In this document: positions 1 through 64,000 of the stretch, piece after piece
Position numbering within the stretch: position 1 is the stretch's first letter
Layout: each line of letters begins with the position of its first letter
DNA from: Candidatus Bathyarchaeota archaeon
GTDB taxonomy: Archaea > Thermoproteota > Bathyarchaeia > Bathyarchaeales > Bathyarchaeaceae
NCBI GenBank assembly: GCA_020348945.1
Contig: CP070759.1
Coordinates: 888,936-952,935, forward strand
Length of the DNA: 64,000 nucleotides
Direction: 5' to 3'
Program-made: the position numbers and the translations under genes
The notes under the pieces: model-generated
The model's database searches: none
Told to the model about the DNA's origin: nothing
Seen by the model: the letters and a program-made list of their open reading frames with translations, nothing else

Positions 1-318
1 AGCCAAACATCCTGTTGCCTTCATTATCCCAACATCTCGCACCCGCTCAGACATGGACAAATAAACAAGAAAAGACGTTACCAGCGCTCCAACCAAAACA
101 TTGAGGAGGGTGACCATGAAAACAAAACGCGAAAACACGTTGGAGAACCCTGTTGTGAGTTTGCCTCCTGTGACCAGAGCGATTTCAAAGCCAACGTTTT
201 CTCCGAAAAGAGTGAGAAAAACCGCTGTAGCGGTGGAAATGATTAACCCAACTATGGTTAAGCCTGTTTGAAACTTTCTTCGCATCAAGTCCTTTACGGG
301 AAAACCTATTTCACTCAT
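1..318 (-). CDS. ABC transporter permease, FtsX/MacB-type, N-terminal part (gene runs off window start)
   Basis: Own translation of minus strand from ATG 318-316: MSEIGFPVKDLMRRKFQTGLTIVGLIISTATAVFLTLFGENVG...SERVRDVGIMKATGCLA. It has an N-terminal TM helix and an RDxGxxKAxG-type motif typical of FtsX-family permeases. The start overlaps the end of the ATPase gene by 8 nt (operon). Not in the ORF track because truncated. Confidence 0.6.
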   Translation of the reverse strand, partial: MSEIGFPVKDLMRRKFQTGLTIVGLIISTATAVFLTLFGENVGFEIALVTGGKLTTGFSNVFSRFVFMVTLLNVLVGALVTSFLVYLSMSERVRDVGIMKATGCLA

Positions 319-1021
319 CTACGACAACGATCCTGCCGTCTCTCAGATGCAGTGTTCGATTTGCCAACTTCACTATTCTTTCATCGTGCGTAGCAACTAG
401 AATGGTTTTTCCCTTAGTTTTCAATTTCTCCATTATCCCAACAATTTCAAGACCTGTTTCTACGTCCAGATTTCCAGTTGGCTCGTCAATGAGGAGAAGA
501 GGAGGATCATTGGCCAAGGCTCTTGCAAAAGCGATACGCTGCTGTTCACCGCCGCTGAGTTGGGCGGGAAAATGGTCAGTTCGATGTGAGAGACCAACTA
601 ACTTCAGCAGTTTTTCTGATCGTTTCTCGACACGATTCCCTGACCAACCAGCTAATTCCATGGGAAACGCAACGTTTTCCAGAGCTGTAAGCGTGGAAAC
701 AAGGTTGTAGGATTGAAAAACAAATCCCACGTAGGCAGAGCGGAAGGTTGCTAGAAAATCCTCATCATAAGTGCTCAGATCATGACCACAAACAACGATT
801 TCTCCACTGGTTGGTTGATCAAGGCCGCCAATGAGGTTTAGAAGTGTTGTTTTTCCAGCGCCTGAGGGACCATAAATCGAAACGAACTCGCCCTCTACAA
901 CTTCAAGGTTTAAGCCTCTTAAAGCGGATATCGTATGACCAGTGATCGGGTACTCCTTGCACAACGCAGAAGCAAAAACCACTTTTTCCTTGATATCTCC
1001 CATCTGCACGGCCCGCATCAT
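311..1021 (-). CDS. ABC transporter ATP-binding protein (MacB/LolD/FtsE-like)
   Basis: Walker A GPSGAGKTT, ABC signature LSGGEQQR, Walker B LLLIDEPT, H-loop VATHD in the 236-aa ORF. Confidence 0.95.
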   Translation of the reverse strand: MMRAVQMGDIKEKVVFASALCKEYPITGHTISALRGLNLEVVEGEFVSIYGPSGAGKTTLLNLIGGLDQPTSGEIVVCGHDLSTYDEDFLATFRSAYVGFVFQSYNLVSTLTALENVAFPMELAGWSGNRVEKRSEKLLKLVGLSHRTDHFPAQLSGGEQQRIAFARALANDPPLLLIDEPTGNLDVETGLEIVGIMEKLKTKGKTILVATHDERIVKLANRTLHLRDGRIVVVDE

Positions 1022-1253
1022 ATAACTTTTAAAGATATAGAAGATAAACTTAACTAACTTTTTAAAATTCTAACCAAAACGAGGGATTTCTACTTTTAAC
1101 GACTATTCATTTTCAGCGCCCTTCAACATAGAAGTAACCATAGATATACAATGTTTGTTATTCTTTGGCAAAGAAAGTGTTATAAGGTGTTTTCATAAAT
1201 ACCTTGTAATTCGGAGGAGAAAATGCCTTTCTTCGTCATATGAGGTGAGAGAA

Positions 1254-1655
1254 ATGACGGCAATGGAAGAAATAGCTGAATATGCTTTCATGGCTTTCGT
1301 GGCGATAGCTATCATAGCTGGGTTGGCAGTGGGCTTCATAGCTTACGACGCTGGAGACTGGAATGCCACATCAGTGGCAGACGCCAACGCTTATGTTACG
1401 CTGATCATGCTGATCCTGGGTGTCATAGTTGGACTCGTAAGCATAACCACGAAAGAGGTTAGGCCTTTCCTTATAGCTTCGATTGCGTTGATGGTGACAA
1501 GAGTTGGGGTGGATGTGTGGGAACCCCTCTCCACAATCCACGGCCTGCTCTCCTACTGGGCAACGGGAATTCTTAACTACATTGTGGCCTTCGTGGCGCC
1601 AGCAGCAGTCATAATATCAATAAGGTCAGTATGGGTCCTAGCACAGAAAAAATAA
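1254..1655 (+). CDS. small integral membrane protein, function unknown
   Basis: ORF 1155-1655. The internal ATG at 1254 is preceded by GAGGTGA. Three or four hydrophobic helices (IAIIAGLAVGFIAY, LIMLILGVIVGLVSI, IVAFVAPAAVIISI). Confidence 0.5.
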   Translation: MTAMEEIAEYAFMAFVAIAIIAGLAVGFIAYDAGDWNATSVADANAYVTLIMLILGVIVGLVSITTKEVRPFLIASIALMVTRVGVDVWEPLSTIHGLLSYWATGILNYIVAFVAPAAVIISIRSVWVLAQKK

Positions 1656-1835
1656 TCTCCCCTTTTTTTGATCACATATTTCCTAATTACATCGAAAGTC
1701 ATCACAGGGAGCAGAGGAAGTTTTCAAGAAGAAGCATCCAGTATAAGTAGCTGCCTTTTCCGCGGAACCCTTTTCAATCAGAAAGCTTTATCTATTCCAA
1801 AACGGGAAAAGAAGCTTCTGATGAGGGAGTACGAA

Positions 1836-3206
1836 ATGAGTGCAGTTTATGAGGAGGAAAACAAAAAACTTGTCGAGAAAACGAAACGCTCTGAAGAAAT
1901 CTACAAGGAAAGTGTTGAAGTAACCCCTTTTGGTGTTCACAGCAACTATCGAGCTATGGATCCCTATCCCATATACTTCACTAAGGGAAAAGGAAGCAAA
2001 TTATGGGACGCCGACGGTAACGAATACATTGACTTTCACATGGCCTTTGGCGTCTTAGTCTCCGGCCATTCGCACCCAGTGCTGGTGGAAGCAATGAAAG
2101 ACAGAATCGCAAACGGCACCATTTTAGGTTTCGAATTCGAGGATTCTTACAAGTTAGCAAAGATTGTGTGCGAACGTTTCGGAGTTGACATGGTAAAGTT
2201 TTCCACCACTGGAGGAGAATCTACAAATTACGCGGTTAGATTTGCAAGAGCCTACACTGAACGAAAAAAAATATTAAAATTTGAGGGATGCTATCACGGT
2301 TTCCCAGACAGTTTTCTAGTAAACGTCAAACCTACAGTGGCTAAGGCAGGGCATCCTAGATTTCCGAATCAGGTTCCCGCGTCTAAGGGAATCTTAGAAG
2401 AAGCGGTCAAACAGACCTTGATAGCGCCTTTCAACGATTTGGAAGCCGTTGAAACGATAATGAAGAAACATGGAAACGAAGTGGCGGCCATCATCTTGGA
2501 ACCCATACCAATGAACATGGGCTACATTCTTCCGAGACCAGGATTCCTAGAAGGACTGAGGAAAATAGCTGACGAATACAATTCAGTTCTCATCTTTGAC
2601 GAAGTTAAGACCAGTGGAAAATTTTACAGAGGAGCCGCTGGATACTTCAAAGTCAAGCCGGACCTTGTAACCATGGCTAAAGCCGTTGCTGGAGGCTACC
2701 CATTGTCGCTTGTAGCTGGGAAAAAAGACATAATGAACGCTGTCGTACCAGGTGCTGTTTCTCATGCAGGCACTTTCAACTCCAACTCGCTCGTCATAAC
2801 CGCAGGGATAGTGACTCTTTCAAAAATACTGACGGAAAAGGCCATGAACGAAGCCACGAAACTTTCCAGGATGCTGGCCAAAGGTTATGAAGACATTATA
2901 AATGACGCTAAAATCCACGCGCTAGTTAAATGGGCTGGAACAAGCGGTACAGTTCACTTCACTAAGGCTAAGAAAATTGAGAACTGGAGAGATTTCCTAA
3001 CTACTGACGTTGCTAGGTGGTTCCTTTACACGGTGATCATGCTGAACAGAGGAATCGTGCCCAGCGCTTTGGGTCCAGATGAACAGTGGACGATTTCTGT
3101 GCAACATACAAAGGAAGACATAGCGAAACACTTGGAGATCTTTAAGGAAATCGCGGGACACGTAAGGAAACTCGACATTGAGATGCCAATAGTTGAAGCA
3201 ATTTAA
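1836..3206 (+). CDS. class-III PLP-dependent aminotransferase (glutamate-1-semialdehyde aminomutase-like)
   Basis: The 512-aa ORF has HemL/GABA-AT-like blocks: WDADGNEYIDFHMAFGVLVSGHSHP, GGESTNYAVRFAR, LIFDEVKTSGK, SHAGTFNSN. Likely start is ATG 1836 (GAGGGA upstream) or 1821; the long N-terminal extension of the ORF is probably untranslated. Confidence 0.85.
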   Translation: MSAVYEEENKKLVEKTKRSEEIYKESVEVTPFGVHSNYRAMDPYPIYFTKGKGSKLWDADGNEYIDFHMAFGVLVSGHSHPVLVEAMKDRIANGTILGFEFEDSYKLAKIVCERFGVDMVKFSTTGGESTNYAVRFARAYTERKKILKFEGCYHGFPDSFLVNVKPTVAKAGHPRFPNQVPASKGILEEAVKQTLIAPFNDLEAVETIMKKHGNEVAAIILEPIPMNMGYILPRPGFLEGLRKIADEYNSVLIFDEVKTSGKFYRGAAGYFKVKPDLVTMAKAVAGGYPLSLVAGKKDIMNAVVPGAVSHAGTFNSNSLVITAGIVTLSKILTEKAMNEATKLSRMLAKGYEDIINDAKIHALVKWAGTSGTVHFTKAKKIENWRDFLTTDVARWFLYTVIMLNRGIVPSALGPDEQWTISVQHTKEDIAKHLEIFKEIAGHVRKLDIEMPIVEAI

Positions 3207-3307
3207 GTTCGGCAGCGACGTCTTGAGGATGACCCCCTCAAACAACTCTTTCTTTTTTTAAAAAAAAGAACTATGTGTCACTAATAATTTGGTAATGTCT
3301 TTCATAA

Positions 3308-4456
3308 TTAATCGATGTAACTTTCCATCTTTTCGTGTATCTGTATGCCTCTCTTTGACAGCTCCTTGAAGAAATCCAAATGGTCGAGACCTGCTTCTGG
3401 AGACAGAACTCCCTTGTTTTCTGTTTTTCCTTTTGCAATCAGCTGGGCTCCAATCGAAAGAGGTATTCCAACATTTTTGCCGTATGCGGATTTTCCATCC
3501 CACTCGCTCATCGATGGATGGTTGTTTTTAAGAGTGATCTTCGCGGGTTTACCATTTTTCTGTCCCACTACTGTAACAATTAAGCCGTAGGCCCAAACGG
3601 GGTTTTTCTTGGCTTCTGGAGTTTGGTAGAGAAAATTGTACATAAAGTCTACTGGTTTCACTTTCTTTCCGTTTACTTCAATTGGCTGTGTTTGGTAAAA
3701 GTTGTATTTCACCATCAATTTGACCAGTTCCATAGTTGCTGGAGGGAAGCATCCTTTTACTTCCACTTTCTGTAGGTCTGGAAACATTTTAGGTAAGGTT
3801 TGTGTTTCTGGATGAGGAATGTAGACAACTTCTTGTCTTCCAATCTGCTCGTGGAATTCTACTATTTGTGCTCCTTCGAAGGGATTAACCTTTATGAATT
3901 CGCCGTTTTTGTAGTAGACTCTTTCTTCTATAGCTGGGTCGAATTCCCAAAAGGTTGTGCGTAATAGACCAGGCGCAATAGCTGTGCTTCGGAAAGCAGC
4001 AAATGCGATCTGCACCTCTTCTGCACGATCAAGTTTACTTATTCCATACTTCGCCATTAGATTAGTTGTGCCAGGTGTAGCTCCGCAGCCAGCTATATAC
4101 GTGATTCCTATTTTTTTCGCCTCTTCGTCGAGGGCAAATTGATTCTCTTCAGCTGAAAGGTCTATGCCATTTGTTCCAGCTTTTATGCAAGCCTTTGTCA
4201 CGTTAAGGTCATACTTGAAAGGTAATGCACAGGCAACGACATCGAAGCCTTTCATTGCGCTAGCAAGTTTATTAACGTTGCTTGCGTCAACTCTAACAAC
4301 TGAAAGTCTCTCGTCTCCTAGTTTAGAGACGACCTCTTTAGCTCTATCAACAGCTATATCTCCTATAACGATCTCTGAAAAATCACTTTTGCTCACTAGG
4401 TCTTTCGTGGTTTCCAAACCCATCGCGCCAACTCCACCTAGAACCAGTATTCGCAT
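3308..4456 (-). CDS. saccharopine dehydrogenase-family NAD(P)-binding oxidoreductase
   Basis: N-terminal Rossmann motif MRILVLGGVGAMG. Length (382 aa) and C-terminal domain layout resemble saccharopine/carboxynorspermidine dehydrogenase family proteins. Confidence 0.8.
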   Translation of the reverse strand: MRILVLGGVGAMGLETTKDLVSKSDFSEIVIGDIAVDRAKEVVSKLGDERLSVVRVDASNVNKLASAMKGFDVVACALPFKYDLNVTKACIKAGTNGIDLSAEENQFALDEEAKKIGITYIAGCGATPGTTNLMAKYGISKLDRAEEVQIAFAAFRSTAIAPGLLRTTFWEFDPAIEERVYYKNGEFIKVNPFEGAQIVEFHEQIGRQEVVYIPHPETQTLPKMFPDLQKVEVKGCFPPATMELVKLMVKYNFYQTQPIEVNGKKVKPVDFMYNFLYQTPEAKKNPVWAYGLIVTVVGQKNGKPAKITLKNNHPSMSEWDGKSAYGKNVGIPLSIGAQLIAKGKTENKGVLSPEAGLDHLDFFKELSKRGIQIHEKMESYID

Positions 4457-4604
4457 TTTAATGGCCTCAGCTATGATTTTGAATGGATTCCTATAAATCT
4501 ATCGTCCTAAGCGACTTCACAAACGCTGTCTGACTAGACCAAACATTTTCTCTATGATCCTCTGAAAAAAGATTCTGCCCAAAGTTGTTAGAGGTCTCCA
4601 AAGC

Positions 4605-4909
4605 GGAGACTTCGTTGATGCTTTTGTATCCGAAAACGCTTCTCCTGAACCGCAAAGAACATCGGTGATACATAGTGACTAGGTAATTCTGGTCCCACCA
4701 ACATCACCTAATATTAACATCGACATGTTGAGAACAATCAGAATTAGCAAGCTTTGCCTACTTAATTTACTTACAAAGCACATGCCTCCATCAAAAAATC
4801 GCGAGACAAACTTCTTTTTAACACAATAAAACGCTGACATCACCAACAAAACCCCTTCTCCGCTCCTCGCTTCAGATTTAGCGGATACAAAAGCATCAAC
4901 GAAGTCTCC
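4605..4909. repeat. perfect 28-bp inverted repeat pair (4605-4632 / 4882-4909) bracketing a 249-bp AT-rich segment
   Basis: GGAGACTTCGTTGATGCTTTTGTATCCG at 4605-4632; 4882-4909 is its exact reverse complement (checked base by base). Confidence 0.9.
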
Positions 4910-4915
4910 CAAAAA

Positions 4916-5569
4916 TCAGCCCAATTCACTTCTTAGTCTCTCTCTTTGTCTATGAATGTATCTTCTGCTATATCCAATGTAAGGGTCCACTGTCTTCGCC
5001 GATTTCCAACCGAACCAAGCTTTCATCTCAGGCAACGTTGTTGTTGGATCTTCAAGAAACCGCGTCGCCCGGTTTAATCGGAAAAAATGAGGATAGTAGC
5101 GGTTCCCCATAACACGTTTAACAACATTGATGGCTGTGCGGGGTGAAAAATCCCAGACTCTGCTCTCCTTGTTTTCTGAGCTATGTCTCGTTGCCTTAAC
5201 TTTCTCTATAATGAGATCTACGTACGGATAGTCAACGGGAACTTCTAACGGTTCTCTTTCGCCACCTTTCTTTGGTGTAGCGTCAACAATCAGCAAACCA
5301 TCTCTAATTAGGAAATCCTCGTTCGTTCTTTCTAGGGCCTCAGCCTTCCTTACCCCAAACCAGTAAAGAAAAGCTAGGAAAGATTTGTGACTCAGCATCT
5401 TGCTTTTAACGAACTTTCCATTTTCCATGGAATTTTTGAAAGTTTGAAAATCTATAGGTGTTGTTATTTTTCCATGCTTGTACTTCGGCAACGATAAACC
5501 ACCTAAGAAGAGACTTGTGCAATTGCGTAAAATGTACCTTTTGCGCAAATTAATATTGTTTTCTAACAT
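4916..5569 (-). CDS. tyrosine recombinase / phage-type integrase (catalytic domain only, 217 aa)
   Basis: Catalytic-residue pattern: R in GVRKAEAL, K in TPKKGG, HxxR in HFFRLNRAT, W in FGWKS, nucleophile Y in DPYIGYSRR. Confidence 0.8.
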   Translation of the reverse strand: MLENNINLRKRYILRNCTSLFLGGLSLPKYKHGKITTPIDFQTFKNSMENGKFVKSKMLSHKSFLAFLYWFGVRKAEALERTNEDFLIRDGLLIVDATPKKGGEREPLEVPVDYPYVDLIIEKVKATRHSSENKESRVWDFSPRTAINVVKRVMGNRYYPHFFRLNRATRFLEDPTTTLPEMKAWFGWKSAKTVDPYIGYSRRYIHRQRERLRSELG

Positions 5570-5651
5570 GCTGCACTATGTCAACATAATTAGCCTTCCC
5601 CTAAATGATAATAGCCGCTGGGTCACTAAAGAAGTGTTCAGTGAAAAACTA

Positions 5652-6119
5652 ATGGAAAAAATTCGCGCCAAAAGTGATCTTCAGAGGTTGCGCAGAAGAG
5701 GTTTTTATAGCGAGGCTGCTTTGGTTAAACTGCTTAAGAAAGAAGGGTACAAGGCTGTCCGGGTGCCAGTTAGCAACCCAAGCAGTAATCCTTTACCTGA
5801 CGTTATCGCAAGATGCGGCCAGCATGTTTATGCTTTTGAAGTGAAAAACGCAAGTTACCGTGCATATTTCCCTAAGGGACAAATTGAAAAGCTGTTTGGT
5901 TTCCTCGACCAGTTTATTCCCCTTTCCCATCAGTATAAACACGCGGTTTTGGCTGCCCACTTTGGCAGACGATGGATATTCCGCGAGATAAGCTGGAAAG
6001 ACTGGGAAGAGAACAAAATAGCTAAGCGAGAACGCATCTTGAAGAAAGATAAAGGTAATCTCAACTTGAAGACCAGTGCGACTCATCGACCTTTACTAGA
6101 CTATGCAATCTCCTCTTAA
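5652..6119 (+). CDS. hjc: Holliday-junction resolvase Hjc-like nuclease
   Basis: From ATG 5652: RRRGFYSEAALVKLLKKEGYKAVRVPVS...LPDVIARCGQHVYAFEVK matches the archaeal Hjc pattern G-x3-E ... VR-P-S ... PD-(I/V)-IA ... E-x-K. The upstream part of ORF 5478-6119 overlaps the integrase start and is probably not translated. Confidence 0.75.
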   Translation: MEKIRAKSDLQRLRRRGFYSEAALVKLLKKEGYKAVRVPVSNPSSNPLPDVIARCGQHVYAFEVKNASYRAYFPKGQIEKLFGFLDQFIPLSHQYKHAVLAAHFGRRWIFREISWKDWEENKIAKRERILKKDKGNLNLKTSATHRPLLDYAISS

Positions 6120-6231
6120 ACATCCTTACTGCTGCAATGAGCAATAACTGTCCATGTAGTTTGATGAATTCACCGCTACCAGTTTCTTCACAAATTTCCA
6201 TGATTGCCCATAATATTCTTCATTCTGCAAA

Positions 6232-6664
6232 ATGAAATCTTTCAGCAAGAGAACAACAAGAATGCAAAATCTAAATGCAAACCTCACAGTTTCGACGCAA
6301 AGCAAGATAGACTTCGCCGACCTCACTAGTCAAGTTGAAGAGAATGTGAGGAAATCAAGCGTCAAAAATGGAGTGGTTCATGTGTTTCCCACAGGCTACA
6401 AGCATCCTCGTCTTGACCGAGCATGAGCCAAAACTGTTAAACGATCTTAACACAGCTCTCAAGAAACTGATTCTAAAGCGAGGTCCCTATCAGCACCCAC
6501 CCAACGCCTATTTCTACATAAAGTCAGTGTTTCTGTGTCCAAACAGAACATGACTAGTGGCTAACGGACGCGTTGCTCTAGGCACCTGACAGCTCTAGGT
6601 CTTCGTCGAAACCGATGTGTATCCTCGGCGAAGAACCGAGATTGTACAGGTGATCGAAAAGTAG
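6232..6664 (+). pseudogene. decayed YjbQ/UPF0047-family gene (one frameshift, three in-frame stops)
   Basis: Frame 1 gives ...NLTVSTQSKIDFADLTSQVEENVRKSSVKNGVVHVF. Frame 2 continues ...ASILVLTEHEPKLLNDLNTALKKLI...YQHPPNAYFYIKSVFLCPNRT*LVANGRVALGT*QL*VFVETDVYPRRRTEIVQVIEK*. Family hallmarks (HTTA-like block, NE, NA-x-HIKS, LGTWQ with W codon now TGA) are recognisable. Confidence 0.75.
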
Positions 6665-7133
6665 CATCCACTTAAGCAGATTTGAACGAGTAGCAAGCAG
6701 GAGCGACGCTAAACTTTGATTTCGAACAAAAGACACAGATACGATTGTTGTTCGATCCTGCTACAACGATTTTGAAGAGGTTTTTTAAAACATTGACTTC
6801 ATAAATGCTTTAGAGAGATGCATTTTTTGCGTCTTTTAACTAAAAAATAAATCATTCGCTCTATTTCGAAACCATTTTCTAGGAAACTGTTGAAAGATGC
6901 TTCAACTCTAAAGTTGGGAATTCTTAATTTTGGAACAGAATCGCCTGTAAACCTCAATTTTCGGTTCTTTTTAACCATCAATCGTTCCCTTCACCACGTC
7001 ATAAAATATGGCAGGTCGCTGTCAAGTCAGCTTATATAAGATTCGAAAAATGTCGTTTTCCTTCTGAAAAAGTTGGGGAAACCAATCAGAAAACTAATCG
7101 GATAATGAAAACTTTTCAGGTTTCTAAGCTTTT

Positions 7134-8234
7134 TTAACGTTTCTTATGTAGCTCAAGTAGCTTCATTACAGCCTCTCGATACACTTGAACGCTGTCCAAG
7201 TATTCCTGAATCCCTATGTGCTCGTTCGGTGTATGGTCTAGATGAGAGTCGCCGGGTCCGTATGTGACCACTGGTGCTTTCAAAGCGTTACCAAGGACGT
7301 TCATATCTCCGGTTCCCGTCTTTCTCAAGAGACGGGGAGAACTAGATCTTACCTTTCTAATTGCCCAAGATAGAGCCCGAACAAGAAGTGAACTCGAATC
7401 TACCTCAAAAGGCTCAATCAGATCCTCAATCTTCACTCTCACTGAGACTCCTAAATTAGCTGCCTGATATTGCATAACCCTTTTGCTGACTTCTTCGAAC
7501 ACTTGCCGGGAAGTAAGCGGAGGCGGAATTCGAAGGTCCATGTAAAGATGACATTTAGATGGAACCGTGGACGCCTCTTTGCCTCCCCGTATTTTAGTCA
7601 GACACGAGGTGATGGAGTAAAAGCGGCTTTCTAATTTTTCTTGAGGAAAATGAAGCTCTTGAATCACTTTCCAGATTTCAATAGCTTTTTCAACAGCGTT
7701 TTCAAAGAGCCAAGGAGCAGCGGAGTGTCCAGCCTGGGTCTCACAGGTTATTTTGAGATGTAGCCGCCCTTTGTATCCGATAGTTATGTTTTCAACGCCG
7801 CTTGGCTCTCCAAATATGGCATAGTCAGGGGAGATTCCGCTTTCTAAGAAGTGTTTAATGCCCTTGCCCTCACCTTCCTCGTCAACTACACCCACAACCA
7901 GAATTTTACCTGGGAGCCTTTTGATGAATGTGGATGATGCGATGATCATTGCCGCGAGAGATGTCTTTGCGTCAACGGCTCCTCGACCGTACAGTTGATT
8001 GTTTTCAACTCGAATGGGTATGCGCCCATGAACCGTGTCCATGTGCCCACATAGTAGAATAATCGGTTTTCCCCGGCCAGTTTCTCCAATTACGTTTCCA
8101 ACATCATCCGTCCATACATGGAAGCCTAAACGCTCCATCTCTGGAGCAAGAAAAACGGAAAGTTCTTCCTCTTCGCCGGATGGGCTGTAGATTTCTAGCA
8201 TCCTAGTTAGGAGGCTAACTGCGTAGTTGCTCAT
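7134..8234 (-). CDS. lysK: [LysW]-lysine/ornithine hydrolase (M20 peptidase, ArgE/LysK)
   Basis: M20 motifs LCGHMDTV, GRGAVDAKTS, VVDEEGEG. Last gene of the lysWXYZJK cluster. Confidence 0.85.
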   Translation of the reverse strand: MSNYAVSLLTRMLEIYSPSGEEEELSVFLAPEMERLGFHVWTDDVGNVIGETGRGKPIILLCGHMDTVHGRIPIRVENNQLYGRGAVDAKTSLAAMIIASSTFIKRLPGKILVVGVVDEEGEGKGIKHFLESGISPDYAIFGEPSGVENITIGYKGRLHLKITCETQAGHSAAPWLFENAVEKAIEIWKVIQELHFPQEKLESRFYSITSCLTKIRGGKEASTVPSKCHLYMDLRIPPPLTSRQVFEEVSKRVMQYQAANLGVSVRVKIEDLIEPFEVDSSSLLVRALSWAIRKVRSSSPRLLRKTGTGDMNVLGNALKAPVVTYGPGDSHLDHTPNEHIGIQEYLDSVQVYREAVMKLLELHKKR

Positions 8235-9414
8235 TTTCCCCTTCCTCTAGAATTGTGCCAAGAACACTGATTACTTTGTCAATTTGCTCCTTTTCTATAA
8301 CTAGAGGTGGTAGGAACCGCAATATGTTTCTTCCAGCGTCAAGGACAAGCACTCCCTTATCCATGGATTGGAGAATTATGTTCAAAATGTCAAATCGGAA
8401 TTCTACGCCAATCATGAGTCCTAGCCCCCGAACCTCTCTCACAATATTGTATCTGGCCTGAAGTTCCTTTAGCTTTTCTTTAAAGTATCGCCCATGCGAT
8501 GCCGCTCTCTCTGGAAGCCTCTCCTCAACCATCACGTCAATTGCGGCGCACGCAGCCGCACAGACGAGCGGATTTCCACTGAAAGTACTTGTGTGTTCCC
8601 CAAGTTTAAAGGAGGACATAATGTTCTCTTTCGCGATTGTTATGCCCAGTGGGAGACCGCCTGCCACCGATTTTGCGAGGCATAAAATGTCAGGAGTGAC
8701 GCCCCAGTGTTCACATGCAAACATCTTTCCAGTGCGGCCAAATCCCGTTTGAACCTCATCAAATATTAATAGGACATCCTCCTCATCACAAATTTCTCTC
8801 AGTTCTTGAAGGAAACCTTTCGGAGGAATTCTAACTCCTCCTTCTCCCCTGATAGGTTCCACGAGTATGGCGGCTGTTTTCTCTGTTATGGCTCCCCTTA
8901 TCTTTTCGAGGTTGTCGGGAGGAACGTGCTTAAAGCCAGGGACTAGAGGCTTGAATGGTTCACGATACTTTTTATTCCATGTTGCGGATAGGGCGCCCAT
9001 GGTTTTTCCGTGAAAGGCAGTCATCATTGCAATTATCTCAGGCGAACCAGAAAACTTGCGTGCTAATTTTATGGCACATTCAACTGATTCAGCGCCGCTG
9101 TTTCCGAGGAAAATTTTGTTGAGGCTTTTGGGGGTTATTTGAACGATCTTTTGCAGAAGCTTGGATCTCTCATCATTGTAGAAGGATCCGTGACAGGAGA
9201 TGAGTGTTTCCGCCTGTCTTTTTATGGCTTCTACAACTTTTGGGTGAGAGTGCCCAACGATGCATACTCCATAGCTGCCTGTGCAGTCTATGTATTCTTT
9301 GCCGTGGATGTCCCAGACTAGGGCTCCTCTGCCCCTGTTGAGAGTAACTGGTCTTTTGGCGTATACATTTGCCATAAGCCTTCTTTCAATGTCTATAACT
9401 TCTTGCTCATTCAC
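8215..9414 (-). CDS. lysJ: [LysW]-aminoadipate semialdehyde / acetylornithine aminotransferase
   Basis: Class-III aminotransferase motifs GSYGVCIVGHSHP, LIFDEVQTGFGRTG, CLAKSVAGGLP. Overlaps neighbours in operon fashion. Confidence 0.9.
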   Translation of the reverse strand: MNEQEVIDIERRLMANVYAKRPVTLNRGRGALVWDIHGKEYIDCTGSYGVCIVGHSHPKVVEAIKRQAETLISCHGSFYNDERSKLLQKIVQITPKSLNKIFLGNSGAESVECAIKLARKFSGSPEIIAMMTAFHGKTMGALSATWNKKYREPFKPLVPGFKHVPPDNLEKIRGAITEKTAAILVEPIRGEGGVRIPPKGFLQELREICDEEDVLLIFDEVQTGFGRTGKMFACEHWGVTPDILCLAKSVAGGLPLGITIAKENIMSSFKLGEHTSTFSGNPLVCAAACAAIDVMVEERLPERAASHGRYFKEKLKELQARYNIVREVRGLGLMIGVEFRFDILNIILQSMDKGVLVLDAGRNILRFLPPLVIEKEQIDKVISVLGTILEEGENEQLRS

Positions 9415-10216
9415 GGCTTATCACAGTGCCACACTTGTGTTCTAACGGTGAGGAGATGGGGAACTTCTTCAGCCCAAAGGAAATTATAACCTCGCCGACA
9501 CCTAGGTTGAGGGCCTCAATTGCCGCGTAAAGCTTGGTGGACATTCCTCCGCCGACCTTTGGAAGAATCTTCTCTACCTCTGAAATGTTCAGCTTTGGTA
9601 CTAACTTGTCGCCTAATGTTAAACCTTGAACATCCGTTAAGAGGATGAGCTTGTCTGCATTGAGAGATCCAGCAATGTGAGCTGCCATTCGGTCGGCATC
9701 CACGTTCAAGGGTTCGAATTTCTCGCTTACGGCAACGGGTGCTATAACTGGCACATACCCATTTTCTACAAGAAGCCACAGCAACTTAGCGTTAACTTTG
9801 CATATTTTCCCAGTGTATCCTCCATCAACAACTCTTTTCCTTCCACTCTTATCAACAATTACGATCCTTTTTTTCCGATTTGCCTGCACAAGACGACCAT
9901 CTAAACCAGATAATCCCACGCCAAGTACACCGTGACTCTGGAGGATAGAAACCATCTGCTTGTTAATTTTCCCCGCCATGACCATCGTGAATATTTCAAC
10001 CGTGTCCTTATCGGTGTATCGACTGCGAAATCCTTTGGGTGAGACTACAAATTCTTGTTTTTTCCCTAGTTTGGAGGCGATTTCGGTAACCTCGGCCCCT
10101 CCGCCGTGAACTATGGCAATTCTGTTTTCAGAGAGAAGATTCTTTATGTCGAGAATGAGTTCGGGTGAAGACTTCCACCTTAGGATGTTTCCTCCTACCT
10201 TAGTTACAATTAACAT
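9407..10216 (-). CDS. lysZ: [LysW]-aminoadipate kinase / acetylglutamate kinase family
   Basis: Amino-acid kinase fold motifs VTKVGGN, IAIVHGGG, VPVIAPVAV, LILLTDV. Confidence 0.9.
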   Translation of the reverse strand: MLIVTKVGGNILRWKSSPELILDIKNLLSENRIAIVHGGGAEVTEIASKLGKKQEFVVSPKGFRSRYTDKDTVEIFTMVMAGKINKQMVSILQSHGVLGVGLSGLDGRLVQANRKKRIVIVDKSGRKRVVDGGYTGKICKVNAKLLWLLVENGYVPVIAPVAVSEKFEPLNVDADRMAAHIAGSLNADKLILLTDVQGLTLGDKLVPKLNISEVEKILPKVGGGMSTKLYAAIEALNLGVGEVIISFGLKKFPISSPLEHKCGTVISRE

Positions 10217-10220
10217 TTGA

Positions 10221-11273
10221 TCACACCGGGTGAAAACCTATACTATCTAATCCGGCTCTTTCATCAACACCAAGAACCGCGTTGAAGCATTGGACTCCAT
10301 GACCAGATGCTCCTTTCATCAAGTTGTCGATAGCTGACATTACAACAAGCCTATTGACGTGAGAGTCCAATTCAAAGCCTATGTCACAGAAGTTGGATCC
10401 TATCACGACCTTGGGGTCAGGAAATCGATAGAGCCCCTTCTGATATCTGACGAGGCGTATGAAGGGGTCTCCTTGGTAGCGTGAACGGTAGATTTTCCAA
10501 ACATCTCGGACTGCTAAGGATTTTGTGAGGAAAACGTGAATTGTGGATAGAATCCCTCTAGCCATATTAACCGAGTGGGGAGAAAACGAGATTGTTACTG
10601 GTTTATCCGTTAGAAGGCTGAGTTCCTGCTCTATCTCGGCGATATGTCTGTGGCCAACTGGTTTGTAAGGCCTTACTCCTCCAAACTTTTCTGCATGATG
10701 AGATGCGGGCGAAGGTTTGCTGCCTGCACCTGAAGAGCCAATTTTCGTATCAACAACAACTCTATCTTTTTCTATGACATCAGCCTCCACAAGCGGGGCT
10801 AGCCCAAGGATTGTTGCAGCAGCCATACATCCTGCACACGCTATTAAGCGGGCGTTCTTCATCTCCTGTCGATGAAGCTCAGGCAGACCGTACACAGCTT
10901 CTTTCAGCAGGTCTGGATGAAGGTGTTTCCATCCGTACCAGTTAATGTAGTCATCGGGATTTTTCAAGCGGAAGTCCGCGCTCATGTCAATGACCTTTAA
11001 TCCAGCCTCGAGCAGTTTAGGGACAAGACTCATGGAAGCACCGTGAGGCATAGCCGTAAACACCAAGTCACAGTTCTCTGCGATATGATTGAAATCTAGG
11101 GGAACGAATTTTAGATTGGTGGCTCCTCGAAAGTTTGGGTGAACCAAAAAAACGAATTCGCCTGCGTGCTTGCGTGAAACAACCGTTGTAACTTCTGCGT
11201 GCGAATGGGAAAGTAACAGACGTAGAAGCTCCCCGCCGACGTATCCTGAGCCGCCGATAATTCCCACTCTCAT
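10221..11273 (-). CDS. lysY: [LysW]-aminoadipyl-phosphate / N-acetyl-gamma-glutamyl-phosphate reductase
   Basis: MRVGIIGGSGYVGGELLRLL Rossmann start, active-site block ACAGCMAAATILGLAPL, C-terminal IDNLMKGASG. Confidence 0.92.
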   Translation of the reverse strand: MRVGIIGGSGYVGGELLRLLLSHSHAEVTTVVSRKHAGEFVFLVHPNFRGATNLKFVPLDFNHIAENCDLVFTAMPHGASMSLVPKLLEAGLKVIDMSADFRLKNPDDYINWYGWKHLHPDLLKEAVYGLPELHRQEMKNARLIACAGCMAAATILGLAPLVEADVIEKDRVVVDTKIGSSGAGSKPSPASHHAEKFGGVRPYKPVGHRHIAEIEQELSLLTDKPVTISFSPHSVNMARGILSTIHVFLTKSLAVRDVWKIYRSRYQGDPFIRLVRYQKGLYRFPDPKVVIGSNFCDIGFELDSHVNRLVVMSAIDNLMKGASGHGVQCFNAVLGVDERAGLDSIGFHPV

Positions 11274-11279
11274 TTCATC

Positions 11280-12464
11280 TCACGCTTCCAGTCCTATGAC
11301 GCTCTTGGCACACTTGAGTAGCGTTACTGCCAAGTTGACTTTAGCAACCAGCCTAGTTTGTTCCCAGAATTCGGGGCAGGAGTTTGCTTCATGGAACATT
11401 ATATTTTGCTTCCCTTTTTCCATGCTTTCCTCGATTATCCTCGTAACGTTTCCATATGCCTCTGAGTTCATGTATTCTTGAAAGGCTTTTTCCAGTTTTA
11501 CATTCCAAGTAGAAAAATCTTCTTTTTTAGTTCTGTCTCTTTTAACCTTCTTCACTGCATCAAAAGGTAGCATGAGTTTTTCGAACTCTGATCTAACGTA
11601 GTCGTCATCAACTATCTTATCTTCACCTATATTGAGCATAGCGTCCAACGCTAAAATCCAGACTTTACTGCCTTTTCCAATTGCCTCACCACATTTTATC
11701 GCCATGTCCCGGATGGAGGGTGGCAAGTTGACTCCGAACACCATGTTGCCCAAATAAGTGTTTGTTCTAAAATCTTTAAACCCAGCTCTTGCTAACGCCT
11801 TTGGATAGCAGTATGGTGCCCTCCCATGTTCTTTTGCAATCACTATCCTCAGGTCGTAAAACCACTTTGGAACAAACTCTTGAGCGAGAACACCTGTTGG
11901 GTTCAGTATTGTGGATTTAGTCTTCTGGAGAACCTTTAGAAGTTCATCTTGTGTATTAGCGAGCATAACCTCCTTTCCATGAGTACCAGCGTCCGGTTTA
12001 ACAACGATATCCCTGCCAAGTTCCTGTTGCATCAAATCAGCTATGTCTTCCTCGTTATGGAATTCCCGCCCATTCACCCCGTGTTCGTGAGCGTCGCACG
12101 GAACATAAACAGTTTTGGGCAGCGGTATTCCTGCTTTCCAGAAATGGAGCAGGGTTCTTAATTTGCTGAAGCAAACATATTCAACATAGGAGGAGTTTAT
12201 TACATTTTTACCGAATGCTTCCAGTATATGGACTGCAAAGAGCCTGCGGTTTTTGCTCTGCGTCCTGTTTAACACTACATCAACGTCTTTAACAATTTTA
12301 GAATAGTCTTTTCCCTTGCTTCTAAAACTGTATCCACTTTTATCAGCACGAATAGAAACCTTATGAAATGGTAAATATACCAGATTTATTCCCATTTCTC
12401 TTGCGGTTAATTTTATTCCCAATTCATCGGTTTCAGAACGCTCGTACAAAATTGCTATACTCAT
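11280..12464 (-). CDS. lysX: LysX/ArgX-like ATP-grasp ligase (amino-group carrier protein ligase) with a large insertion
   Basis: The LysX-like N-terminus MSIAILYERSETDELGIKLTAREMGINLVYLP, the ATP-grasp core VVKPDAGTHGKEV and the Mg-binding block MFHEANSCPEF are present. About 90 aa are inserted before the last block. Sits between lysW and lysY. Start is ATG 12464 or 12479. Confidence 0.75.
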   Translation of the reverse strand: MSIAILYERSETDELGIKLTAREMGINLVYLPFHKVSIRADKSGYSFRSKGKDYSKIVKDVDVVLNRTQSKNRRLFAVHILEAFGKNVINSSYVEYVCFSKLRTLLHFWKAGIPLPKTVYVPCDAHEHGVNGREFHNEEDIADLMQQELGRDIVVKPDAGTHGKEVMLANTQDELLKVLQKTKSTILNPTGVLAQEFVPKWFYDLRIVIAKEHGRAPYCYPKALARAGFKDFRTNTYLGNMVFGVNLPPSIRDMAIKCGEAIGKGSKVWILALDAMLNIGEDKIVDDDYVRSEFEKLMLPFDAVKKVKRDRTKKEDFSTWNVKLEKAFQEYMNSEAYGNVTRIIEESMEKGKQNIMFHEANSCPEFWEQTRLVAKVNLAVTLLKCAKSVIGLEA

Positions 12465-12574
12465 CTTCTTCTCTCGCATCTATTGTTTGACGCTGTCTCA
12501 GAATTCCAAGAATCTTTTCGTATTAAAGCCTTGGCATTTCGAATCTTTGAGAGGTGTCTAAGAGAAATATCTAG

Positions 12575-12751
12575 CTATTCTCCCCAATCTTCCCCCTCAA
12601 TTTTCAATTCTTTGAGTTTTACGCAATCTCCGTTGATTTCCCTAACTTCTAGTTCAAGTCCACAACTGGGGCAACTCATAATTTCTCCTAGTATGATGCC
12701 TTTATGGATTTCAAGCTCCGCGTCGCAGTCGGGGCACCGTACAGTTTCCAT
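12575..12751 (-). CDS. lysW: amino-group carrier protein LysW
   Basis: METVRCPDCDAELEI...CPSCGLELEV zinc ribbon and the diagnostic acidic C-terminus EGEDWGE. ATG 12751 is preceded by GGTGA. Confidence 0.9.
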   Translation of the reverse strand: METVRCPDCDAELEIHKGIILGEIMSCPSCGLELEVREINGDCVKLKELKIEGEDWGE

Positions 12752-12856
12752 TTCTTCACCTCTTGGTTGATTGAATCGACTACTCATAAACCTAAGCCAT
12801 TTATAAAAATTTCGGAATTGAATTATTTTATTTTACTACTTCTTTAAATTTTTTAC

Positions 12857-12892
12857 GAAATTCGTACTAAAATTCGCGTAGTGGAAAATTCG
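12857..12892. promoter_or_regulatory. three direct AAAATTCG repeats in the lysW / lrp divergent intergenic region (candidate regulator binding sites)
   Basis: GAAATTCG 12857-12864, AAAATTCG 12869-12876, AAAATTCG 12885-12892. A TATA-like TTTTTATAAA (minus-strand sense, about 12803-12812) lies upstream of lysW. Confidence 0.35.
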
Positions 12893-12986
12893 CAACATTC
12901 TGACGAAACTCGTTCCAAAATTTCCTTTAGCTTTCAGAAATCGTTAAATTATTCCGATACTAAACCATGTGACAGGGGGTGAGAAG

Positions 12987-13397
12987 ATGGATGAAATTAA
13001 TAAGAAAATAGTTGAAATCCTGAAGAAAAATGGGCGGGCTACCTATAGTAACATTGGAAAAATGGTTGGTTTATCTGAGGGGGCTGTTCGGAAAAGAATT
13101 AAGGCGCTCGTTGATTCAGGTGTAATAAGGCAGTTCACCATCAAAATTGGGCTCACAGAGGGTGCAGAGGCCATGGTTCAGATTTCCATAGATCCTTCCT
13201 TTGCAACATCCAAGATATCAATGATGCTGAAAAAAATTTCGAATGTTGAAACTGTCCATGAGATTACAGGTCAACACGATATCGCCGTTATGGTCTCTGC
13301 CATGAACATCGCGGAGCTTGACGAGTGTGTTGAAAAAATTCGTCGGATAGAGGGAGTCGCAAACACAAACACGATATTCATCTTGCGTAGCTGGTAG
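12987..13397 (+). CDS. Lrp/AsnC-family transcriptional regulator (LysM-like by position)
   Basis: MDEINKKIVEILKKNGRATYSNIGKMVGLSEGAVRKRIKALVDSGVI HTH plus a C-terminal RAM domain. Divergent from lysW, as for Sulfolobus LysM. Confidence 0.85.
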   Translation: MDEINKKIVEILKKNGRATYSNIGKMVGLSEGAVRKRIKALVDSGVIRQFTIKIGLTEGAEAMVQISIDPSFATSKISMMLKKISNVETVHEITGQHDIAVMVSAMNIAELDECVEKIRRIEGVANTNTIFILRSW

Positions 13398-13622
13398 TGG
13401 ATTGCCTTGTCTATCGCACATTTCAACTCCGTACAGATTGGACAATACTGATGAATTGGAGATTACTCTTCTGTTCATCTAACAACAGTTTTAAAGTACG
13501 AATTTAGGAATGCTGTTAGTTTTATCGTATTTAAAAGCTTGTTTTTTGCAAAAAAGATAAATATGTGTACGTTTTCCTATTCATACTCGTCTATGCTTAA
13601 TGAAGGTCAAGAAAAGAGGTTA

Positions 13623-14897
13623 ATGAAATTGAAAAATGGATACCTAGATGAACATGGAAGAAACATTCTGACAAGCTTAAGCAAAGAAGGGGTATTTCCA
13701 AGCCCATACAATTTTGTTGCTTATAACTGTCCTCCAACTGACGGATACGTTATACATGACAGCACTTTGAGAGAGGGAGAACAAACACCAGGTGTCATAT
13801 TCACTATAGGGGACAAGAAAAAGATTGCAGAAAAGTTAGACGCAGTGGGAATACAGCAAATAGAAACAGGATTTCCAGTTGCCTCAGAAAAACAGAGAAA
13901 AGGAGTCAAAGCTCTGGTAAACATGGATCTAGATACCGAAATATTCTGCTTTGCTAGAGCCAAACACGAAGATATAGACGCCGTTGCGGAAACGGGTGCT
14001 GACGGAATTATAATATCTTTCTCAATTTCTGAGCATCATAGGAGACACAAGTTCCACGGAATGACTAAAGAAGAGTACCTGAACAGACTAGATGACACGA
14101 TCAGTTACGCAGAGAAATATGGACTGTTTATTGTATATACTGCAGAAGATTCCACTCGGGAAAACGACTTAGACTTCTTGAAAAAAGCCTTTAAAAAAGC
14201 TGAGGAAGCTGGAGCAAACAGAGCTAGAATCGCTGATACTTTAGGATGTATAAACCCAAGTGGAATAGCGTATCTTGTAAGAGAAACAAAAAGTGTTCTA
14301 GACATTCCCCTAGAAGTGCATTGTCACAACGATATGGGACTGGCTTTAGCGAACTCACTTGCAGCTGTTGAGGCTGGAGCGTCAACAATATCAGCTACTG
14401 TAAACGGTCTCGGAGAAAGGTCCGGGGTTACACCCACAGAAGAAGTCATTGCTGCATTACACGTGATATTTGGGATAAAAACATTTGACATGAGCCAGTT
14501 AACCGAATTGTCAAGATTCGTTGAAAGCATTACTGGAGTAAGGACGGCTCCTAATAAACCAGTAACTGGTGAAAACGCGTGCACACATTGTTCGGGAATC
14601 CATCAACACGGAATTCTTATGAATCCCACAACTTATGAAGTCTATCCTCCTGAACTTGTGGGGCAAAAGAGAAGAGTGTACATAGATGAACTTTGCGGAA
14701 GCCACGGTATTTTATACGTTGCAGAAAAGAAGCTTGGAATGAACATCTCTAGAGACACAGCGCGAAAAGTCATTTCAAAGATAAAAAGGGCCTATTTGGA
14801 AGAGGATAGGCAGAGTGCTTATACACTAACTGAGCTTGAAAAGTTGATTCTTGAGGCTCAGAGCGCGGAGGCTGGTGGAACTGCAGCCGTTCCCTAA
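13623..14897 (+). CDS. homocitrate synthase / 2-isopropylmalate synthase family (DRE-TIM)
   Basis: HDSTLREGEQTPGV, IADTLGC, EVHCHNDMGLALANSLAAVEAGA. Context next to the lys cluster favours homocitrate synthase. Start ATG 13623 (AGAGG upstream) or 13593. Confidence 0.85.
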   Translation: MKLKNGYLDEHGRNILTSLSKEGVFPSPYNFVAYNCPPTDGYVIHDSTLREGEQTPGVIFTIGDKKKIAEKLDAVGIQQIETGFPVASEKQRKGVKALVNMDLDTEIFCFARAKHEDIDAVAETGADGIIISFSISEHHRRHKFHGMTKEEYLNRLDDTISYAEKYGLFIVYTAEDSTRENDLDFLKKAFKKAEEAGANRARIADTLGCINPSGIAYLVRETKSVLDIPLEVHCHNDMGLALANSLAAVEAGASTISATVNGLGERSGVTPTEEVIAALHVIFGIKTFDMSQLTELSRFVESITGVRTAPNKPVTGENACTHCSGIHQHGILMNPTTYEVYPPELVGQKRRVYIDELCGSHGILYVAEKKLGMNISRDTARKVISKIKRAYLEEDRQSAYTLTELEKLILEAQSAEAGGTAAVP

Positions 14898-14938
14898 AAC
14901 ATAAAATTACCAAAGTTCTTCTCTTTGAAGTGAAGAAC

Positions 14939-15937
14939 ATGTATAAAATAGCTGTGATTCCCGGAGATGGGATTGGCAAAATAGTTACTCCTGAGACAAT
15001 TCGAGTTCTAGAGAGCATAGATCTGAAATTCGAGTTTCAGCATATGGAAGTCGGATACGAAGTGTTCAAGAAAGTTGGCACCTCGGTTCCTGAAGATGTT
15101 ATTTCAAGCTTAAGGAACACTCAAGCCTGTTTGTTTGGGGCTACCACAACGCCGGTTGATGTGCCAAACTACAGAAGCGCAGTTGTAACTTTGAGGAAAG
15201 CGTTAGACCTGTACGCTAACGTGAGACCCGCTAGAAGCTATCCGATTCGAGGTCAAGTGAAAGATGTTGACCTTGTGATTGTTCGGGAGAACACAGAGGG
15301 GTTGTACAGCGGAATAGAGTTTGCCACAAAAGATTCAGCTTTTGCCATGAGGGTGATCACCAGAAGAGCGTGTGAAAGGGTTGCTAGGTTTGCATTTGAC
15401 CTAGCGATGAGAAGACGTAGAAAACTCATAGTGGTCACAAAAGCAAACATCATGCGAAAAACATGCGGTCTGTTTCGAGAAGTTACACTTTTCGTTGCCG
15501 AAAACTATCCCGAGGTTGAGGTGGACGAGATGTTTGTTGACGCCGCCGCCATGAATCTTGTTTTGAAACCGCAAGTGTTTGACGTGATACTTACGTCTAA
15601 TTTGTTTGGAGACATACTTTCCGACGAAGCAGCTGGCTTGGTCGGAGGACTGGGGTTGGCGCCAAGCGCTAACATAGGAGACGATTATGGACTATTTGAG
15701 CCAGTTCACGGTTCAGCTCCTGATATCGCAGGGAAGGGAATTGCAAACCCGATTGCAGCTATACTGTCTGCCAAAATGCTGTTAGATTTCTTAGGTGAAG
15801 TTACGTGGGCGGAGCGTGTTGAAAACGCGGTTTCAGCTGTCTTGAAAAAGAGGAAGTATCTGACACCTGATCTTGGAGGTAGCTCAACCACCCGTGAGGT
15901 CACTGAGGCAATAATAAGTGCTTTAGAAAAAATCTAA
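14939..15937 (+). CDS. homoisocitrate / 3-isopropylmalate dehydrogenase family
   Basis: [51 protein letters not shown]. Confidence 0.9.
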
Positions 15938-15950
15938 GATACAATAAATG

Positions 15951-17645
15951 CTAAAACGGCAGGTATCTGTCTTTTGCTCTGAACTGCTTCTCGTATATCT
16001 CTTTAATTCTCTGAATGGTGTCAGCTTCCCTCGGACTCTTGTCGTTTCGTATCCGCGTTATTCTGGCGAAGCGCAACGCCATCCCACACTCGTACTTTGG
16101 GCTCTCTTGAATCTCGTTGTACGCCACTTCAACCACAATTTGAGGAACCACAACAACCACTCCTCGCTCTTCTCTGACCGCCAAGTCCCTGAGTTGCTTG
16201 GTCATCCAGATGATCTCTTTGTCGGTGAGTCCCTTGAAAGTTTTCCCCACCATCAAAAACCTTCCAGTGTCGGGTTCTTGAGCCGCTAGGTGATAGTCGG
16301 AGAGCCAGCCATGTCTCCTCCCGTAACCGTATTCCGCTGCGACGATGACTAGGTCAAGAGGCTCCAGCGACATTTTAATCTTGAACCAACGCTTTCCACG
16401 GACTCCGGGAGTGTAGAGGCTGTCCAGTTTTTTGGCTACCAGTCCCTCATGTCCTCTATTCATGGCTTTTTTCAGGAACTTTTCCGCTTCTTTAGGGCTG
16501 TTGGTGATTATCTGCTTTGTTAAGGGTATGCTTCCCGCTCTTTCTCTCAGTTTTTCTCTTCTCTCCACGTAAGGAGTGGTAGTCAAGCTTTGACCATTCA
16601 GATATATGAGATCGAATAGGTAGAGTTCAACGGGAATTTGTTTAACCATGACTTCTATGTCGTGGACTCTTCGAAACCTTCTCATCAAGTGTTGGAAAGG
16701 CAGAGGGTTACCGTCCTCTCCTACGGCTATGACTTCACCCTCCAAAACGGCTTTCCGCGCCACTACTTCGTTTCGAACTAGCTGAACAACTTCAGGTAGG
16801 CTTTTAGTCACATCAGTCAGTCTACGACTGAAAAATCTGATGATGTCACCCGATTTGTGTATTTGAATGCGAGCGCCGTCCAACTTGTACTCGAAGGCGG
16901 TCTCACCTCCATGTTCTCTAAGAGCTTCGTTCACATTCTGGGCTGTTTGAGCCAGCATTGGTTTAACGGGTCTGAAAAACCGAAATCGAATCTTCAGGAC
17001 GCCTTCTTTGCCTTGCACTTTGGCTGTTTTAGCGACTTCCCCGATGTCTCCGGTTAGCATGCTCGCCGTTTGAACAGCGTTGTGAGGAACATCGAAGGCC
17101 TTGGAGACCGCGAGCTCCATAAGTCCCTCGTGAAAACCTGTTCTCATCTCGCCAACCAAGACTTTTACGATGTACTTGACTTCTAAGGGCGTAGCTGTTC
17201 CTAACAGTGTTTTAAGTAGACGCTCCTTTCGCTCCCTTGAGCCAGAACCAGTAGCTTCTGCTATGGCTTCTAGACTGCGCCTCACCTCAAGGATTGTCAA
17301 AGGCTTCTCCAGTAGCGTGGCCTGTTTCTGGATCTTAGTTGTTTCAAACACGACTTTGGCAGTTGATCCTATGTCACCTGTTTTGCTGAAGGCTTCCGAG
17401 AAGCTTTTCCATTCTATGTTAGTTAAACGTTTAATCACTCCGCTCAATGTGGCCCAGCTTACCTCTAGCGTTCTTTGATTCCACTTCGGAAACGCCCGGC
17501 CGAGCATCATGGAAGTTGCAGGTTCCACTTCGTCCACGCGTAGTTTCTTAAGAAAGTTCGCTACCAGATCAACCATGAGGGTACGTTTGGAAGTGCCCTC
17601 TAACTTCTCGCAGAGTTCAGTTAAGGCTTGAAACTTAGTTTGCAT
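15951..17645 (-). CDS. lig: ATP-dependent DNA ligase
   Basis: Adenylation motif I EYKLDGARIQIH. Also EGEVIA, LYLFDLIYLNG, EGLVAKK, WFKIK. 564 aa, typical archaeal Lig size. Confidence 0.95.
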   Translation of the reverse strand: MQTKFQALTELCEKLEGTSKRTLMVDLVANFLKKLRVDEVEPATSMMLGRAFPKWNQRTLEVSWATLSGVIKRLTNIEWKSFSEAFSKTGDIGSTAKVVFETTKIQKQATLLEKPLTILEVRRSLEAIAEATGSGSRERKERLLKTLLGTATPLEVKYIVKVLVGEMRTGFHEGLMELAVSKAFDVPHNAVQTASMLTGDIGEVAKTAKVQGKEGVLKIRFRFFRPVKPMLAQTAQNVNEALREHGGETAFEYKLDGARIQIHKSGDIIRFFSRRLTDVTKSLPEVVQLVRNEVVARKAVLEGEVIAVGEDGNPLPFQHLMRRFRRVHDIEVMVKQIPVELYLFDLIYLNGQSLTTTPYVERREKLRERAGSIPLTKQIITNSPKEAEKFLKKAMNRGHEGLVAKKLDSLYTPGVRGKRWFKIKMSLEPLDLVIVAAEYGYGRRHGWLSDYHLAAQEPDTGRFLMVGKTFKGLTDKEIIWMTKQLRDLAVREERGVVVVVPQIVVEVAYNEIQESPKYECGMALRFARITRIRNDKSPREADTIQRIKEIYEKQFRAKDRYLPF

Positions 17646-17748
17646 AAGTTTTACCTTTACGATTAACTGTTGCTCTGCAGAATTTAGCCTTTCGATACAA
17701 CATAAACGTTTTCGCAGCGTAACCCTTACGCAAAAACATCTGGGTTTG

Positions 17749-18129
17749 TCACGAAGTAGAAAGTTTTTCTTTTACTTCCTTTATCTTCTTCTCCAACTCT
17801 GCAACCTTGCCTTTTTCTCCCGTTGCCTTGTAGCAGTCAACCGCATACTCAAGCGCGCTTACCCCGAATCGATCATAACCTTTTTCGAAGGCAATGTCAG
17901 CTGCCTTAAGAAACTGCTCAATCGCGGCGCTATACTCTTTTATTAAGTAGTTGCACTCAGCTGCCTTGAACAACGTGTAGGACGCATCGAAATTGTTGCC
18001 AACTTTCTCGTACAGCTCAGAAGCCCTGAGAAACTTATCAACAGCCTCCTCAGGCTTCCCAACATCACAAAGAGTTGTTCCTTCCTTGTGAAGCTTTATC
18101 GGATCCTCCTTAACCTTTTCATCATCCAT
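17749..18129 (-). CDS. small TPR/SNAP-like helical repeat protein
   Basis: Repeated A-x3-Y/F-x2-A helical hairpin pattern (AVDKFLRASELYEKVGN, YTLFKAAECNYLIKEY, AIEQFLKAADIAFEKGY). Confidence 0.5.
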   Translation of the reverse strand: MDDEKVKEDPIKLHKEGTTLCDVGKPEEAVDKFLRASELYEKVGNNFDASYTLFKAAECNYLIKEYSAAIEQFLKAADIAFEKGYDRFGVSALEYAVDCYKATGEKGKVAELEKKIKEVKEKLSTS

Positions 18130-18290
18130 GTTCCTTTCACCTGCAATGGAATGGCTTTACTTATCAGTTGCCATCCACGCTTTTAGACTTTCCGTCTTTC
18201 CACAAGCCAACATGGTTAAAAGGAAAAGGGCTAGGTTTTATATTCTAAATGACAGCTGCTTTTGAGGGAGATGATGTGACCTCAACCGAG

Positions 18291-18761
18291 ATGTTTCCAG
18301 CAAAGGGAACCTACACGTTAATTGTGTTTTTGCGGAAGGAAGCACAGTTGAAGGTGAGGAAGTTGGGCACCCAGAGGTTCTCAGCAGGATATTACACTTA
18401 CACTGGATCAGCGTTAGGTACAGGCGCCTCAAGCTTGAAACAACGAGTTATGCGGCACCTGCAGAAACGGAAACGGAAGTTCTGGCACATAGATTTTCTC
18501 TTGGCTCATGAAAACGCAGCCGTATCCGCTGTGATAGCTGCCCAAACCGATGGAAAAGCAGAATGCAACATGAACCTTTCCCTAAAGAAGAAGTTAGAAG
18601 CAAAAATTCTTGTTGCGGGTTTTGGCGCCTCTGACTGCAAGCAAAACTGTGAAAGCCACCTCCTCTTCTTCCCTGAGATAACAAAAGAAGATATCTTGGT
18701 CAACAAAGTTGTGAAATGCTACCGGACGCTCGACGACATACATGTATTGCGTGTGCGTTGA
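18291..18761 (+). CDS. DUF123 / GIY-YIG-like (Uri superfamily) protein
   Basis: GTYTLIVFL...GYYTYTGSALG...LKQRVMRHL...WHIDFLL matches the archaeal DUF123 pattern as I recall it. Confidence 0.7.
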   Translation: MFPAKGTYTLIVFLRKEAQLKVRKLGTQRFSAGYYTYTGSALGTGASSLKQRVMRHLQKRKRKFWHIDFLLAHENAAVSAVIAAQTDGKAECNMNLSLKKKLEAKILVAGFGASDCKQNCESHLLFFPEITKEDILVNKVVKCYRTLDDIHVLRVR

Positions 18762-18859
18762 TGGTGTGCAACTAAGCCAAGTCCTCGACGTTGAGAAGGG
18801 CTTGATTTTACTTCAAATACTGGGTGAGCACAAATGGAATAAAGAGGAAAGGTTAAAGC

Positions 18860-19039
18860 TTAGTCGAAGTCGAAGATTGTTCGTCCTTTTGAGAAACTCA
18901 AGATAAAACGGCAGTTCTTACAGATCATCAAAATGATCTTATGAGCAGTGACGCCCCATTTACTGTCTATTTTTCCTTCCTGTTTCTCAAACTCTGTGTT
19001 TTGACACAAAGGACAGACCAGTTCTTTCTTGTTTGACAA
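18860..19039 (-). CDS. small zinc-ribbon protein (59 aa, below ORF-track cutoff)
   Basis: Own translation: (L/M)SNKKELVCPLCQNTEFEKQEGKIDSKWGVTAHKIILMICKNCRFILSFSKGRTIFDFD*. Two CxxC pairs. The only in-frame start seen is TTG. Confidence 0.4.
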   Translation of the reverse strand: MSNKKELVCPLCQNTEFEKQEGKIDSKWGVTAHKIILMICKNCRFILSFSKGRTIFDFD

Positions 19040-19228
19040 AAATAATCTCCCATTTCTCTAAACGTTTACTAACTGTATAAAAGTTGTGTGGTTAAGCTAT
19101 AGTGAATGCACACGCAATGGTGGTCGTTAAGCAACGTTTAATAGCTATAGTGTGTTACTAAGGAAATTACGTGTCATGAGTAAATGTGATTGTTGTTTTG
19201 AAATCAACCGTCACATGTTTAGGGTGAT

Positions 19229-19420
19229 ATGACGGCAATGAAAAATAAGATTGGAGATAAGATGAATATTCCAGTGGATGGGAAGTTTCATCCAGAACAT
19301 GGGCACCGTGGCAAAGTCGTGTGGCTAAGCGAAGACGGAAAAACTGTAGCGATACAATGCGAAAAGAACCACAACGGCAAAAAAACTGTTTTCCTTGTGA
19401 AAAGTAATCCTGAAAAATGA
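19229..19420 (+). CDS. hypothetical small protein
   Basis: 63-aa ORF, lysine/histidine rich, no recognised motif. Isolated in an intergenic gap. Confidence 0.3.
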   Translation: MTAMKNKIGDKMNIPVDGKFHPEHGHRGKVVWLSEDGKTVAIQCEKNHNGKKTVFLVKSNPEK

Positions 19421-19483
19421 ACTTTTAGAAAACAGAAAAATGTGCACGTTAAAAAAAAGGGAACCCTATGATTTGCTGAGAAT

Positions 19484-20416
19484 CTAGGGTGTCGTCGAAT
19501 TCGTTGGGATCAACACGGGTATTCCATCTGCACCAACTATCATAATTTCCACGTCTGGTGCGATTCTTTGTAAGGCTTGAACCCAAAGATAGAGCTCTGC
19601 AATTCTTGTCTCATTTCCGCTTTGACCAACCGACTCCAAAACCAGTTCAATAGCTTCTTTGGTTGCGTTAGCTTCTATAACTTTTGCCTCAGCTTCACCA
19701 AAAGCTTTAATGATAACTTCCTGAGCTGTTGCGTTAGCCAGTATTAGTATTTTTTCCCTCTCAAAATCTGCCTGAATCTTCTGCTGTTCCGCTACAAGCT
19801 TGTCTTCTATAGCTGAAGTGTACTTTTCTGGGTAGCCAATGTTCTTCAGGTCTAACTCAAAACTCACGAGAGCTCCCGTCAGCGACGGCTCTGTGTTCAA
19901 CTCTTGAAGCACAGCTGTTTCCACTTTATCTCTCACAATATCCCTGAACTCTATTGTTTCCAGAGCGGTGTAGTTTTTAGTTATTAACCGTATGGTTTCT
20001 TCCATAATTGACTCAATAGCCTTCTCTTTGTAGTTTAGATTCGGATAGTTGTTGTAAAGATCTCTAATCTTCTCAGGGTCAAGTGACCATCTCACCAGAA
20101 TCTCGATTTGCATCTCAAGTTGATCTGAAGAAAAAGTTGGAATTATGTCCTCAAACGTATCTGTAGCATAGTAAATATTAACAGCAGTAACCCATGGCGC
20201 TTTTATCAGATAAGCAGGTCCAAGCGTTGGACCACTTGTCGATCTTGAAATAGGGTCTACAAGCACTACTGCATGCCCAACACCAATACCAACCACCATA
20301 GTCAACCCAAAGACTACCATGAATATGAGAAAGAACACCAGAATCGAAATTAAAGCAATTACCTTAAGAGACACACCCATACTGAGTCTTTCATCTTCTC
20401 CCAATACATTCACCAC
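19484..20416 (-). CDS. SPFH/band-7 (prohibitin/HflK-like) membrane protein
   Basis: N-terminal TM helix, SPFH-like core and an alanine/glutamate-rich coiled C-terminal part (LVAEQQKIQADFEREKILILANATAQEVI). Confidence 0.85.
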   Translation of the reverse strand: MVNVLGEDERLSMGVSLKVIALISILVFFLIFMVVFGLTMVVGIGVGHAVVLVDPISRSTSGPTLGPAYLIKAPWVTAVNIYYATDTFEDIIPTFSSDQLEMQIEILVRWSLDPEKIRDLYNNYPNLNYKEKAIESIMEETIRLITKNYTALETIEFRDIVRDKVETAVLQELNTEPSLTGALVSFELDLKNIGYPEKYTSAIEDKLVAEQQKIQADFEREKILILANATAQEVIIKAFGEAEAKVIEANATKEAIELVLESVGQSGNETRIAELYLWVQALQRIAPDVEIMIVGADGIPVLIPTNSTTP

Positions 20417-20569
20417 CTTTGTTACTTACCAGCTAAAGAACTGTTCGAAATCAATCACAGATAAACCTTTCGTGCTCACAAATTATAGCACGCGCATGAG
20501 CGCGCAACAAGTTCTTTACTCGGAAGCCTTAAAACAGGATCATGCGAGCATTAAACATTGGTGTATTGA

Positions 20570-20947
20570 ATGAAAGTTGTTAAGTTAACTGACATCAAGG
20601 AGATGAAGGGAGAAGGATTCACCTTATGGCAACTGATAAATCCGAACACAGTAGGGTCAAAGAACGCTATGTTATTTGTCGTCACCATAGAGCCTGGAGG
20701 AAAAATACCAGTTCATAAACATGGTTCAGCGGATGTGACAATTCACATCCTTGAGGGACAAGGAGCCTTCTTAGTTGGTGAGGAAAGACAGATCCTTGAA
20801 TCTGAAACTGCGCTCTATGTCCCTGTCGATGTAGGAATTGGATTAGAAAATATCGGGAGAGAAACTCTACGATTTGTTGTGGCAATAGCGCCACCCATAG
20901 GCGTAGAAACTTGCCCCGTATGCGGCATCAAAATCAAAAACCTTTAA
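20570..20947 (+). CDS. cupin-domain protein
   Basis: Cupin motifs GGKIPVHKHGSADVTIHILEG and YVPVDVGIGLEN. 125 aa. Confidence 0.8.
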   Translation: MKVVKLTDIKEMKGEGFTLWQLINPNTVGSKNAMLFVVTIEPGGKIPVHKHGSADVTIHILEGQGAFLVGEERQILESETALYVPVDVGIGLENIGRETLRFVVAIAPPIGVETCPVCGIKIKNL

Positions 20948-21426
20948 TGTATGCGCCCAAAATTTTCATCTCGCGCGCAAAAATCGCTTATAAAAGCTTT
21001 TAAGAATTGCGCGCGTGACTCGATTAGTTTTAACGTTTGGTTATCAAGAGTGGCAACTCGAACTATGTCGGTCAGCGTAACTAAACCTACCAATCTGTTT
21101 CCATCTACTATAGGCAGTTTTTTCACTTTTTTTTCAAGAAGAAGCTTCGAGGCTTCAGCGAGTTGCATGTCTGGCTTTCCAACAATGACCTGTTTTGTCA
21201 TTATGTCTGAAACCCTTGTTTCTTTTGGGTCTCTGCATTTTCCCACAATTCTTTCAAGCACGTCTCTTTCAGTCAGAATCCCAACAACCCGATCCTGATC
21301 AACGACCACCAAACAACCTATTCGATTCTTATTCATAATCTCTACAGCATCGTTAGCTGAAACATCTTTCTCCATAGTGATGACATTTTTAACCATTATT
21401 TTCTCGATTATCATGGTCATTCTCAC
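20944..21426 (-). CDS. CBS-domain pair protein
   Basis: Two CBS repeats (VITMEKDVSANDAVEIMNKNRIGCLVVVD; VIVGKPDMQLAEASKLLLEKKVKKLPIVD). The last ~30 codons read through a GC-rich palindromic element (see repeat 20972-21015). Confidence 0.85.
   Translation of the reverse strand: MRMTMIIEKIMVKNVITMEKDVSANDAVEIMNKNRIGCLVVVDQDRVVGILTERDVLERIVGKCRDPKETRVSDIMTKQVIVGKPDMQLAEASKLLLEKKVKKLPIVDGNRLVGLVTLTDIVRVATLDNQTLKLIESRAQFLKAFISDFCARDENFGRIH
20972..21015. repeat. compound palindrome: CGCGCGCAA ... TTGCGCGCG arms enclosing TAAAAGCTTTTA
   Basis: Arms 20972-20980 and 21007-21015 are exact reverse complements. The inner 12-bp perfect palindrome is at 20991-21002. Lies between the convergent cupin and CBS genes. 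Confidence 0.7.
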
Positions 21427-21577
21427 CTAAAAACTTGGATAGTCACAAGAGTAATAAACATATTTAATGATGAATTTTGATTCAAAATCGGAATTATAAA
21501 TCAGTTCTGCACACGCAAAGAACGCATTCAAAACAGCCAACCAGAAAATAAAAAACTCTAAAAATTAAGAAGTGACA

Positions 21578-21901
21578 TTGAGTTTACACATAACCCAAAT
21601 CGGAACAGGGCGTGTGGGTTACCCAACAACCTATTCAATCTTGTGCACAGAACCTGCAAACACTCTAACAGTCTGCAACACAAAACCAAGACTCGCCTCA
21701 GCCTTCGCCTAAGAGCTACGATGTGTAACGGCAAGTTTAGAACTCGACGTAGAAATAAATGCTTGTGAAAGAGACGATGAAATCGCCGGAGCCAACATCA
21801 TTCTAATCTCAACAGGAGAACCCAAAAGTTCCTGAGTGAAAATGAGCAGACTTAATGTTTTGACCCAAAAACCTCAAATCTCATTAAACTCTTTGTATTA
21901 A
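21578..21901 (+). pseudogene. remnant of a malate/lactate dehydrogenase N-terminal (Rossmann) domain with in-frame stops
   Basis: Own translation: LSLHITQIGTGRVGYPTTYSILCTEPANTLTVCNTKPRLASAFA*ELRCVTASLELDVEINACERDDEIAGANIILISTGEPKSS*VKMSRLNVL. GxGxVG, D-x-x-K-A-x-G-x-A-x-DL-like and I(T/S)AG-x-PRKPGMSR-x-DL-like blocks are recognisable. Only ~90 codons remain. Confidence 0.6.
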
Positions 21902-21928
21902 GTAGAACGATAAGTAGTTGGCGATCAG

Positions 21929-22387
21929 TTGTTCATCACCGTACAGCAAGCCACAACCAAAGACCTGGAAACGCTTTACGAAATCGAGAGAGAATGCTTC
22001 ACTACAGAGGCCTTTACAAAGGAGCAAATAGCCTATCTCCTGAAAAACCCCGACGCCGTAAGCTTAGTCGCACAAATAGACGATGAAAACGCTGGATTTA
22101 TCATCGGCTTAACCTACCGTGGCAACAAAGCGAGAATCGGCCACATTTACACGATAGATGTTGCCGTCAAACATCGGAGAAAGGGAATTGGACTGAGACT
22201 TCTAAACGAGCTTGAACAAATCTTCGTTAAGAAGAGCATTAAAATTTGCCACTTGGAGGTCCGCATAGACAATGTGGCGGCGCGAGAACTATATCACAAG
22301 CAGGGCTACATAGAAATGAGACGACTGAAAGATTACTATCCTGTGGGAATCCATGGAGTTCAGCTTAAAAAGAAGCTTGAAGCCTAA
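21929..22387 (+). CDS. GNAT N-acetyltransferase (RimI-like)
   Basis: Acetyl-CoA binding block VAVKHRRKGIGLRLL plus ARELYHKQGY. TTG start. Confidence 0.85.
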   Translation: MFITVQQATTKDLETLYEIERECFTTEAFTKEQIAYLLKNPDAVSLVAQIDDENAGFIIGLTYRGNKARIGHIYTIDVAVKHRRKGIGLRLLNELEQIFVKKSIKICHLEVRIDNVAARELYHKQGYIEMRRLKDYYPVGIHGVQLKKKLEA

Positions 22388-22432
22388 GCGTTTCTTATAG
22401 GCTGACTGGTTTTGAAGATTCCTTTTTTATGC

Positions 22433-23125
22433 CTAGTCTTCCTCACGTTTCGATGGTCCAAACAACAACGTTAAGAAGAAACCGGCAAGAAACCCTCCTA
22501 TGTGAGCTTCGTGGGCGACATTTGGGTTAGCACCAGTAAAAACGTAAACCGTTTCAAGCCAAACGCTTAGGAGGACAAAGACAATGGCGGGAAGCGGTAT
22601 GGGAATGAACCCGATAAATGAAATCACCAGTTTAAAGGGAAACAAGATGGCGAAAGCAGCTAGAACGCCAAAGATCGCTCCAGAGGCACCTATGGTGGGA
22701 ATAGTGGACGTACTGTTCAGGTAGGCGTGAAAAAGTCCTGAACCAATGCCTGAGATCATGTAAAACGCTAAAAACCGGGAGTTGCCCATAGCGCGCTCAC
22801 ATTCACCGCCGGAAATTAAGAGAAAAAGCATGTTTAAAACTAGATGAAGGAAATTTCCGTGTAAAAACATTGAAGTAATAAGTGTTGGAAGTTGCTCGCC
22901 TTGCATAACATTGGCGGGAACCAAACCGTATTTGTGGACAAAATCAAATCGAGCTAATTCAGGGAGCCCCATCATGTAATAGAACATCAGGACATTTGCC
23001 AATATCAGCAGGTAGGTCACAACGGGAACCTTAGACGCCAAAAGGTTTTCTCTCCCACAGTTTTTCACAAACGTTTGATTTCTGTGACAACAATGACATT
23101 TTGTTGGAACATTCCTTGAACCCAT
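22433..23125 (-). CDS. rhomboid-family intramembrane serine protease
   Basis: MFLHGNFLHLVLNM, catalytic GASGAIFG and HIGGFLAG motifs. Cys/His-rich N-terminal tail. Confidence 0.85.
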   Translation of the reverse strand: MGSRNVPTKCHCCHRNQTFVKNCGRENLLASKVPVVTYLLILANVLMFYYMMGLPELARFDFVHKYGLVPANVMQGEQLPTLITSMFLHGNFLHLVLNMLFLLISGGECERAMGNSRFLAFYMISGIGSGLFHAYLNSTSTIPTIGASGAIFGVLAAFAILFPFKLVISFIGFIPIPLPAIVFVLLSVWLETVYVFTGANPNVAHEAHIGGFLAGFFLTLLFGPSKREED

Positions 23126-23163
23126 GCATCATAGCTTTTCATCGCCTCAAAATTCTCCCTTGT

Positions 23164-23883
23164 TTATTCGGCTTCTTCCCATCTCAGCCGCTTTTCGTCA
23201 TACTCCTTCCGCGTCATATAGGGACGCGCTGGAGCTCCTATTACAACAGTGTTAGCTGGCACATTCTTTGTGACAACAGCGCCAGCTCCCACCACCGCGT
23301 TTTCACCTATCTTGACTCCAGCTACTAGCGTAGAGTTCGCGCCAATGATCGCGTTTTTCTCCACTACAGCCCCTGCTAGGCGTTTACTCACTGGATAAGG
23401 ATCGTTAGTGAAACAAACGTTGGGCGCTATAAAAACTCCGTCTCCAATGACTGTTAAGTGGGGGATGTAAACGTTTGACTGAATGCTCACGTCTTTTCCA
23501 ACATTCACCGTGCCGTCCAGCTGCGCTGAAGACCCAATGAGCGTTTTCGCGCCTACAACGCTGCCCTCTCTAATTAATACGTTGTGCCCTGTCTCAACAT
23601 CGTCACCTATGGATGCAGTTTCGTAAATCACAGTGCCAAATCGGACAACACAGTTTCTGCCGACCTTGGCGCCCTTGCTGATCGAATTGTATTCTTCGAT
23701 GCTGAAGGATTCTGGAAATTGAAAGGCTTTGATGGAATTTCTAGCAGGATACCCCACGATCACATTTCTTCCAATGAGAGAGTTCTCCCCGATCACCGTG
23801 GGCCCCAAAATGATGTTCTCACCTTCCAAGCGTCCCTTAACCCGTGCTTTAGACGAAACAAAAATCATTCTTGCAACCCTCAT
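23164..23883 (-). CDS. left-handed beta-helix (hexapeptide-repeat) acyl/acetyltransferase
   Basis: Many [LIV]-G-x4 hexapeptide repeats (IGENSLIGRNVIVG, IGDDVETGHNVLI, IGANSTLVAGVKIGENAVVGAGAVV). Confidence 0.85.
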   Translation of the reverse strand: MRVARMIFVSSKARVKGRLEGENIILGPTVIGENSLIGRNVIVGYPARNSIKAFQFPESFSIEEYNSISKGAKVGRNCVVRFGTVIYETASIGDDVETGHNVLIREGSVVGAKTLIGSSAQLDGTVNVGKDVSIQSNVYIPHLTVIGDGVFIAPNVCFTNDPYPVSKRLAGAVVEKNAIIGANSTLVAGVKIGENAVVGAGAVVTKNVPANTVVIGAPARPYMTRKEYDEKRLRWEEAE

Positions 23884-23994
23884 GAATCCAAATGAAACAT
23901 ATTCGCTTATACAGAGTTCTAAACTATAAAAATATATGAATTAAAAAGTTATTGAAGAAAAACACTGAACAATTGCCACCAGAAGGTTTAACCA

Positions 23995-25212
23995 TTGATT
24001 GAAAAGGACATTCGCAATGTCTTAGTGATTGGTTTAGACGTTGTTTCGCTGGCCTCTTCCGCGAGGAAAGCTGGCTACCAAGTTCACGCAGTAGACTATT
24101 TCGGTGATCAAGACCTTAAACGCTTGTGCTGCAAAACTCGATCGATTATTGAGCAGAGGGCAGGAGAAAACTGTGGACAATTAGATATAAACTTCAGTGC
24201 AGAAGCCCTCCTCCAGTTAACAAAGGACCTTCTGAAAAGCAGCGAAATAGAAGCCATGTTGCTATCTTCCAGTTTAGAAGACTCTCCAAAGGTTTTGTTT
24301 GCGCTTAACGAGCTGATCCCTGTAATCGGAAACCCTCCTGACATTATCCAGAAGGTTCGCAACAAAGCACACTTTTTCCGAGAGCTTGAACGTCAAGGAA
24401 TACCACATCCAGAGACAGCAACCGCTGAAAACTTTGAAGAAACTAGAAAAAAATCTGAAAATATAGGGTTCCCAGTTGTGGTTAAACCTTCCAAGGGCTT
24501 TGGAGGTGCAGGTGTAAGAGAAGCATATAATGTTCAAGAGTTGAAACAAGCGTTCCGAAACGCTACTCTCGTTGATAATAAAGTTTTAGTTCAAGAGCGC
24601 GTTTCTGGAACAGCGGCAAGCGCCTCTCTCATTTCATCTACCGACAAAGCCGTTGTTCTAACATTAAATGAGCAGCTTTTGGGAATGCGCGAGGTTGGTC
24701 AACAAGAGCCCTTCGGTTACTGCGGAAACGTGGTTCCACTTTCATTAATGGCAGCCGTTACAGATGCGTGTAAAAGTGTAGTTGAGAAAGTTGTCCTGCA
24801 TTTTGGTCTTGTTGGATCTAACGGCGTGGATTTAGTGATATCCGAAGAAGGCGTGCCCTACGTTATAGAGGTGAACCCTCGATTTCAAGGAACCTTGGAA
24901 TGTGTTGAAAGGGTTCTTAGAACAAACATTGTGAAGGCGCATGTAGAAGCCTGTGCCCAAGGAATTCTTCCAACAGTTTTGAAGAAGCCTTCGATTTTTT
25001 GCGTTCGATTAATCTTGTTCGCTCCGCAACGTTCAATTACACCTGACTTAAGCATCTTTCAGGAGGCTAGCGATATTCCCTTGCCAGGAACCATTGTAGA
25101 GGAGGGTGAACCCGTCTGTTCCATAGTAGTAGAAGGAACAAGCAGAGATTCTTCACTAATGAAAGCGAGGAAAATAATTGAATCAATTCGCAAATCACTC
25201 CAGCCACTATAA
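23995..25212 (+). CDS. ATP-grasp domain protein (carboligase-like, COG2232-type by recollection)
   Basis: FPVVVKPSKGFGGAGV, LVQERVSG, GSNGVDLVISEEGVPYVIEVNPRFQG. TTG start. Confidence 0.75.
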   Translation: MIEKDIRNVLVIGLDVVSLASSARKAGYQVHAVDYFGDQDLKRLCCKTRSIIEQRAGENCGQLDINFSAEALLQLTKDLLKSSEIEAMLLSSSLEDSPKVLFALNELIPVIGNPPDIIQKVRNKAHFFRELERQGIPHPETATAENFEETRKKSENIGFPVVVKPSKGFGGAGVREAYNVQELKQAFRNATLVDNKVLVQERVSGTAASASLISSTDKAVVLTLNEQLLGMREVGQQEPFGYCGNVVPLSLMAAVTDACKSVVEKVVLHFGLVGSNGVDLVISEEGVPYVIEVNPRFQGTLECVERVLRTNIVKAHVEACAQGILPTVLKKPSIFCVRLILFAPQRSITPDLSIFQEASDIPLPGTIVEEGEPVCSIVVEGTSRDSSLMKARKIIESIRKSLQPL

Positions 25213-25275
25213 GAAGCTAGTTTTTCCAATAGCATTGACCACTACGGGCCTAACTGTCGTCTGTGAGTAAGAAAG

Positions 25276-25971
25276 TTACAGCTCAAGCTTTCCAAGAATG
25301 CGCATGATTTGTGGCACAATTAACGTTGCAAAGAAAGTGGATAACAGTACCTTGAAAGGGGTGATCAAAGGCGCTGGAACGGCCCATATGGCCACTAGTG
25401 CTTCAGGCGTGAGACCGTAGAAAAATTGATAGGTCTGCCCAGGTATAAGTATAGATATCCTAAGTAGCACATCGGCTTCTAAACCTATAAAAGCGCTTAC
25501 TGCAAAGGGAGAAATACGCTTAATTTCATCTGAACCCCGCACACTCATGATGATGCCTAAAGCTAGAAGGATACCGTAAGCAGCGTAAACATCCCACATC
25601 CCCCAAAACGGGAGACGCCAAGAAATAGGGGTGATAAAGTAGAACACAAGCAGAGTTGTGTAAAAGGCGAAAACCTTCTTCCAGTCTCCCCTGAACATAA
25701 ATCCAGACATCATGGAGCCTATGGGTGCTCCTAAGGTGAACACAAGCTCATATACCGTTTCCCTTGGAACCAGCGAGTGGCCAATCATAACAGCTATCAA
25801 AATAGACAGGAACCCCTTGTACGGTCCAAGCACCATTCCCGCGATTGCACTGATCAAGAAAATTGACCCAAACCATATGCCAGCCGAAAAGCTGGGTGTT
25901 ACTATAACATCGCATACCACTCCTAAAGCCGCAAAAACAGCAATAAGAGAGATAGCTCGAGATTTTCTCAT
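25276..25971 (-). CDS. polytopic membrane protein (ECF-transporter S-component-like topology)
   Basis: From ATG 25971: MRKSRAISLIAVFAALGVVCDVI..., 6-7 predicted TM helices. Function not assignable. Confidence 0.5.
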   Translation of the reverse strand: MRKSRAISLIAVFAALGVVCDVIVTPSFSAGIWFGSIFLISAIAGMVLGPYKGFLSILIAVMIGHSLVPRETVYELVFTLGAPIGSMMSGFMFRGDWKKVFAFYTTLLVFYFITPISWRLPFWGMWDVYAAYGILLALGIIMSVRGSDEIKRISPFAVSAFIGLEADVLLRISILIPGQTYQFFYGLTPEALVAIWAVPAPLITPFKVLLSTFFATLIVPQIMRILGKLEL

Positions 25972-26166
25972 ATTTTTCCATTCATAGTGCATTCTGCAAA
26001 ACCTCATGTTGTATAACGGCTTTTTTCTTAACATCTTCTAGGCATATAAAAGCTTCACAGATAGATGGGTTGCTCTCGACCACGCTTTCTAAAAATGCTC
26101 TCGATAGTACACGTCCACATCTGCGCACGTACTTGTAAACACACGTAGGTCCCACTTGATCATAAT

Positions 26167-26688
26167 TCAAGTGACATTAAGTAGATATTTGGCAACAAAC
26201 TTTTCGTTTACCATTTTTCCACGCTGAACGTTCAAGCCTCTACAGCAGGGAATAAGTTTCAGCACGAAGAAGTAAGGACTTGCCTTTTCGATTTCGAAGG
26301 GGTAAAGCCTGCAGAGAGTTGGTCTAACATTGTAAATCGAACATTTGTGAATATCTTTCTCTTCGTCAAACTTGAGAAAAATACATGAACCGTCTTCTCT
26401 GTTTTTTAAGCTGCCACGCATAACTGGCAAGCCCTTAAACTCTCTGTTTGACAAAGGTTCAAGAAAATCTTCTGCACTATAGCCGACTTGTTTTATGCGT
26501 TCGATGTCTCTCTCTGTAAGTTTAGGTCCACCCAGTTTACAGCAGAAGGTGGCACACCGTTGACACTTGAATCGCAGATGCTTCTGATGGAAAGCCATCT
26601 TCATAATGCGCTTGGTTTTAGGGTGTAAAGCGACTTCCGCGATGTTTTCGTTCAGATTTACGTTAAGCATCTCAACGGTTATCTCCAC
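26167..26688 (-). CDS. YkgJ-family cysteine-cluster (Fe-S/Zn) protein
   Basis: FKCQRCATFCCKLGGP ... DGSCIFL ... CSIYNVRPTLCRLYPF, the UPF0153/YkgJ CxxCxxCC pattern. Confidence 0.75.
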   Translation of the reverse strand: MEITVEMLNVNLNENIAEVALHPKTKRIMKMAFHQKHLRFKCQRCATFCCKLGGPKLTERDIERIKQVGYSAEDFLEPLSNREFKGLPVMRGSLKNREDGSCIFLKFDEEKDIHKCSIYNVRPTLCRLYPFEIEKASPYFFVLKLIPCCRGLNVQRGKMVNEKFVAKYLLNVT

Positions 26689-26697
26689 ATCTTGCGT

Positions 26698-26739
26698 TTA
26701 AAGTATTTGTACAATCATCGAATTGTACAAATACTTTAA
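26698..26739. promoter_or_regulatory. 18-bp perfect inverted repeat with 6-nt spacer, candidate operator/hairpin
   Basis: TTAAAGTATTTGTACAAT (26698-26715) catcga ATTGTACAAATACTTTAA (26722-26739). Begins 10 nt upstream of the ykgJ-like start, in the divergent region shared with a small wHTH gene. Confidence 0.6.
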
Positions 26740-27116
26740 GAAATAGTAGTAGTTGTTCATAAGATATGACACGTTTCAACCTATGATATATGTTAGCATA
26801 GGTAATCATGGTTAAATAACTTAGAATGGTCTTTTTGGATAGGGAAGATGCGGGTGGTCCCTCCATAATTATTGTGGATTTAGCAACTCTTTTGATTACA
26901 CTAGTCTTTACATTAATTGGAGGAAAACAAAAGAATAGAGCTACCAATTTCCTTCTGTTTTTCACTTTAGAAATCGACTTGTCTTCGTTGCCATAATAGA
27001 TGCACGCACTTTCTCCCTGTCTAAAACGATAATTCTTCTCTCTTATTCTAGCATCTACGCAAAACCTAAAAATCAACAGCACATAATTATTAAGCGCAAT
27101 GTTGAGGACAAAAGTC

Positions 27117-27380
27117 ATGGCGGAACAATCTGAGAAAGATGCTCCGAGGAAAATTAAAGCCATCGCGGTTCTTCTTCGAAACACCACTTGGAAATGTGGA
27201 AGGGTGGAGCGGTTAGTGGTGAAATACATGCAACAAAAGATTCAAAGATGTGGTCGCGCACGAACCCCAATAAAAGAAATGTTGCAACACTTCAAGTTGA
27301 GTGGAAAACAGAAGAGCGAGTTTCTGGACGCCATAAAGCGCCTCGAAAAAAGGCGAATAATCAAGATTGAAAGGTTCTGA
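27117..27380 (+). CDS. small winged-helix-like DNA-binding protein (hypothetical)
   Basis: MAEQSEKDAPRKIKAIAVLL...TPIKEMLQHFKLSGKQKSEFLDAIKRLEKRRIIKIERF. Basic; helix-turn-helix-like. No specific family recognised. Confidence 0.45.
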   Translation: MAEQSEKDAPRKIKAIAVLLRNTTWKCGRVERLVVKYMQQKIQRCGRARTPIKEMLQHFKLSGKQKSEFLDAIKRLEKRRIIKIERF

Positions 27381-27460
27381 CGTATTCAAGGCTTGCTTAG
27401 ATCTTAGAAATCACAAAGTCGATTGAAAATCTAAGTCTGTTAGAAAGCGGGGAAGCCGTT

Positions 27461-28882
27461 GTGACATTGAAGGTTTTCAATAATCTCACAAAAAGGAAAG
27501 AGGAGTTCGTACCAGTAGAAAAGGGCAAAGTCAATATGTATGTATGTGGCCCCACAGTTTACGATTACATACACATAGGCAACGCGAGGTCCTTTGTTGC
27601 TTTCGATGTAATTCGTCGCTATCTAGAGTACAAGGGCTACAAGGTAACGTATGTGAGCAACTTAACCGACGTAGATGACAAAACGATCAGAAGAGCAAAA
27701 GAAAGGAGGATAAGCATCCAGCAACTCGGCGAGAAATACAGCGATGCCTACTTTGATGATCTCACAAAACTCGGCATGAAAAAACCGGATATTAACCCAC
27801 GGGCTACTCAACACATCGAAGAAATCATCGACCTGATTCAAATTTTGATTGATAAAAAATACGCGTACGTGGTCGACGGAAACGTCTACTATGATATCTC
27901 AAAGTTCGAAGACTATGGCAAACTTTCCGGAAACAAAGCAGAAGCGCTGGAAGCTGGAGCACGAATTGAAGTTGATCCCCGCAAGAGGAATCCTGCTGAC
28001 TTTGCTCTCTGGAAGAGACAGAAGTCTGAAGAACCAGCGTGGAACAGTCCTTGGGGCAAAGGCAGGCCTGGGTGGCACATTGAATGCTCTGTTATGTCCA
28101 TGAAATATTTGGGTGAAACATTGGACATTCACGCTGGTGGGAAAGACCTCATTTTTCCGCATCATGAGAATGAAATTACGCAATCTGAGGCTGCAACCGG
28201 AAAGCCTTTTGCAAAATATTGGCTTCACAACGAATGGCTCACGGTGAACGGGGAAAAAATGTCAAAGTCTCTTGGAAACTTCATTACTGCTCATGAAGCA
28301 ATAGAGAAGTATGGTTCACAGGTTGTAAGGTTGTTTTTGGTTTCCGTTCATTACCGAAGCCATATCGATTTTAATGACAGAAGCTTGAAGCAGGCGAAAA
28401 GAAATCTTGAGAAGTTGTTCAATGCTATGGAGATGTTTGAAGCGTTAAGAGAGGAGCACAAAAGTGCTGGTGGCAAGGAACTCTTTAAACAGGTGGAAAA
28501 AATAAGGCAAAAATTTGAGGAGGCAATGGATGACGATTTTAACACATCCCTAGCGGTTTCCGCGCTTTTCAGCTTGACGAGGAAAATCAACCTTTACGTC
28601 AAGGATCATGGAGAGATAGAGACTGAAGTCAAAAAGAAGATCAGAGGAATTGTAAAGAGGCTGGTGGAAGATGTTTTTGGCATTAAGATGGAGAGGCGGA
28701 AGCCTGAAACTGACAAGCTTGTAGAGAATCTTATGAAGTTAATTATTGAAATACGGAGGCAGTTGCGTGAACGGGGAGATTGGGAGACAGCGGATGATAT
28801 CAGAGCCAAGCTGAAAGCGTTAGAGCTTGTTCTTGAAGATACGCCAAAAGGAACTGAATGGAAAATTGAGAGTGAACCTTGA
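27461..28882 (+). CDS. cysS: cysteine--tRNA ligase
   Basis: Class-I motifs HIGNARS and KMSKSLGN, Zn ligands (CGPT, WHIECS). 473 aa, GTG start. Confidence 0.97.
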   Translation: MTLKVFNNLTKRKEEFVPVEKGKVNMYVCGPTVYDYIHIGNARSFVAFDVIRRYLEYKGYKVTYVSNLTDVDDKTIRRAKERRISIQQLGEKYSDAYFDDLTKLGMKKPDINPRATQHIEEIIDLIQILIDKKYAYVVDGNVYYDISKFEDYGKLSGNKAEALEAGARIEVDPRKRNPADFALWKRQKSEEPAWNSPWGKGRPGWHIECSVMSMKYLGETLDIHAGGKDLIFPHHENEITQSEAATGKPFAKYWLHNEWLTVNGEKMSKSLGNFITAHEAIEKYGSQVVRLFLVSVHYRSHIDFNDRSLKQAKRNLEKLFNAMEMFEALREEHKSAGGKELFKQVEKIRQKFEEAMDDDFNTSLAVSALFSLTRKINLYVKDHGEIETEVKKKIRGIVKRLVEDVFGIKMERRKPETDKLVENLMKLIIEIRRQLRERGDWETADDIRAKLKALELVLEDTPKGTEWKIESEP

Positions 28883-28915
28883 AAAGTTGTGTTGCGGCGA
28901 CCTGCACTCAAAATG

Positions 28916-30673
28916 TCAGGATCTTCGAAATATAGAACGCTTGTAAACATATGCAACAAGTAAGGCTGCTATTGAAGTTGCTGTGATGACAGCTGTGAGG
29001 TATAAGACAATGTTCATGGTGTGCGCTGTTGAGATTGTCTTGGTTGTTCGTGAAAGGTTTGAGTGTTCAACGTGAACCGTCACACTTTGGTAGGGATTCC
29101 AAGTAGATATTGTACACTCGTAAACACCAGATTCAATTTCTCCACATAGTTTTCCATTCACAATCGTGGTTGCGCCTGTCACCGAAGTCTCGTCGAAAAC
29201 ATAGACAACATTCACACTCACCTTTAACACTCCAAAAGTAGTTGTATCCACGTTCACTTCTGCTATTTCCGTTTTGTCCCAAATGATGTACGGGTTAACA
29301 ACAGTTTCTTTGTAACAATTCGCTTCGGGGTGTCGAACATCAGTGACAGTCCACGAACGGTTGCCTACGGTGTCGTATGATGCACTGAAGCTTGCCCATC
29401 CAGTTCTGTTCGTTACATGTTCGGTTCCGTTCACGTAAACCTTGGCTTCAACCACATCAGTGTCATTGTGTTCCCAACTGACGTGAAAACCAACCCACTG
29501 GTCCTTGTTAACACCACTCCTCTCAACAGTGACAAAGGTTTCATCTATCACAAGGACTCGCCTACTCAGAGAATACCACTGCGTAACAACATCTTGAACT
29601 GGCTTGTTTTGCGGAGTGTAGTCAGTATCATCTGATCCACCAGCGTTGGGATTGGTGTCCCAGTTCCACCAATAGAAGCCGTAGAACCAGCTCTCATTCC
29701 AAAGCGTCTGAAAAGCGGCTTCGTAGCAGTCCACCTGTTCTTGAAGATCAACAGAGAAATCCGTCCAATAGTTTCCAGGTGTCATGTTTGTGCCATCGCC
29801 ACTTCGATAGCCGATCTCTGTGAAAATTATTGGCTTATCTACTGTTGACTGCCAAGTTTCAATTTCCTTTGCATAACCGATCCAAGCGTTTTTCAGCTCT
29901 TCAAAAGTGGGGTCGTATTTTAGAAGTGATAAGGGGAAGTAAGCGTCTATTCCAACGTAGTCCAGGGAATCCCACCACTCAATGTTTTGGAAGTTAGACC
30001 AGTCTGCAGCGTATGTGAGGGGTCCAGAGTACCGTTCACGCACCCCTGAAACGATGTTTTCCCATTGCTGTTTTTCTCGAGTTGTTTCTTTGAGTTCACA
30101 TCCGACTGAGAAAAGCTCTACATCGTTTTGTTCAGCAAACTCGGCGAAAAAGTTGATGAAGCTGGAGTAGCTTTCAAACCACTCGTCAGATGGTGGAATT
30201 TCGCCTCTCCAAACGGGCCATAGACGTGGTCCTTCACTTTCCAACGGATCAAGCATTGGTTTCAGCATGACCTTCAAACCCAGATTGTGGGCTTGGCTGA
30301 TGGCATGGGCAACCGACTCGTTGGTTGGTGTGCGTTCGGGGTCAGCGTGAATATCGTGTGAAGATATGTTAGTTTGATACCAAAAGACAGCAATCGCCAC
30401 CCACTCTGTGTTTGTTTCTGTTAAGAGCCTCAGAGACTCGTCGGAATCAGAACCATTGTAAGCGTTGCTAGACCAAGTCGTGTAAGACATTCCTTTTTGA
30501 AAAACAGGTTTTCCCGAAGAGACTGGTTGGGATTCTGTGAAAACAAGGGATTTAGCAACCCCGTTTGAACTCGTTCCAGAAAATATCATTGGTAAGGTGG
30601 GATGAAGAAAAAATTCCAAGATAAGAAAGAGAAGCAACGAACGAAAAATAACCAAGTTTTGTTGTTTTCTCAT
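28916..30673 (-). CDS. secreted, C-terminally membrane-anchored glycoside-hydrolase-like protein (clan GH-A TIM barrel plus beta-sandwich domains)
   Basis: N-terminal signal/TM. VGCELKE (acid/base-like) and FTEIGYRS (nucleophile-like) blocks. C-terminal Ig-like region and TM anchor LYLTAVITATSIAALLVAYVY. Family assignment tentative. Confidence 0.7.
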   Translation of the reverse strand: MRKQQNLVIFRSLLLFLILEFFLHPTLPMIFSGTSSNGVAKSLVFTESQPVSSGKPVFQKGMSYTTWSSNAYNGSDSDESLRLLTETNTEWVAIAVFWYQTNISSHDIHADPERTPTNESVAHAISQAHNLGLKVMLKPMLDPLESEGPRLWPVWRGEIPPSDEWFESYSSFINFFAEFAEQNDVELFSVGCELKETTREKQQWENIVSGVRERYSGPLTYAADWSNFQNIEWWDSLDYVGIDAYFPLSLLKYDPTFEELKNAWIGYAKEIETWQSTVDKPIIFTEIGYRSGDGTNMTPGNYWTDFSVDLQEQVDCYEAAFQTLWNESWFYGFYWWNWDTNPNAGGSDDTDYTPQNKPVQDVVTQWYSLSRRVLVIDETFVTVERSGVNKDQWVGFHVSWEHNDTDVVEAKVYVNGTEHVTNRTGWASFSASYDTVGNRSWTVTDVRHPEANCYKETVVNPYIIWDKTEIAEVNVDTTTFGVLKVSVNVVYVFDETSVTGATTIVNGKLCGEIESGVYECTISTWNPYQSVTVHVEHSNLSRTTKTISTAHTMNIVLYLTAVITATSIAALLVAYVYKRSIFRRS

Positions 30674-30710
30674 CTTTCATCATTCAGAAGCTACACCGAA
30701 TACTTTTTCA

Positions 30711-31178
30711 TCAATGCACAGAAAAATGGCCAGTTTCAACTTTTTTTGCTAAAAACCTCGTTAGTTGAAACATGGTTTTTGCAATCCCTAAAAGATTAAC
30801 TAAAATGAGTATCGTCAAGATTGCTTTAAGGTCAACTACAAGATTCACCGTGGCCTCTTCCATGGGCATTGTCAAACTTACAATACCGCCATTGAAGACA
30901 CTGATAAAGTAAATTATTATGATCAAAGCTTTCGCTATGCTAAATGCGTATTCAAGAATAGTTCCGGAAAAAAGCTTGGTGACGACAGCGAAGAAAACAC
31001 ATATCCCCGCGAACAAATAGAAAAACTGATTGTAACCGGCAGGAAGGAAGCTCATGGGATATATGAGCGTTGGCAGGTAGTAAACAAAAACAAACGTGAG
31101 CGTACCCCATATTGCTGCCTTGAGAATTCTTGGAATCAGCTTCTTTACGAGTCCTTTTGTGTTTACCTTTTTAACCAT
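30711..31178 (-). CDS. integral membrane protein (4 TM)
   Basis: From ATG 31178 (MVKKVNTKG...). Overlaps the upstream gene stop by 8 nt. Hydrophobic helices throughout. Confidence 0.55.
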   Translation of the reverse strand: MVKKVNTKGLVKKLIPRILKAAIWGTLTFVFVYYLPTLIYPMSFLPAGYNQFFYLFAGICVFFAVVTKLFSGTILEYAFSIAKALIIIIYFISVFNGGIVSLTMPMEEATVNLVVDLKAILTILILVNLLGIAKTMFQLTRFLAKKVETGHFSVH

Positions 31179-31944
31179 AGGGCATCCACTGCTCCACTGT
31201 AAATACAGGAGTTTCAAAAATGAAATGCACTTGCCCACTGTCTGTTAGTTTCGAGGCATCTGCGGGTTGCATATTAATTTGGTCATTATACATGCTTTGC
31301 GACGGTGCATCTAGACTAGTTTCTCCAAAGGTTACCAGCTCATCCACATCATTGTACATTTCCAGTTTCATCGTTCCCGTTATGTCAAAATAAGAATTAT
31401 TTTCGAAGCTTAGCGGTATTCCTACTCTAACATGAGTGCTGTTAAAGGGAAGAACAGAAATTTCTCCGACAGAGACATTATTGAAGGGCGCTCCCCAAGG
31501 CACTGTCATGTTCATAGACAACTGAACTGGAACAAAACGTGCAAAATTCAACGCTACAAATGTCTCAAACACGAAAAAGCTGTCTTCAAAGATAAGTCCG
31601 ATACGCTCCATGACATCGCTTAGATCAATGGAAATGTTGTGCGCTGCCTCAACACTGTTACCCGTTGAGACCAAGGGAACAAAGGTTTCGGATACACTTA
31701 GCGCTGTTTCGTTGGAATCCGTTATACGTGTCGTAATGTTCAACTCGGATAAATCATAGTAGCCACTGTTGTTGATGAAGAAAGGCAACGAAAGCACCAC
31801 GCCCGTAGTTGATGGAAGAAATTGGACTTCTCCAAAGCCAAAGCCTAAGTTCATAACCGAGTAAAGAGCCGTAACCGAAAAAGCAATCAAGAATATCCAA
31901 ATTATGATTGTTGCTATGCCCAGCGCCCTTATGGCTGGCTTCAT
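31171..31944 (-). CDS. membrane-anchored extracellular beta-rich protein (LEA_2/WHy-like repeats suspected)
   Basis: N-terminal TM (LGIATIIIWIFLIAFSV) followed by two similar beta-strand-rich halves with N-x-S/T sites. ATGA overlap with the upstream gene. Confidence 0.55.
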   Translation of the reverse strand: MKPAIRALGIATIIIWIFLIAFSVTALYSVMNLGFGFGEVQFLPSTTGVVLSLPFFINNSGYYDLSELNITTRITDSNETALSVSETFVPLVSTGNSVEAAHNISIDLSDVMERIGLIFEDSFFVFETFVALNFARFVPVQLSMNMTVPWGAPFNNVSVGEISVLPFNSTHVRVGIPLSFENNSYFDITGTMKLEMYNDVDELVTFGETSLDAPSQSMYNDQINMQPADASKLTDSGQVHFIFETPVFTVEQWMPYG

Positions 31945-32291
31945 TTGCTCTTCTTTCCTTTAGTCTTCGCTGAAGAATGTCCAGAATTTTTGGAACTCTG
32001 CTTCACGGGCTCGATTTTTGGAACAGTTTCTGGTTTTGGTGAAGTGAGAAGTTGCACTCCCCTTATCGTCACTATGGAGCCGATCCATCCCATTATGCCA
32101 AGATACATTACTCGAATGCTTGCCTCAATCAGCGGACCTAAAGCTTCACCGAAAAGATTCTCAATACCAGAGGTAGAGACTATGCTTAAATCTTTTTGAA
32201 GGAAACTGTACGCGTTAAAGAACGCGAACACTAACAGAATCACGCCTATAAGCAGAAGAGTGAAATTTGGAATTTCAGTCTTACTGATCAT
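31941..32291 (-). CDS. small membrane protein with Lys-rich tail
   Basis: Two TM helices and the C-terminal SSKNSGHSSAKTKGKKSK. First gene of an overlapping 3-4 gene minus-strand operon. Confidence 0.5.
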   Translation of the reverse strand: MISKTEIPNFTLLLIGVILLVFAFFNAYSFLQKDLSIVSTSGIENLFGEALGPLIEASIRVMYLGIMGWIGSIVTIRGVQLLTSPKPETVPKIEPVKQSSKNSGHSSAKTKGKKSK

Positions 32292-32399
32292 TTAATGAAA
32301 CCTCTGTGTGTGAGAATAAGCAAGAATGCGCAGATGTTTAAAAATTGTGTCTTACTAAACTATATTCTTACTCATTATTTCCTACCTGCTCTGATAGGC

Positions 32400-32412
32400 A
32401 TGCGCGCGCAAA
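32400..32412. repeat. left arm of perfect 13-bp inverted repeat ATGCGCGCGCAAA
   Basis: 32400-32412 ATGCGCGCGCAAA is the exact reverse complement of 33618-33630. Confidence 0.9.
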
Positions 32413-32459
32413 GTTTTCACTTATGAAATCCAATTCAAGTTTACACATATGAGATAAGC

Positions 32460-33617
32460 GTGTATAATCATTTAAGCCAGCCGTCTATAGATAGGGCTGA
32501 GAAAATGAAAACTGATATTACCAGCTCATTTGTGAGGGTGTGCCGGAAGCTCGATGAGTTAAGGTTCAGGTCTACTGTTAACTGGGGCGTTCTTGGAAAG
32601 AATATATTTAGAAACTCGCAACTCAAGGCTTCAACTCGTCTTTTCCTCTTCTGGCTTTGCAGCATTATAGACCAGTTCTACGGATATGTTACCCTATGGA
32701 CCAAGGGAGAGAAAGCAATGCTGAGATTGATAGAAGACAATCCACGATCATTTTCTGAAGTGAAAGATAAGATAGAAAACCTACGAAGGGATCGTAAGGG
32801 AAACATATTGGGGGACATCTTTTTCAACGGTGGAAAAATTGGCTTGGTCAGAGATGACTACAAGCGAATTAACAACTCCTTTGAGTTTTTAACACGATAC
32901 AATAAGCCTGAGCCAAACTTGGGTATCAAGTTTGCTAAGGTATTAGGTGAGCTCATAGCAGGATGCCATGGAAAAAACGGTGTCCTAAAAATGGCATATT
33001 TCCTTGACGGATGGATGTTCAGCAACATCTTAATCTCTCTGGATCCAACACTAACCGAACTTCACAGATTTCGAGAGAAACCACGGAAAAGACTATGGAT
33101 GTTCATAATGTTTTTGAGAAGAGATCCATCTGTACTAAATCTGTTCCAGAAAGCGCTGATCGAAGTCCATGGGAACAATAACGGCAACGCTCTGTTTAGT
33201 ATATGGAATGATAAAAGCAGGTTTGATCCTAAGGAAGTCGAGCTACCAGGAGACATGTGGAATCAGCGATTATTCAAAGCGTTGCTCAGCGAACTCCCAA
33301 AATTCTTGAAACAAAAACCAAAGCAAACAGCAAGAGAACTGGCATTGAGATATGATCTTTCACCATCTATCTTCGATGTAACATTTGAACTCGGAGCTAA
33401 TAAATGCAGGTCCATGGAATGCAGTCTATGTCCATTCGGCGATAACCAGCTATGCCACAAAGGAAAAGAGAAGTTCTGTTCAATCACAGATTGGCTCTTT
33501 CCATACTATGAAAAGGGGCATCATGGGATAATGTGCAATCCGGAAGATTGTCCAATTGGTAAAGACTTGGGCAAGAGTCTGTGTACTCGCAAAATTGATC
33601 GAGAAATAACACATTAA
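32460..33617 (+). CDS. hypothetical protein with C-terminal cysteine cluster (possible distant DUF2400/TIGR02757-like)
   Basis: 385-aa ORF (GTG 32460; ATG 32505 alternative). KRLWMFIMFLRRD, VELPGDMWNQRL and the C-terminal CRSMECSLCPFGDNQLC...C...C...C resemble, from memory, the TIGR02757 pattern (LFLRWMVR, PLDTHV, C-x-C-x2-C). Low certainty. Confidence 0.6.
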   Translation: MYNHLSQPSIDRAEKMKTDITSSFVRVCRKLDELRFRSTVNWGVLGKNIFRNSQLKASTRLFLFWLCSIIDQFYGYVTLWTKGEKAMLRLIEDNPRSFSEVKDKIENLRRDRKGNILGDIFFNGGKIGLVRDDYKRINNSFEFLTRYNKPEPNLGIKFAKVLGELIAGCHGKNGVLKMAYFLDGWMFSNILISLDPTLTELHRFREKPRKRLWMFIMFLRRDPSVLNLFQKALIEVHGNNNGNALFSIWNDKSRFDPKEVELPGDMWNQRLFKALLSELPKFLKQKPKQTARELALRYDLSPSIFDVTFELGANKCRSMECSLCPFGDNQLCHKGKEKFCSITDWLFPYYEKGHHGIMCNPEDCPIGKDLGKSLCTRKIDREITH

Positions 33618-33630
33618 TTTGCGCGCGCAT
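33618..33630. repeat. right arm of perfect 13-bp inverted repeat TTTGCGCGCGCAT
   Basis: Starts 1 nt after the stop codon of the 32460-33617 gene. Exact reverse complement of 32400-32412. Confidence 0.9.
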
Positions 33631-33851
33631 TCTCGGTGCCGACTCAGCGACAGGATGATAGGTGACTAACAATGCAACTCCTTAACCCCTCATTTTTTTC
33701 TGTAAATGCGACGGCTGAACCTCCTAATTCGTAAGGCTTATGTTAACGAACTTCTTAAAACCTATCTGGAGCGTTGGTTAGATAAGGTAAACTCTATTAT
33801 TTGAATCCAAAGACTAGTCATGCACACTAAAATCATGATGGAGAGGGTTGA

Positions 33852-35279
33852 TTGAAACGGATAATTTTTGGAACAGACGGTTGGCGCGGAGTAATTGCCC
33901 AAGAATTTACATTCGACAATGTTAAAGTGGTTGCTCAAGCCGTAGCCGACTACCTTAAAACCAAGAGTTTAGATCAAAAGGATTTGATTGTTGGTTACGA
34001 CACACGGTTTCTGTCAGACATGTTTGCAAGAAGCTTTGCTGAAGTGGTGGCCAGCAACGACATTCAAGTTCGTTTAGCTTCCAAACCAACCCCTACGCCC
34101 ATAGTTTCCTTCACCGTAAAGAACCGCAACGCAGGCGGAGGAGTAGTCATCACTGCCAGCCACAATCCGTCCATGTATAATGGGATCAAGTTTAAGCCTG
34201 AGTACGGTGGGTCAGCCCTCACTCAAATCACTAAAGAAATCGAGAGCCTTCTTTATAGAAATCCCGTAAAGTATGATGAGGAAAAGGCGAAGCGATACGT
34301 TAGGGAAGTGGATTTTGAAGCTGATTACCTTAACAGAATAAAAAGTCTGGTGGATTTACAGCTCATCGGAGAAGCTGGTTTCAAAATCGTTGTTGATGCC
34401 ATGCACGGGGCCGGAGACAGAATTATTGAAAGATTATTGTCGACTACAAAATGCCAGTTAAAGAACATTCGCTTCAAGCCTGACCCGACGTTTGGCGGAG
34501 TGAAACCCGAACCCATCCCCCAAAACTTGCAGCCCTTGATTGACACGGTGGTTGAGTGGGGCGCTGATATTGGATTGGCCACGGACGGAGACGCGGACAG
34601 GTTCGGGTTAATCACATCGAAAGGAGAGTTTGTCTCGCCCCATGAAGCTCTTGCGCTATTCATCCTGCATCTGTACCACAATAAAGGTTGGAGGGGTGGA
34701 GTGGTTAAAACTGCGTCCGTGTGCAACATTGTGCCTAGAGTGGCTGAGAAGCTGGGTTTGCCTCTTTACGAAACGGCGGTGGGCTTCAAAAACATATGCG
34801 AACTCATGCTCAAGGAGGACATCCTCATCGGTGGAGAAGAAAGCGGAGGCGCTGGCTTCAAAAACCATGTGCCAGAACGCGACGGGATACTGGCATCTCT
34901 CTTCATCTTGGAGATGATGGCGATAGAAGAAAAAAGCATCAATGATCTTCTGAAGGATTTGAAGGACGAGTTTGGCGAGATGCACTATGATCGAATCGAC
35001 CTGACATATGACAAACCTAATCGCATGGAACTTATCCCCAACATGCAATCCAATCCGCCACGCCAAGTATGTGGTTTAAAGGTGAAGAAAGTCAGCACTT
35101 ATCGTGGAGTTGAGGTTATTAACGGAATTAAGTTTCACTTCGCTGACCAGCGGAGTTGGCTTCTAATAAGGGCTTCAGAAACGGAACTTATCATGAGGGT
35201 TTACGCAGAGGCAACTAGCGACGACATGGTGCAACGACTGCTGAGAGAGGGACAGCGATTGCTGAAGAAAAGTGGCTAA
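33852..35279 (+). CDS. phosphoglucomutase/phosphomannomutase family protein
   Basis: FGTDGWRG, active-site ITASHNPSMYNG, Mg site ATDGDADR, sugar-binding GGEESGG. TTG start. Confidence 0.9.
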   Translation: MKRIIFGTDGWRGVIAQEFTFDNVKVVAQAVADYLKTKSLDQKDLIVGYDTRFLSDMFARSFAEVVASNDIQVRLASKPTPTPIVSFTVKNRNAGGGVVITASHNPSMYNGIKFKPEYGGSALTQITKEIESLLYRNPVKYDEEKAKRYVREVDFEADYLNRIKSLVDLQLIGEAGFKIVVDAMHGAGDRIIERLLSTTKCQLKNIRFKPDPTFGGVKPEPIPQNLQPLIDTVVEWGADIGLATDGDADRFGLITSKGEFVSPHEALALFILHLYHNKGWRGGVVKTASVCNIVPRVAEKLGLPLYETAVGFKNICELMLKEDILIGGEESGGAGFKNHVPERDGILASLFILEMMAIEEKSINDLLKDLKDEFGEMHYDRIDLTYDKPNRMELIPNMQSNPPRQVCGLKVKKVSTYRGVEVINGIKFHFADQRSWLLIRASETELIMRVYAEATSDDMVQRLLREGQRLLKKSG

Positions 35280-35476
35280 AGGTTTGGAGAGTCTGCTCTT
35301 TTCCTTTTTAAGGCTCGTATGAGACTTGATGCTTCTGAAGCAGATTTTGCATGAGCAACTTTCTTCACTTTTTCCAAAACCAATCGGGCTTCGCAGTGAG
35401 GGCATCGCCTCGTTTTCTGAGTGTTTTTAGCCAGCAGGAGTTGTCCACACTTGGAGCAAACGATCACCATGTGCAT
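35276..35476 (-). CDS. DUF1922-type zinc-ribbon protein
   Basis: VIVCSKCGQLLLAKNTQKTRRCPHCEARL followed by a basic tail, the archaeal DUF1922 layout as I recall it. Confidence 0.7.
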   Translation of the reverse strand: MHMVIVCSKCGQLLLAKNTQKTRRCPHCEARLVLEKVKKVAHAKSASEASSLIRALKRKRADSPNL

Positions 35477-35545
35477 TCGACGTGCCTCAATAAGCGAAAG
35501 GTTTTTCCTCAGTGCCGTTTAATTGCTGTAAGAGGATGCTAATAA

Positions 35546-35884
35546 ATGAGTCGTGTTCCCCTCGTTGACCTTGCAATCAAGTATTTCAGACAGCGAGGCT
35601 ACAAGATAGAGAAGAACACTGTTTTAGAAGGATTTTCCGGGCTCCCACACAGCTTTGACCTCGTTATCCGCAAGGGCAAAGAACGGCAATTAGTCTGGAT
35701 CAGAGACTGGAGACGAACGGTTGGCATCAACATGGTGATAAAAATGGACAAGGCTTCGGCAGATGTTGGTTTTGTAAACCCAGTGATGGTTTCTGGGAAG
35801 TTTAGCGGACACGCCAAGGCATATGCCAACCGCCGAGGCGTCACGTTATTAATGAAACGTCAAATCCTGCGGGGACTAGGATAG
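35546..35884 (+). CDS. hypothetical protein, possible restriction-endonuclease-like fold
   Basis: 112-aa ORF: LAIKYFRQRGYKIEKNTVLEGFSGLPHSFDLVIRKGKERQLVWIRDW. Resembles small archaeal Mrr-cat-like proteins, but the catalytic motif is not clear. Confidence 0.5.
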   Translation: MSRVPLVDLAIKYFRQRGYKIEKNTVLEGFSGLPHSFDLVIRKGKERQLVWIRDWRRTVGINMVIKMDKASADVGFVNPVMVSGKFSGHAKAYANRRGVTLLMKRQILRGLG

Positions 35885-35885
35885 A

Positions 35886-36479
35886 TTAAAAGTCTTTTAG
35901 AAAATCATTTAATCGCCCTTCTCTTTCCAGTCTTCCCAACCAGTCCACTATGCCAATGCTGAGTTTTCTTTTTCCCTCTAAAACCGAAACTATCTCCTCC
36001 ACCACTTCTTCAATTTTTTTGCCACTAGTATCGATTTCACACACTTTTTCAGAGCCGCAAGCCCGTACAGCGTTCCACAGACAAACATCCAAAACTTCAG
36101 CAGCTAGGTTTTCCCAAAGTTTTCTTCCCTTAAACCCGCGGTTCTTCATTGCCTCTCTTAACTCTTCAGGATTCCGTCTAAGAACAAAGACAAAGTGAAT
36201 GTCTTTGGCAGGCAAAACATTGACGGCGTAGTGACCGTCGACTACGATGTCGCGTTTACAATCTTCTATGAGTTTTTGCATTCGTTCTGAAACCTTCTCC
36301 ATATCAGCAATCAGAGTTCCTCTGATTTTGTCCACGCCGCTGGTAAGCGCTTCTTCCTTAACGAGTTTTGTTAGATCGATGTGGGTGGCGTTTAGCTTGG
36401 AGCCTAAGATTTGGGAGACAGTTGTTTTTCCCACTCCGGGAGTGCCCGTGACTACGATTACTCGCTTAAACTCATTCAT
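35886..36479 (-). CDS. adenylate kinase isoenzyme-6 / Fap7-like NTPase
   Basis: P-loop VIVVTGTPGVGKTT, DGHY block. ~190 aa, typical of archaeal Fap7. Confidence 0.8.
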   Translation of the reverse strand: MNEFKRVIVVTGTPGVGKTTVSQILGSKLNATHIDLTKLVKEEALTSGVDKIRGTLIADMEKVSERMQKLIEDCKRDIVVDGHYAVNVLPAKDIHFVFVLRRNPEELREAMKNRGFKGRKLWENLAAEVLDVCLWNAVRACGSEKVCEIDTSGKKIEEVVEEIVSVLEGKRKLSIGIVDWLGRLEREGRLNDFLKDF

Positions 36480-36671
36480 CCTCCTTCAAACAAACCTTAC
36501 ATACTTCCTTTCTGTGATAAAAAAATTCACGTAATGCATCGGCTGAGAAATAAACTATTTTGCTGCGCGCACACGTTCACCATGCTCAAAAATTCTATAA
36601 GTTTAATTTAACAATCCTATTAGTTACTTGACTAAAAAACTTATTAAACTAACCTTACAAAATTGCGAGGT

Positions 36672-38216
36672 ATGCCGCAAGAAAGGGTTGTTCCCTCAGA
36701 GGTCAAGGGAGTTTCCATTGTTCTCACGGGTTCTGCTACTGATATGAGCGATTTTAAACTCAATCCCTTTAAGGCATTTACGGGAGGTTTCCCAACAGGC
36801 ATTATTCCGAGAAAATTGCTGAGAAAATATTGGTACCCACCAGTGCCCAACAATGGAGATGGCACCGCTAAATATGCACCTTATGGAATGCGAAAAATCG
36901 AAGCCGTGTTGATTAAGAAATTTGGCGCCGAAAACGTTGTGGTCGTGCATCCGAATAATCTGCAAAAAGTTGTGGGACCGAAAACAAAGGTTATTGGAAT
37001 AACCTCTATGGAGCCAGTTGGAACAGGTTTCGTCAGCCGAACTTACACATCATTTGTAGGCTTTGGCGGAAAACCCATAGCAGCTGCTGAATTCAGAGAA
37101 CTAGTAGACAATCCAATTCTGCGAAAATGGGGCGCTAAAATAATCCTTGGAGGCTCAGGTGCGTGGCAGATTCACAAAGCGAAACTGCAGAAAAAATACG
37201 GCATAGACTGCATCATCATGGGCGAAGGTGAAAAGACAGCTTTGAAAATTTTTCGCATGGCCCTCAATGACGAGAAACTTCCGCCAGTAGTTGAAACCAA
37301 GCCTCCTGATCCAGAAGAAATTCCATGCATTATTCACCCTTCGATTTTTGGCATTGTGGAGATTATGCGCGGTTGTGGACGTGGTTGTAGGTTTTGTTCG
37401 CCAACGTCACGAAGGCGTTACTCTTTTCCTTTAGAACATGTCTTGAAAGAGGTTGAATTGAACGCGAGTAAAGGCACGAAAATGACCATTTTGGCTAGTG
37501 AAGATTTGTTCTTGTATCAGTCTAGGGAGAAGTTTCTGCCAAATCGTGAAGCGATTGTAAAGTTGATTGAATCAATTGCTGCTGTGCCTGGAGTAGAGTA
37601 CATTCAACCTGCTCATGCGTCGTTGGCGCCTGTTGTCTATGATCCTAGGGTTGTTGAAGAAATTGGTCCGGTTCTTTTTGAGAAATCGCGGTGGGTTTCG
37701 AAAGGCACTAGGCATAGTTCGGTTGAAATTGGCATAGAGACAGGAAGCATTCGACTTATGAATGAGTATATGAGGGGCAAGGTGTTGCCGTACAAACCTG
37801 AAGAATGGCATGACATCGTGACGAAAGGGATTGAAATTTTGAATGAGAACCGTATTTGGCCATTGGTAACATTAATCATTGGCTTGCCTAGTGAAAACGA
37901 TAAAGATACAATTGCGACGCTTGAATTATTAGACAAACTGAAACATAGCAAAATATTCTATGTGCCTCTGCTGTTTACTTCAGAAGAAGACTGCATGCTC
38001 AGAGAAGCACGACACATGGACTTGAACCATTTAACGTCATTGCAGTGGGAGCTTGTAGCTACATGCTGGAAACATAACATAGAGGTTTTTGTTCCAGAGG
38101 ATGATCGTTGGAAGATACGGCTTGGTGGAATGGTTGCCTACGCCATGTATTATCGGTGGAAACATGGCAAGAGGATTTTGAAGCCGATAATGAAATTTTC
38201 AGGATGGAACGGATAG
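36672..38216 (+). CDS. B12-binding-domain radical SAM protein
   Basis: Radical SAM cluster motif MRGCGRGCRFCS, preceded by a cobalamin-binding-like Rossmann region (VIGITSMEPVG). Confidence 0.9.
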   Translation: MPQERVVPSEVKGVSIVLTGSATDMSDFKLNPFKAFTGGFPTGIIPRKLLRKYWYPPVPNNGDGTAKYAPYGMRKIEAVLIKKFGAENVVVVHPNNLQKVVGPKTKVIGITSMEPVGTGFVSRTYTSFVGFGGKPIAAAEFRELVDNPILRKWGAKIILGGSGAWQIHKAKLQKKYGIDCIIMGEGEKTALKIFRMALNDEKLPPVVETKPPDPEEIPCIIHPSIFGIVEIMRGCGRGCRFCSPTSRRRYSFPLEHVLKEVELNASKGTKMTILASEDLFLYQSREKFLPNREAIVKLIESIAAVPGVEYIQPAHASLAPVVYDPRVVEEIGPVLFEKSRWVSKGTRHSSVEIGIETGSIRLMNEYMRGKVLPYKPEEWHDIVTKGIEILNENRIWPLVTLIIGLPSENDKDTIATLELLDKLKHSKIFYVPLLFTSEEDCMLREARHMDLNHLTSLQWELVATCWKHNIEVFVPEDDRWKIRLGGMVAYAMYYRWKHGKRILKPIMKFSGWNG

Positions 38217-38645
38217 TCTGTTAATTGGAGAGGCTAATTACTTTACAGTGTAAAGGCTCTTTTCTTCATGGCTTTAAGAATAGTTTAGCAATGGTTGGTA
38301 CATTTACTACTCTAAGAGAAGAAGACTATCTCAATGAATTTCTCACGTTAAGAATAAGAAAACTTTCGGCAGTCTGCTTCAAAAAGCTAATTTACATACT
38401 TTGATAGGCAAGTAATGTTTTGAGAGAGAGGTGGGAGAGTGAGAGGGTATTGAATCGTTCCTAAACCTCTATAACTGAAGTACTTAGCAGAGGAAAAAAC
38501 ATTAGAAAACTAGTGTCTTTCTTCCAATTTCATATCATGCACGTTGGTCTAAATACAGTAAGCCAAGTTCACGCTTCAAACTCATCTGAACCTAAACAAA
38601 AACTGCAGAGCAGTGCACGTGCAAGGCTGTCTCTTTAAAGAAGTT

Positions 38646-38745
38646 TGGTGCTCCGGCCGGGATTTGAACCCGGGTCGGCGGCTTTCTCTCCAGTGTTGTA
38701 GAGGACGAGAGGCCGCTATACTTGACCGGACTATACTACCGGAGC
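38646..38745 (-). tRNA. tRNA-Glu(CUC) with a 22-nt canonical (37/38) intron; CCA encoded
   Basis: Minus-strand read: GCUCCGG UA GUAU AGUCCGGUCAA GUAU A GCGGC CUCUCG[UCCUCUACAACACUGGAGAGAA]A GCCGC CGAC CCGGG UUCAAAU CCCGG CCGGAGC A CCA. The GCUCCGG acceptor is typical of archaeal tRNA-Glu. Confidence 0.85.
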
Positions 38746-38750
38746 GTATG

Positions 38751-38823
38751 TGGACCGGGCGGGAGTTGAACCCGCGACCTCCGCCGTGCGAGGGCGGCAT
38801 TCATGCCACTGAACTACCGGCCC
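38751..38823 (-). tRNA. tRNA-Ala(CGC)
   Basis: GGGCCGG UA GUUC AGUGGCAU GAAU G CCGCC CUCGCAC GGCGG AGGUC GCGGG UUCAACU CCCGC CCGGUCC A. G3:U70 identity pair present. No encoded CCA. 5 nt upstream of tRNA-Glu on the same strand. Confidence 0.9.
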
Positions 38824-38920
38824 ATTTACGTTTCAAATCATAAGTCTAATTAAACGTTTTTGGATGTTCTAGGTAGGATCTGGTTCTGTTGTTAAAATGC
38901 GGTTCTTTTTGGATTCTAAT

Positions 38921-39036
38921 GATGGTGGGATGTTGGAAGCAATGTTTTTTTCTGATAGTAGTGGTGTGATTGGTGAGGTTGAGAGGGAGTGTAGTTTTGG
39001 GTCCCGTTAGAAAAAATGTTTTGGGGCCCAATTCTC
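38921..39036 (+). repeat. interspersed repeat family, copy A (upstream of the tRNA-Ala/Glu unit)
   Basis: Shares with 57539-57650 a 20-nt identical block (38930-38949 = 57548-57567) and a 41-nt identical core GAGTGTAGTTTTGGGTCCCGTTAGAAAAAATGTTTTGGGGC (38987-39027 = 57596-57636). Confidence 0.85.
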
Positions 39037-39736
39037 TGTGGTTGATGCAGTGTAGTTGGGTCACGTGTACTTCTATCAGTGTTTTCTGGTTGTTGATGTT
39101 TGAAGTTGGATTCTGGAGAGTTTTGAAAATTAAGATGGATTCTATTGAATATTGGACGAGCAGGTTGGAGGGACAGGATTAGGTTTGTGTTGGAAACATT
39201 TTTATAGTGTTTGGTTTATATTAGTTGGTTCTGGTGGTTGGGGAGAAAGATGGTTTCTACCTGTTAGAACCTTATTTTCAGCTCCTTTCACTTTCAAAAA
39301 ATCTCCTCAATCGCCATATCTTGAATATGCAAGGCAACACGATGAACTGGTTTAAAGATTGGGAAAATAGAGACACTGGAAGGCTAACCAGCTATATACC
39401 GAAATGCTTATAACAAGAGGGTTACACTACGTATTTGGTGGTTTAGGAGAGAAGCTAGTTATCATGTGTTGAAATCTTAATCCCTTTCTCCTTTCGCTCT
39501 TTCCTATGCTCTCCTTGACCACCCCCAACATCCACAAACACATTTCCCGACACACAATCACTATTCGTCGGTGTGTAACAAATTCGTTTTTTATTTGTGT
39601 GGGGGGACCTAAAGTTTTAACCCAAACCCAAAAATGCGCGAACACAAGTTTATAAGCAACTCTACAGTAAGCATCCCTTAGAATTAGTATCTTGGGCGAA
39701 AACTAGTTCTTTTAGTGAATAGGAGGTGCAACATGA

Positions 39737-39889
39737 ATGTCTTATGGTAGACCAAGAGAAATGCACGATGCAGTCTGCGCTGAATGTGGACAAAAATGTC
39801 AAGTCCCTTTCAAACCAGACCAAAGCAGACCCATATATTGCCGAGAATGCTACGCAAAAAGAAGACCACCAAGAAGAAATAGATATTAA
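39737..39889 (+). CDS. CxxC-x17-CxxC small protein (50 aa, below ORF-track cutoff)
   Basis: Own translation MSYGRPREMHDAVCAECGQKCQVPFKPDQSRPIYCRECYAKRRPPRRNRY*. AGGAGGTG lies 8 nt upstream. Matches the conserved archaeal/bacterial CxxC_CxxC small-protein pattern. The antisense ORF 39662-39895 in the track is therefore likely spurious. Confidence 0.75.
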   Translation: MSYGRPREMHDAVCAECGQKCQVPFKPDQSRPIYCRECYAKRRPPRRNRY

Positions 39890-39989
39890 GCTCACAAGCT
39901 AACATCTATTCTTAGTACACAATCTTTTTCATATGCACATTTTTTTTGTGTGCCTTAAATTATTAATACAACTTAAAATGGAATGATAC

Positions 39990-40280
39990 ATGAAAGAAGA
40001 GAGTGGTTTAATGGCTATATTCGGATTGGTCGAGTTCATCCTTATTGTTGCTGTTTTGATATTTCTCGGAATCATGTACTGGATGGGAAAAAGAAATTTG
40101 GCAGTTGGGTTTATTTTTCTCATCATTGGGAGTGCCTATTTTCTTTATGTTGGAATAATCTTTTTGTTGAATCTATACGTGAATATTGGCAACGGCGTGA
40201 TATCTCTCTCAGACTTTTCAAACATTCTAACGTTCATACCGTTTCTGGCGGTGAGCTTACTTATGAGAGCTTACTTATGA
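39990..40280 (+). CDS. small membrane protein (3 TM)
   Basis: MKEESGLMAIFGLVEFILIVAVLIFLGIMYW... Hydrophobic helices. Preferred over the overlapping frame 39983-40366. Confidence 0.5.
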   Translation: MKEESGLMAIFGLVEFILIVAVLIFLGIMYWMGKRNLAVGFIFLIIGSAYFLYVGIIFLLNLYVNIGNGVISLSDFSNILTFIPFLAVSLLMRAYL

Positions 40281-40410
40281 CAGGTTTAGGAATCTACGGG
40301 TTGATTAACGCCTACCTAAATTTGCAAACAATTTTCGTCGTTTTTCAAAAAGAACAAATGAAATAGGAGTTTTTCTTTGTCAGCTTCCATAGCGTTTCTC
40401 AACACCATTG

Positions 40411-40743
40411 TTATTTCGCCTCGCGCTTGTCTCTCGACATTGGAAAGACATCTAACATGGCTCTTACCTCACAGCTATCGCTAATCTCCACAAAAGACCT
40501 ACGCGTGTGGTCCTCAAGGACGTCTTTGAGCTGAGCGAAGGCCTCTAGGAAGCGGTGTCCCTTCTCGGTTGTTACATATGTGTCTGAATTGTGCGCAAGC
40601 AGATTACGTGATGTAAGAAGCGTCAAGTAATTTTTAAGTTGTAAATGACTCAAGTTGTTCATGTACATAATGCGCGTCTTTCGTTTGGAGTCCATGCAGA
40701 ACATCAAAATCTGAGCCGTAATCTCGATCCGTTGTCTCTTCAT
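40411..40743 (-). CDS. winged-helix DNA-binding protein
   Basis: ILMFCMDSKRKTRIMYMNNLSHLQLKNYLTLLTSRNLLAHNSDTYVTTEKGHRFLEAF, the typical archaeal wHTH (HTH_45-like) layout. Confidence 0.65.
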   Translation of the reverse strand: MKRQRIEITAQILMFCMDSKRKTRIMYMNNLSHLQLKNYLTLLTSRNLLAHNSDTYVTTEKGHRFLEAFAQLKDVLEDHTRRSFVEISDSCEVRAMLDVFPMSRDKREAK

Positions 40744-40988
40744 CCTAAATCCACCTCTCCGCGCGTTTTCAAAAGGTGTTCATCTGGGTTTTCAATTAGT
40801 GTTCTAATTTGTAATTGTGGACTTTTAACCTTATGTGACTGTGGCACAACAGTCACATACGCTTATTAGCTTATACTTCCTTATCCGTATTTTGCACGCA
40901 ACTAAACATCTAGATGCGTGGGTAGAGAATAGATGCATGGCATGCAAGCCTTTACTAGACGATTAGCAATAATGAAGTTGGAGATAAG

Positions 40989-41249
40989 TTGTCCACGACT
41001 TTTTCTTCTATTCTTACGAAATTTGTCTTATTATTTGAGCCAATATCACCTCGTTTTGTCTCCTTCCTAGTGGGAAGAAAGCTAAAAGAATGGAAGAACA
41101 AGGGGTTGATTGATGGTTATAAAACCAAAACGAAAAGGATTGGGAAGTTTCATTATAAAATTTACCTCGATCTAGATTTAACATCGAAACAAGCAAGTAG
41201 AATACTAAGAGACACGTTGATTCAGGCATTAAAACGTATCAGGAGGTGA
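40989..41249 (+). CDS. hypothetical small basic protein
   Basis: 86-aa ORF with a TTG start, followed by a possible 47-aa ORF (41254-41397, MVEEKKGQAKITIEVEINEALMEIV...) behind AGGAGGTGA. No family recognised. Confidence 0.3.
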   Translation: MSTTFSSILTKFVLLFEPISPRFVSFLVGRKLKEWKNKGLIDGYKTKTKRIGKFHYKIYLDLDLTSKQASRILRDTLIQALKRIRR

Positions 41250-41728
41250 TGTGATGGTTGAAGAGAAGAAGGGACAAGCGAAAATCACTATTGAAGTAGA
41301 GATAAACGAGGCCTTAATGGAAATAGTCAAAGAAGCCATGAAGAATATGCCTCAGATGATGAAGATGCCAGGGATGCCCGGGCAAAAGAAAGAGTAAGAG
41401 TGAATAATGCGGGCCCGAACAGAACCAAATGTTTCCAAGTAACCTGTCCTCGATGCATGCATACATGCCTAATGGACCTCTAGGGACCAAAACAACTGAT
41501 TCCCTAATGCGCGCACGGGAAGTCTTAAATGTTCAATCACAGATTTACATTTTGTTTCAACTATTCTAATCCCACCAAGCGCCTACCACTGCCAATGTTT
41601 GAACGATGGCAAACATGTAGGTAACCTCTTAAGTAAATACTACTTCATTTTTCAATTAGAATTTTTGGGTTTAGCATGCATTCCTACTGGATTTGCTTTA
41701 GACATCTTCTCACCTTCTACTTTGCTAT

Positions 41729-42247
41729 TTTCATTTCAAGTTGCATTAATAATTTAAGGAAAAGAATTACAGGGATATGTAAGGCGATGTTAAGTTGAAA
41801 GAATACGTATGTGTGCAAGTTGGTCATCATAAGAATGTCGGTAAAACAATTGAGGAACACCAAAGGAATGGCTGGCGTCTACACACCTATCAAGCCCAAG
41901 GATCTCCAACCCTTGTCAATCATTACTTACTGTTTGAGAGAGGCGAATGAGTAAGACCGACGCTTCTCAATTTCCCCTCTTTTTTCTATACACGCATTCG
42001 GTTGCATTAATACATATTTATCTTTATTTACTTACGACTTTCTCCCACCCCTATAGAGAAGAAAAAAGAGTAGTAAGCTCTTATGATGAGAATAACACTA
42101 TTTTTGATGGTTATCTATCGGTTTAACCTTACAAATCCTCTCTCTCCATAAAAGGCGAAAAAATCAAAACCTAAACTATTGAAGCCAAGTCATAGCGAAA
42201 CCAAAAGAAGGTTTCTCCTTAAATCTTTAATGCAACTTCAAATGAAA
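41729..42247. repeat. IR-bounded 519-bp element (31-bp imperfect terminal inverted repeats, 28/31 match)
   Basis: TTTCATTTCAAGTTGCATTAATAATTTAAGG (41729-41759) versus the reverse complement of 42217-42247, TTTCATTTGAAGTTGCATTAAAGATTTAAGG. An extra GTTGCATTAATA copy lies near 42003. Confidence 0.75.
41795..41950 (+). CDS. DUF4177-like small protein (51 aa, TTG start)
   Basis: Own translation (L/M)KEYVCVQVGHHKNVGKTIEEHQRNGWRLHTYQAQGSPTLVNHYLLFERGE*. The xEYK-V ... GWRL ... LLFER pattern resembles DUF4177. Confidence 0.4.
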   Translation: MKEYVCVQVGHHKNVGKTIEEHQRNGWRLHTYQAQGSPTLVNHYLLFERGE

Positions 42248-42335
42248 TAATTAACAGATGAAAAGAGAGAGTTGATGATTGAGTATGCCTTGTTTTCTGA
42301 CTTTTGTTTTTGGAACTGTTTGTCTCTAGTTTATG

Positions 42336-42716
42336 CTATTCGATTCCCCATCTTTTGGTGACCTTGACTAGTATGAAGATTACGAAGGTTACGATGGCGA
42401 AGGTTATTAGATGAACTAGGAAGTCTCCTATCCCGAATATTTGCTGAAAGATCTCTATCTGATAGGTTGCTAGATCACCAAGACCTGGTAATGCCAAGCC
42501 AATAACTGGCATCACTAAATCCTTAACTAATGCTTGAACTAGGTTGCCAAGATAAAGAGCCATGATGAAAGCAACAGCGAGACCCATGACCTTATACTTT
42601 GAAAGGAAGTCCAAGAATTCATTCCAGAGTCCTTTTGGTGGCGATGGAGGAGGTTTCGTTTCAAGCAACTCTCTGATTCGCTTTAGCTCTTCCAACATTT
42701 CATCTTCCTTAGACAT
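42336..42716 (-). CDS. mscL: large-conductance mechanosensitive channel MscL-like
   Basis: WNEFLDFLSKYKVMGLAVAFIMALYLGNLVQALVKDLVMPVIG aligns with the E. coli MscL N-terminal helix/TM1 ([41 protein letters not shown]). A second TM and a basic tail follow. Confidence 0.7.
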   Translation of the reverse strand: MSKEDEMLEELKRIRELLETKPPPSPPKGLWNEFLDFLSKYKVMGLAVAFIMALYLGNLVQALVKDLVMPVIGLALPGLGDLATYQIEIFQQIFGIGDFLVHLITFAIVTFVIFILVKVTKRWGIE

Positions 42717-42933
42717 GAACCATCACAATCCCACAGTCATTGAATTTCTGTATAAGTTTTGTGGAATATCAAGCAAGATGAAGTAAACACTACTCCGGTA
42801 CTGCTTAACATTAGACCTGATTGAGCTCTATCATCTCGGTGCTGGCTTCTTTCCCACTAAATGGTACCGACTGACACCGCGGGGGCGTGCCATTATAGAA
42901 TGCTGCAGAGCCGAGGGCCTGAAACTGAGTAGA

Positions 42934-43075
42934 TTTGGGACCCAATAGAAAAAATACTTGACCCAATTCCCGCTACTGACGTAACATAGCTGGATCATAT
43001 AGTGAAAAGGTATGTTGAAAACAGCATTTTTCAGAAAAACAGCTTGCGCTAAAGTGGGGAGAAGGGGAGCTATCT
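42934..43075 (+). repeat. interspersed repeat family, copy L (abuts the stop codon of the pentapeptide-TIR gene)
   Basis: 42934-42973 (TTTGGGACCCAATAGAAAAAATACTTGACCCAATTCCCGC) resembles the 41-nt core of copies A/B. 42991-43075 is a direct repeat of 44652-44737. Confidence 0.8.
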
Positions 43076-44410
43076 CTATGTGCGTTTTAGCCCTCTCAAC
43101 AGCTTGCGGAAAGAGTTGTTATACATTGATTCATCGGTGAAGTCCGCATAGTTTCGTTCCAGAAGGGAGGGTTTCAGATCTCGTTTCCCTCGTTTAACCG
43201 AGAAGCCATTCTCTTTCCATAGGTTGTCCAGAGATATCGGCACCATCTTGTCCGGGTCTTCGTCTATCTGCTCTTCAATCTCCTTTAGAACTCCGTCTCG
43301 CACAAGAGCCTCAGCAGAGCATAGTATAATCATCTTCTCTGCCTCCCGTCTCTTCTCAATGATTTCTCCCCAGACCTTTTTGCCTGGAGTGGCGTCCATA
43401 GAGTAGAGCCAGCAAGATACTCCTCTCTCTTTCAGATCTTTCACCAGCCTCTCTGCAAAGCCTAGGTCTGGCTGTCCATAGCAGACGAAGCAGGTGCAGT
43501 ATTGAACCTCTGCTAGGATTCTTGGCAACGTCTCAAGAAGCTCTTTAGGTATGCCTGAGTTAAGGAAAAAGGTCTTCAGCTCGGACGTGAAGCAGTTTCC
43601 TGACCTCCTAAATGAAATTATTAGCGTGTTGACATCTATGTTGGATGGTCCCTCGTGTTTCACAGTTTCAAGCCCCACACCATGCGCCAGATTACAACCT
43701 CCTAATGTTGTAATACTCATTATTGCGCCCGTAAGGTTGACATTAGAAGCGTCAGATTCTAAGAGTTTGGCGCCTCTAAGGTCGGTATTGGAGAGGTTAG
43801 TCTCTAAGAGCTTGATAGAATCTAAGGTGGCACGTATGAGGCTGGTTCCAGAAAGGTCGGCTTTAGAGAGGTTAGCATCACTAAGGTCAATTCCAAAGAG
43901 ATCGGCCCCAGAACAAATCACCCCAGAAAAGTTGGCACCATAAGCGCTGGCGAAAGAAAGGTCGGCTTTAGAGAGGTTAGCCCCAGAAAGATTAGCTCTA
44001 AAGAGAGTGGACTTTTCGAGGCTGGCCCCGGAAAGATTAGCTTTAGAGAGGTTAGCTTTATGTAGATTGACTTGGACGAGTTCGGCTTCAGAAAGATTGG
44101 CCCCAGAAAAGTCGGCACCATAAGCTTTGGCCATAGAAAAGTTGACTTTAGAGAGATTGGCCCTAGAAAGATTGGCTTCCATGATGTAGGCCCCGACGAG
44201 GTTGGCCCCAGAAAGATTAGCTTTAGAGAGGTTAGCCCCAATAAGATTGGCTCCAAAGAGGTTAGCTGCGGTGAGGTTGGCCCCACTGAGGTCAGCGTCA
44301 GGGAGTTGGGCTTGAAAAAGATCGAGAGTTTGTTCTGGGTGCTTTTGCCTCCACTCTTCAATACAAGCGGCTCCTTTCCGCACTATTGCCACATGCTCTG
44401 GGTTCGCCAT
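43076..44410 (-). CDS. pentapeptide-repeat protein with C-terminal TIR domain
   Basis: About 45 A(D/N)LxX pentapeptide repeats (ANLSGANLSKADLS...). The C-terminal YCTCFVCYGQPDLGFAERLVKDLKERGVSCWLYSMDATPGKKVWGEIIEKRREAEKMIILCSAEALVRDGVLKEIEEQI fits the TIR pattern (F-(I/V)-S-Y ... D ... A ... L ... G ... W ... PG ... I ... S ... S ... E). Confidence 0.85.
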   Translation of the reverse strand: MANPEHVAIVRKGAACIEEWRQKHPEQTLDLFQAQLPDADLSGANLTAANLFGANLIGANLSKANLSGANLVGAYIMEANLSRANLSKVNFSMAKAYGADFSGANLSEAELVQVNLHKANLSKANLSGASLEKSTLFRANLSGANLSKADLSFASAYGANFSGVICSGADLFGIDLSDANLSKADLSGTSLIRATLDSIKLLETNLSNTDLRGAKLLESDASNVNLTGAIMSITTLGGCNLAHGVGLETVKHEGPSNIDVNTLIISFRRSGNCFTSELKTFFLNSGIPKELLETLPRILAEVQYCTCFVCYGQPDLGFAERLVKDLKERGVSCWLYSMDATPGKKVWGEIIEKRREAEKMIILCSAEALVRDGVLKEIEEQIDEDPDKMVPISLDNLWKENGFSVKRGKRDLKPSLLERNYADFTDESMYNNSFRKLLRGLKRT

Positions 44411-44623
44411 ATGAATCACCCATTTTAGAACGTAGCACATTATTAACTCTGTGTGCTATTTATGATTTTATTCATTTTCTCGTGATGCTTGAATGCCTAT
44501 ATGCTTCTTTCTTTCAGAAAAAAGGGAATTGCGGAGGACATCTCCATTTCATAGATCTTCAAGAAGAATCCGTGAAGTTCTAGGTGAATTCTATAAATAG
44601 CAGTTATTTTCTTCGTCTCGAGA

Positions 44624-44737
44624 TTTTGACCCCAGAGTCCTTTGTCATATTTGGATCATATAGCGCAGAGGTATGTTGAAAACAGGTTTTTCTCTGAAAA
44701 ACTGCTTGCGCCAAAAGAGGGGAGAGGGGGCTATATG
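44624..44737 (+). repeat. interspersed repeat family, copy R (upstream of the pentapeptide-TIR gene, downstream of the FAH gene)
   Basis: 44652-44737 aligns with 42991-43075 (hand alignment roughly 80-85% identity with one 2-nt indel). Shared blocks: TGGATCATATAG, GGTATGTTGAAAACAG, GCTTGCGC, GGGGAGA. Confidence 0.8.
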
Positions 44738-44874
44738 CTGTATAGAAAGCGAAGGAGATGACTTGGTGTTAACCTAATTCACGTTCCGCATAGAATGAGT
44801 TGCGTGCCTAGTGGTCATACCAGTATATTTGTCTAAAACACGAGGTTTGCTTCGTTTCCAGTTCAAGTGTCCAC

Positions 44875-45828
44875 TTAATTTTGACTTTCCTTTGCAACCG
44901 CGTTTCTCAGGGTTCCGATTTTCTCAATTTCCACCTCAACCATGTCGCCTGGAGAAAGATATCTGGGATGCGGTTTCATAAAGGCAGCTACGCCTGCAGG
45001 AGTCCCAGTGGCGATGACATCACCTGGTTCCAACGTCATCACACGACTGAGCTGATGAACCACTTCGTACACGCTGAACACCATATTCCGTGTGGAAGAA
45101 TTTTGCCTCACTTCTCCATTTACCCTCGTGCGCATCCACAAGTTGTTTGGGTTTGGAATCTGTTTTGCAAGGGTAATGCACGGTCCCATAGGAGCAAAGG
45201 TGTCAAAGCTCTTCCCCCTCGTCCACTGTTTGTCTCCGAACTGAATGTCCCGGGCAGAAACATCGTTAAACGCCGTATATCCGAAAACATGCTTTTCAAC
45301 ATCCGAGACAGGTATATTTTTGCCTCTCCGCCCCATAACCACAGCTAACTCCGCTTCATAATCCAACTTTTTCACAAAACTCGGATAGACTATGGACTCG
45401 TTAGGACCAACAATAGCCGTTCTGGGTTTCATGAAAATTATAAGGTTTTTAGGTATCTTTGCCCCCGCCTCTTCAGCGTGATCTCGATAGTTCAGACCTA
45501 AACAAATAATCTTAGGAGGAGAAAGAACAGGAGCCAAAAGAGTAACATCACCCACTCTTAACGATGCCTCCCTCCTCACATCTTCTGGCGAAATGCGCAT
45601 CAACTCCTCTGCGGCAGTAGCACCTTCCACTCCAAGCGATATCAATCTCTCCAAGTTCAGTGGAAAAGGATGCCTCAAAACCTTTGAGAGCACTGGTAAA
45701 CCAACAACCTCATCGTTGATTAGGAAACCATAAGATTCGACGCCAGAATGAAGGTAGCGAACCAGCTTCAACTCTCTTGACCTGCCAGCATTATCTCCAA
45801 CAATAGAGACCCTAAGTGAAAAATTCAC
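44875..45828 (-). CDS. fumarylacetoacetate hydrolase (FAH) family protein
   Basis: IICLGLNYRDHAEE, DYEAELAVVMG, GYTAFNDVSARDIQ, TGTPAGV. Alternative TTG start at 45771 gives the typical MKLVRY N-terminus. Confidence 0.9.
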   Translation of the reverse strand: MNFSLRVSIVGDNAGRSRELKLVRYLHSGVESYGFLINDEVVGLPVLSKVLRHPFPLNLERLISLGVEGATAAEELMRISPEDVRREASLRVGDVTLLAPVLSPPKIICLGLNYRDHAEEAGAKIPKNLIIFMKPRTAIVGPNESIVYPSFVKKLDYEAELAVVMGRRGKNIPVSDVEKHVFGYTAFNDVSARDIQFGDKQWTRGKSFDTFAPMGPCITLAKQIPNPNNLWMRTRVNGEVRQNSSTRNMVFSVYEVVHQLSRVMTLEPGDVIATGTPAGVAAFMKPHPRYLSPGDMVEVEIEKIGTLRNAVAKESQN

Positions 45829-45831
45829 CCA

Positions 45832-46335
45832 CTACTCAAGCAACACAAGCCCATAGTAATTGGGAGTCTCATCCTTACTCCTAAGAGTATTTATCGGAAG
45901 CCCCAGCTTTTTAACAGTGGCAAAAACATCTATACCCAAAGCCTGCATTGACGGCCTCGCCTTTGTCGGAAAAATGCAAGGAGCAGGAAACGTACAAGTT
46001 TCACAAAGATAACACTCAGCCAACGCAAAAGCTAAGGGATAACCATCATAGAAAGCTTCCAACTCTATCATATACGCAATCTCCTGCAAACGCTCAGCGT
46101 CATGAGCCTGCACAATTATGCCGCGACTATACCTCCGCAAAATCTTTTCAGCATCCCACGGCATAAGCGCCTTTGGAGCAGATGGACACGACCAACGTTT
46201 CCCCCAATCCTCACAACCGTACATGCACTTCAAAAGCGTTCTCGGATCAAACACTAAATCCTGAACTGACACAATTTTCGCGTTCTCAGCTCCCATTTCA
46301 AGAGCCAAGTGAACATATTTTTTCGATTCTCCCAT
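45832..46335 (-). CDS. DUF2284-type metal-binding protein
   Basis: Cys pattern CMYGCEDWGKRWSCP ... CYLCETC ... C, typical of the predicted metal-binding DUF2284 family (recollection). Confidence 0.7.
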   Translation of the reverse strand: MGESKKYVHLALEMGAENAKIVSVQDLVFDPRTLLKCMYGCEDWGKRWSCPSAPKALMPWDAEKILRRYSRGIIVQAHDAERLQEIAYMIELEAFYDGYPLAFALAECYLCETCTFPAPCIFPTKARPSMQALGIDVFATVKKLGLPINTLRSKDETPNYYGLVLLE

Positions 46336-46488
46336 TGCTTCACCACATTTTGAAGGATACTGAAGGTAATATCACTCCACATTATAAGGATTAACACAGA
46401 AACAAAGCTTTCAGAAAAATAAGTGCAAATTTCAAGTCTTTTCAACAGCATGAAAATTAAAGGTAATAAAAGCCGAGCGCGTGCAGTT

Positions 46489-46839
46489 TCACTTACGCGT
46501 ATACGGTATAAGACAGAGAAACTTCACAGTTTTTTCGCCACTGTTTTTGAACTGATGTTCCTCATTTGAAGGAATGAAAATAACATCGCCAACTCTAAAC
46601 TTTCTCTCTTCTTCCCCACCAATAACAAAACCTTCACCTTCCAGAACAAAGACCTCATGTTCCCAAGGATGACTGTGAAAAGGACTGTAACCTCCAGACT
46701 CCATCTCGAACAATCTCATTGCAAAGTTTTTAGCCCCCATCTCCTCAGTGATAAGCCATCTCACCTTTAATTTTGAAGCCCCATTCTCCACATCTTTTGC
46801 TACAACATCTTGATAATAGAAGATTTCCATCTCATTCAC
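46489..46839 (-). CDS. cupin-domain protein
   Basis: GGYSPFHSHPWEHEVFVLEGEG and VIFIPSNEEHQFKN cupin motifs 1 and 2. Confidence 0.8.
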   Translation of the reverse strand: MNEMEIFYYQDVVAKDVENGASKLKVRWLITEEMGAKNFAMRLFEMESGGYSPFHSHPWEHEVFVLEGEGFVIGGEEERKFRVGDVIFIPSNEEHQFKNSGEKTVKFLCLIPYTRK

Positions 46840-47031
46840 CTCTAAAGTACATTATACTGACACATGACCTTTTATTTCTTAGTTCACCAAACCATAATAC
46901 CTTTAATCCTACTGCTCAGCGACAAAGTGATTCCAAGCAGAAGCAGAGAAACATCGCAACAAATTTTTTACCAACCTCAAACTTCATTTAGATAATGCAC
47001 CTACATTTTAGGTAGGAAGCTCGGAGCCTTG

Positions 47032-48234
47032 ATGGTAGGCGTCGTTGGAAAGCCTAATACAGGCAAGTCCACCTTTTTCTCAGCTGCAACCTTAGTCCCA
47101 GTTGAAATCGGAAGCTATCCATTTACCACCATAAAACCAAACCGAGGAATAGGATACATACGCTCACCCTGCGTATGCAAAGAACTCAACGTAAAAGACA
47201 AACCCCAAAACTCGCTATGCCTAGACGGAATACGCTTGATCCCAGTTGAGCTAATCGACTGCGCCGGGTTGGTACCAGGTGCCTGGCAAGGAAGAGGACT
47301 TGGAAACCAGTTTCTAGACGAAATCAGAAAAGCAGACGCCCTCATCCACACAGTCGACGCCGCTGGAGCAACAGACTCCGAAGGAAAAACATGCAAACCC
47401 GGAACCCACGACCCCACGGAAGACGTGAAATTCCTAGAGACAGAGATAACCATGTGGCTCACCCAAATACTCAAGAAAGACTGGCCCAAACTCGCCAGAA
47501 CCGCTGAATCAGCTAAAGCAGACCTGCTTACTCTTCTTGAAAATCGTTTGAGCGGACTAACAATAAAGAGAAGCCACATCTTTGAGGCGCTGAGAAAAAC
47601 TACTCTAAATGTTGAGAAACCAACCATGTGGAGCGACAACGATCTTATTGAATTTCTAGACGTGTTAAGAAGAGTCTCCAAACCCATGCTAATCGCAGCT
47701 AACAAGATTGACCTTCCGCATGCAGAGGAAAATGTGGAGAAACTGAAAAAGACTGGTTACACAATTATTCCATGTTGTGCAGAAGCAGAATTGGCGCTGA
47801 GGAGAGCCCGAGAAAAAGAACTAATTGACTACAAACCAGGAAACCACAACTTCACAATCACGAAACCCGAAAAACTGACAGCTGTCCAAAAAAAGGCGTT
47901 GCTGACGATTCGAGAAAAAGTACTACAGAAATTTGAGTCCACCGGCGTCCAACAAGCAATCAACAGGGCTTTCTTCCAACTCCTAAACATGATCGTTGTT
48001 TATCCAGTGGAAGACCTTGAGCACCTTAGTGATCACGAAGGGAGGATTCTTCCACACGCGTACATCGTGCCTTACGGAACCACCGCACGCCAACTGGCCT
48101 ATAAGATTCACACAGAACTGGGAGAAAGCTTCATTTACGCGGTAGAGGCTCGCGAAAAAAAGAGAATTGGAGAAAACCACGTTCTGAAAGACAGAGATGT
48201 TATTTCAATCGTAAGTGCAAAAAAGAGAACCTAA
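47032..48234 (+). CDS. ychF: YchF/OLA1-type Obg-family GTPase/ATPase with TGS domain
   Basis: G1 VGKPNTGKST, G3 DCAGLV, NKID, C-terminal TGS-like HVLKDRDVISIV. Confidence 0.9.
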   Translation: MVGVVGKPNTGKSTFFSAATLVPVEIGSYPFTTIKPNRGIGYIRSPCVCKELNVKDKPQNSLCLDGIRLIPVELIDCAGLVPGAWQGRGLGNQFLDEIRKADALIHTVDAAGATDSEGKTCKPGTHDPTEDVKFLETEITMWLTQILKKDWPKLARTAESAKADLLTLLENRLSGLTIKRSHIFEALRKTTLNVEKPTMWSDNDLIEFLDVLRRVSKPMLIAANKIDLPHAEENVEKLKKTGYTIIPCCAEAELALRRAREKELIDYKPGNHNFTITKPEKLTAVQKKALLTIREKVLQKFESTGVQQAINRAFFQLLNMIVVYPVEDLEHLSDHEGRILPHAYIVPYGTTARQLAYKIHTELGESFIYAVEAREKKRIGENHVLKDRDVISIVSAKKRT

Positions 48235-48238
48235 CCTT

Positions 48239-49021
48239 TCAAGTGCCGAAGCGTCGTTTTCTTCTCTGATACGTCCGAACAGTTCGCAAGAGATCTATTC
48301 GTCGGAAGTCTGGCCAGTAAACGTCCAAGAAACAGAGCTCGCTGTAGGCGCACTGCCACAGGAAAAAACCGCTCAGTCGCTCCTCCCCGGAAGTCCGAAT
48401 AACTAGGTCTGGGTCCTGCTTAGGCATGTAAGCCGTGTACAGATGACTTTCAAACACCCCCTCGTCTATTCCCTCAGGAGCCAACTCTCCTTTCTTCACT
48501 TTCTTAGCAATCTCCCTCGTGGCATCCACAATTTCCGCCCTCCCACCATAAGCCAGCGCCACGTTCAGAAAGTGCTCGTCATAATCCTTCGTAGCCTCCT
48601 CCACCTTCCAAACCATCTCTTGGACGCTCTTCGGCAAAAGGCCAAGCCTACCAATCGCTCTGACCTTAACCTTACGTGTGTGAATCAGCTCGTCTTCGAG
48701 AATCTCACGTAGTTTTTCCTCAGCGATCTTCATTATTTCACTCACCTCATCTGGGGGACGTTGAAAGTTCTCGGTGGAAAAAGCATATAGGGTGATCGAT
48801 TTCACTCCCAAATCGAGACACCACCTCAGCAAATCCTGAATTTTGTCGGCACCATGGTGATGACCAACCCACGGGTTTAACAGTCTCTCCGAAGCCCAGC
48901 GACGATTACCATCGAGTATGATGGCAATGTGCTCAGGCTTCAAACCGCCCTTCACCTGATACCACAACCACTTCTCATACGCCTTGTAAACGCCAAGCAT
49001 AGACAGCAACGTTTCCAGCAT
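48239..49021 (-). CDS. uppS: cis-prenyltransferase, undecaprenyl-diphosphate synthase family
   Basis: HIAIILDGNRRWA, TLYAFSTENFQRP, IRTSGEERLSGFFLWQCAYSEL. Confidence 0.92.
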   Translation of the reverse strand: MLETLLSMLGVYKAYEKWLWYQVKGGLKPEHIAIILDGNRRWASERLLNPWVGHHHGADKIQDLLRWCLDLGVKSITLYAFSTENFQRPPDEVSEIMKIAEEKLREILEDELIHTRKVKVRAIGRLGLLPKSVQEMVWKVEEATKDYDEHFLNVALAYGGRAEIVDATREIAKKVKKGELAPEGIDEGVFESHLYTAYMPKQDPDLVIRTSGEERLSGFFLWQCAYSELCFLDVYWPDFRRIDLLRTVRTYQRRKRRFGT

Positions 49022-49024
49022 AAT

Positions 49025-49819
49025 TTAACCCCGAAGTCTCGCGTCTCTAAGCGCGTGTGCGCAAGGACAGCAACGGTCTTCTGGTAGATGTTTGACAGCC
49101 TCTCTTAAAATTTGCTGCATGATCGGCAGTTTTTGCTTCGCTACTTCCACCACTTCGTTGGCTGTTAATCGCCGCTGCATTCCCGCAGCCAAGTTTGAAA
49201 CGAAACACAAGGTTGCGTAGCATATCTCCAGCTCGCGGGCGAGCACCGCCTCGGGCATTCCAGTCATGCCCACGATATCGCATCCCAACTGCCTAAACAT
49301 CTCGATTTCCGCGGGGGTCTCATAGCGAGGGCCCTCAGTGCAAACAAGAACAGCTTGATCCCGCACTTGCACACCGAACTCCTTTGCCTTTTCAATTAAA
49401 AGGCCACGAATCTCCGGACAGTATGGCTGAGATACATCTATATGTGTAACTGGTGTCTCATCATAAAACGTGAGCTGACGACACCTAGTAAAATCGATCA
49501 GGTCGTGTGGAACCACTAGGTCTCCCGGCTTAAAGTCAAGATTTATAGCACCCACGGCGTTTGTGGCGGTTATCCGTTTAACACCGATCTTGTGCAGGCC
49601 GTACACGTTAGCTCGATAATTCACTTGGTGAGGGGGAACCGAATGGTGAATGCCGTGGCGAGGCAAAAAAGCCACGGTCTTTTTATCAATCTTGCCGACT
49701 GATGTAGGAGGCAGAAGTCCATAGGGGGTTTCTACTAGAATCTGTTTTGTGCTTTTTAACAAGGCTTCTAAGCCTGTTCCGCCGATTATCGCTATCTCAG
49801 CCTTTCTCAATTTTCCCAT
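49025..49819 (-). CDS. mtnP: S-methyl-5'-thioadenosine phosphorylase / PNP family
   Basis: IAIIGGTG, FLPRHG, TNAVGA, EGPRYETPAE, VGMTGMPE. Cys-rich C-terminus (CCPCAH). Start taken at ATG 49819. Confidence 0.9.
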   Translation of the reverse strand: MGKLRKAEIAIIGGTGLEALLKSTKQILVETPYGLLPPTSVGKIDKKTVAFLPRHGIHHSVPPHQVNYRANVYGLHKIGVKRITATNAVGAINLDFKPGDLVVPHDLIDFTRCRQLTFYDETPVTHIDVSQPYCPEIRGLLIEKAKEFGVQVRDQAVLVCTEGPRYETPAEIEMFRQLGCDIVGMTGMPEAVLARELEICYATLCFVSNLAAGMQRRLTANEVVEVAKQKLPIMQQILREAVKHLPEDRCCPCAHALRDARLRG

Positions 49820-50987
49820 CTTTCTCCATGAAAAAGCTTGCATATTTTCTGTGTAACAAGCTGGTAACTGAAACGGCGACCACTGTTAAGATTATGCTGG
49901 CAACAATAGCAATTACAAGGGTTGTGTATTCTAAAGAGGGATTGATGAGAATTTGGGACGCTTCGTAAAAGATTCCCCATGAACAAGCACATGCAACTAC
50001 GATGACGACTGTGCGTAACACTCTAGAATCCCGTTCAAGGAACCACCGTACCATCCTACCCAAGAACAGAACGCAGATACCAATCACAATAAGAGCTATT
50101 GACCCAGAAATGAACTCTCCCACCAACCTAGGAACAATTGCGATCCATTGACTGGGGTTTGGTGGAGGGTTTTGCATAGTATACGAGTTTGCAAAATGTG
50201 CTCCCTGATAACTGCCAATGGCAACCAACAAGAGTCCAGCAGCAGCGGAAAAACTTGCTATTTGCACGGGGAAAGGCGGAGGAGAATATTCTTGGACCCA
50301 ATTGTAGAAATCTTGAGCTGTTCTATCGAATCCGAATCCCTTTACAAAAAGGAATGTGCCAAAAACAAGGAAAATGGCTATCCAAACATGGTGAGGTTGG
50401 ATAGTAATTGGGGAAAGGGCCAAAACACCTAAAATTAACAGAAGGATTCCAGGCAATCCAAGTGCGATTCGAGAATAACGAGGGTTCTTAATGAGAATTT
50501 TTAAGTAACGAGAAAATACTGCCAGAGTTTCCTCAACTGATTTACTGTGGGCTACAACAATTCTTCGAACAGAGGTCACGGGCACCCTCGACTCAACCAG
50601 TGGCAAAATCACCTCGTCCCCATAGCCGTCGGTGACCAAAACAACATCGGTTGCAGGAAATTTTTCCAACACATCTGTGAGTTCAGATACGAGTTTTCTA
50701 TCAGCTCCCACGCCGCCCAGTTCAGAGCCTGTGATAGTGGCTATCTGACACTCTCCAAGCGCCTCCTTAATCTCTTCCCGCAAGCGATCGTAGACCCTGA
50801 CCGCCTCGAACATGGCGTTGGCGTCAGGTTCTTCAGGATCCCTCAGGATAAGGGCGGTGGCGGCGTTGACGTTTTCTTTTCTTCCAAGAACAGGTGTGCC
50901 TATTCCTGCTTTCACACCTAGGTCGTCGTCTCTGTCGACGCAGAGAACGAGGATGCGCTCCGTCTTTCCTTTTTTAGACTTGGGCAT
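49797..50987 (-). CDS. DUF373-family membrane protein
   Basis: ILVLCVDRDDDLG N-terminal soluble domain followed by ~7 TM helices, the archaeal DUF373 layout. Confidence 0.75.
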   Translation of the reverse strand: MPKSKKGKTERILVLCVDRDDDLGVKAGIGTPVLGRKENVNAATALILRDPEEPDANAMFEAVRVYDRLREEIKEALGECQIATITGSELGGVGADRKLVSELTDVLEKFPATDVVLVTDGYGDEVILPLVESRVPVTSVRRIVVAHSKSVEETLAVFSRYLKILIKNPRYSRIALGLPGILLLILGVLALSPITIQPHHVWIAIFLVFGTFLFVKGFGFDRTAQDFYNWVQEYSPPPFPVQIASFSAAAGLLLVAIGSYQGAHFANSYTMQNPPPNPSQWIAIVPRLVGEFISGSIALIVIGICVLFLGRMVRWFLERDSRVLRTVVIVVACACSWGIFYEASQILINPSLEYTTLVIAIVASIILTVVAVSVTSLLHRKYASFFMEKDGKIEKG

Positions 50988-51068
50988 TCTAGTTCTCCAA
51001 CCCCTGATTAATGCTTGCTTATCACTTTAATTTTACTCATGCTCCATTTTAAGCTTCTGAATTGGTAA

Positions 51069-51959
51069 TCACCCTTTGCGGGTCTTTTTTGGTGATTTTA
51101 CCTTCTTCTGCTCAGTCACTACTTTGAACTCTTCCCAAGTTAGTTTCTCGCCCCGTTTCATTTTGCCTAATGCCTTGTCTACTAATTCTTTGCGAAGCTC
51201 ACGTTGACGCTTAAGCTGCTTTTTCTCTTCTGTTTGACGAAGCTCTTGCATGAGAGAGTTGGCTTGGCGCAAAAATTCCGCGCGTTCTTGATGCAGAGCT
51301 TGGGCTTTTTGCTTGATTTCGACGTATTTTTGATGTGCGTCATCTGCATCAACTTGAAAGGCGTGAATCTTGTTAAATATTTCGGATACTTTTTCATGAA
51401 AGCTTTGGCTTTGCTTGGCTAGTTCCGAGAGCTTTTCGTGGTGAAGATTAGCTTTTGTTTCTAACGCTTTCTCCTCAGCCTGCAATTCAAGAAAGCTCTC
51501 TTCCAATTTACGTATCTGTTTGTGTGTCAACAGTTGGTTTTCGAGAGCCCTCACCTGATCAATTAAAATCTTCTCCTCACGAACTGGGAGGGAGGTGGTT
51601 TGAATCTCCCATTCTAGTCTTTCAATTTCACTTTCTACGTCCCGCATGTTTCGAATAGGCTTCTTCTCTGTGGGACGCCTCAATTTTTCCTTAAGCTTCA
51701 GGATTTGAGTACGCTTTTCCCTGCGCTCTGTCCTCGCTTGTTCGCGCATGTTCTTGAGTTCTTGAACCTTCTTGTTTAACTCGTCGCGTTTTTCTTTAAG
51801 ATCATCGACTTTTGTTCGTAGAGCCTTGATTTGTTTATGTATGGAGTTTCTCTTTTCAGCCCACTTTCGGGCTTCTGGATTCAGTTTGTCAAGCTCTTCC
51901 TTGAGGGAAGCAAGCTTACTGTTTAATTCTTCAATTCTCTGCTTAAGAGGATTAGACAA
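51069..51959 (-). CDS. archaeal coiled-coil protein (COG1340-like)
   Basis: 296 aa, almost entirely heptad-like K/E/L-rich sequence. Confidence 0.7.
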   Translation of the reverse strand: MSNPLKQRIEELNSKLASLKEELDKLNPEARKWAEKRNSIHKQIKALRTKVDDLKEKRDELNKKVQELKNMREQARTERREKRTQILKLKEKLRRPTEKKPIRNMRDVESEIERLEWEIQTTSLPVREEKILIDQVRALENQLLTHKQIRKLEESFLELQAEEKALETKANLHHEKLSELAKQSQSFHEKVSEIFNKIHAFQVDADDAHQKYVEIKQKAQALHQERAEFLRQANSLMQELRQTEEKKQLKRQRELRKELVDKALGKMKRGEKLTWEEFKVVTEQKKVKSPKKTRKG

Positions 51960-52222
51960 GTTCTCCTACCTCTGCATCGGCTTTGACCCATTGAAGGACC
52001 TGCTGAATCAATACTTTTTCCCCCCTTTGAAGTGAAAATAGGGAGGTTCCAGTTCTCTTTGCAGATGCAATGAGACACAGCGAATTTTTTAACAAACGGT
52101 TTTCCAGCGCCAATCGTTTCTGAAACGGCTTGAAAGCATCTCCCATCAAATCGAACGAGGAAAGGAACGTCGGGCGAAATGCAAAACCGGAGTAAACCGC
52201 GTTTTTGGGATGCTTGAAGCTT

Positions 52223-52918
52223 TTATCCCAGTATAATTCTTGCATCAACTGTTTTTGCTCCATTTTCGTAGACCAGAATTGGGTTCAGGTCAAGCTCCTT
52301 GATCTCCGGGTGATCTATCACCAGTCTTGATGTGTTCAGCAAAATCTCTACGATGGCGTTAATGTCCGCTGGAGGCTGACCGCGATAGCCTCTGAGAATC
52401 GGGTATCCCTTCACCTCAGTGATCATTTCCTCAGCATCTGATCTGGTGATTGGAGCGATTCTAAAAGACACATCTTTAAGAACCTCTACAAAGATTCCGC
52501 CGAGCCCAAACATTAACGCTGGTCCAAACTGTGGGTCCTCGGTCGCTCCGACAATGACCTCGGTTGAAGGAGGAATCATCTCCTGCACCAAAATGCCCAC
52601 AATCTTGGCGTCGGGCTTATGCTTCTTCACGTTCACCAGTATTCTCTTGTAAGCGTCTTTGACTTCCTCAGAACTCTTGAGATTAAGAATCACCCCGTCC
52701 ACGTCAAACTTGTGGATGATATCGGGAGAAACGATCTTAAGAACCACTGGATAACCTGTTTCCTCCGCAAACCGCACCGCCTCCTCAGTGTTTTCTGCCA
52801 CCTGGAACTTCGTTACGGGTATTCCGTACTCCGTGCATACTGCTTTCGCCTCGGGTTCCAGCAGATGTTTTCTCCTCTCCTTACGGGCTTCCTCGAATAC
52901 TCGAGAAATCTTCCCCAT
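52223..52918 (-). CDS. ADP-forming acetyl/acyl-CoA synthetase beta-subunit-like ATP-grasp protein
   Basis: LLEPEAKAVCTEYGIPV, GYPVVLKIVSPDIIHKFDVDGVILNL, GVLVQEM, GPALMFGLGGIFVEVLKDVSFR. Start taken at ATG 52918. Confidence 0.8.
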   Translation of the reverse strand: MGKISRVFEEARKERRKHLLEPEAKAVCTEYGIPVTKFQVAENTEEAVRFAEETGYPVVLKIVSPDIIHKFDVDGVILNLKSSEEVKDAYKRILVNVKKHKPDAKIVGILVQEMIPPSTEVIVGATEDPQFGPALMFGLGGIFVEVLKDVSFRIAPITRSDAEEMITEVKGYPILRGYRGQPPADINAIVEILLNTSRLVIDHPEIKELDLNPILVYENGAKTVDARIILG

Positions 52919-53208
52919 TGAGTTCAACGACCTTTTCAGGTTAAAAATATAATTACGTCTCTTCTTTCTAACTTTTCGCATATTTTAATTTTTAAGTCCC
53001 ATATGACTAGATCTCTTTTATTCAAACAGTTCATTACCTCGGAAAGCCATTTCTAGCATGGATTTCAGTGGGTTGTTTACTTGGAATCGTTACTTTGAAT
53101 TATAATTGCTATTGTCGAGTATTGTTAAATATGCTGAATAAATATATTTATATGTCTCAGGATATATATTGTGTATTAATAGTTACGATATGCTTAGAAG
53201 GCACCGAA

Positions 53209-56200
53209 ATGAACGTCCTCTCAACATTTAGACGAAGAGAATTCATTAGTCTTCTCTTGCTGTGTTCTATAGCAATAACGGCGTCGGCAGGTGCCACGTT
53301 ATTTTTTTTGGTGGAAACAGGCGCTAAGTTGCCTTCATTGGAGAAGTTGAGCAGTCCTCTTCAGCAACAGTTAGACGAAGCTGATGATGTTGGTCGCGCG
53401 ATCACCCTGGTCATTAAGTTGCGTGATGCTGATTTTCGCGCTGACGAAAGTGGTACAACGGTTGATGTGTTGAGGTCGGGTGCAGATAGAGTTCAAGGGC
53501 GTGTGCTGGAGTTTTTGAGGGGAGAAAAGGATGCTGTGATTTTGAATACTTTTTGGCTCATTAACGCCATACTAGCTAACGTTACCGTTGACACCTTGTA
53601 CGAGCTCACTTACTTGGAGGATGTGGAGGAGGTTTTCGAAAACTTTGAGGTTACTGTTCCTGAAACCATGAGTGAAAGCAACATGAGTTCCAGTGACGTT
53701 ACGTGGGGTTTGGATAAAATTAATGCTCCAGAAGCTTGGGATCTAGGTTTCAACGGTTCGGATATACGCGTAGCCGTGTTAGACACGGGTGTTGACATAG
53801 GTCATCCAGACCTTGAGGGAAAAATGTGGACTGATAACGCGTCGGATCCAACGTTTCCTGGCGGATGGATTGAGTTCGACTGGTCTGGCAACGCTGTTAC
53901 AAATTCAACACCACACGACACACATGGCCACGGAACTCACGCATCCGGCACAGTTCTTGGGGGGAACGCGAGCAGCGTCGCTATAGGTGTCGCGCCAGGC
54001 GCTTGGCTCATGCACGGGTTAGTGTTGCCGTATGGTTCGGGGTCATTCGCTCAAGTTATAGCGGGTATGCAGTGGGCGGTAAATCCGTTTGATCAGTATG
54101 GAAATCCTGTAGGTGAGGGGGCGCATGTTGTTAGCATGTCTTGGGGCACCTACGGCTATTATGAAGAGATGATAGAACCTATTCAGAACATGAGGGCAGC
54201 TGGTGTGGTGCCAGTTGCGGCAGCAGGCAACAACGGGGAAGAATCGTCAGGGAGCCCAGGCAACGTTTACGAAAGCTTCGGAATCGGCGCCATAGACGAG
54301 TACGATAATGTTGCGTGGTGGAGTAGTGGTGAAGTGGTAGATTGGGCGGCTTCGCATTCTGAACCTTACATAAAACCAGATTTCAGTGCGCCAGGCGTAT
54401 ATATTTACTCATCTTTGCCCTCAGGAGAATGGGAATACTGGTCGGGCACATCAATGGCAACTCCACACGTGGCTGGAACTGTCGCGTTGATGCTTCATGC
54501 CAACCCGGATATGACCGTTGACAGCGTTTACGCTTTGCTCAAAATAACCGTGGAGGATCTGGGCGATGCTGGTCAAGACATTAGGTACGGTTGGGGCGTT
54601 ATCGATGCATACGCGGCTGTGGAACTGGCATTCTTGAACTCTGGTGTTGAAGGTTACGTGACAGATGCTGAAATCTCAGAGTTGATTGAATGGGGAGCTC
54701 AAGTAACCGCATTAGAAGTCTCGTGGGGAAGCAAACAAACAGACGCGGACGGATATTACAAAATCTGGTTGTATCCAGGCAATTACTCGTTAACAGCCAG
54801 CTCGTTTGGATACCATGAACAGAACGCCACAGCAGAGGTGGTTGAGAAGGAGTGGGCTAGGCTTGATTTCGAACTGGCACCGCTACCCCGAGGGTCTATC
54901 GCGGGTTTCGTTACTCGCGTTGGAATGGACAGTATTATAGCAAACGCAACCATTACGTTGTTGAACACGCCGTTAAGACCTACTGAAACAGACGACTCTG
55001 GTTACTACGTTATAGAAGCTCCAGTTGGAATCTATGATGTTGACGCTTGGAAATGGGGTTACAAGCCATCAGTAACCCGTTACGCGGAAGTCTTCGAAAA
55101 TCAAATCACAACCGTAGACGTTCAGTTGGAGTCAACTGTGAAGGTTGCAATATTAGGAGATTTTAGAGGGGAAATTACTGATCTTCTCATGAGGAACATC
55201 AGTGCTCACGAAAGAGAATGGAACGTGACGCAAGATATCTATAACTATGACGTGATTGTGGTTAACTTACCCACTGATCCGGGTAACGAAACTTTTTCTG
55301 CCTTAATTGACGCCGCTGATGGTTATCAAGTGGGGCTCGTCTTCACTAGCACATGGCCGGGACGGTGGTCGCCATACGGTATTTCTCTGTTACAACAGTA
55401 TTTCAATGATCCGAAGGGTTCGTACCATGCATATTCTGAGGGTGACGTGTATTATGAGGTGGCCACGAAACATCCAATCTTTGAAGGATGGAGTGTGGGT
55501 GAAAAAATATCTATTATCAACGGCGGCTGGTACGACTCCGCGTGGTTTTATCGTTATTCAGGGTTGACGATAGCGGATGTTGGTACTGACCGGATTGGTG
55601 TCATAGGCGGTGGTATTGCATATGATGTAAGGGAAAATGGGAATGTTCATCTACTTTTAGCTGGGCTTTCACAAAACATTTACACACACATCAGCAACGC
55701 TTGGACCGATGAAGCTAAGACGATTTTCATCCGTGCAGTAACGTGGGTCAGTGAGCCAGCGACACTGCCTCCCAGCATAACTATCGATCCAACCTCTGGT
55801 CCGTTGGGAACTAAGGTAACTGTTAGTGGATCAGGATTCGCGTTTAACTCAAGTGTCACGGTGAAGTTTGATGACTCGCCAATGGCAACTACCACAACCA
55901 ATGTTGATGGAAGTTTTGTAGCGGTCTTCAATGTGCCTGTGGCGGAGGCTGGTGCCCATGTGGTTAAGGCACTGGATGGTTACGGTGTCTACGCTGAAGC
56001 GGTGTATATGGTAACGGTGGCTGGTGGCACGGATGTGGATGTTTTAAGCGTGGAAGTGGATGTTGGCTCAGTGCACTTTAGGACAGAGGCAGCGGACTTT
56101 TACGTGCTCACGACTCTTAACGGGGTTCCTGTCAATGTCACCGAAATTAACGCAACAATTCACAAGCCTGATAGAACCGTCGAGACTTTGACTGCTGAAA

Positions 56201-56805
56201 ACGTAGTCACAGGCATCTATCTTGTAGCCTACAAAATTTCAGCTAATGCCTCTGATGGTACGTACACTTTAAGTGTCCAAGCGGATGCGGACGGGGTTAG
56301 TGGGGCTTCCCTCAGCAGTTTCTTGGTGAGTTTGACATTGACCGATTGGAGTGCTAGCCTCTTGGCCGTTAAAGATAATGTAGCCACTGTTCAGACGGAC
56401 ATTGGTGTGATCAAGGTGAATCTCGTGTCCACTGACGCTAAGATAGTTTCGGTGCAAGGAGATGTGGTGGTTATGGAAACTGATATTGGCGAGATTAAGG
56501 CTGATGTTGCTTACATTAAACCAATTGTTGAGAACACTAATGCTACGGTGGTTACAATTGATGGAGATGTAGCTACCATAGAGACTGCAGTTGGTGAGAT
56601 TCAAGGGATCATAGTTTCAATTCATGGGAGTGTTGCTGTGGTTGAGACAGATGTGGGTGTGGTGAAAGCGGATTTGCCTGATTCGAATGGGACAACTGCA
56701 GCTTTGAATTCGGTTAGCACAGCTGGGCTTTCTGTTTCATCGGTTTTGTCAGGGATTGTTGTGGTGGGATGTTGCATGGCGGTTTGGATTATGAGGAGGG
56801 AGTGA
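53209..56805 (+). CDS. large secreted subtilisin-family (S8) serine protease with accessory beta-sandwich domains and C-terminal TM anchor
   Basis: Catalytic triad blocks VAVLDTGV, HGHGTHASG, GTSMATPHVAG. Signal/TM after MNVLSTFRRREFISLLLL. CarboxypepD_reg-like segments (DADGYYKIWLYPGNYSL, DDSGYYVIEAPVGIYDV), an IPT-like PSITIDPTSGPLGTKVTVSGSGF and a terminal hydrophobic anchor. Confidence 0.92.
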   Translation: MNVLSTFRRREFISLLLLCSIAITASAGATLFFLVETGAKLPSLEKLSSPLQQQLDEADDVGRAITLVIKLRDADFRADESGTTVDVLRSGADRVQGRVLEFLRGEKDAVILNTFWLINAILANVTVDTLYELTYLEDVEEVFENFEVTVPETMSESNMSSSDVTWGLDKINAPEAWDLGFNGSDIRVAVLDTGVDIGHPDLEGKMWTDNASDPTFPGGWIEFDWSGNAVTNSTPHDTHGHGTHASGTVLGGNASSVAIGVAPGAWLMHGLVLPYGSGSFAQVIAGMQWAVNPFDQYGNPVGEGAHVVSMSWGTYGYYEEMIEPIQNMRAAGVVPVAAAGNNGEESSGSPGNVYESFGIGAIDEYDNVAWWSSGEVVDWAASHSEPYIKPDFSAPGVYIYSSLPSGEWEYWSGTSMATPHVAGTVALMLHANPDMTVDSVYALLKITVEDLGDAGQDIRYGWGVIDAYAAVELAFLNSGVEGYVTDAEISELIEWGAQVTALEVSWGSKQTDADGYYKIWLYPGNYSLTASSFGYHEQNATAEVVEKEWARLDFELAPLPRGSIAGFVTRVGMDSIIANATITLLNTPLRPTETDDSGYYVIEAPVGIYDVDAWKWGYKPSVTRYAEVFENQITTVDVQLESTVKVAILGDFRGEITDLLMRNISAHEREWNVTQDIYNYDVIVVNLPTDPGNETFSALIDAADGYQVGLVFTSTWPGRWSPYGISLLQQYFNDPKGSYHAYSEGDVYYEVATKHPIFEGWSVGEKISIINGGWYDSAWFYRYSGLTIADVGTDRIGVIGGGIAYDVRENGNVHLLLAGLSQNIYTHISNAWTDEAKTIFIRAVTWVSEPATLPPSITIDPTSGPLGTKVTVSGSGFAFNSSVTVKFDDSPMATTTTNVDGSFVAVFNVPVAEAGAHVVKALDGYGVYAEAVYMVTVAGGTDVDVLSVEVDVGSVHFRTEAADFYVLTTLNGVPVNVTEINATIHKPDRTVETLTAENVVTGIYLVAYKISANASDGTYTLSVQADADGVSGASLSSFLVSLTLTDWSASLLAVKDNVATVQTDIGVIKVNLVSTDAKIVSVQGDVVVMETDIGEIKADVAYIKPIVENTNATVVTIDGDVATIETAVGEIQGIIVSIHGSVAVVETDVGVVKADLPDSNGTTAALNSVSTAGLSVSSVLSGIVVVGCCMAVWIMRRE
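56359..56685 (+). repeat. four tandem ~25-aa coding repeats (V-x-V-(E/Q)-T-D-(I/V)-G-x-I-K) near the protease C-terminus
   Basis: DNVATVQTDIGVIKVNL / GDVVVMETDIGEIKADV / GDVATIETAVGEIQGII / GSVAVVETDVGVVKADL in the translated ORF. Confidence 0.7.
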
Positions 56806-56806
56806 A

Positions 56807-57250
56807 ATGGAATTAAACGTTGAAGTTCGTTGCAACCAGTTGAGAACTCTGTTGGCAAAGACAAGGTATACGTTGATTAGTTCGGCTTTGGGGTGGCTAG
56901 GTTCGATAAACATTGTTTTGATTGGGATTCATGTGACCACTATTTACCTTCACCTTGCTATGCTAAGCAGGTCTTTTCTAGTGAGAGCCTACATAATGGA
57001 AGGAATAGCAACCGCATTAACCTTGACACTTGTTTTCGGCAGCTACTTGATATGGAGAAACCAGACTGGAAGAGGAGGATTTTTAAATTTCGCTGGAGGA
57101 GTAGTGACCATTGTTTTGTGTTACTATTTCACTTCGACCTTTCCGTTGTTACGTCAACTTGAGCCGGTTGTATATTTTTTGCCTGCTCCAGCTTTAGTTA
57201 GCGGTCTCTTGGCGTTATTTATGTCGAAAAGTCCTTCGCAAAACATCTGA
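56807..57250 (+). CDS. integral membrane protein (4 TM), translationally coupled to the protease gene
   Basis: Start is 1 nt after the protease stop. Hydrophobic helices (IVLIGIHVTTIYLHLAML, ATALTLTLVFGSYLIW, VVTIVLCYYF, LPAPALVSGLLALFM). Confidence 0.55.
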   Translation: MELNVEVRCNQLRTLLAKTRYTLISSALGWLGSINIVLIGIHVTTIYLHLAMLSRSFLVRAYIMEGIATALTLTLVFGSYLIWRNQTGRGGFLNFAGGVVTIVLCYYFTSTFPLLRQLEPVVYFLPAPALVSGLLALFMSKSPSQNI

Positions 57251-57261
57251 GCATAATTTGG

Positions 57262-57468
57262 TGGTCGGGCGGGCAGGAGTTTCATGGAGGTTTTCCTCCA
57301 TTTTGAATTCGCCGAGCTAAAAGCTTGTTTTAAGCTCTCCTGCGACAACCCGGTGTCTGTGCGCTTGATAGGCTGGGTGAGCATCTACCTAGGGTAGGCG
57401 TCTACAGCGTCTCCGTCAGTCACGGTTGTGGCTGGCTCGGAAGCTCTACCAAGCTGAGCTACCGCCCG
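57262..57468 (-). tRNA. tRNA-Tyr(GUA), predicted to carry four introns (about 130 nt in total); CCA encoded
   Basis: Minus strand: perfect acceptor CGGGCGG/CCGCCCG with the C1:G72 pair and A73 (archaeal Tyr identity), D arm GCUC AGCUUGGUA GAGC. Removing plus-strand 57409-57437, 57355-57401, 57308-57338 and 57279-57301 gives CGGGCGGUAGCUCAGCUUGGUAGAGCUUCCGGCUGUAGACCGGGUUGUCGCAGGUUCAAAUCCUGCCCGCCCGA (74 nt). This has a canonical anticodon arm UCCGG-CUGUAGA-CCGGG and T arm GCAGG-UUCAAAU-CCUGC. Confidence 0.75.
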
Positions 57469-57538
57469 TTGCCCGACCAGAATGTTACTGAAGAAAGTTT
57501 CTCATTTATACATTTCGTTGTCTTGTTTGGAGTTTCAT

Positions 57539-57718
57539 GATAGTAGAATGTTGGAAGCAATGTTTTTCTTTGAAAGTAGCGTTGAGATTGAGAAGGAGTG
57601 TAGTTTTGGGTCCCGTTAGAAAAAATGTTTTGGGGCTCAATCCCCGCGAATGACGTAGCCATTGACACGGCACATTTGGACCATATCCCAAACCCAAAAA
57701 CAGATTGTGCGTGCACGC
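57539..57718 (+). repeat. interspersed repeat family, copy B (upstream of tRNA-Tyr)
   Basis: See copy A. Additional blocks are shared with copies L/R (TGACGTA, ATTTGGA(C/T)CATAT, AAAAACAG-TTG-GCG) and with 39621-39640 (CCCAAACCCAAAAA). Confidence 0.85.
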
Positions 57719-57817
57719 AAATGACTGCGTTTGTTCTGAAATTAGAACATTGCTTGTTCGGGTGTTCTAATCCGTAGCATTATAAGAGACGAAAAACAAG
57801 AACTTAAAGGGGTTTAT

Positions 57818-58891
57818 TTGCAGAAGAGTTGCTTCATCTGCATATTTGCGTCCTTGTTATTGGCTTCTCTGTTTTTCCCTTCTGTTTATGCTGACAGAGG
57901 GATGATTCCCGTCTACCCTGAAATCTCGGTCTATGAGCCAGGACAGAAAGCAATACTCGCATGGAACGGACAAGAGGAGATAATGATACTTTCAACAGAC
58001 ATAATCTCAAGCCAAGAAACCTTGATTGTTGAGATTCTTCCTCTTCCTTCGAAACCTACTGTGGAGACTGCAAGCTTCCAATCCTTCGAAGAAATTCAAC
58101 GTCTAATCTGGAATGAAGGCTTGAGCCTGTTCTTGTATAATACAGAAGATAAGGCTCGCTCTGGAAGTGTTGAAGTTGTCTTCCATGAGGAGATAGGCGC
58201 CCACAACATCACGGTCGTCAAAGCAAGCAGCGCCTCCGAACTGAGCAGTTGGATAGACAACTTTCTGGAGAACAGTGGTGTTGATGACGTGGTGTCCTTA
58301 GGAAGTTTTGAATCGGTAGTTGAAGACTACATAGATAGGGGATTCCGCTACTACGTTCTGGATTTAATAACTGTTTCTTCAGAGGAGAGAAGTGTGGACC
58401 CGATACTTTACAGATTTAACTCAGACTTCCTTTATTATCCTCTTGTCATTACAAGCCCAGTAGGTGGAGAAACAAAGATAACACTGTTTGTCCTTAGTGA
58501 GGACAAAGTGGATGAAAAATATTCCCCCTTCCAAAAGGCAAGCTACAGAGTTTCCGGTGGAAGTCGGGAGCCAATTGAGTTTGTACTCTCCAAAGGTGAC
58601 TTGTCCAAGATAGACCTTAGAATAGGAGAAAATTTCCAGTATAAGGCTTGGCTAACAATCCTCGAGTATGATGGAAAGGTGAGTTTCCTAGATAGGGACC
58701 TGATGATTTCAGGCTCCACACCAACTACCGAACCAACTATAAACGTTGAAGTATCCTTGCCTCCAATACTAGTTGCCCTTCTTATTCTCTTTGGAGCAGT
58801 GTCCACTTCAGCTGGAGTCGTAATAACTCTCTTGGTAGCCCGTTTGAAGTCTAGAAGAGAACTAATGCTGACCTGGATTGGAACGGTATGA
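57818..58891 (+). CDS. secreted protein with C-terminal TM anchor, function unknown
   Basis: Signal-like N-terminus CFICIFASLLLASLFFPSVYA, a mixed soluble domain and the C-terminal helix LPPILVALLILFGAVSTSAGVVITLLV followed by basic residues. Confidence 0.6.
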   Translation: MQKSCFICIFASLLLASLFFPSVYADRGMIPVYPEISVYEPGQKAILAWNGQEEIMILSTDIISSQETLIVEILPLPSKPTVETASFQSFEEIQRLIWNEGLSLFLYNTEDKARSGSVEVVFHEEIGAHNITVVKASSASELSSWIDNFLENSGVDDVVSLGSFESVVEDYIDRGFRYYVLDLITVSSEERSVDPILYRFNSDFLYYPLVITSPVGGETKITLFVLSEDKVDEKYSPFQKASYRVSGGSREPIEFVLSKGDLSKIDLRIGENFQYKAWLTILEYDGKVSFLDRDLMISGSTPTTEPTINVEVSLPPILVALLILFGAVSTSAGVVITLLVARLKSRRELMLTWIGTV

Positions 58892-59152
58892 TTAATATTT
58901 TAGACCTGAAATTGATGAAGCTTATCTACAGCGGCATACTATAAGAGTCACAAGCGAAAACCGTCTTTTAAGTCGATTCTAACGGAATACTGGATACCTT
59001 ACTCTTTACGAATGTGTAACAATTTATCAATGGTATTCCGAAAACGTTCGGTTTAACGAAGGATGACTCTAGCTTTTACTTGAGTTATCACTGATTTGTA
59101 GGATATACACGCGCTTTTCTTTTTCTCCAGTTGGCATGCGCGCGCGAGTCAT

Positions 59153-59365
59153 CTAGTTCTCAATTGAGCAACGTGTCTCTATATACTGAGAAGGTTCTAT
59201 TATCTCTGTGAAATCGCCATTATACCGGTTTGGAGCGAGATACAAAAGATGATTGTCAGTACTGATTATGTATTTAGCTCTGATCGCGATGGCAGCTTTG
59301 ATCCATTTTTTGTCTTTTTTCTTGGTAGGATAGTTGATTTTTCTTTTATTTTCTGTTCGTTTCAC
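59153..59365 (-). pseudogene. 5'-truncated PIN-domain (TIGR00305-like toxin) fragment
   Basis: KKKDKKWIKAAIAIRAKYIISTDNHLLYLAPNRYNGDFTEIIEPSQYI matches only the C-terminal third of PIN-family toxins (D-x-x-D-x-K-x-L-x-x-A-I-x-x-x-A-D-Y-L-V-T-G-D-K-D-L-L ... I-x-T-P-x-E-F). The N-terminal acidic residues are absent and stops lie upstream. Confidence 0.55.
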
Positions 59366-59694
59366 ACGAGAGATAATTAGACTTCGTTTAAAATAGGCTA
59401 TACATGCATGCTAAAATCCAAGGCACACACACAAGAGGTATCGGGTTGTATCGATGAAAAAAGTTATAGCCTATGTTAAATAGATAATGTCAAGTCAGGC
59501 GAATGGGGGGTAATTAAATATCTTTTAAAAACATTACCTATGAGAATTCCATAGAGAAATGGGGCGAATCAAAGACAATATTATATGGTGGAATTATTTC
59601 GCTGAGTTTATTAGGTGGAATTTTTTCTCTATTATCAACATTCGTTTATCCTATCCCCGCCGAATGGGGTGAGGGTATTGGCGAGATTATTTTC

Positions 59695-60420
59695 TTGGTT
59701 ATAGCTATTGTATTGCTTTCTATTGGATTCAACACGCGCGCGATTATTAAGAAGATATTCAACAATACAGGCGGGCTAAATTTTCTAGAGTTTACTTATA
59801 AGGTGAATAAGATACTTACAATCTCAATCTTTACCTTTGTTTTGACAACGTTCTTGAGAATTATGTTCAGCAGCATAGATGTTATTAATTGGTTATGGAG
59901 TTTGACTTTGTCTTTTGTTTTGTTTTCTATTCCTTTTTTTATATTCGCAAATGCGTTAACCGATTTGGGTGAATTTAGAATAGTGTTTAAGGAGCTTATT
60001 CTCCAAATTTCTGACACACAAAAGCGTGCGCAGCATTTTAACCAACGACAAAAATGGATGAAGAAGTTTTTTGAAAGACTTGAAGAACAACTTAGAATAG
60101 CGAGAATTAAGGTTAAAAGTGATAAGTTAGTTTACATTTGCAACTTGAAATTAATGAATTCTGAAGAGATTACGGAAAATCTGAAAAATCTTGGAAATTG
60201 GATACTTGGAGAAAAAACAGAAAATGTGCTTTCATCATTCAAAAAGATATTTCCAGATGAAGAAATCAAGCCAATTGAAAAAACTTCACAACGACTATTA
60301 GATAAATTCGTAGGTATTCCCAAGGATGTTAGAAAATACATTTTTTTAGCTATAATTCTAGTGTTTGTCGCTGTCTTTAAACCTGAATGGATTGAAGGAC
60401 TCGTTAGTAAACTTTTTTAG
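59695..60420 (+). CDS. membrane protein with cytoplasmic coiled-coil C-terminal domain, function unknown
   Basis: Three TM helices (VIAIVLLSIGF, ILTISIFTFVLTTFL, LWSLTLSFVLFSIPFFIFA), then a charged helical region and a final hydrophobic helix. AT-rich codon usage. TTG start; the frame is open upstream to 59518 with no ATG/GTG. Confidence 0.6.
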   Translation: MVIAIVLLSIGFNTRAIIKKIFNNTGGLNFLEFTYKVNKILTISIFTFVLTTFLRIMFSSIDVINWLWSLTLSFVLFSIPFFIFANALTDLGEFRIVFKELILQISDTQKRAQHFNQRQKWMKKFFERLEEQLRIARIKVKSDKLVYICNLKLMNSEEITENLKNLGNWILGEKTENVLSSFKKIFPDEEIKPIEKTSQRLLDKFVGIPKDVRKYIFLAIILVFVAVFKPEWIEGLVSKLF

Positions 60421-60581
60421 ATTATTCCGATGCATGCATAACGTTTTCGCGCGCGTACCCCAAAATGTGGACCAAATACGACATATAAAAGAGAGGAACT
60501 AGAAACCCTCTAAGCCTTCTCTTTGTAGATTCTACCGTCTTCCGATAGGTTTTTGAATGAATTGCGGATAACAACTATCTG

Positions 60582-61493
60582 TTGAAGATGCTTTACTACC
60601 ACATTTATACTAAATATACGGCGAAAAATGGAAAAAAGAAAAAATCTTTCATGTTTAATTACTCGAAAAAAGAAATGGAAAGACTGTTTGCCGTTCCCTA
60701 CATGAAAAATAAAGCCGTTCCAATTTTTGGGGGATTTGTTCCTGCATCAGCCATAGATACTATTCGCATTTTCAAATCCAAAAAGCCATTCGAAGAAATA
60801 ATTCTTCCAGATGGAATATCCTCTGTTGAAAATCCACAAGAGCGTGTGTCTTACATTGTGGATTGCATTAGTTTAAGGAAAGTGCAAGGTGTTGATGACT
60901 CCACACTTACTTTTATTACTTCACCACCACAGAAAGAAGTAAAACCGATTAAATCACTCACTAAACCACTTGGCAAAAAGGAAAAGGTATTCATAGTTCA
61001 CGGTAGAGACGAAACCCAAGCATCGAGGCTTCAAAAATACTTGACAAAAACGTTGAAAATTGACGCTACAATGTTTGAAAACTTCAAGGAAAAAAGCGGT
61101 AGCAACACAATAATTGAGCAACTTGAATATATTAAGGACAACGTGGGTTATGCCTTTGTTATTGTTACGCCAGACGATTTAGGTTGCCTACGTGAAAATA
61201 TTGACAAATGCAGAACCACCATGCTGACAGGCAAGAAAAATATTACTGTAAAGAGCGTTTGTGACATTCTTGATAATCTTAATGCGAGGGCACATCAAAA
61301 CGTTGTTTTTGAACACGGACTTTTCACAGGTGCTTTAGAAAGAGACAGAGTATGTTGCCTTCTTCAAAAAGACACTAAAGAGAAGCCAAGCGACATTGAC
61401 GGAATCCTTTATGTGGGTTTCAAAAAATCTGTGAAAGAAACATTCAGTGAAATAACTGAAAAACTGAAAAAGGCTGGGCTAGTCAAAACTTAA
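60582..61493 (+). CDS. protein with C-terminal TIR-like nucleotide-binding domain (CAP12/PycTIR-type, COG4271-like) and an unknown ~130-aa N-terminal domain
   Basis: KVFIVHGRDETQASRLQKYL...TIIEQLEYIKDNVGYAFVIVTPDDLG...ARAHQNVVFEHGLFTGALERDRVCCLLQKDTKEKPSDIDGILYV follows the family pattern VFIVHG-x-D ... TIIEKFE ... FAVVLLTPDD ... RARQNVIFELGYF-x-GKLGR-x-RV ... PSDL-x-G as I remember it. Confidence 0.75.
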   Translation: MKMLYYHIYTKYTAKNGKKKKSFMFNYSKKEMERLFAVPYMKNKAVPIFGGFVPASAIDTIRIFKSKKPFEEIILPDGISSVENPQERVSYIVDCISLRKVQGVDDSTLTFITSPPQKEVKPIKSLTKPLGKKEKVFIVHGRDETQASRLQKYLTKTLKIDATMFENFKEKSGSNTIIEQLEYIKDNVGYAFVIVTPDDLGCLRENIDKCRTTMLTGKKNITVKSVCDILDNLNARAHQNVVFEHGLFTGALERDRVCCLLQKDTKEKPSDIDGILYVGFKKSVKETFSEITEKLKKAGLVKT

Positions 61494-61675
61494 CGATAGA
61501 GCAAACTTTTATGTAAGCTCCAAATAAGATCGGATTCATTGTTATGCTTTAAATTTTAGGTAAGCATTCCCACACACTTTCTAGACTAAGTATTCTATAC
61601 TCAATTTTAAAAAGCACACCACCCACTAAAACTTGAAAAGTCACAAAGAATAGATAGGAGAGGAAGGAGACACCC

Positions 61676-62881
61676 ATGAAACCTTTCAGCTTCGTCCACG
61701 TGGCTGACCTACACCTAGGCTACACACAGTACAATTCAGACACTCGACGAGAAGACTTCAACACAGCATTCCAAGAGGTAGTGGACAAAACCATCGAGCT
61801 GAAACCAGATTTCATGATCATCGCAGGAGACTTTTTCCAACACGCCCGCCCATCCAACATCACCCTCGAAAACGCTATAACCAGTTTCAGGCGACTCAGA
61901 GACGCCGGGATACCCGTGCTGACCGTGGACGGCTCCCACGACTCAGCGCCCAACGTGATCACAGGCACCATTCTTAACCCCCTGGACAGCGCTGGCCTAA
62001 TCCAGTATCTGCCCCGCCAAGAAGGAGCTTGTTGGCGAAACGAAAGCTGCTACGTTTACGGAGTCCCCAACTTCCGAACAAAACAAAGAACTGAGGAGCA
62101 ACTGCCTATTTTTATGGAAGAAAACAAGCCAACACCCAACTCTTCCCTCTTCAACATCTTTGTTTTCCACATGGGCCTAGACATTCCCAGAGTGAGTCGC
62201 CACCAAATGGAAGCAGAAGCTCGACCAGAACTCTTCCCAAAAGGCTTCAACTATTACGCAGGTGGCCACATTCACATCCCAAGCACGGATTCATTCAAAA
62301 AAGGAATCCTCGTTTACAGCGGATGCACCGAAACCGTAAGCTACGAGGACGCCAAAGTTGAAAAAGGCTTCTACCATGTAAAAGTCAACGAAAAAGGCAT
62401 TCCCAAACTTCACCGCATCAAACTCGAAACCCCCCGACGCTTCATCATCCTAAGTCACGACTACAGCGGCTCAACCCCCTCAACAATCACAAAGAAGGCA
62501 ACGCAACTAGTGAAAGAAGCTGACAAAGCCGGAGCAGTAATCATTCCCGTACTGCGAGGAACGTTACCCACAGAAGCTGGACGATGGGAAATTGACCTCG
62601 CCAAAATCAAAAACGCCGCAGAGAAAGCGCTCCTCGTACGTCCCCTTATCCAACTGACACAAACCGAAATTTCCGAAGAGGTTGTCCGCTCCATATTTGA
62701 GGGCAAACTCAAAGACCTCAAGACAAAAGCGTTTGAATACTTTCTTGAAATTTTCTCGGATCGCTACCCTCAGCAAGCTGAAAGAATTGCCCGACTCGCC
62801 GTGGACCTTATGGAGCCGTTAGTGAGGAAGGAAGACACCGAGGTAAAGGAAGCTCTGGAGGAGTTTTCAAGTGAGAATTAA
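61676..62881 (+). CDS. mre11: DNA double-strand-break repair nuclease Mre11
   Basis: Phosphoesterase motifs FVHVADLHLG, IIAGDFF, VDGSHD, VFHMG, YYAGGHIH. Confidence 0.92.
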   Translation: MKPFSFVHVADLHLGYTQYNSDTRREDFNTAFQEVVDKTIELKPDFMIIAGDFFQHARPSNITLENAITSFRRLRDAGIPVLTVDGSHDSAPNVITGTILNPLDSAGLIQYLPRQEGACWRNESCYVYGVPNFRTKQRTEEQLPIFMEENKPTPNSSLFNIFVFHMGLDIPRVSRHQMEAEARPELFPKGFNYYAGGHIHIPSTDSFKKGILVYSGCTETVSYEDAKVEKGFYHVKVNEKGIPKLHRIKLETPRRFIILSHDYSGSTPSTITKKATQLVKEADKAGAVIIPVLRGTLPTEAGRWEIDLAKIKNAAEKALLVRPLIQLTQTEISEEVVRSIFEGKLKDLKTKAFEYFLEIFSDRYPQQAERIARLAVDLMEPLVRKEDTEVKEALEEFSSEN

Positions 62882-64000
62882 AGCTGTGCAACTAGAAAAC
62901 ATTCGATCCCACGCCAAAACAACGGTTCCCTTTACCAGAGGCTTCAACTGCCTCGTAGGCGGCTTAGGATGCGGAAAATCCAGCATACTCTACGCTATTG
63001 ACTTCGCCCTCTTCGGAGACCCCCTTGGCAGAAGCTACGACTACCTTCTTCGAGAGGGAAAGGACATCGGCAAAGTCACTATAAAGTTTGTTCACGACGG
63101 AAAAACCTACACGCTCCATAGAGCCCTCCGAAGAAAAGGAGAAAGCATAGGCCAAAACAAGGAGCAACTCAAACTTTTTGAAGAAGACAAACTAATCGCC
63201 AGCATAAAGGGCGACGCGGTCATAGAACAGTTAGAAGCAATAACTGGCCTCAACAAGGAACTCTTCCGCGAAGTCGTCTGGATGAGACAAGAACGATTAA
63301 AAGAACTACTTAACGCGACCCCACGAGAACGCCAGAAGAAACTGGACAAACTTTTCGGACTTTCCAACTACGAATTGGCATGGAGCAGTTTAGCTGTGTT
63401 TCAAAGAGAATACGAAGTTGAAAAGAAAGCTTACGAACGCGACTTCGATGTCATAGGGATGGAAAAGCTTCAAGCTGACTACAACAAAGCAGTTGAAGAG
63501 TTTTCACTGACAGAAGTCGAACTTGAGAATTTAAAGGAAAAGTTCACTCAAGCTGAAGTCGCCTTCCATGAAGCAACTTCCCGCCTTCAGAGCCTAGAAG
63601 ACTTGAGGAAACAAACCGAGGAGTTGGGGAAAAGAGAAACTCAACTGCAAACAAACATCACAAATATTGAACACACTTCTACGAGGCTGATGGACGAAAT
63701 TAAACGAAAGAAACTCACCATCAAAAACTCTGAAGAACGCTTAAAATCCATGGAAATTCAAGAGAAAACTCATCGAAACAGACTCAGCGAAGAAGGAATG
63801 AAAACCGATCAAACAATCGAGGAGTTCAGGAAATACCTTGTGACGTTGGAGAAGCAGATAACAAAGGTTGGAGGCGAACAAGAAACTGTGAAAAAGGAGA
63901 AGCTAACCTCCCAAAAGCGCATTTCAAACCTAACAACCGAAAGCAAATGCCCACTGTGCCTTCAAGACCTCACTGGAAAATACAAAAAAAGCCTCCTTGA
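62871..64000 (+). CDS. rad50: Rad50 ATPase, N-terminal part (runs off window end)
   Basis: GTG 62871 behind GGAGGAG, overlapping the mre11 stop. VRIKAVQLENIRSH...LVGGLGCGKSSILYAIDFALFG Walker A, a long coiled coil, and the zinc-hook CPLC at about 63949-63960. Confidence 0.92.
   Translation, partial: MRIKAVQLENIRSHAKTTVPFTRGFNCLVGGLGCGKSSILYAIDFALFGDPLGRSYDYLLREGKDIGKVTIKFVHDGKTYTLHRALRRKGESIGQNKEQLKLFEEDKLIASIKGDAVIEQLEAITGLNKELFREVVWMRQERLKELLNATPRERQKKLDKLFGLSNYELAWSSLAVFQREYEVEKKAYERDFDVIGMEKLQADYNKAVEEFSLTEVELENLKEKFTQAEVAFHEATSRLQSLEDLRKQTEELGKRETQLQTNITNIEHTSTRLMDEIKRKKLTIKNSEERLKSMEIQEKTHRNRLSEEGMKTDQTIEEFRKYLVTLEKQITKVGGEQETVKKEKLTSQKRISNLTTESKCPLCLQDLTGKYKKSLL

Follow-up and report, generated by a model that had tools for sequence, protein, structure and literature searches.

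A pentapeptide-repeat/TIR fusion protein from a Bathyarchaeota archaeon: a candidate stand-alone immune effector between copies of a dispersed intergenic repeat

The window, meaning the whole stretch of 64,000 nucleotides that was analysed, carries a pentapeptide-repeat/TIR gene at 43076..44410 on the minus strand (444 aa, stop codon included in the coordinates; ORF list and Pfam). The enclosing ORF in the ORF list spans 43076..44440 (minus strand). The family-conserved start was not the ATG at 44440 but the ATG at 44410 (MANPEH...), because this N-terminus is kept in 46 homologues. A 100% identical NCBI protein of 444 aa is annotated as 'MAG: pentapeptide repeat-containing protein [Candidatus Bathyarchaeota archaeon]'. 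The original prediction of a 444-aa fusion between pentapeptide repeats and a C-terminal TIR domain was confirmed by Pfam (Pentapeptide, E = 1e-48; TIR_2, E = 1.7e-13), and the catalytic Glu is in place. The protein consists, in order, of an N-terminal helical cap, a predicted pentapeptide beta-helix, a three-helix linker, and the TIR_2 domain. The present stop codon is the TAG at 43076-43078. The ancestral TAG stop lies at 43070-43072 and is conserved in the closest homologue, at locus L001. Upstream of the gene, a 106-nt block (44411..44516, minus strand) was also conserved at the L001 locus (blastn). An A/T-rich box (GAAAATGAATAAAATCATAAATAGC) lies within this block, which probably provides the gene with a promoter and 5' leader of its own. 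Window positions 44516-43070 matched L001 1327-2775 with 79.9% identity over 1449 nt (blastn).

Pfam identified the neighbours as an MscL gene and an FAA-hydrolase-family (FAH) gene, in agreement with the original prediction. In this genome, the TIR gene is surrounded by housekeeping genes and does not lie in a defence island. No integrase, transposase, ThsA, cyclase, or Argonaute gene was found in 28-60 kb of the window, and the earlier statement that a ThsA-like, cyclase, or other partner is not adjacent held over this range. The compositional test for recent acquisition was negative: the GC content of the gene was 0.48 as compared with 0.451 +/- 0.029 for the window ORFs, and neither GC nor GC3 was anomalous relative to these.

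The pentapeptide-repeat region covers residues 31-245 (43676..44320, minus strand), as delimited by the repeat register, AF2, and Foldseek. The array had been put at about 45 repeats; it is present, and the unbroken 5-residue register yielded a count of 43, with the consensus L-S-G-A-N. Pfam recognized tandem repeats of the A(D/N)LXX type, and the AF2 model predicted a right-handed quadrilateral beta-helix of approximately 11 coils (pLDDT 94.4 for the pentapeptide part and about 98 over the array). Foldseek matched the beta-helix to HetL, Qnr, MfpA, and synthetic solenoids, with E values down to 4e-13. A HetL-like similarity of the protein was also detected by NCBIfam, under its cut-off. HetL, Qnr, MfpA, and AlbG share the right-handed quadrilateral beta-helix (Foldseek E from 4e-13 to 1e-6), but they comprise only ~180-240 aa without an enzymatic domain, and two of them, Qnr and MfpA, bind gyrase as acidic mimics of DNA. 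The helix found here is longer, carries a TIR domain, and is nearly neutral, with a net charge of -3 over 215 residues (family median -2.5). This charge gave no support to the idea of a DNA-mimic decoy; the sole tie of the array to the MfpA/Qnr mechanism is the fold match. Among the homologues, the array length ranged from 110 to 245 aa (22 to 49 repeats). The internal DNA repeats within the array coding region (family D1) are due to array expansion.

Residues 246-304 form a conserved linker (43499..43675, minus strand), delimited by the family alignment. It carries the motif GLETVxHxGPS...FFLNAGVPKELL..LP.I.AEV.Y and was predicted by AF2 to fold into three helices. The TIR domain follows at residues 305-444 (43079..43498, minus strand; Pfam TIR_2, Foldseek, and profile search) and ends in a family-specific C-terminal extension that is strongly conserved. 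The linker and the TIR module are very highly conserved, more so than is usual in an immune gene that evolves fast, and this could point to a different, conserved role in the cell. The TIR region passed the profile searches, with a TIR_2 score of 51.6 bits against a Pfam cut-off of 28. The AF2 model of the C-terminal part had a pLDDT of 88.8, and its best Foldseek matches were the SPARTA TIR-APAZ protein (PDB 8qlo, E = 7.7e-5), TLR1, RPS4, L6, and SARM1. The profile search of the PDB also ranked SPARTA TIR-APAZ first (E = 1.5e-5). Both the predicted TIR (flavodoxin-like) fold and the profile match are as expected for TIR-domain NAD+ hydrolases.

The candidate catalytic residue is Glu377 (codon GAG at 43280..43282, minus strand) in the segment RDGVLKE377IEEQ. 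Its position, where the helix that follows strand C begins, is that of the catalytic glutamate. The alignment of the TIR domain that the original prediction had suggested for locating this residue paired E377 with the Glu of SPARTA 'REGVLKEL' (residue 77, counted in the alignment), within a shared R-[DE]-G-V-L-K-E motif. All 46 homologues keep E377. In SPARTA, the TIR domain works as an NADase that is turned on by oligomerization after target recognition, and its activity is abolished by the E77A mutation (PMC9097488). By fold and profile comparison, the nearest relative of the TIR domain is the NADase TIR of the short-Argonaute SPARTA systems (e.g. PDB 8qlo and 8fex). The two TIR domains, however, share only about 20-25% identity, and our protein has no APAZ region and no Argonaute partner; the putative sensor is the beta-helix, which is part of the same polypeptide. 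It does not belong to the SPARTA/short pAgo group, as its non-TIR part is the pentapeptide array and Argonaute genes were not found in 28-60 kb. PADLOC gave only weak matches to Argonaute-associated TIR models (Aga_TIR, E = 5e-5), which covered the TIR part only, and therefore the locus is not a catalogued defence system. The protein was also distinct from CBASS/Pycsar components, as the neighbourhood has no cyclase and the protein itself lacks any domain of the SAVED, STING, or CAP type.

The C-terminal module yielded 114 clusters at E<=1e-30 among 1.84 billion representatives. The same TIR subtype was found fused to a reverse transcriptase (RVT_1, P0206), to Schlafen domains (AlbA_2, P0186 and P0207), and to other large N-terminal regions. 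The RVT_1 and AlbA_2 fusions were 45-56% identical over the TIR core. Such variety is what is usually seen when one effector is shared and its sensors are exchanged. The protein resembles the effector-swapped TIR fusions of conflict systems (reverse transcriptase-TIR, Schlafen-TIR, STAND/TPR-TIR), but differs from them in having no NTPase switch domain. Comparative genomics has listed pentapeptide repeats and TIR among the interchangeable modules of conflict systems (PMC7159879, PMC10853773); our literature search found no description of the pentapeptide-TIR fusion itself. The search of viral contigs yielded no relative of the C-terminal module, and the BFVD fold search returned only a generic TIR/WD40 giant-virus protein.

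Homologues stood alone in seven contexts that are unrelated to one another and come from both Archaea and Bacteria, with no common neighbour and no conserved partner. Two of these contexts lie at the edge of integrase-bearing islands (L002/L003 and L077-L079), one adjoins Dcm and Vsr genes, and another adjoins an EVE-domain gene. The L080 homologue is located between argH and rpe. The C-terminal module of the window was 61-63% identical to those of L077, L080, and L082. As judged from the neighbouring genes, L077 is archaeal and L080 is bacterial, and this level of identity argues for transfer between the two domains. On this distribution, the TIR gene family looks horizontally mobile, and the original idea of mobility stands at the level of the family.

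Direct repeats bracket the gene at 42985-43075 and 44646-44737. A BLAST search against the 64-kb window aligned 42985-43067 with 44646-44730 (83.5% over 85 nt, E = 5e-19), and the gapped alignment of the two copies, A1 and A2, gave 76/91 = 84% identity. The direct repeats of ~85 bp, with the lower copy at the stop codon, were thus found as originally described. A1 (A_A type; 42985..43075, plus strand) directly adjoins the TIR gene at its 3' end; this copy contains an A/T palindrome with T5 runs around it on each strand. A2 (solo A_A type; 44646..44737, plus strand) lies 138 nt after the stop of the FAH-family gene and 235 nt before the TIR start. Next to A1, we found module B (42926..42975, plus strand; TTTGGGACCCAATAGAAAAAATACTTGACCCAATT, containing the palindrome TTGGGNCCCAA), which recurs at 38986-39038 and 57595-57649. 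These copies were detected by blastn (57600-57657, E = 5.5e-6; 38991-39034, E = 8e-4) and also by nhmmer. Module B aligns with positions 152-199 of metagenome contig L084. An A_T remnant with an internal deletion (42885..42925, plus strand) completes the arrangement A_T-B-A_A; it is weak on its own and was recognized from the composite alignment of window 42860-43080 with L084 60-320.

The second composite copy (38904..39038, plus strand) consists of A_T at 38904-38990 and B at 38986-39038. It is located upstream of two minus-strand tRNAs, tRNA-Ala(CGC) and one that contains an intron. The third copy (57521..57649, plus strand) combines A_T at 57521-57600 with B at 57595-57649 and then continues into the initial ~20 nt of A_A; it is located upstream of an unclassified minus-strand structured RNA. 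The composite A_T-B-A_A of ~230 bp has window sites at 38.9, 42.9, and 57.5 kb, in addition to the solo A_A at 44.65 kb, and all four window copies have one orientation. The same contiguous composite is present in L084 beside a TatD-like gene, and L001 has an A_A copy between glyoxalase and EVE genes; both contigs are Bathyarchaeial. The metagenome scan with the B pattern revealed L084 as the single true relative; two further matches were chance hits inside AT-rich coding DNA. The original prediction had placed the flanking repeats in the same family as the repeats upstream of the tRNA loci. The link through module B is firm, but the A modules are only marginally similar: an HMM of the tRNA-type A copies picked up 44646-44737 with E = 0.016, and searching the other way round found nothing. 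Moreover, recognizable tRNAs are present at only one of the two loci. Rfam returned nothing at the TIR locus or at the 57.3-kb RNA, either at the gathering threshold or at E<=5.

T5 runs can suffice for archaeal termination. The repeat had been proposed to double as a terminator through a hairpin and a T-run. T-runs are indeed present on both strands, but the hairpin of the T5/A5 palindrome in A1 and A2 was weak and inconsistently predicted (fold z of -0.9 for A1 and -2.5 for A2), and its stem is A/U-only, not the G+C-rich hairpin of an intrinsic terminator. A terminator role is thus made plausible by the T-runs alone. The fold z values for the four copies on both strands ranged from -2.5 to +1.4, revealing no common structure. 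The A module was rejected as an RNA gene, as neither fold nor stability was consistent across the copies. For the tRNA-type copies, a C/D-box reading failed on a box spacing that was too short and on boxes that were not conserved in A1/A2. A small ORF (ATGTTGAAA...) was discarded, since its frame is shifted by indels between A1 and A2. Sequence comparison indicates that the repeat is a lineage-specific, dispersed, mosaic intergenic element, and with T5 on both strands it is probably a transcription stop or a protein-binding site. By analogy, it resembles bacterial interspersed mosaic elements (REP/BIME type): both are short, non-coding, modular, and lineage-restricted, are scattered between genes, in many cases at the 3' end of a gene, and contain palindromic motifs. 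Unlike BIMEs, the element is archaeal, has no sequence relationship to them, and has all four window copies in one orientation.

With the above results in hand, we lean, with slightly better than even confidence, toward the gene being a candidate stand-alone TIR immune effector whose flanking repeats are dispersed A_A copies outside the gene's mobile unit. The NADase activity and the immune phenotype are what we infer from homology. A single-protein NAD+-depleting defence role is plausible because of the SPARTA-like TIR with its Glu, the swapped fusions, the partnerless homologues, and the integrase-island contexts. In the mechanism we propose, the beta-helix of variable length would serve as a sensing or assembly surface. 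An invader-derived ligand would engage it and bring TIR domains together, the TIR-TIR assembly would complete the active site, and the ensuing NAD+ hydrolysis would arrest the infected cell. The gene would travel between genomes as a 'promoter plus ORF' unit with its upstream region of ~106 nt. The two ~90-bp repeats would lie outside this unit, as A_A modules of the ~230-bp A_T-B-A_A element, which would punctuate intergenic regions and, in this genome, occurs to either side of the gene.

A rival reading, which we consider unlikely, is that the protein has a housekeeping or regulatory function. The beta-helix would then bind a cellular partner, comparable to the MfpA/Qnr-gyrase pairs, and the TIR domain would be an NAD-linked regulator or an assembly domain. 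The pentapeptide proteins with known roles are topoisomerase regulators, and the Foldseek fold matches point to this class. The gene lies among housekeeping genes here and in L080 (argH/rpe), its C-terminal module is strongly conserved across Archaea and Bacteria, PADLOC gave no match above noise, and relatives were not found on the viral contigs. The distribution of the family is patchy, however, and its contexts are not conserved and include integrase islands and restriction-modification/EVE neighbours. The highly variable repeat number and the occurrence of the same TIR subtype on reverse transcriptase and Schlafen domains also argue against this role, and an invariant catalytic Glu would be needless in a pure scaffold.

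The repeats themselves had been taken to mark a mobile or recombination-acquired cassette. A 1.66-kb unit of one A copy and the gene would have recombined into a resident A element, either by Campbell-type integration of a circular intermediate or by integron-like cassette capture, leaving A copies as direct repeats on either side. In favour of this, the direct repeats exist and their match is highly significant, the window has no A_A copies other than the two that flank the TIR gene, and A1 starts exactly at the ancestral stop codon. In L001, too, an A_A copy is found no more than 650 nt upstream of the closest homologue, and the gene family is clearly mobile. Nevertheless, we regard the cassette as quite unlikely. 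Copies of the repeat family were found at loci without a TIR gene (tRNA-Ala, unknown RNA, glyoxalase/EVE, and TatD-like), in either orientation, and beside unrelated genes in other genomes; in L001, A points the other way with respect to the TIR gene. The A1-A2 identity of 84% is barely above the 80% between A2 and L084b from another genome. The conserved gene block (44516-43070) ends 130 nt before A2, and the intervening sequence is unshared. The gene's composition was not anomalous either.

No recombinase or transposase of a transposon or MITE was found in 28-60 kb, and tyrosine recombinases were likewise absent from this range. The repeats are direct, and by eye the ends of the A module have no inverted similarity. 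As for integron cassettes, the A module has GTTGAAA (no Y) in place of an attC-like GTTRRRY core, no inverse core was seen by eye, and only two copies are present. An empty site with a single repeat, which the cassette would predict in relatives, was not found in three FAH-side and eight mscL-side relatives, since synteny is broken on both sides. In the FAH-side relatives (L005, L006/L019; 82-84% nt identity), the homology stops just past the FAH stop and unrelated genes follow, and on the mscL side, all eight relatives have different neighbours and lack both modules A and B. In our reading, the repeats are not cassette ends but copies of a dispersed intergenic element. The placement of the two A_A copies in adjacent intergenic spacers would be a ~1-in-30 coincidence if random (our own estimate, 2/59, for the 64 kb), so local duplication or recombination tied to the gene may have played a part.

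TIR enzymes either deplete NAD+ or make signals. The protein shares its Pfam family, catalytic Glu, and genomic setting as an accessory gene with Thoeris ThsB and other stand-alone bacterial TIR_2 proteins, but its TIR is fused to a large repeat domain and no ThsA effector is nearby. A Thoeris-like TIR making a cyclic-ADPR-type or related signal from NAD+ for an effector encoded elsewhere would fit the TIR_2 family of ThsB, the Glu, and the signalling option of such enzymes, but it is very unlikely: no ThsA-type gene (SIR2/SLOG or Macro) was found by PADLOC and Pfam in 28-60 kb or in the six other homologue loci, and so in none of the seven contexts, the closest solved relatives are the NAD+-depleting SPARTA TIRs, and an unlinked effector is atypical for mobile defence genes.

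Beyond the stand-alone effector proposed for this locus, a bolder reading can be held tentatively, as possible but somewhat unlikely. The family, with more than 100 clusters at 50% identity, may be a widespread, unrecognized single-protein immune system of Bathyarchaeia and of Bacteria such as Dehalococcoidia, in which a length-variable beta-helix sensing the pathogen, as a decoy or a filament scaffold, would directly switch on a SPARTA-type TIR NADase; in this lineage, recombination at the mosaic repeats, a new family, may also shuffle the gene between sites. Should the protein be inactive, or the repeats plain terminators, the locus would be an ordinary one. The flanking mosaic repeat is a separate and modest lead on the intergenic organization of Bathyarchaeia. 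TIR domains are the enzymatic core that bacteria, plants, and animals have in common in their immunity, and it is the sensing of infection that differs between systems. A pentapeptide beta-helix wired to a catalytically intact, SPARTA-like TIR would, if the proposal is true, be a new type of sensor. The pentapeptide-repeat superfamily, which is large and for the most part without assigned function, would also gain a part in immunity, and this in archaeal lineages that have hardly been surveyed for defence systems.

The open reading frame of the pentapeptide-TIR gene spans 43076–44440 on the minus strand of the window. Because the alignment of 46 homologues opens with a conserved MANPEH, translation starts at the ATG at 44410, giving a product of 444 residues. 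The locus of the closest homologue (P0002, contig L001) aligns up to this ATG and ~106 nt further. Its stop codon corresponds to the window TAG at 43070–43072; a G-to-T change put the present stop two codons earlier (...ACA TAG AGA TAG in the window, ...ACA GAA AGC TAG in L001). An identical 444-residue database protein, encoded on a 1.72-Mb contig, is named 'MAG: pentapeptide repeat-containing protein [Candidatus Bathyarchaeota archaeon]', which makes the window part of a Bathyarchaeial MAG.

In Pfam, the protein matched the Pentapeptide family at E 1e-48 and the TIR_2 family at E 1.7e-13, the latter with 51.6 bits where 28 is the cut-off. The array contains 43 pentapeptides over residues 31–245 in unbroken register, with the consensus L-S-G-A-N. 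The architecture and length given in the original prediction were thus correct, but its count of about 45 repeats was slightly too high. The AlphaFold2 model, calculated with the family alignment, had a pLDDT of 94.4 and yielded two N-terminal helices, a continuous beta-helix to ~245, three helices at 260–300, and an alpha/beta domain at 305–444. Foldseek with the full model returned pentapeptide-repeat structures only (HetL, synthetic solenoids, Qnr, MfpA, AlbG). Residues 246–444 modelled separately (pLDDT 88.8) matched TIR domains, the best being that of SPARTA TIR-APAZ (8qlo_A, E 7.7e-5), followed by TLR1, RPS4, L6, SARM1, and RUN1. SPARTA TIR-APAZ chains also ranked first with the profile of the TIR part alone (E 1.5e-5 to 7e-4), so the TIR assignment held in profile searches, and the closest relative by fold was also the closest by sequence profile.

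The window protein's family and SPARTA share the motif around the catalytic glutamate: the family motif RDGVLKEIEEQ aligned with '...RDGVLKEI...' and '...REGVLKEL...' of SPARTA. Counting along the profile-search alignment, the motif Glu is residue 77 of the MapSPARTA chain, and E77A abolishes the SPARTA NADase activity (Koopal et al., PMC9097488). Its counterpart E377 (codon 43280–43282) was invariant in all 46 aligned homologues, so the expected catalytic residue is in place. The linker and TIR module retained 55–86% identity to the window protein among the homologues, which is unusually high, and the repeat array ranged from 110 to 245 residues (22–49 repeats). DNA-level internal repeats inside the array of the window gene point to its expansion and contraction.

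With residues 246–444 as the query, a search of 1.84 billion cluster representatives matched 114 clusters at E ≤ 1e-30, a number that rose to 759 when the limit was set at E ≤ 1e-10. The majority of the matching proteins had 300–450 residues, with the module at the C-terminus; P0017 (518 aa) carried it at both ends of the pentapeptide array. The same TIR subtype, at 45–56% identity, was fused to Schlafen AlbA_2 (P0186, P0207), reverse transcriptase RVT_1 (P0206), a glycoside-hydrolase-like propeller (P0187), and N-terminal regions of ~530 residues without assignment (P0213, P0234, P0236, P0239). No relative of the module was found in IMG/VR viral contigs. PADLOC had no model for the protein and gave weak Aga_TIR matches only, confined to the TIR part. 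The literature searched contained no description of a pentapeptide-TIR fusion, and published lists of interchangeable conflict-system modules include both pentapeptide repeats and TIR.

The gene neighbourhoods of seven pentapeptide-TIR loci had nothing in common. In the window, the neighbours are those originally named, MscL (42336–42716, minus strand) and the FAA-hydrolase-family (FAH) gene (44875–45828, minus strand), with DUF2284 and cupin genes past the latter. P0002 (72% identity) has glyoxalase and EVE-domain genes upstream. P0014 (L002/L003) and P0065 (L077–L079) stand at the ends of islands with integrase and, respectively, HNH and DpnII/MboI-like genes; SMC and proteasome genes lie on either side of the former. 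P0008 (L004) follows PhoU, P0095 (L080) lies between argH and rpe at a locus that also has RecG, DegV, and FakA genes and is taken as bacterial from its gene content, and P0106 (L082) is near a Dcm methylase and Vsr. The C-terminal modules of L077, L080, and L082 shared 61–63% identity with that of the window, a level much higher than vertical descent would leave between the two domains. The islands at L002 11193–17998 and L077 9300–16026 measure 6–7 kb, end in a tyrosine integrase on the side away from the TIR gene, and contain many ORFs without Pfam match; these features suggest that other Bathyarchaeia-like genomes carry them as integrated elements or defence islands. In L004 (9825–11018), the TIR-gene stop overlaps the start of a 397-aa gene without assignment, a possible operon partner; the remaining six contexts showed no such overlap.

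The recognisable genes at 28–60 kb are housekeeping genes (phosphoglucomutase, radical SAM, Obg-like GTPase, undecaprenyl-diphosphate synthase, nucleoside phosphorylase, ATP-grasp protein, large subtilase, GH113). PADLOC and Pfam detected no catalogued defence gene there (Argonaute, cyclase, SIR2, or other) and neither an integrase nor a transposase, in agreement with the earlier observation that no ThsA-like, cyclase, or other partner is adjacent. The sole exception to the housekeeping content, and the only other defence-flavoured gene noticed, is a 112-aa ORF at 35546–35884 (plus strand), ~7 kb away, with an Mrr_cat restriction-endonuclease-like domain (E 2.6e-6).

The analysis shows the domain architecture and fold, a catalytic Glu that is conserved, a TIR that resembles that of SPARTA, and a variable repeat number, and likewise the fusion of the TIR subtype to other sensor-like domains, the lack of a conserved partner, and the patchy cross-domain distribution, including integrase islands. 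The proposal of a candidate defence TIR is therefore reasonable, and was strengthened. The TIR would be an NAD+ hydrolase requiring assembly for activity, like other TIRs; the beta-helix would provide the recognition or assembly surface, and NAD+ depletion would then arrest the infected cell. A Thoeris-like signalling TIR is a possible alternative, as is a non-immune regulator. The idea that the helix mimics DNA and baits viral DNA-binding proteins found no charge support (net −3 over 215 residues, family median −2.5).

Direct repeats flank the gene as predicted. BLAST of each flank against the window aligned 42985–43067 with 44646–44730 (83.5% over 85 nt, E 5e-19), and a gapped alignment of the full copies, A1 (42985–43075) and A2 (44646–44737), gave 76/91 identities (84%); A1 abuts the stop codon. 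Profile searches of the window found four A copies (42985–43069, 44646–44731, 38905–38989, 57522–57599) and also a second module, B, in three copies (42926–42975, 38986–39038, 57595–57649), all on the plus strand. An A6 run occurs in B together with the palindrome TTGGGNCCCAA. When metagenome contigs were scanned with the B pattern, one true relative emerged, L084 (169 kb, 45% GC), where a tRNA-type A module (A_T, 78–153), B (152–199), a spacer, and an A module of the flanking type (A_A, 223–307) are contiguous, and a TatD-like gene in the same orientation comes next. The contig ends exactly at this composite (1–310), as would be expected of an element that has several copies in its genome and interrupts the assembly. 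Window 42860–43080 aligned with L084 60–320 along the entire unit, with A_T internally deleted in the window; what lies downstream of the TIR gene is therefore one ~230-bp mosaic A_T-B-A_A copy. The 38.9- and 57.5-kb copies belong to this mosaic but are truncated in A_A, and A2 is a solo A_A module. Kinship of the flanking repeats with those upstream of the tRNA loci thus stands through the composite, but hardly through A itself: the A_T profile found A2 at E 0.016 and the A_A profile found no A_T copy, so the two types appear only marginally related.

Most of the evidence does not support the further proposal that the repeats bound a mobile or recombination-acquired cassette. The sole two A_A copies in 64 kb do sit in adjacent spacers, for which we roughly estimate a chance of 2/59 (~0.03) under random placement. 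However, the family is dispersed independently of the gene, and the identity between the flanking copies barely exceeds that with a copy from another genome (A1–A2 84%, A2–L084 80%; A1–L084 76%, A–L001 75–79%, and 81% between the tRNA-type copies T1 and T2). The block shared with L001 (window 44516–43070, L001 1327–2775; 79.9% over 1449 nt) consists of 106 nt of upstream sequence and the ORF; it touches A1 but ends 130 nt before A2. In L001, the A_A copy between the glyoxalase and EVE genes shares its strand with the TIR gene, the reverse of the window arrangement. No recombinase is near, and the gene gives no compositional signal (GC 0.48, GC3 0.50, within 1 SD of the window's long ORFs at 0.451 ± 0.029 and 0.455 ± 0.052; window GC 43.5%).

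In relatives on the FAH side (L005, 87% aa; L006 and L019 of one MAG, CAYFTS01, 84–86%), DNA homology was lost at window ~44846–44866, just beyond the FAH stop, and unrelated genes follow. Eight mscL-orthologue loci (75–87% aa) had different neighbours, with homology stopping ~15 nt upstream of the mscL start, and contained neither A, B, nor the TIR gene. The 2.1 kb between mscL and FAH is therefore lineage-specific. In CAYFTS01, FAH and ~4 kb of unrelated genes (L006 10001–10906, L019 1–10443) lie between homologues of window genes 17684–15951 and 15937–9883, which are contiguous in the window, indicating that the FAH region, too, has changed place among related genomes; L006 and L019 each break off within FAH or immediately behind it.

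The repeats conserve TTTGGA, ATGTTGRAA, and an A/T palindrome giving a T4–T5 run on each strand. The T-runs of the predicted terminator were thus present, but a consistent hairpin was not: the copies showed no common or consistently stable fold (z from −2.5 to +1.4), and Rfam gave no match. Because archaeal RNA polymerase needs no hairpin to terminate at oligo-T runs, the repeats are most economically read as a putative stop or punctuation signal in both directions or, in the case of B, as a putative protein-binding site. The repeat is an uncharacterised, probably mundane mosaic intergenic element.

Just downstream of the 57.5-kb composite copy and a TATA-like box, a ~215-nt sequence at 57262–57478 (minus strand) has a tRNA-like beginning (GGGCGGTAGCTCAGCTTGGTAGAGC), the end ...GCCCGACCACCA, and a long closed fold (−87.8 kcal/mol, z −4.4). 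ARAGORN and Rfam (E ≤ 5) did not recognise it; possible identities are a tRNA heavily interrupted by introns and a structured RNA of no known class. Beside tRNA-Ala(CGC), a 100-nt tRNA-like gene at 38646–38745 (minus strand; Rfam tRNA 51.6 bits, an odd 4-base anticodon in ARAGORN) is probably an intron-containing archaeal tRNA. Convincing ORFs are very scarce in the ~4 kb that surround the tRNAs and follow mscL (38220–42330), where an HTH_45 gene (40411–40743) and small ORFs without assignment were noted.

As a candidate defence protein, the pentapeptide-TIR protein would be a TIR effector with a type of sensor so far undescribed for TIR effectors.

Follow-up and report, generated by a model that had tools for sequence, protein, structure and literature searches.

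The window, as we call the whole 64-kb stretch of Bathyarchaeia DNA analysed here, carries a tRNA-Tyr(GUA) gene on the minus strand that is interrupted four times. The gene extends over 204 nt from C1 (57468) to A73 (57265), and comprises five exon pieces and four inserts, listed below in the direction of transcription (a bar marks the splice site within a bulge).

57438..57468, minus strand: exon 1, tRNA positions 1-30 (acceptor 5' strand, D arm, anticodon-stem nucleotides 1-4)
57409..57437, minus strand: intron 1, 29 nt, site 30/31; central helix formed by C25-C28 and GGAG, bulges CG|A and AC|G; the hairpin within the intron contains two C.A mismatches
57402..57408, minus strand: exon 2, a 7-nt micro-exon, positions 31-37 (G, CUGU, AG) with the anticodon GUA inside
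57355..57401, minus strand: intron 2, 47 nt, canonical site 37/38; central helix of C32-U35 with ACAG, bulges AG|A and AC|A, anticodon stem as exon helix
57339..57354, minus strand: exon 3, positions 38-53 (3' strand of the anticodon stem, variable loop, 5' strand of the T stem)
57308..57338, minus strand: intron 3, 31 nt, site 53/54; relaxed motif in which CGC(A) faces (G)GCG, bulges GG|A and AA|U, GAGCU/AGCUC as intron helix, exon helix absent
57302..57307, minus strand: exon 4, a 6-nt micro-exon, positions 54-59 (UUCAAA), T loop
57279..57301, minus strand: intron 4, 23 nt, site 59/60; perfect hBHBh' motif, exon helix provided by the T stem, central helix UUCA/UGAA, bulges AA|A and AC|U, intron hairpin of 6 bp
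57265..57278, minus strand: exon 5, positions 60-73 (U60, the 3' strands of the T stem and the acceptor stem, and the discriminator A73)

Joined, the exons read CGGGCGG-UA-GCUC-AGCUUGGUA-GAGC-U-UCCGG-CUGUAGA-CCGGG-UUGUC-GCAGG-UUCAAAU-CCUGC-CCGCCCG-A, which gives a canonical cloverleaf with C1:G72 (G72 at 57266), A73 and the anticodon GUA (57405-57403). The archaeal and eukaryal tyrosine identity set for TyrRS recognition consists of C1:G72 and A73. These elements and GUA are invariant in all listed orthologues, positions 1-26 and 66-73 being fixed there by the search pattern and the end anchor. As the first-pass annotation of this DNA had proposed as a check, ARAGORN was run on both forms; it recognised the spliced sequence as tRNA-Tyr(gta) and made no call on the unspliced gene. 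The genomic locus was missed by ARAGORN and Rfam, at the gathering threshold and at E<=1 alike, which reflects the limits of the tools and is not evidence against the gene. That annotation had read the locus as tRNA-Tyr(GUA) with introns at 30/31, 37/38, 53/54 and 59/60, and its coordinates, insert sizes, 204-nt span and sequences agree with ours base for base; the cloverleaf, the ARAGORN call on the spliced form and the orthologues all support the assignment. The boundaries are fixed, since sliding any one of them changes the mature sequence, as can be read directly from the DNA. No competing second tRNA-like locus was found by Rfam in the 64-kb window, even at E<=1. Other tRNA genes in the window are those for Ala-CGC and for Glu-CUC, the latter with one canonical intron.

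Orthologues and Intron Content

Species-representative genomes were scanned with the 5' exon CGGGCGGTAGCTCAGCNTGGTAGAGC as query, which gave at least 119 loci, nearly all of them in Bathyarchaeia MAGs. Among these, 105 listed orthologous genes were analysable, and the intron counts given below are counts in samples, not totals. The genes were compared by spliced alignment of the mature tRNA to each gene, and 107 distinct genes were aligned with MAFFT (alignment A1). Exon positions 1-26 (except 17) were fixed by the search pattern and positions 66-73 by the end anchor, and invariance at these positions is partly by construction.

The listed orthologues share one almost invariant mature sequence, into which one, two, three or four inserts are placed at the same four sites only, and the span from position 1 to A73 varies accordingly from 119 to 230 nt across the listed genomes. 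The 37/38 intron of tRNA-Tyr occurs in every listed Bathyarchaeia gene examined and is the sole intron in 14 parsed genes among the matches listed. The majority of the listed genes combine 30/31 with 37/38, and three-intron genes among them have 30/31, 37/38 and 59/60, or 37/38, 53/54 and 59/60, or 30/31, 37/38 and 53/54. Four introns are present in at least 14 species besides that of the window (L002, L003, L005, L008, L030, L032, L041, L053, L055, L073, L085, L102, L107 and L108 in our numbering). Intron 4 has the same sequence in nine species and a single different base in a tenth (L107), although these species differ in their remaining introns, and the T-arm introns of L003 are unlike those of L033 and L099 even though the flanks are almost the same. 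Where listed orthologues lack one, two or three of the inserts, the exons meet precisely at the junctions predicted. The indels at 30/31 and 37/38 are clean in alignment A1, and the T-arm junctions are shown by the anchored analysis. Since the inserts are present or absent independently and with precise junctions, they are introns and the boundaries drawn in the first-pass annotation are right; this is the best available proof. The recurrence of the same exon set and the same four sites in at least 14 further Bathyarchaeia species is far beyond chance.

Eight loci without a recognisable 3' end, together with L080, L087 and L041, were truncated, masked, bacterial or ordinary genes with one or two introns, and L041 proved to be a normal four-intron gene. 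A pattern made of micro-exon 4 and the adjoining intron ends (CGGCGANTTCAAAAT) matched 120 loci in a metagenome collection, none of them tRNA-Tyr, and was too short and unspecific for use there. When about 0.9 Mb of Bathyarchaeia DNA was searched for further copies of the introns at 30/31, 53/54 and 59/60, allowing 3 mismatches at most, there was one isolated match and no pattern, and mobility of these introns is thus unsupported in this sample.

Splicing Motifs at the Four Junctions

Bulge-helix-bulge (BHB) geometry was scored for all introns in all species, with exon nucleotides -6 to -3 pairing with intron nucleotides -6 to -3, and with two nucleotides before and one after each splice site bulged; the covariation counts given here and below ignore phylogeny and carry no correction for kinship. 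The results for the listed species were as follows.

Site 30/31: central helix 4/4 in 91/91 species (CUUC/GGAG); exon helix of 2 bp only; intron helix good and covarying
Site 37/38: central helix 4/4 in 104/105 species (CUGU/RCAG); exon helix is the anticodon stem, 5-6 bp; intron helix weak
Site 53/54: central helix 4/4 in 2/18 species, the other 16/18 with CGC/GCG plus A.G; no exon helix; intron helix good and covarying
Site 59/60: central helix 4/4 in 22/24 species (UUCA/UGAR); exon helix is the T stem, 5 bp; intron helix good and covarying

The 3-nt bulges CG|A, AG|R, GG|A and AA|A are conserved across the listed species. In the 30/31 intron helix, all six tested pairs vary on both sides, 94.8% of the alignment cells are paired against 30-63% in slid controls, and 0 of 500 shuffles reach the score. 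The five innermost pairs of the 53/54 intron helix are 100% paired, with one to four standard pair types each, and pairs 2-4 of the 59/60 intron helix are likewise 100% paired, with exchange between AU and GC. In the window itself, a 4-bp helix with two 3-nt bulges is found at 30/31, 37/38 and 59/60, and the 53/54 junction is relaxed. Under the strict hBHBh' definition, in which the outer helices have at least 2 bp, there is one strict motif, at 59/60 (-17.1 kcal/mol, with the 5-bp T stem as h and 6 bp in h'), and three relaxed ones of the hBH and HBh' types. The 37/38 junction forms hBH plus a hairpin, with 0-1 consecutive bp of h' in register. Those at 30/31 and 53/54 are of the HBh' type; the 2-bp h helix of the former competes with other pairings, and the latter lacks h. 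Whether each junction could form a BHB or relaxed motif had been left open in the first-pass annotation, and it can now be answered that all four do: 59/60 perfectly, 37/38 and 30/31 with a 4-bp helix, and 53/54 in relaxed form.

The micro-exons are built from these motifs. Exon 2 is made up wholly of BHB parts: it starts with the bulge nucleotide that is the third of intron 1, continues with the exon strand of the central helix of intron 2 and closes with two bulge nucleotides of intron 2. In exon 4 (UUCA-AA), the exon strand of the central helix of intron 4 is followed by two bulge nucleotides. The 30/31 motif draws on bases of the D stem and the anticodon stem (C25-C28), and the 53/54 motif on C48-A51, T-stem bases among them.

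Other arrangements were considered and rejected. In group I and group II introns the catalytic core is hundreds of nucleotides long and contains conserved paired regions; the inserts here have just 23-47 nt, and no Rfam intron family matched at E<=1. A split or permuted tRNA gene does not fit either, as the five exon pieces are co-linear on one strand within 204 nt.

Evidence for a Functional Gene

The absence of the locus from the output of standard tRNA finders and the relaxed form of two of its four junction motifs would also be expected of a decaying tRNA-Tyr pseudogene that had accumulated insertions, and the view of this genome is limited to 64 kb, so a working copy could lie elsewhere in it. 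The pattern of conservation makes this very improbable. Among the 15 listed four-intron genes, the exon positions free of the search pattern are 98.3% identical, whereas identity is 64-76% in the four introns and 65% in the 45 nt upstream. Exon changes in the T stem are compensatory across the intron sites at three pairs (G:C to A:U, A:U to C:G and C:G to U:A), and the helices of the splicing motifs and the promoter are conserved. In addition, the interrupted gene is the sole match to the 5' exon in nearly every listed genome, including two complete chromosomes, which carry one- and two-intron forms. Conserved exons, a compensating T stem, a promoter and conserved motif helices indicate a functional gene, not a pseudogene.

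The two tiny exons of 7 and 6 nt might instead suggest that there are fewer than four introns, the inserts being parts of a larger unit or other splice sites giving a non-standard tRNA, and ARAGORN did force single-intron parses (tRNA-Asp, or odd intron sizes) on partially spliced versions. However, each insert occurs independently in other species, six intron sets being observed among the listed genes, and each has its own central helix and bulges. With the clean indels at 30/31 and 37/38 in A1, the anchored T-arm junctions and boundaries that cannot be slid, we regard this reading as every bit as improbable as decay. Even less credible is an artefact of assembly or binning, that is, a chimeric contig or collapsed strains. 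The window is metagenome-derived, and a neighbouring 147-aa protein was matched exactly only in one Logan assembly, but the same architecture recurs in at least 14 independently assembled genomes from various studies and sites, with diverged introns.

Promoter, Leader, and 3' End

The sequences that flank the gene contain the following elements.

57504..57517, minus strand: archaeal promoter, a BRE-like CGAAA and then a TATA box TATAAAT; the motif CGAAAnnCATAAAT is conserved upstream of the orthologues
57469..57479, minus strand: 5' leader UGGUCGGGCAA; UGGU is complementary to A73-C-C-A, and CGGGCAA duplicates part of the acceptor 5' strand over 7 nt
57259..57264, minus strand: encoded CCA and a second CCA, read from the sequence

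The TATA box of the window (57504-57510) is centred about 39 nt upstream of C1. The centre lies at -29 to -32 in 75/103 listed species and at -35 to -40 in 17/103, and ten listed genomes, including the window, have additional leader bases after UGGU or UAGU. These extra bases suggest that the TATA spacing is kept relative to the start of the leader, and the 39-nt distance in the window fits a 7-nt leader insertion. With the usual archaeal spacing, the sequence predicts a leader of merely about 4-6 nt in the orthologues.

An NGGU directly before C1 is widespread in the listed species and is complementary to A73-C74-C75(-A76). In the window, the leader can pair over 9 bp with positions 68-76, an AAC bulge that ends exactly at C1 coming next, and the pairing of GGUCGGGC with GCCCGACC dominates the MFE fold of the precursor. 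The first-pass annotation had pointed to this alternative pairing and to the 3' end CCACCA as oddities. Both are present in the sequence; neither is conserved, CCACCA being encoded in 11/103 listed species (CCA in 95/103) and the complementarity of GGUCGGGC and GCCCGACC being found in 4/103. The complementarity results from the 7-nt insertion CGGGCAA between the common leader UGGU and C1; among the listed species the window, L024, L102 and L113 alone carry a CGGGC(A/G)A insertion, and L002 and L108 have a degenerate version of it. CCACCA and the alternative leader register thus look, from the sequences compared, like lineage-specific features and a partial duplication, not conserved ones. A role of CCACCA as a conserved tag was rejected on the same count, as was cutting of the leader by the splicing endonuclease as a conserved mechanism, since the insertion that creates it occurs in four listed species only and is degenerate elsewhere.

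A Helix Between the D Arm and the 37/38 Intron

The 37/38 intron contains a near-invariant 14-mer, CAGCCUACCAAGCG, represented in the window by AGCCUAUCAAGC, with a core complementary to exon nucleotides G15-G22. The two strands lie as follows.

57442..57454, minus strand: exon segment G15-U26, GCUUGGUAGAGCU, pairing with the 37/38 intron
57363..57374, minus strand: conserved segment of intron 2, AGCCUAUCAAGC, forming a 12-bp helix with exon G15-U26 with A23 bulged

The core pairs 9/9 in 103/105 listed species, and shuffled introns reach 9/9 in 1.3% of trials. Position 17, the sole variable exon base in this region and free in the search pattern, covaries with its partner in the listed species (U:A in 80, C:G in 22, others in 3; raw counts), and all remaining intron-side variants in the helix are transitions from Watson-Crick to GU pairs. 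An unconstrained fold finds the helix unaided and extends it to G24-U26 with AGC, leaving A23 bulged. On alignment A1, 99.4% of the cells of the 12-bp helix are paired, against 28-46% in slid controls. The duplex is predicted at -17.7 kcal/mol, compared with -3.0 kcal/mol for the native D hairpin alone. The helix is also present where 37/38 is the only intron, indicating that it does not depend on the extra introns.

The segment was also considered as part of a box C/D or H/ACA guide within intron 2. In a box C/D guide, the C box (RUGAUGA) and the D box (CUGA) flank a guide sequence complementary to the exon, as in the pre-tRNA-Trp of Haloferax. No conserved boxes were seen by inspection beside the segment in intron 2, and Rfam gave no sRNA match, so this candidate was rejected.

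As the covariation shows, the intron-2 segment pairs with the D loop and the 3' strand of the D stem in the precursor. Such a helix may prevent the unspliced RNA from adopting the cloverleaf and the L shape, and would free C25 for the 30/31 motif. It crosses the central helix of the 37/38 motif in a pseudoknot topology, and the two intron strands are just 2 nt apart in 36 listed species, including the window; given this spacing and topology, the D-arm helix and the 37/38 central helix may alternate, not coexist.

The same steric awkwardness is a reason to ask whether, in a real four-intron gene, the complementarity could work in trans, with the excised and possibly circular intron acting on the mature tRNA or with the segment serving as a site for a protein or a guide RNA. 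The conservation of the segment even where the 37/38 intron stands alone would suit this as well. On the other hand, every variant on the intron side can still pair with the exon of its own gene, covariation is seen at the single exon base that varies, the cis pairing is strongly favoured energetically and predicted by the unconstrained fold, and no Rfam guide-RNA family matches the locus. We therefore consider action in trans unlikely and favour a helix formed in cis within the precursor. Whether this cis helix is a functional lock or chaperone, blocking premature use of pre-tRNA-Tyr, unzipping the D stem for the 30/31 motif and setting the order of intron removal, is a matter on which we are tentative: we hold the idea to be possible, at somewhat below even odds.

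Proposed Splicing Pathway

Transcription from the BRE/TATA promoter would yield a precursor of about 220-230 nt with a short leader. The archaeal splicing endonuclease, EndA, would then excise the four introns, probably with cleavage after the second bulge nucleotide at each junction, and RtcB would ligate the exons; one paper has reported EndA and RtcB in all the archaeal genomes that it surveyed. At 37/38 and 59/60 the motif depends on an intact anticodon stem and T stem, respectively, as its outer helix, and the 30/31 and 53/54 motifs borrow bases of these stems, so the members of each pair are expected to be mutually exclusive. The likely order is removal of 30/31 before 37/38 and of 53/54 before 59/60. 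The relaxed motifs at 53/54 and 30/31 imply a permissive endonuclease of broad specificity. It has been remarked in general that closely spaced introns need sequential removal (tRNAscan-SE 2.0 paper, 2021). The order proposed here agrees with this remark and with the ordered removal in a three-intron algal tRNA.

Taken together, and judged from sequence comparison, the locus is probably a functional Bathyarchaeia tRNA-Tyr(GUA) gene with four protein-spliced introns, its own promoter, ordered splicing and a D-arm/intron helix in the precursor, a reading to which we assign a probability of roughly 0.88.

Comparison With Known Systems

The first-pass annotation had put the known maximum at three introns in one tRNA gene. 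Two publications do give three as the maximum per archaeal tRNA gene (Fujishima and Kanai, 2014; tRNAscan-SE 2.0 paper, 2021), but this number is outdated. Supplementary Data 4 of Valentin-Alvarado et al. (2024; PMC11291895), on Asgard archaea, has columns up to 'intron 4' and lists four introns by tRNAscan-SE plus R2DT in the Freyarchaeia tRNA-Arg(TCT) and tRNA-Ile2(CAT), and by R2DT in the Freyarchaeia tRNA-Leu(GAG) and the Atabeyarchaeia-2 tRNA-Trp(CCA); the tRNA-Tyr of two Atabeyarchaeia has three introns each in the same source. The four introns of the present gene therefore equal, and do not exceed, the number on record, and the mechanism is a known one. The Asgard genes resemble ours in having four introns in one gene and in being found only partly by tRNAscan-SE. 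They differ in phylum and in tRNA, and they come from three genomes in a supplementary table without comparative or motif analysis, whereas a graded series over 105 listed species is available here.

The tRNA genes of Thermoproteales (Pyrobaculum calidifontis, Thermofilum, Caldivirga) are similar in that they contain short BHB introns at canonical and non-canonical sites, that adjoining introns need sequential removal and that relaxed motifs imply an endonuclease of broad specificity. Their reported maximum is three introns, compared with four here, and the host differs, being a member of the Bathyarchaeia in our case. Evidence that introns transpose between tRNA genes has been reported for Thermoproteales; nothing comparable was found in the Bathyarchaeia DNA searched, about 0.9 Mb. 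In the red alga Cyanidioschyzon merolae, the nuclear tRNA-Ile(UAU) has three BHB introns, one in the D arm, one at 37/38 and one in the T loop, and the outer ones were shown experimentally to be removed before that at 37/38. This gene is eukaryotic, with three introns and a demonstrated order; in the present gene there are four, and the order is a prediction.

A literature search found no published analysis of tRNA introns for Bathyarchaeia, and nothing specific to this class on the type of its splicing endonuclease. Our results would extend extreme tRNA fragmentation, with four introns and exons down to 6-7 nt, to one of the most abundant uncultured archaeal groups. Since the gene escapes standard finders, annotations of such genomes may list tRNA-Tyr as absent, and estimates of completeness or decoding would then be biased. 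The series, with one to four introns at fixed sites and a mature tRNA that is invariant, provides a natural experiment of unusual clarity on the gain, loss and exchange of BHB introns, and it also bears on how the endonuclease handles overlapping, mutually exclusive motifs.

Among the intron-anticodon interactions described in the literature searched, the coverage of which was incomplete, we found no description of an intron pairing with the D arm such as the 12-bp pairing seen here. To our knowledge, the D-arm/intron helix and the comparative intron series are new observations. The covarying helix leads to a concrete and testable hypothesis, in which a tRNA intron takes part in the folding of its precursor. 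If the helix does act as a lock or chaperone, it would be an exon-intron interaction new for protein-spliced tRNA introns, and it could explain the tolerance of up to three more introns across the class. A canonical intron in tRNA-Tyr is conserved in eukaryotes and in many archaea; that of eukaryotes, which is near-universal and needed for specific modifications (PMC12168002), parallels the 37/38 intron of the Bathyarchaeia gene.

Results and Discussion

The canonical 37/38 intron of the tRNA-Tyr(GUA) gene carries a near-invariant segment that pairs with the D arm, and the same element is found in the loci matched by the 5' exon in other genomes (L002-L120):

57363-57374, minus strand: segment of the 37/38 intron, pairing with 57442-57454 (minus strand)

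The segment and the D loop/D-stem 3' strand (G15-U26) form a covarying 12-bp helix, which is kept in 103 of the 105 Bathyarchaeia species among the matches listed, including those with single-intron genes. Because it crosses the central helix of the bulge-helix-bulge splicing motif of the same intron, the topology is that of a pseudoknot.

The short leader of this minus-strand gene was compared with that of the tRNA-Tyr genes in L002-L120:

57476-57479, minus-strand gene: 4-nt leader before the first tRNA nucleotide, C1

Among the matches listed, the tetranucleotide directly 5' of C1 in tRNA-Tyr genes is usually NGGU, with UGGU in 29 species and CGGU in 10. This tetranucleotide can pair with A73-C74-C75(-A76), which prolongs the acceptor helix of the precursor over the encoded CCA end. 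Promoter spacing implies that the transcript would start at about this leader.

Intron 4 (59/60) has the sequence AUGAAGGUUUCACUUCAUGAAAG, identical in nine species among the matches listed and one base off in L107, in a comparison that took in loci L002, L003, L008, L030, L032, L055, L073, L102, L108 and L107, plus L033 and L099. Introns 1 and 2 (30/31 and 37/38) diverge considerably among the species sharing this intron 4. L003 is near-identical to L033 and L099 in its flanks and introns 1-2, but its intron 4 is unlike theirs and it has an additional intron 3 (53/54). Taken together, these two patterns suggest that the T-arm intron pair is swapped or replaced as a cassette through recombination or transfer. 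In the T arm itself, 17 orthologues among the matches listed (for example L004, L017, L021, L073, and L085) have the stem GCAGG/CCCGC with an A51.C63 mismatch, which is tolerated or possibly protonated, while the other species have A:U at this pair.

Seven matched loci (L050, L076, L097, L100, L116, L117, and L018) belong to bacterial MAGs of Eremiobacterota, Proteobacteria, Acidiferrales, and others. They are uninterrupted tRNAs of 74-75 nt that share their first 26 nt exactly with the 5' exon of Bathyarchaeia tRNA-Tyr. The anticodon loop, UUUGGGA, marks them as tRNA-Pro-like; the acceptor and D-arm match is coincidental and does not reflect orthology.

Other genes in the window include the following:

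53068-56805, plus strand: 1245-aa subtilase with carboxypeptidase-regulatory-like, TIG, and MG2 domains
56807-57250, plus strand: 147-aa protein downstream of the subtilase, without a match in a Pfam search
60582-61493, plus strand: 303-aa protein whose C-terminus carries a TIR effector domain of the CAP12/Pycsar type (Pfam PF10137, E 3.5e-29)
61676-62881: calcineurin-like phosphoesterase adjoining the 303-aa gene
38646-38823, minus strand: tRNA-Ala(CGC) and an intron-containing tRNA, 5 nt apart

The tRNA-Tyr gene is convergent with the 147-aa gene, its 3' end lying 9 nt from that gene's stop codon. The domain content of the 303-aa protein suggests an anti-virus defence gene, with roughly 3 kb separating it from the tRNA-Tyr gene.

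The tRNA-Ala gene and its neighbour are presumably co-transcribed. CCA is encoded in the Glu and Tyr tRNA genes of the window and is absent from the Ala gene. ARAGORN labelled the second tRNA of the pair 'tRNA-???' with a 4-base anticodon; manual parsing gives tRNA-Glu(CUC), interrupted by a canonical intron of 22 nt whose central helix, CUCU/AGAG, is perfect.
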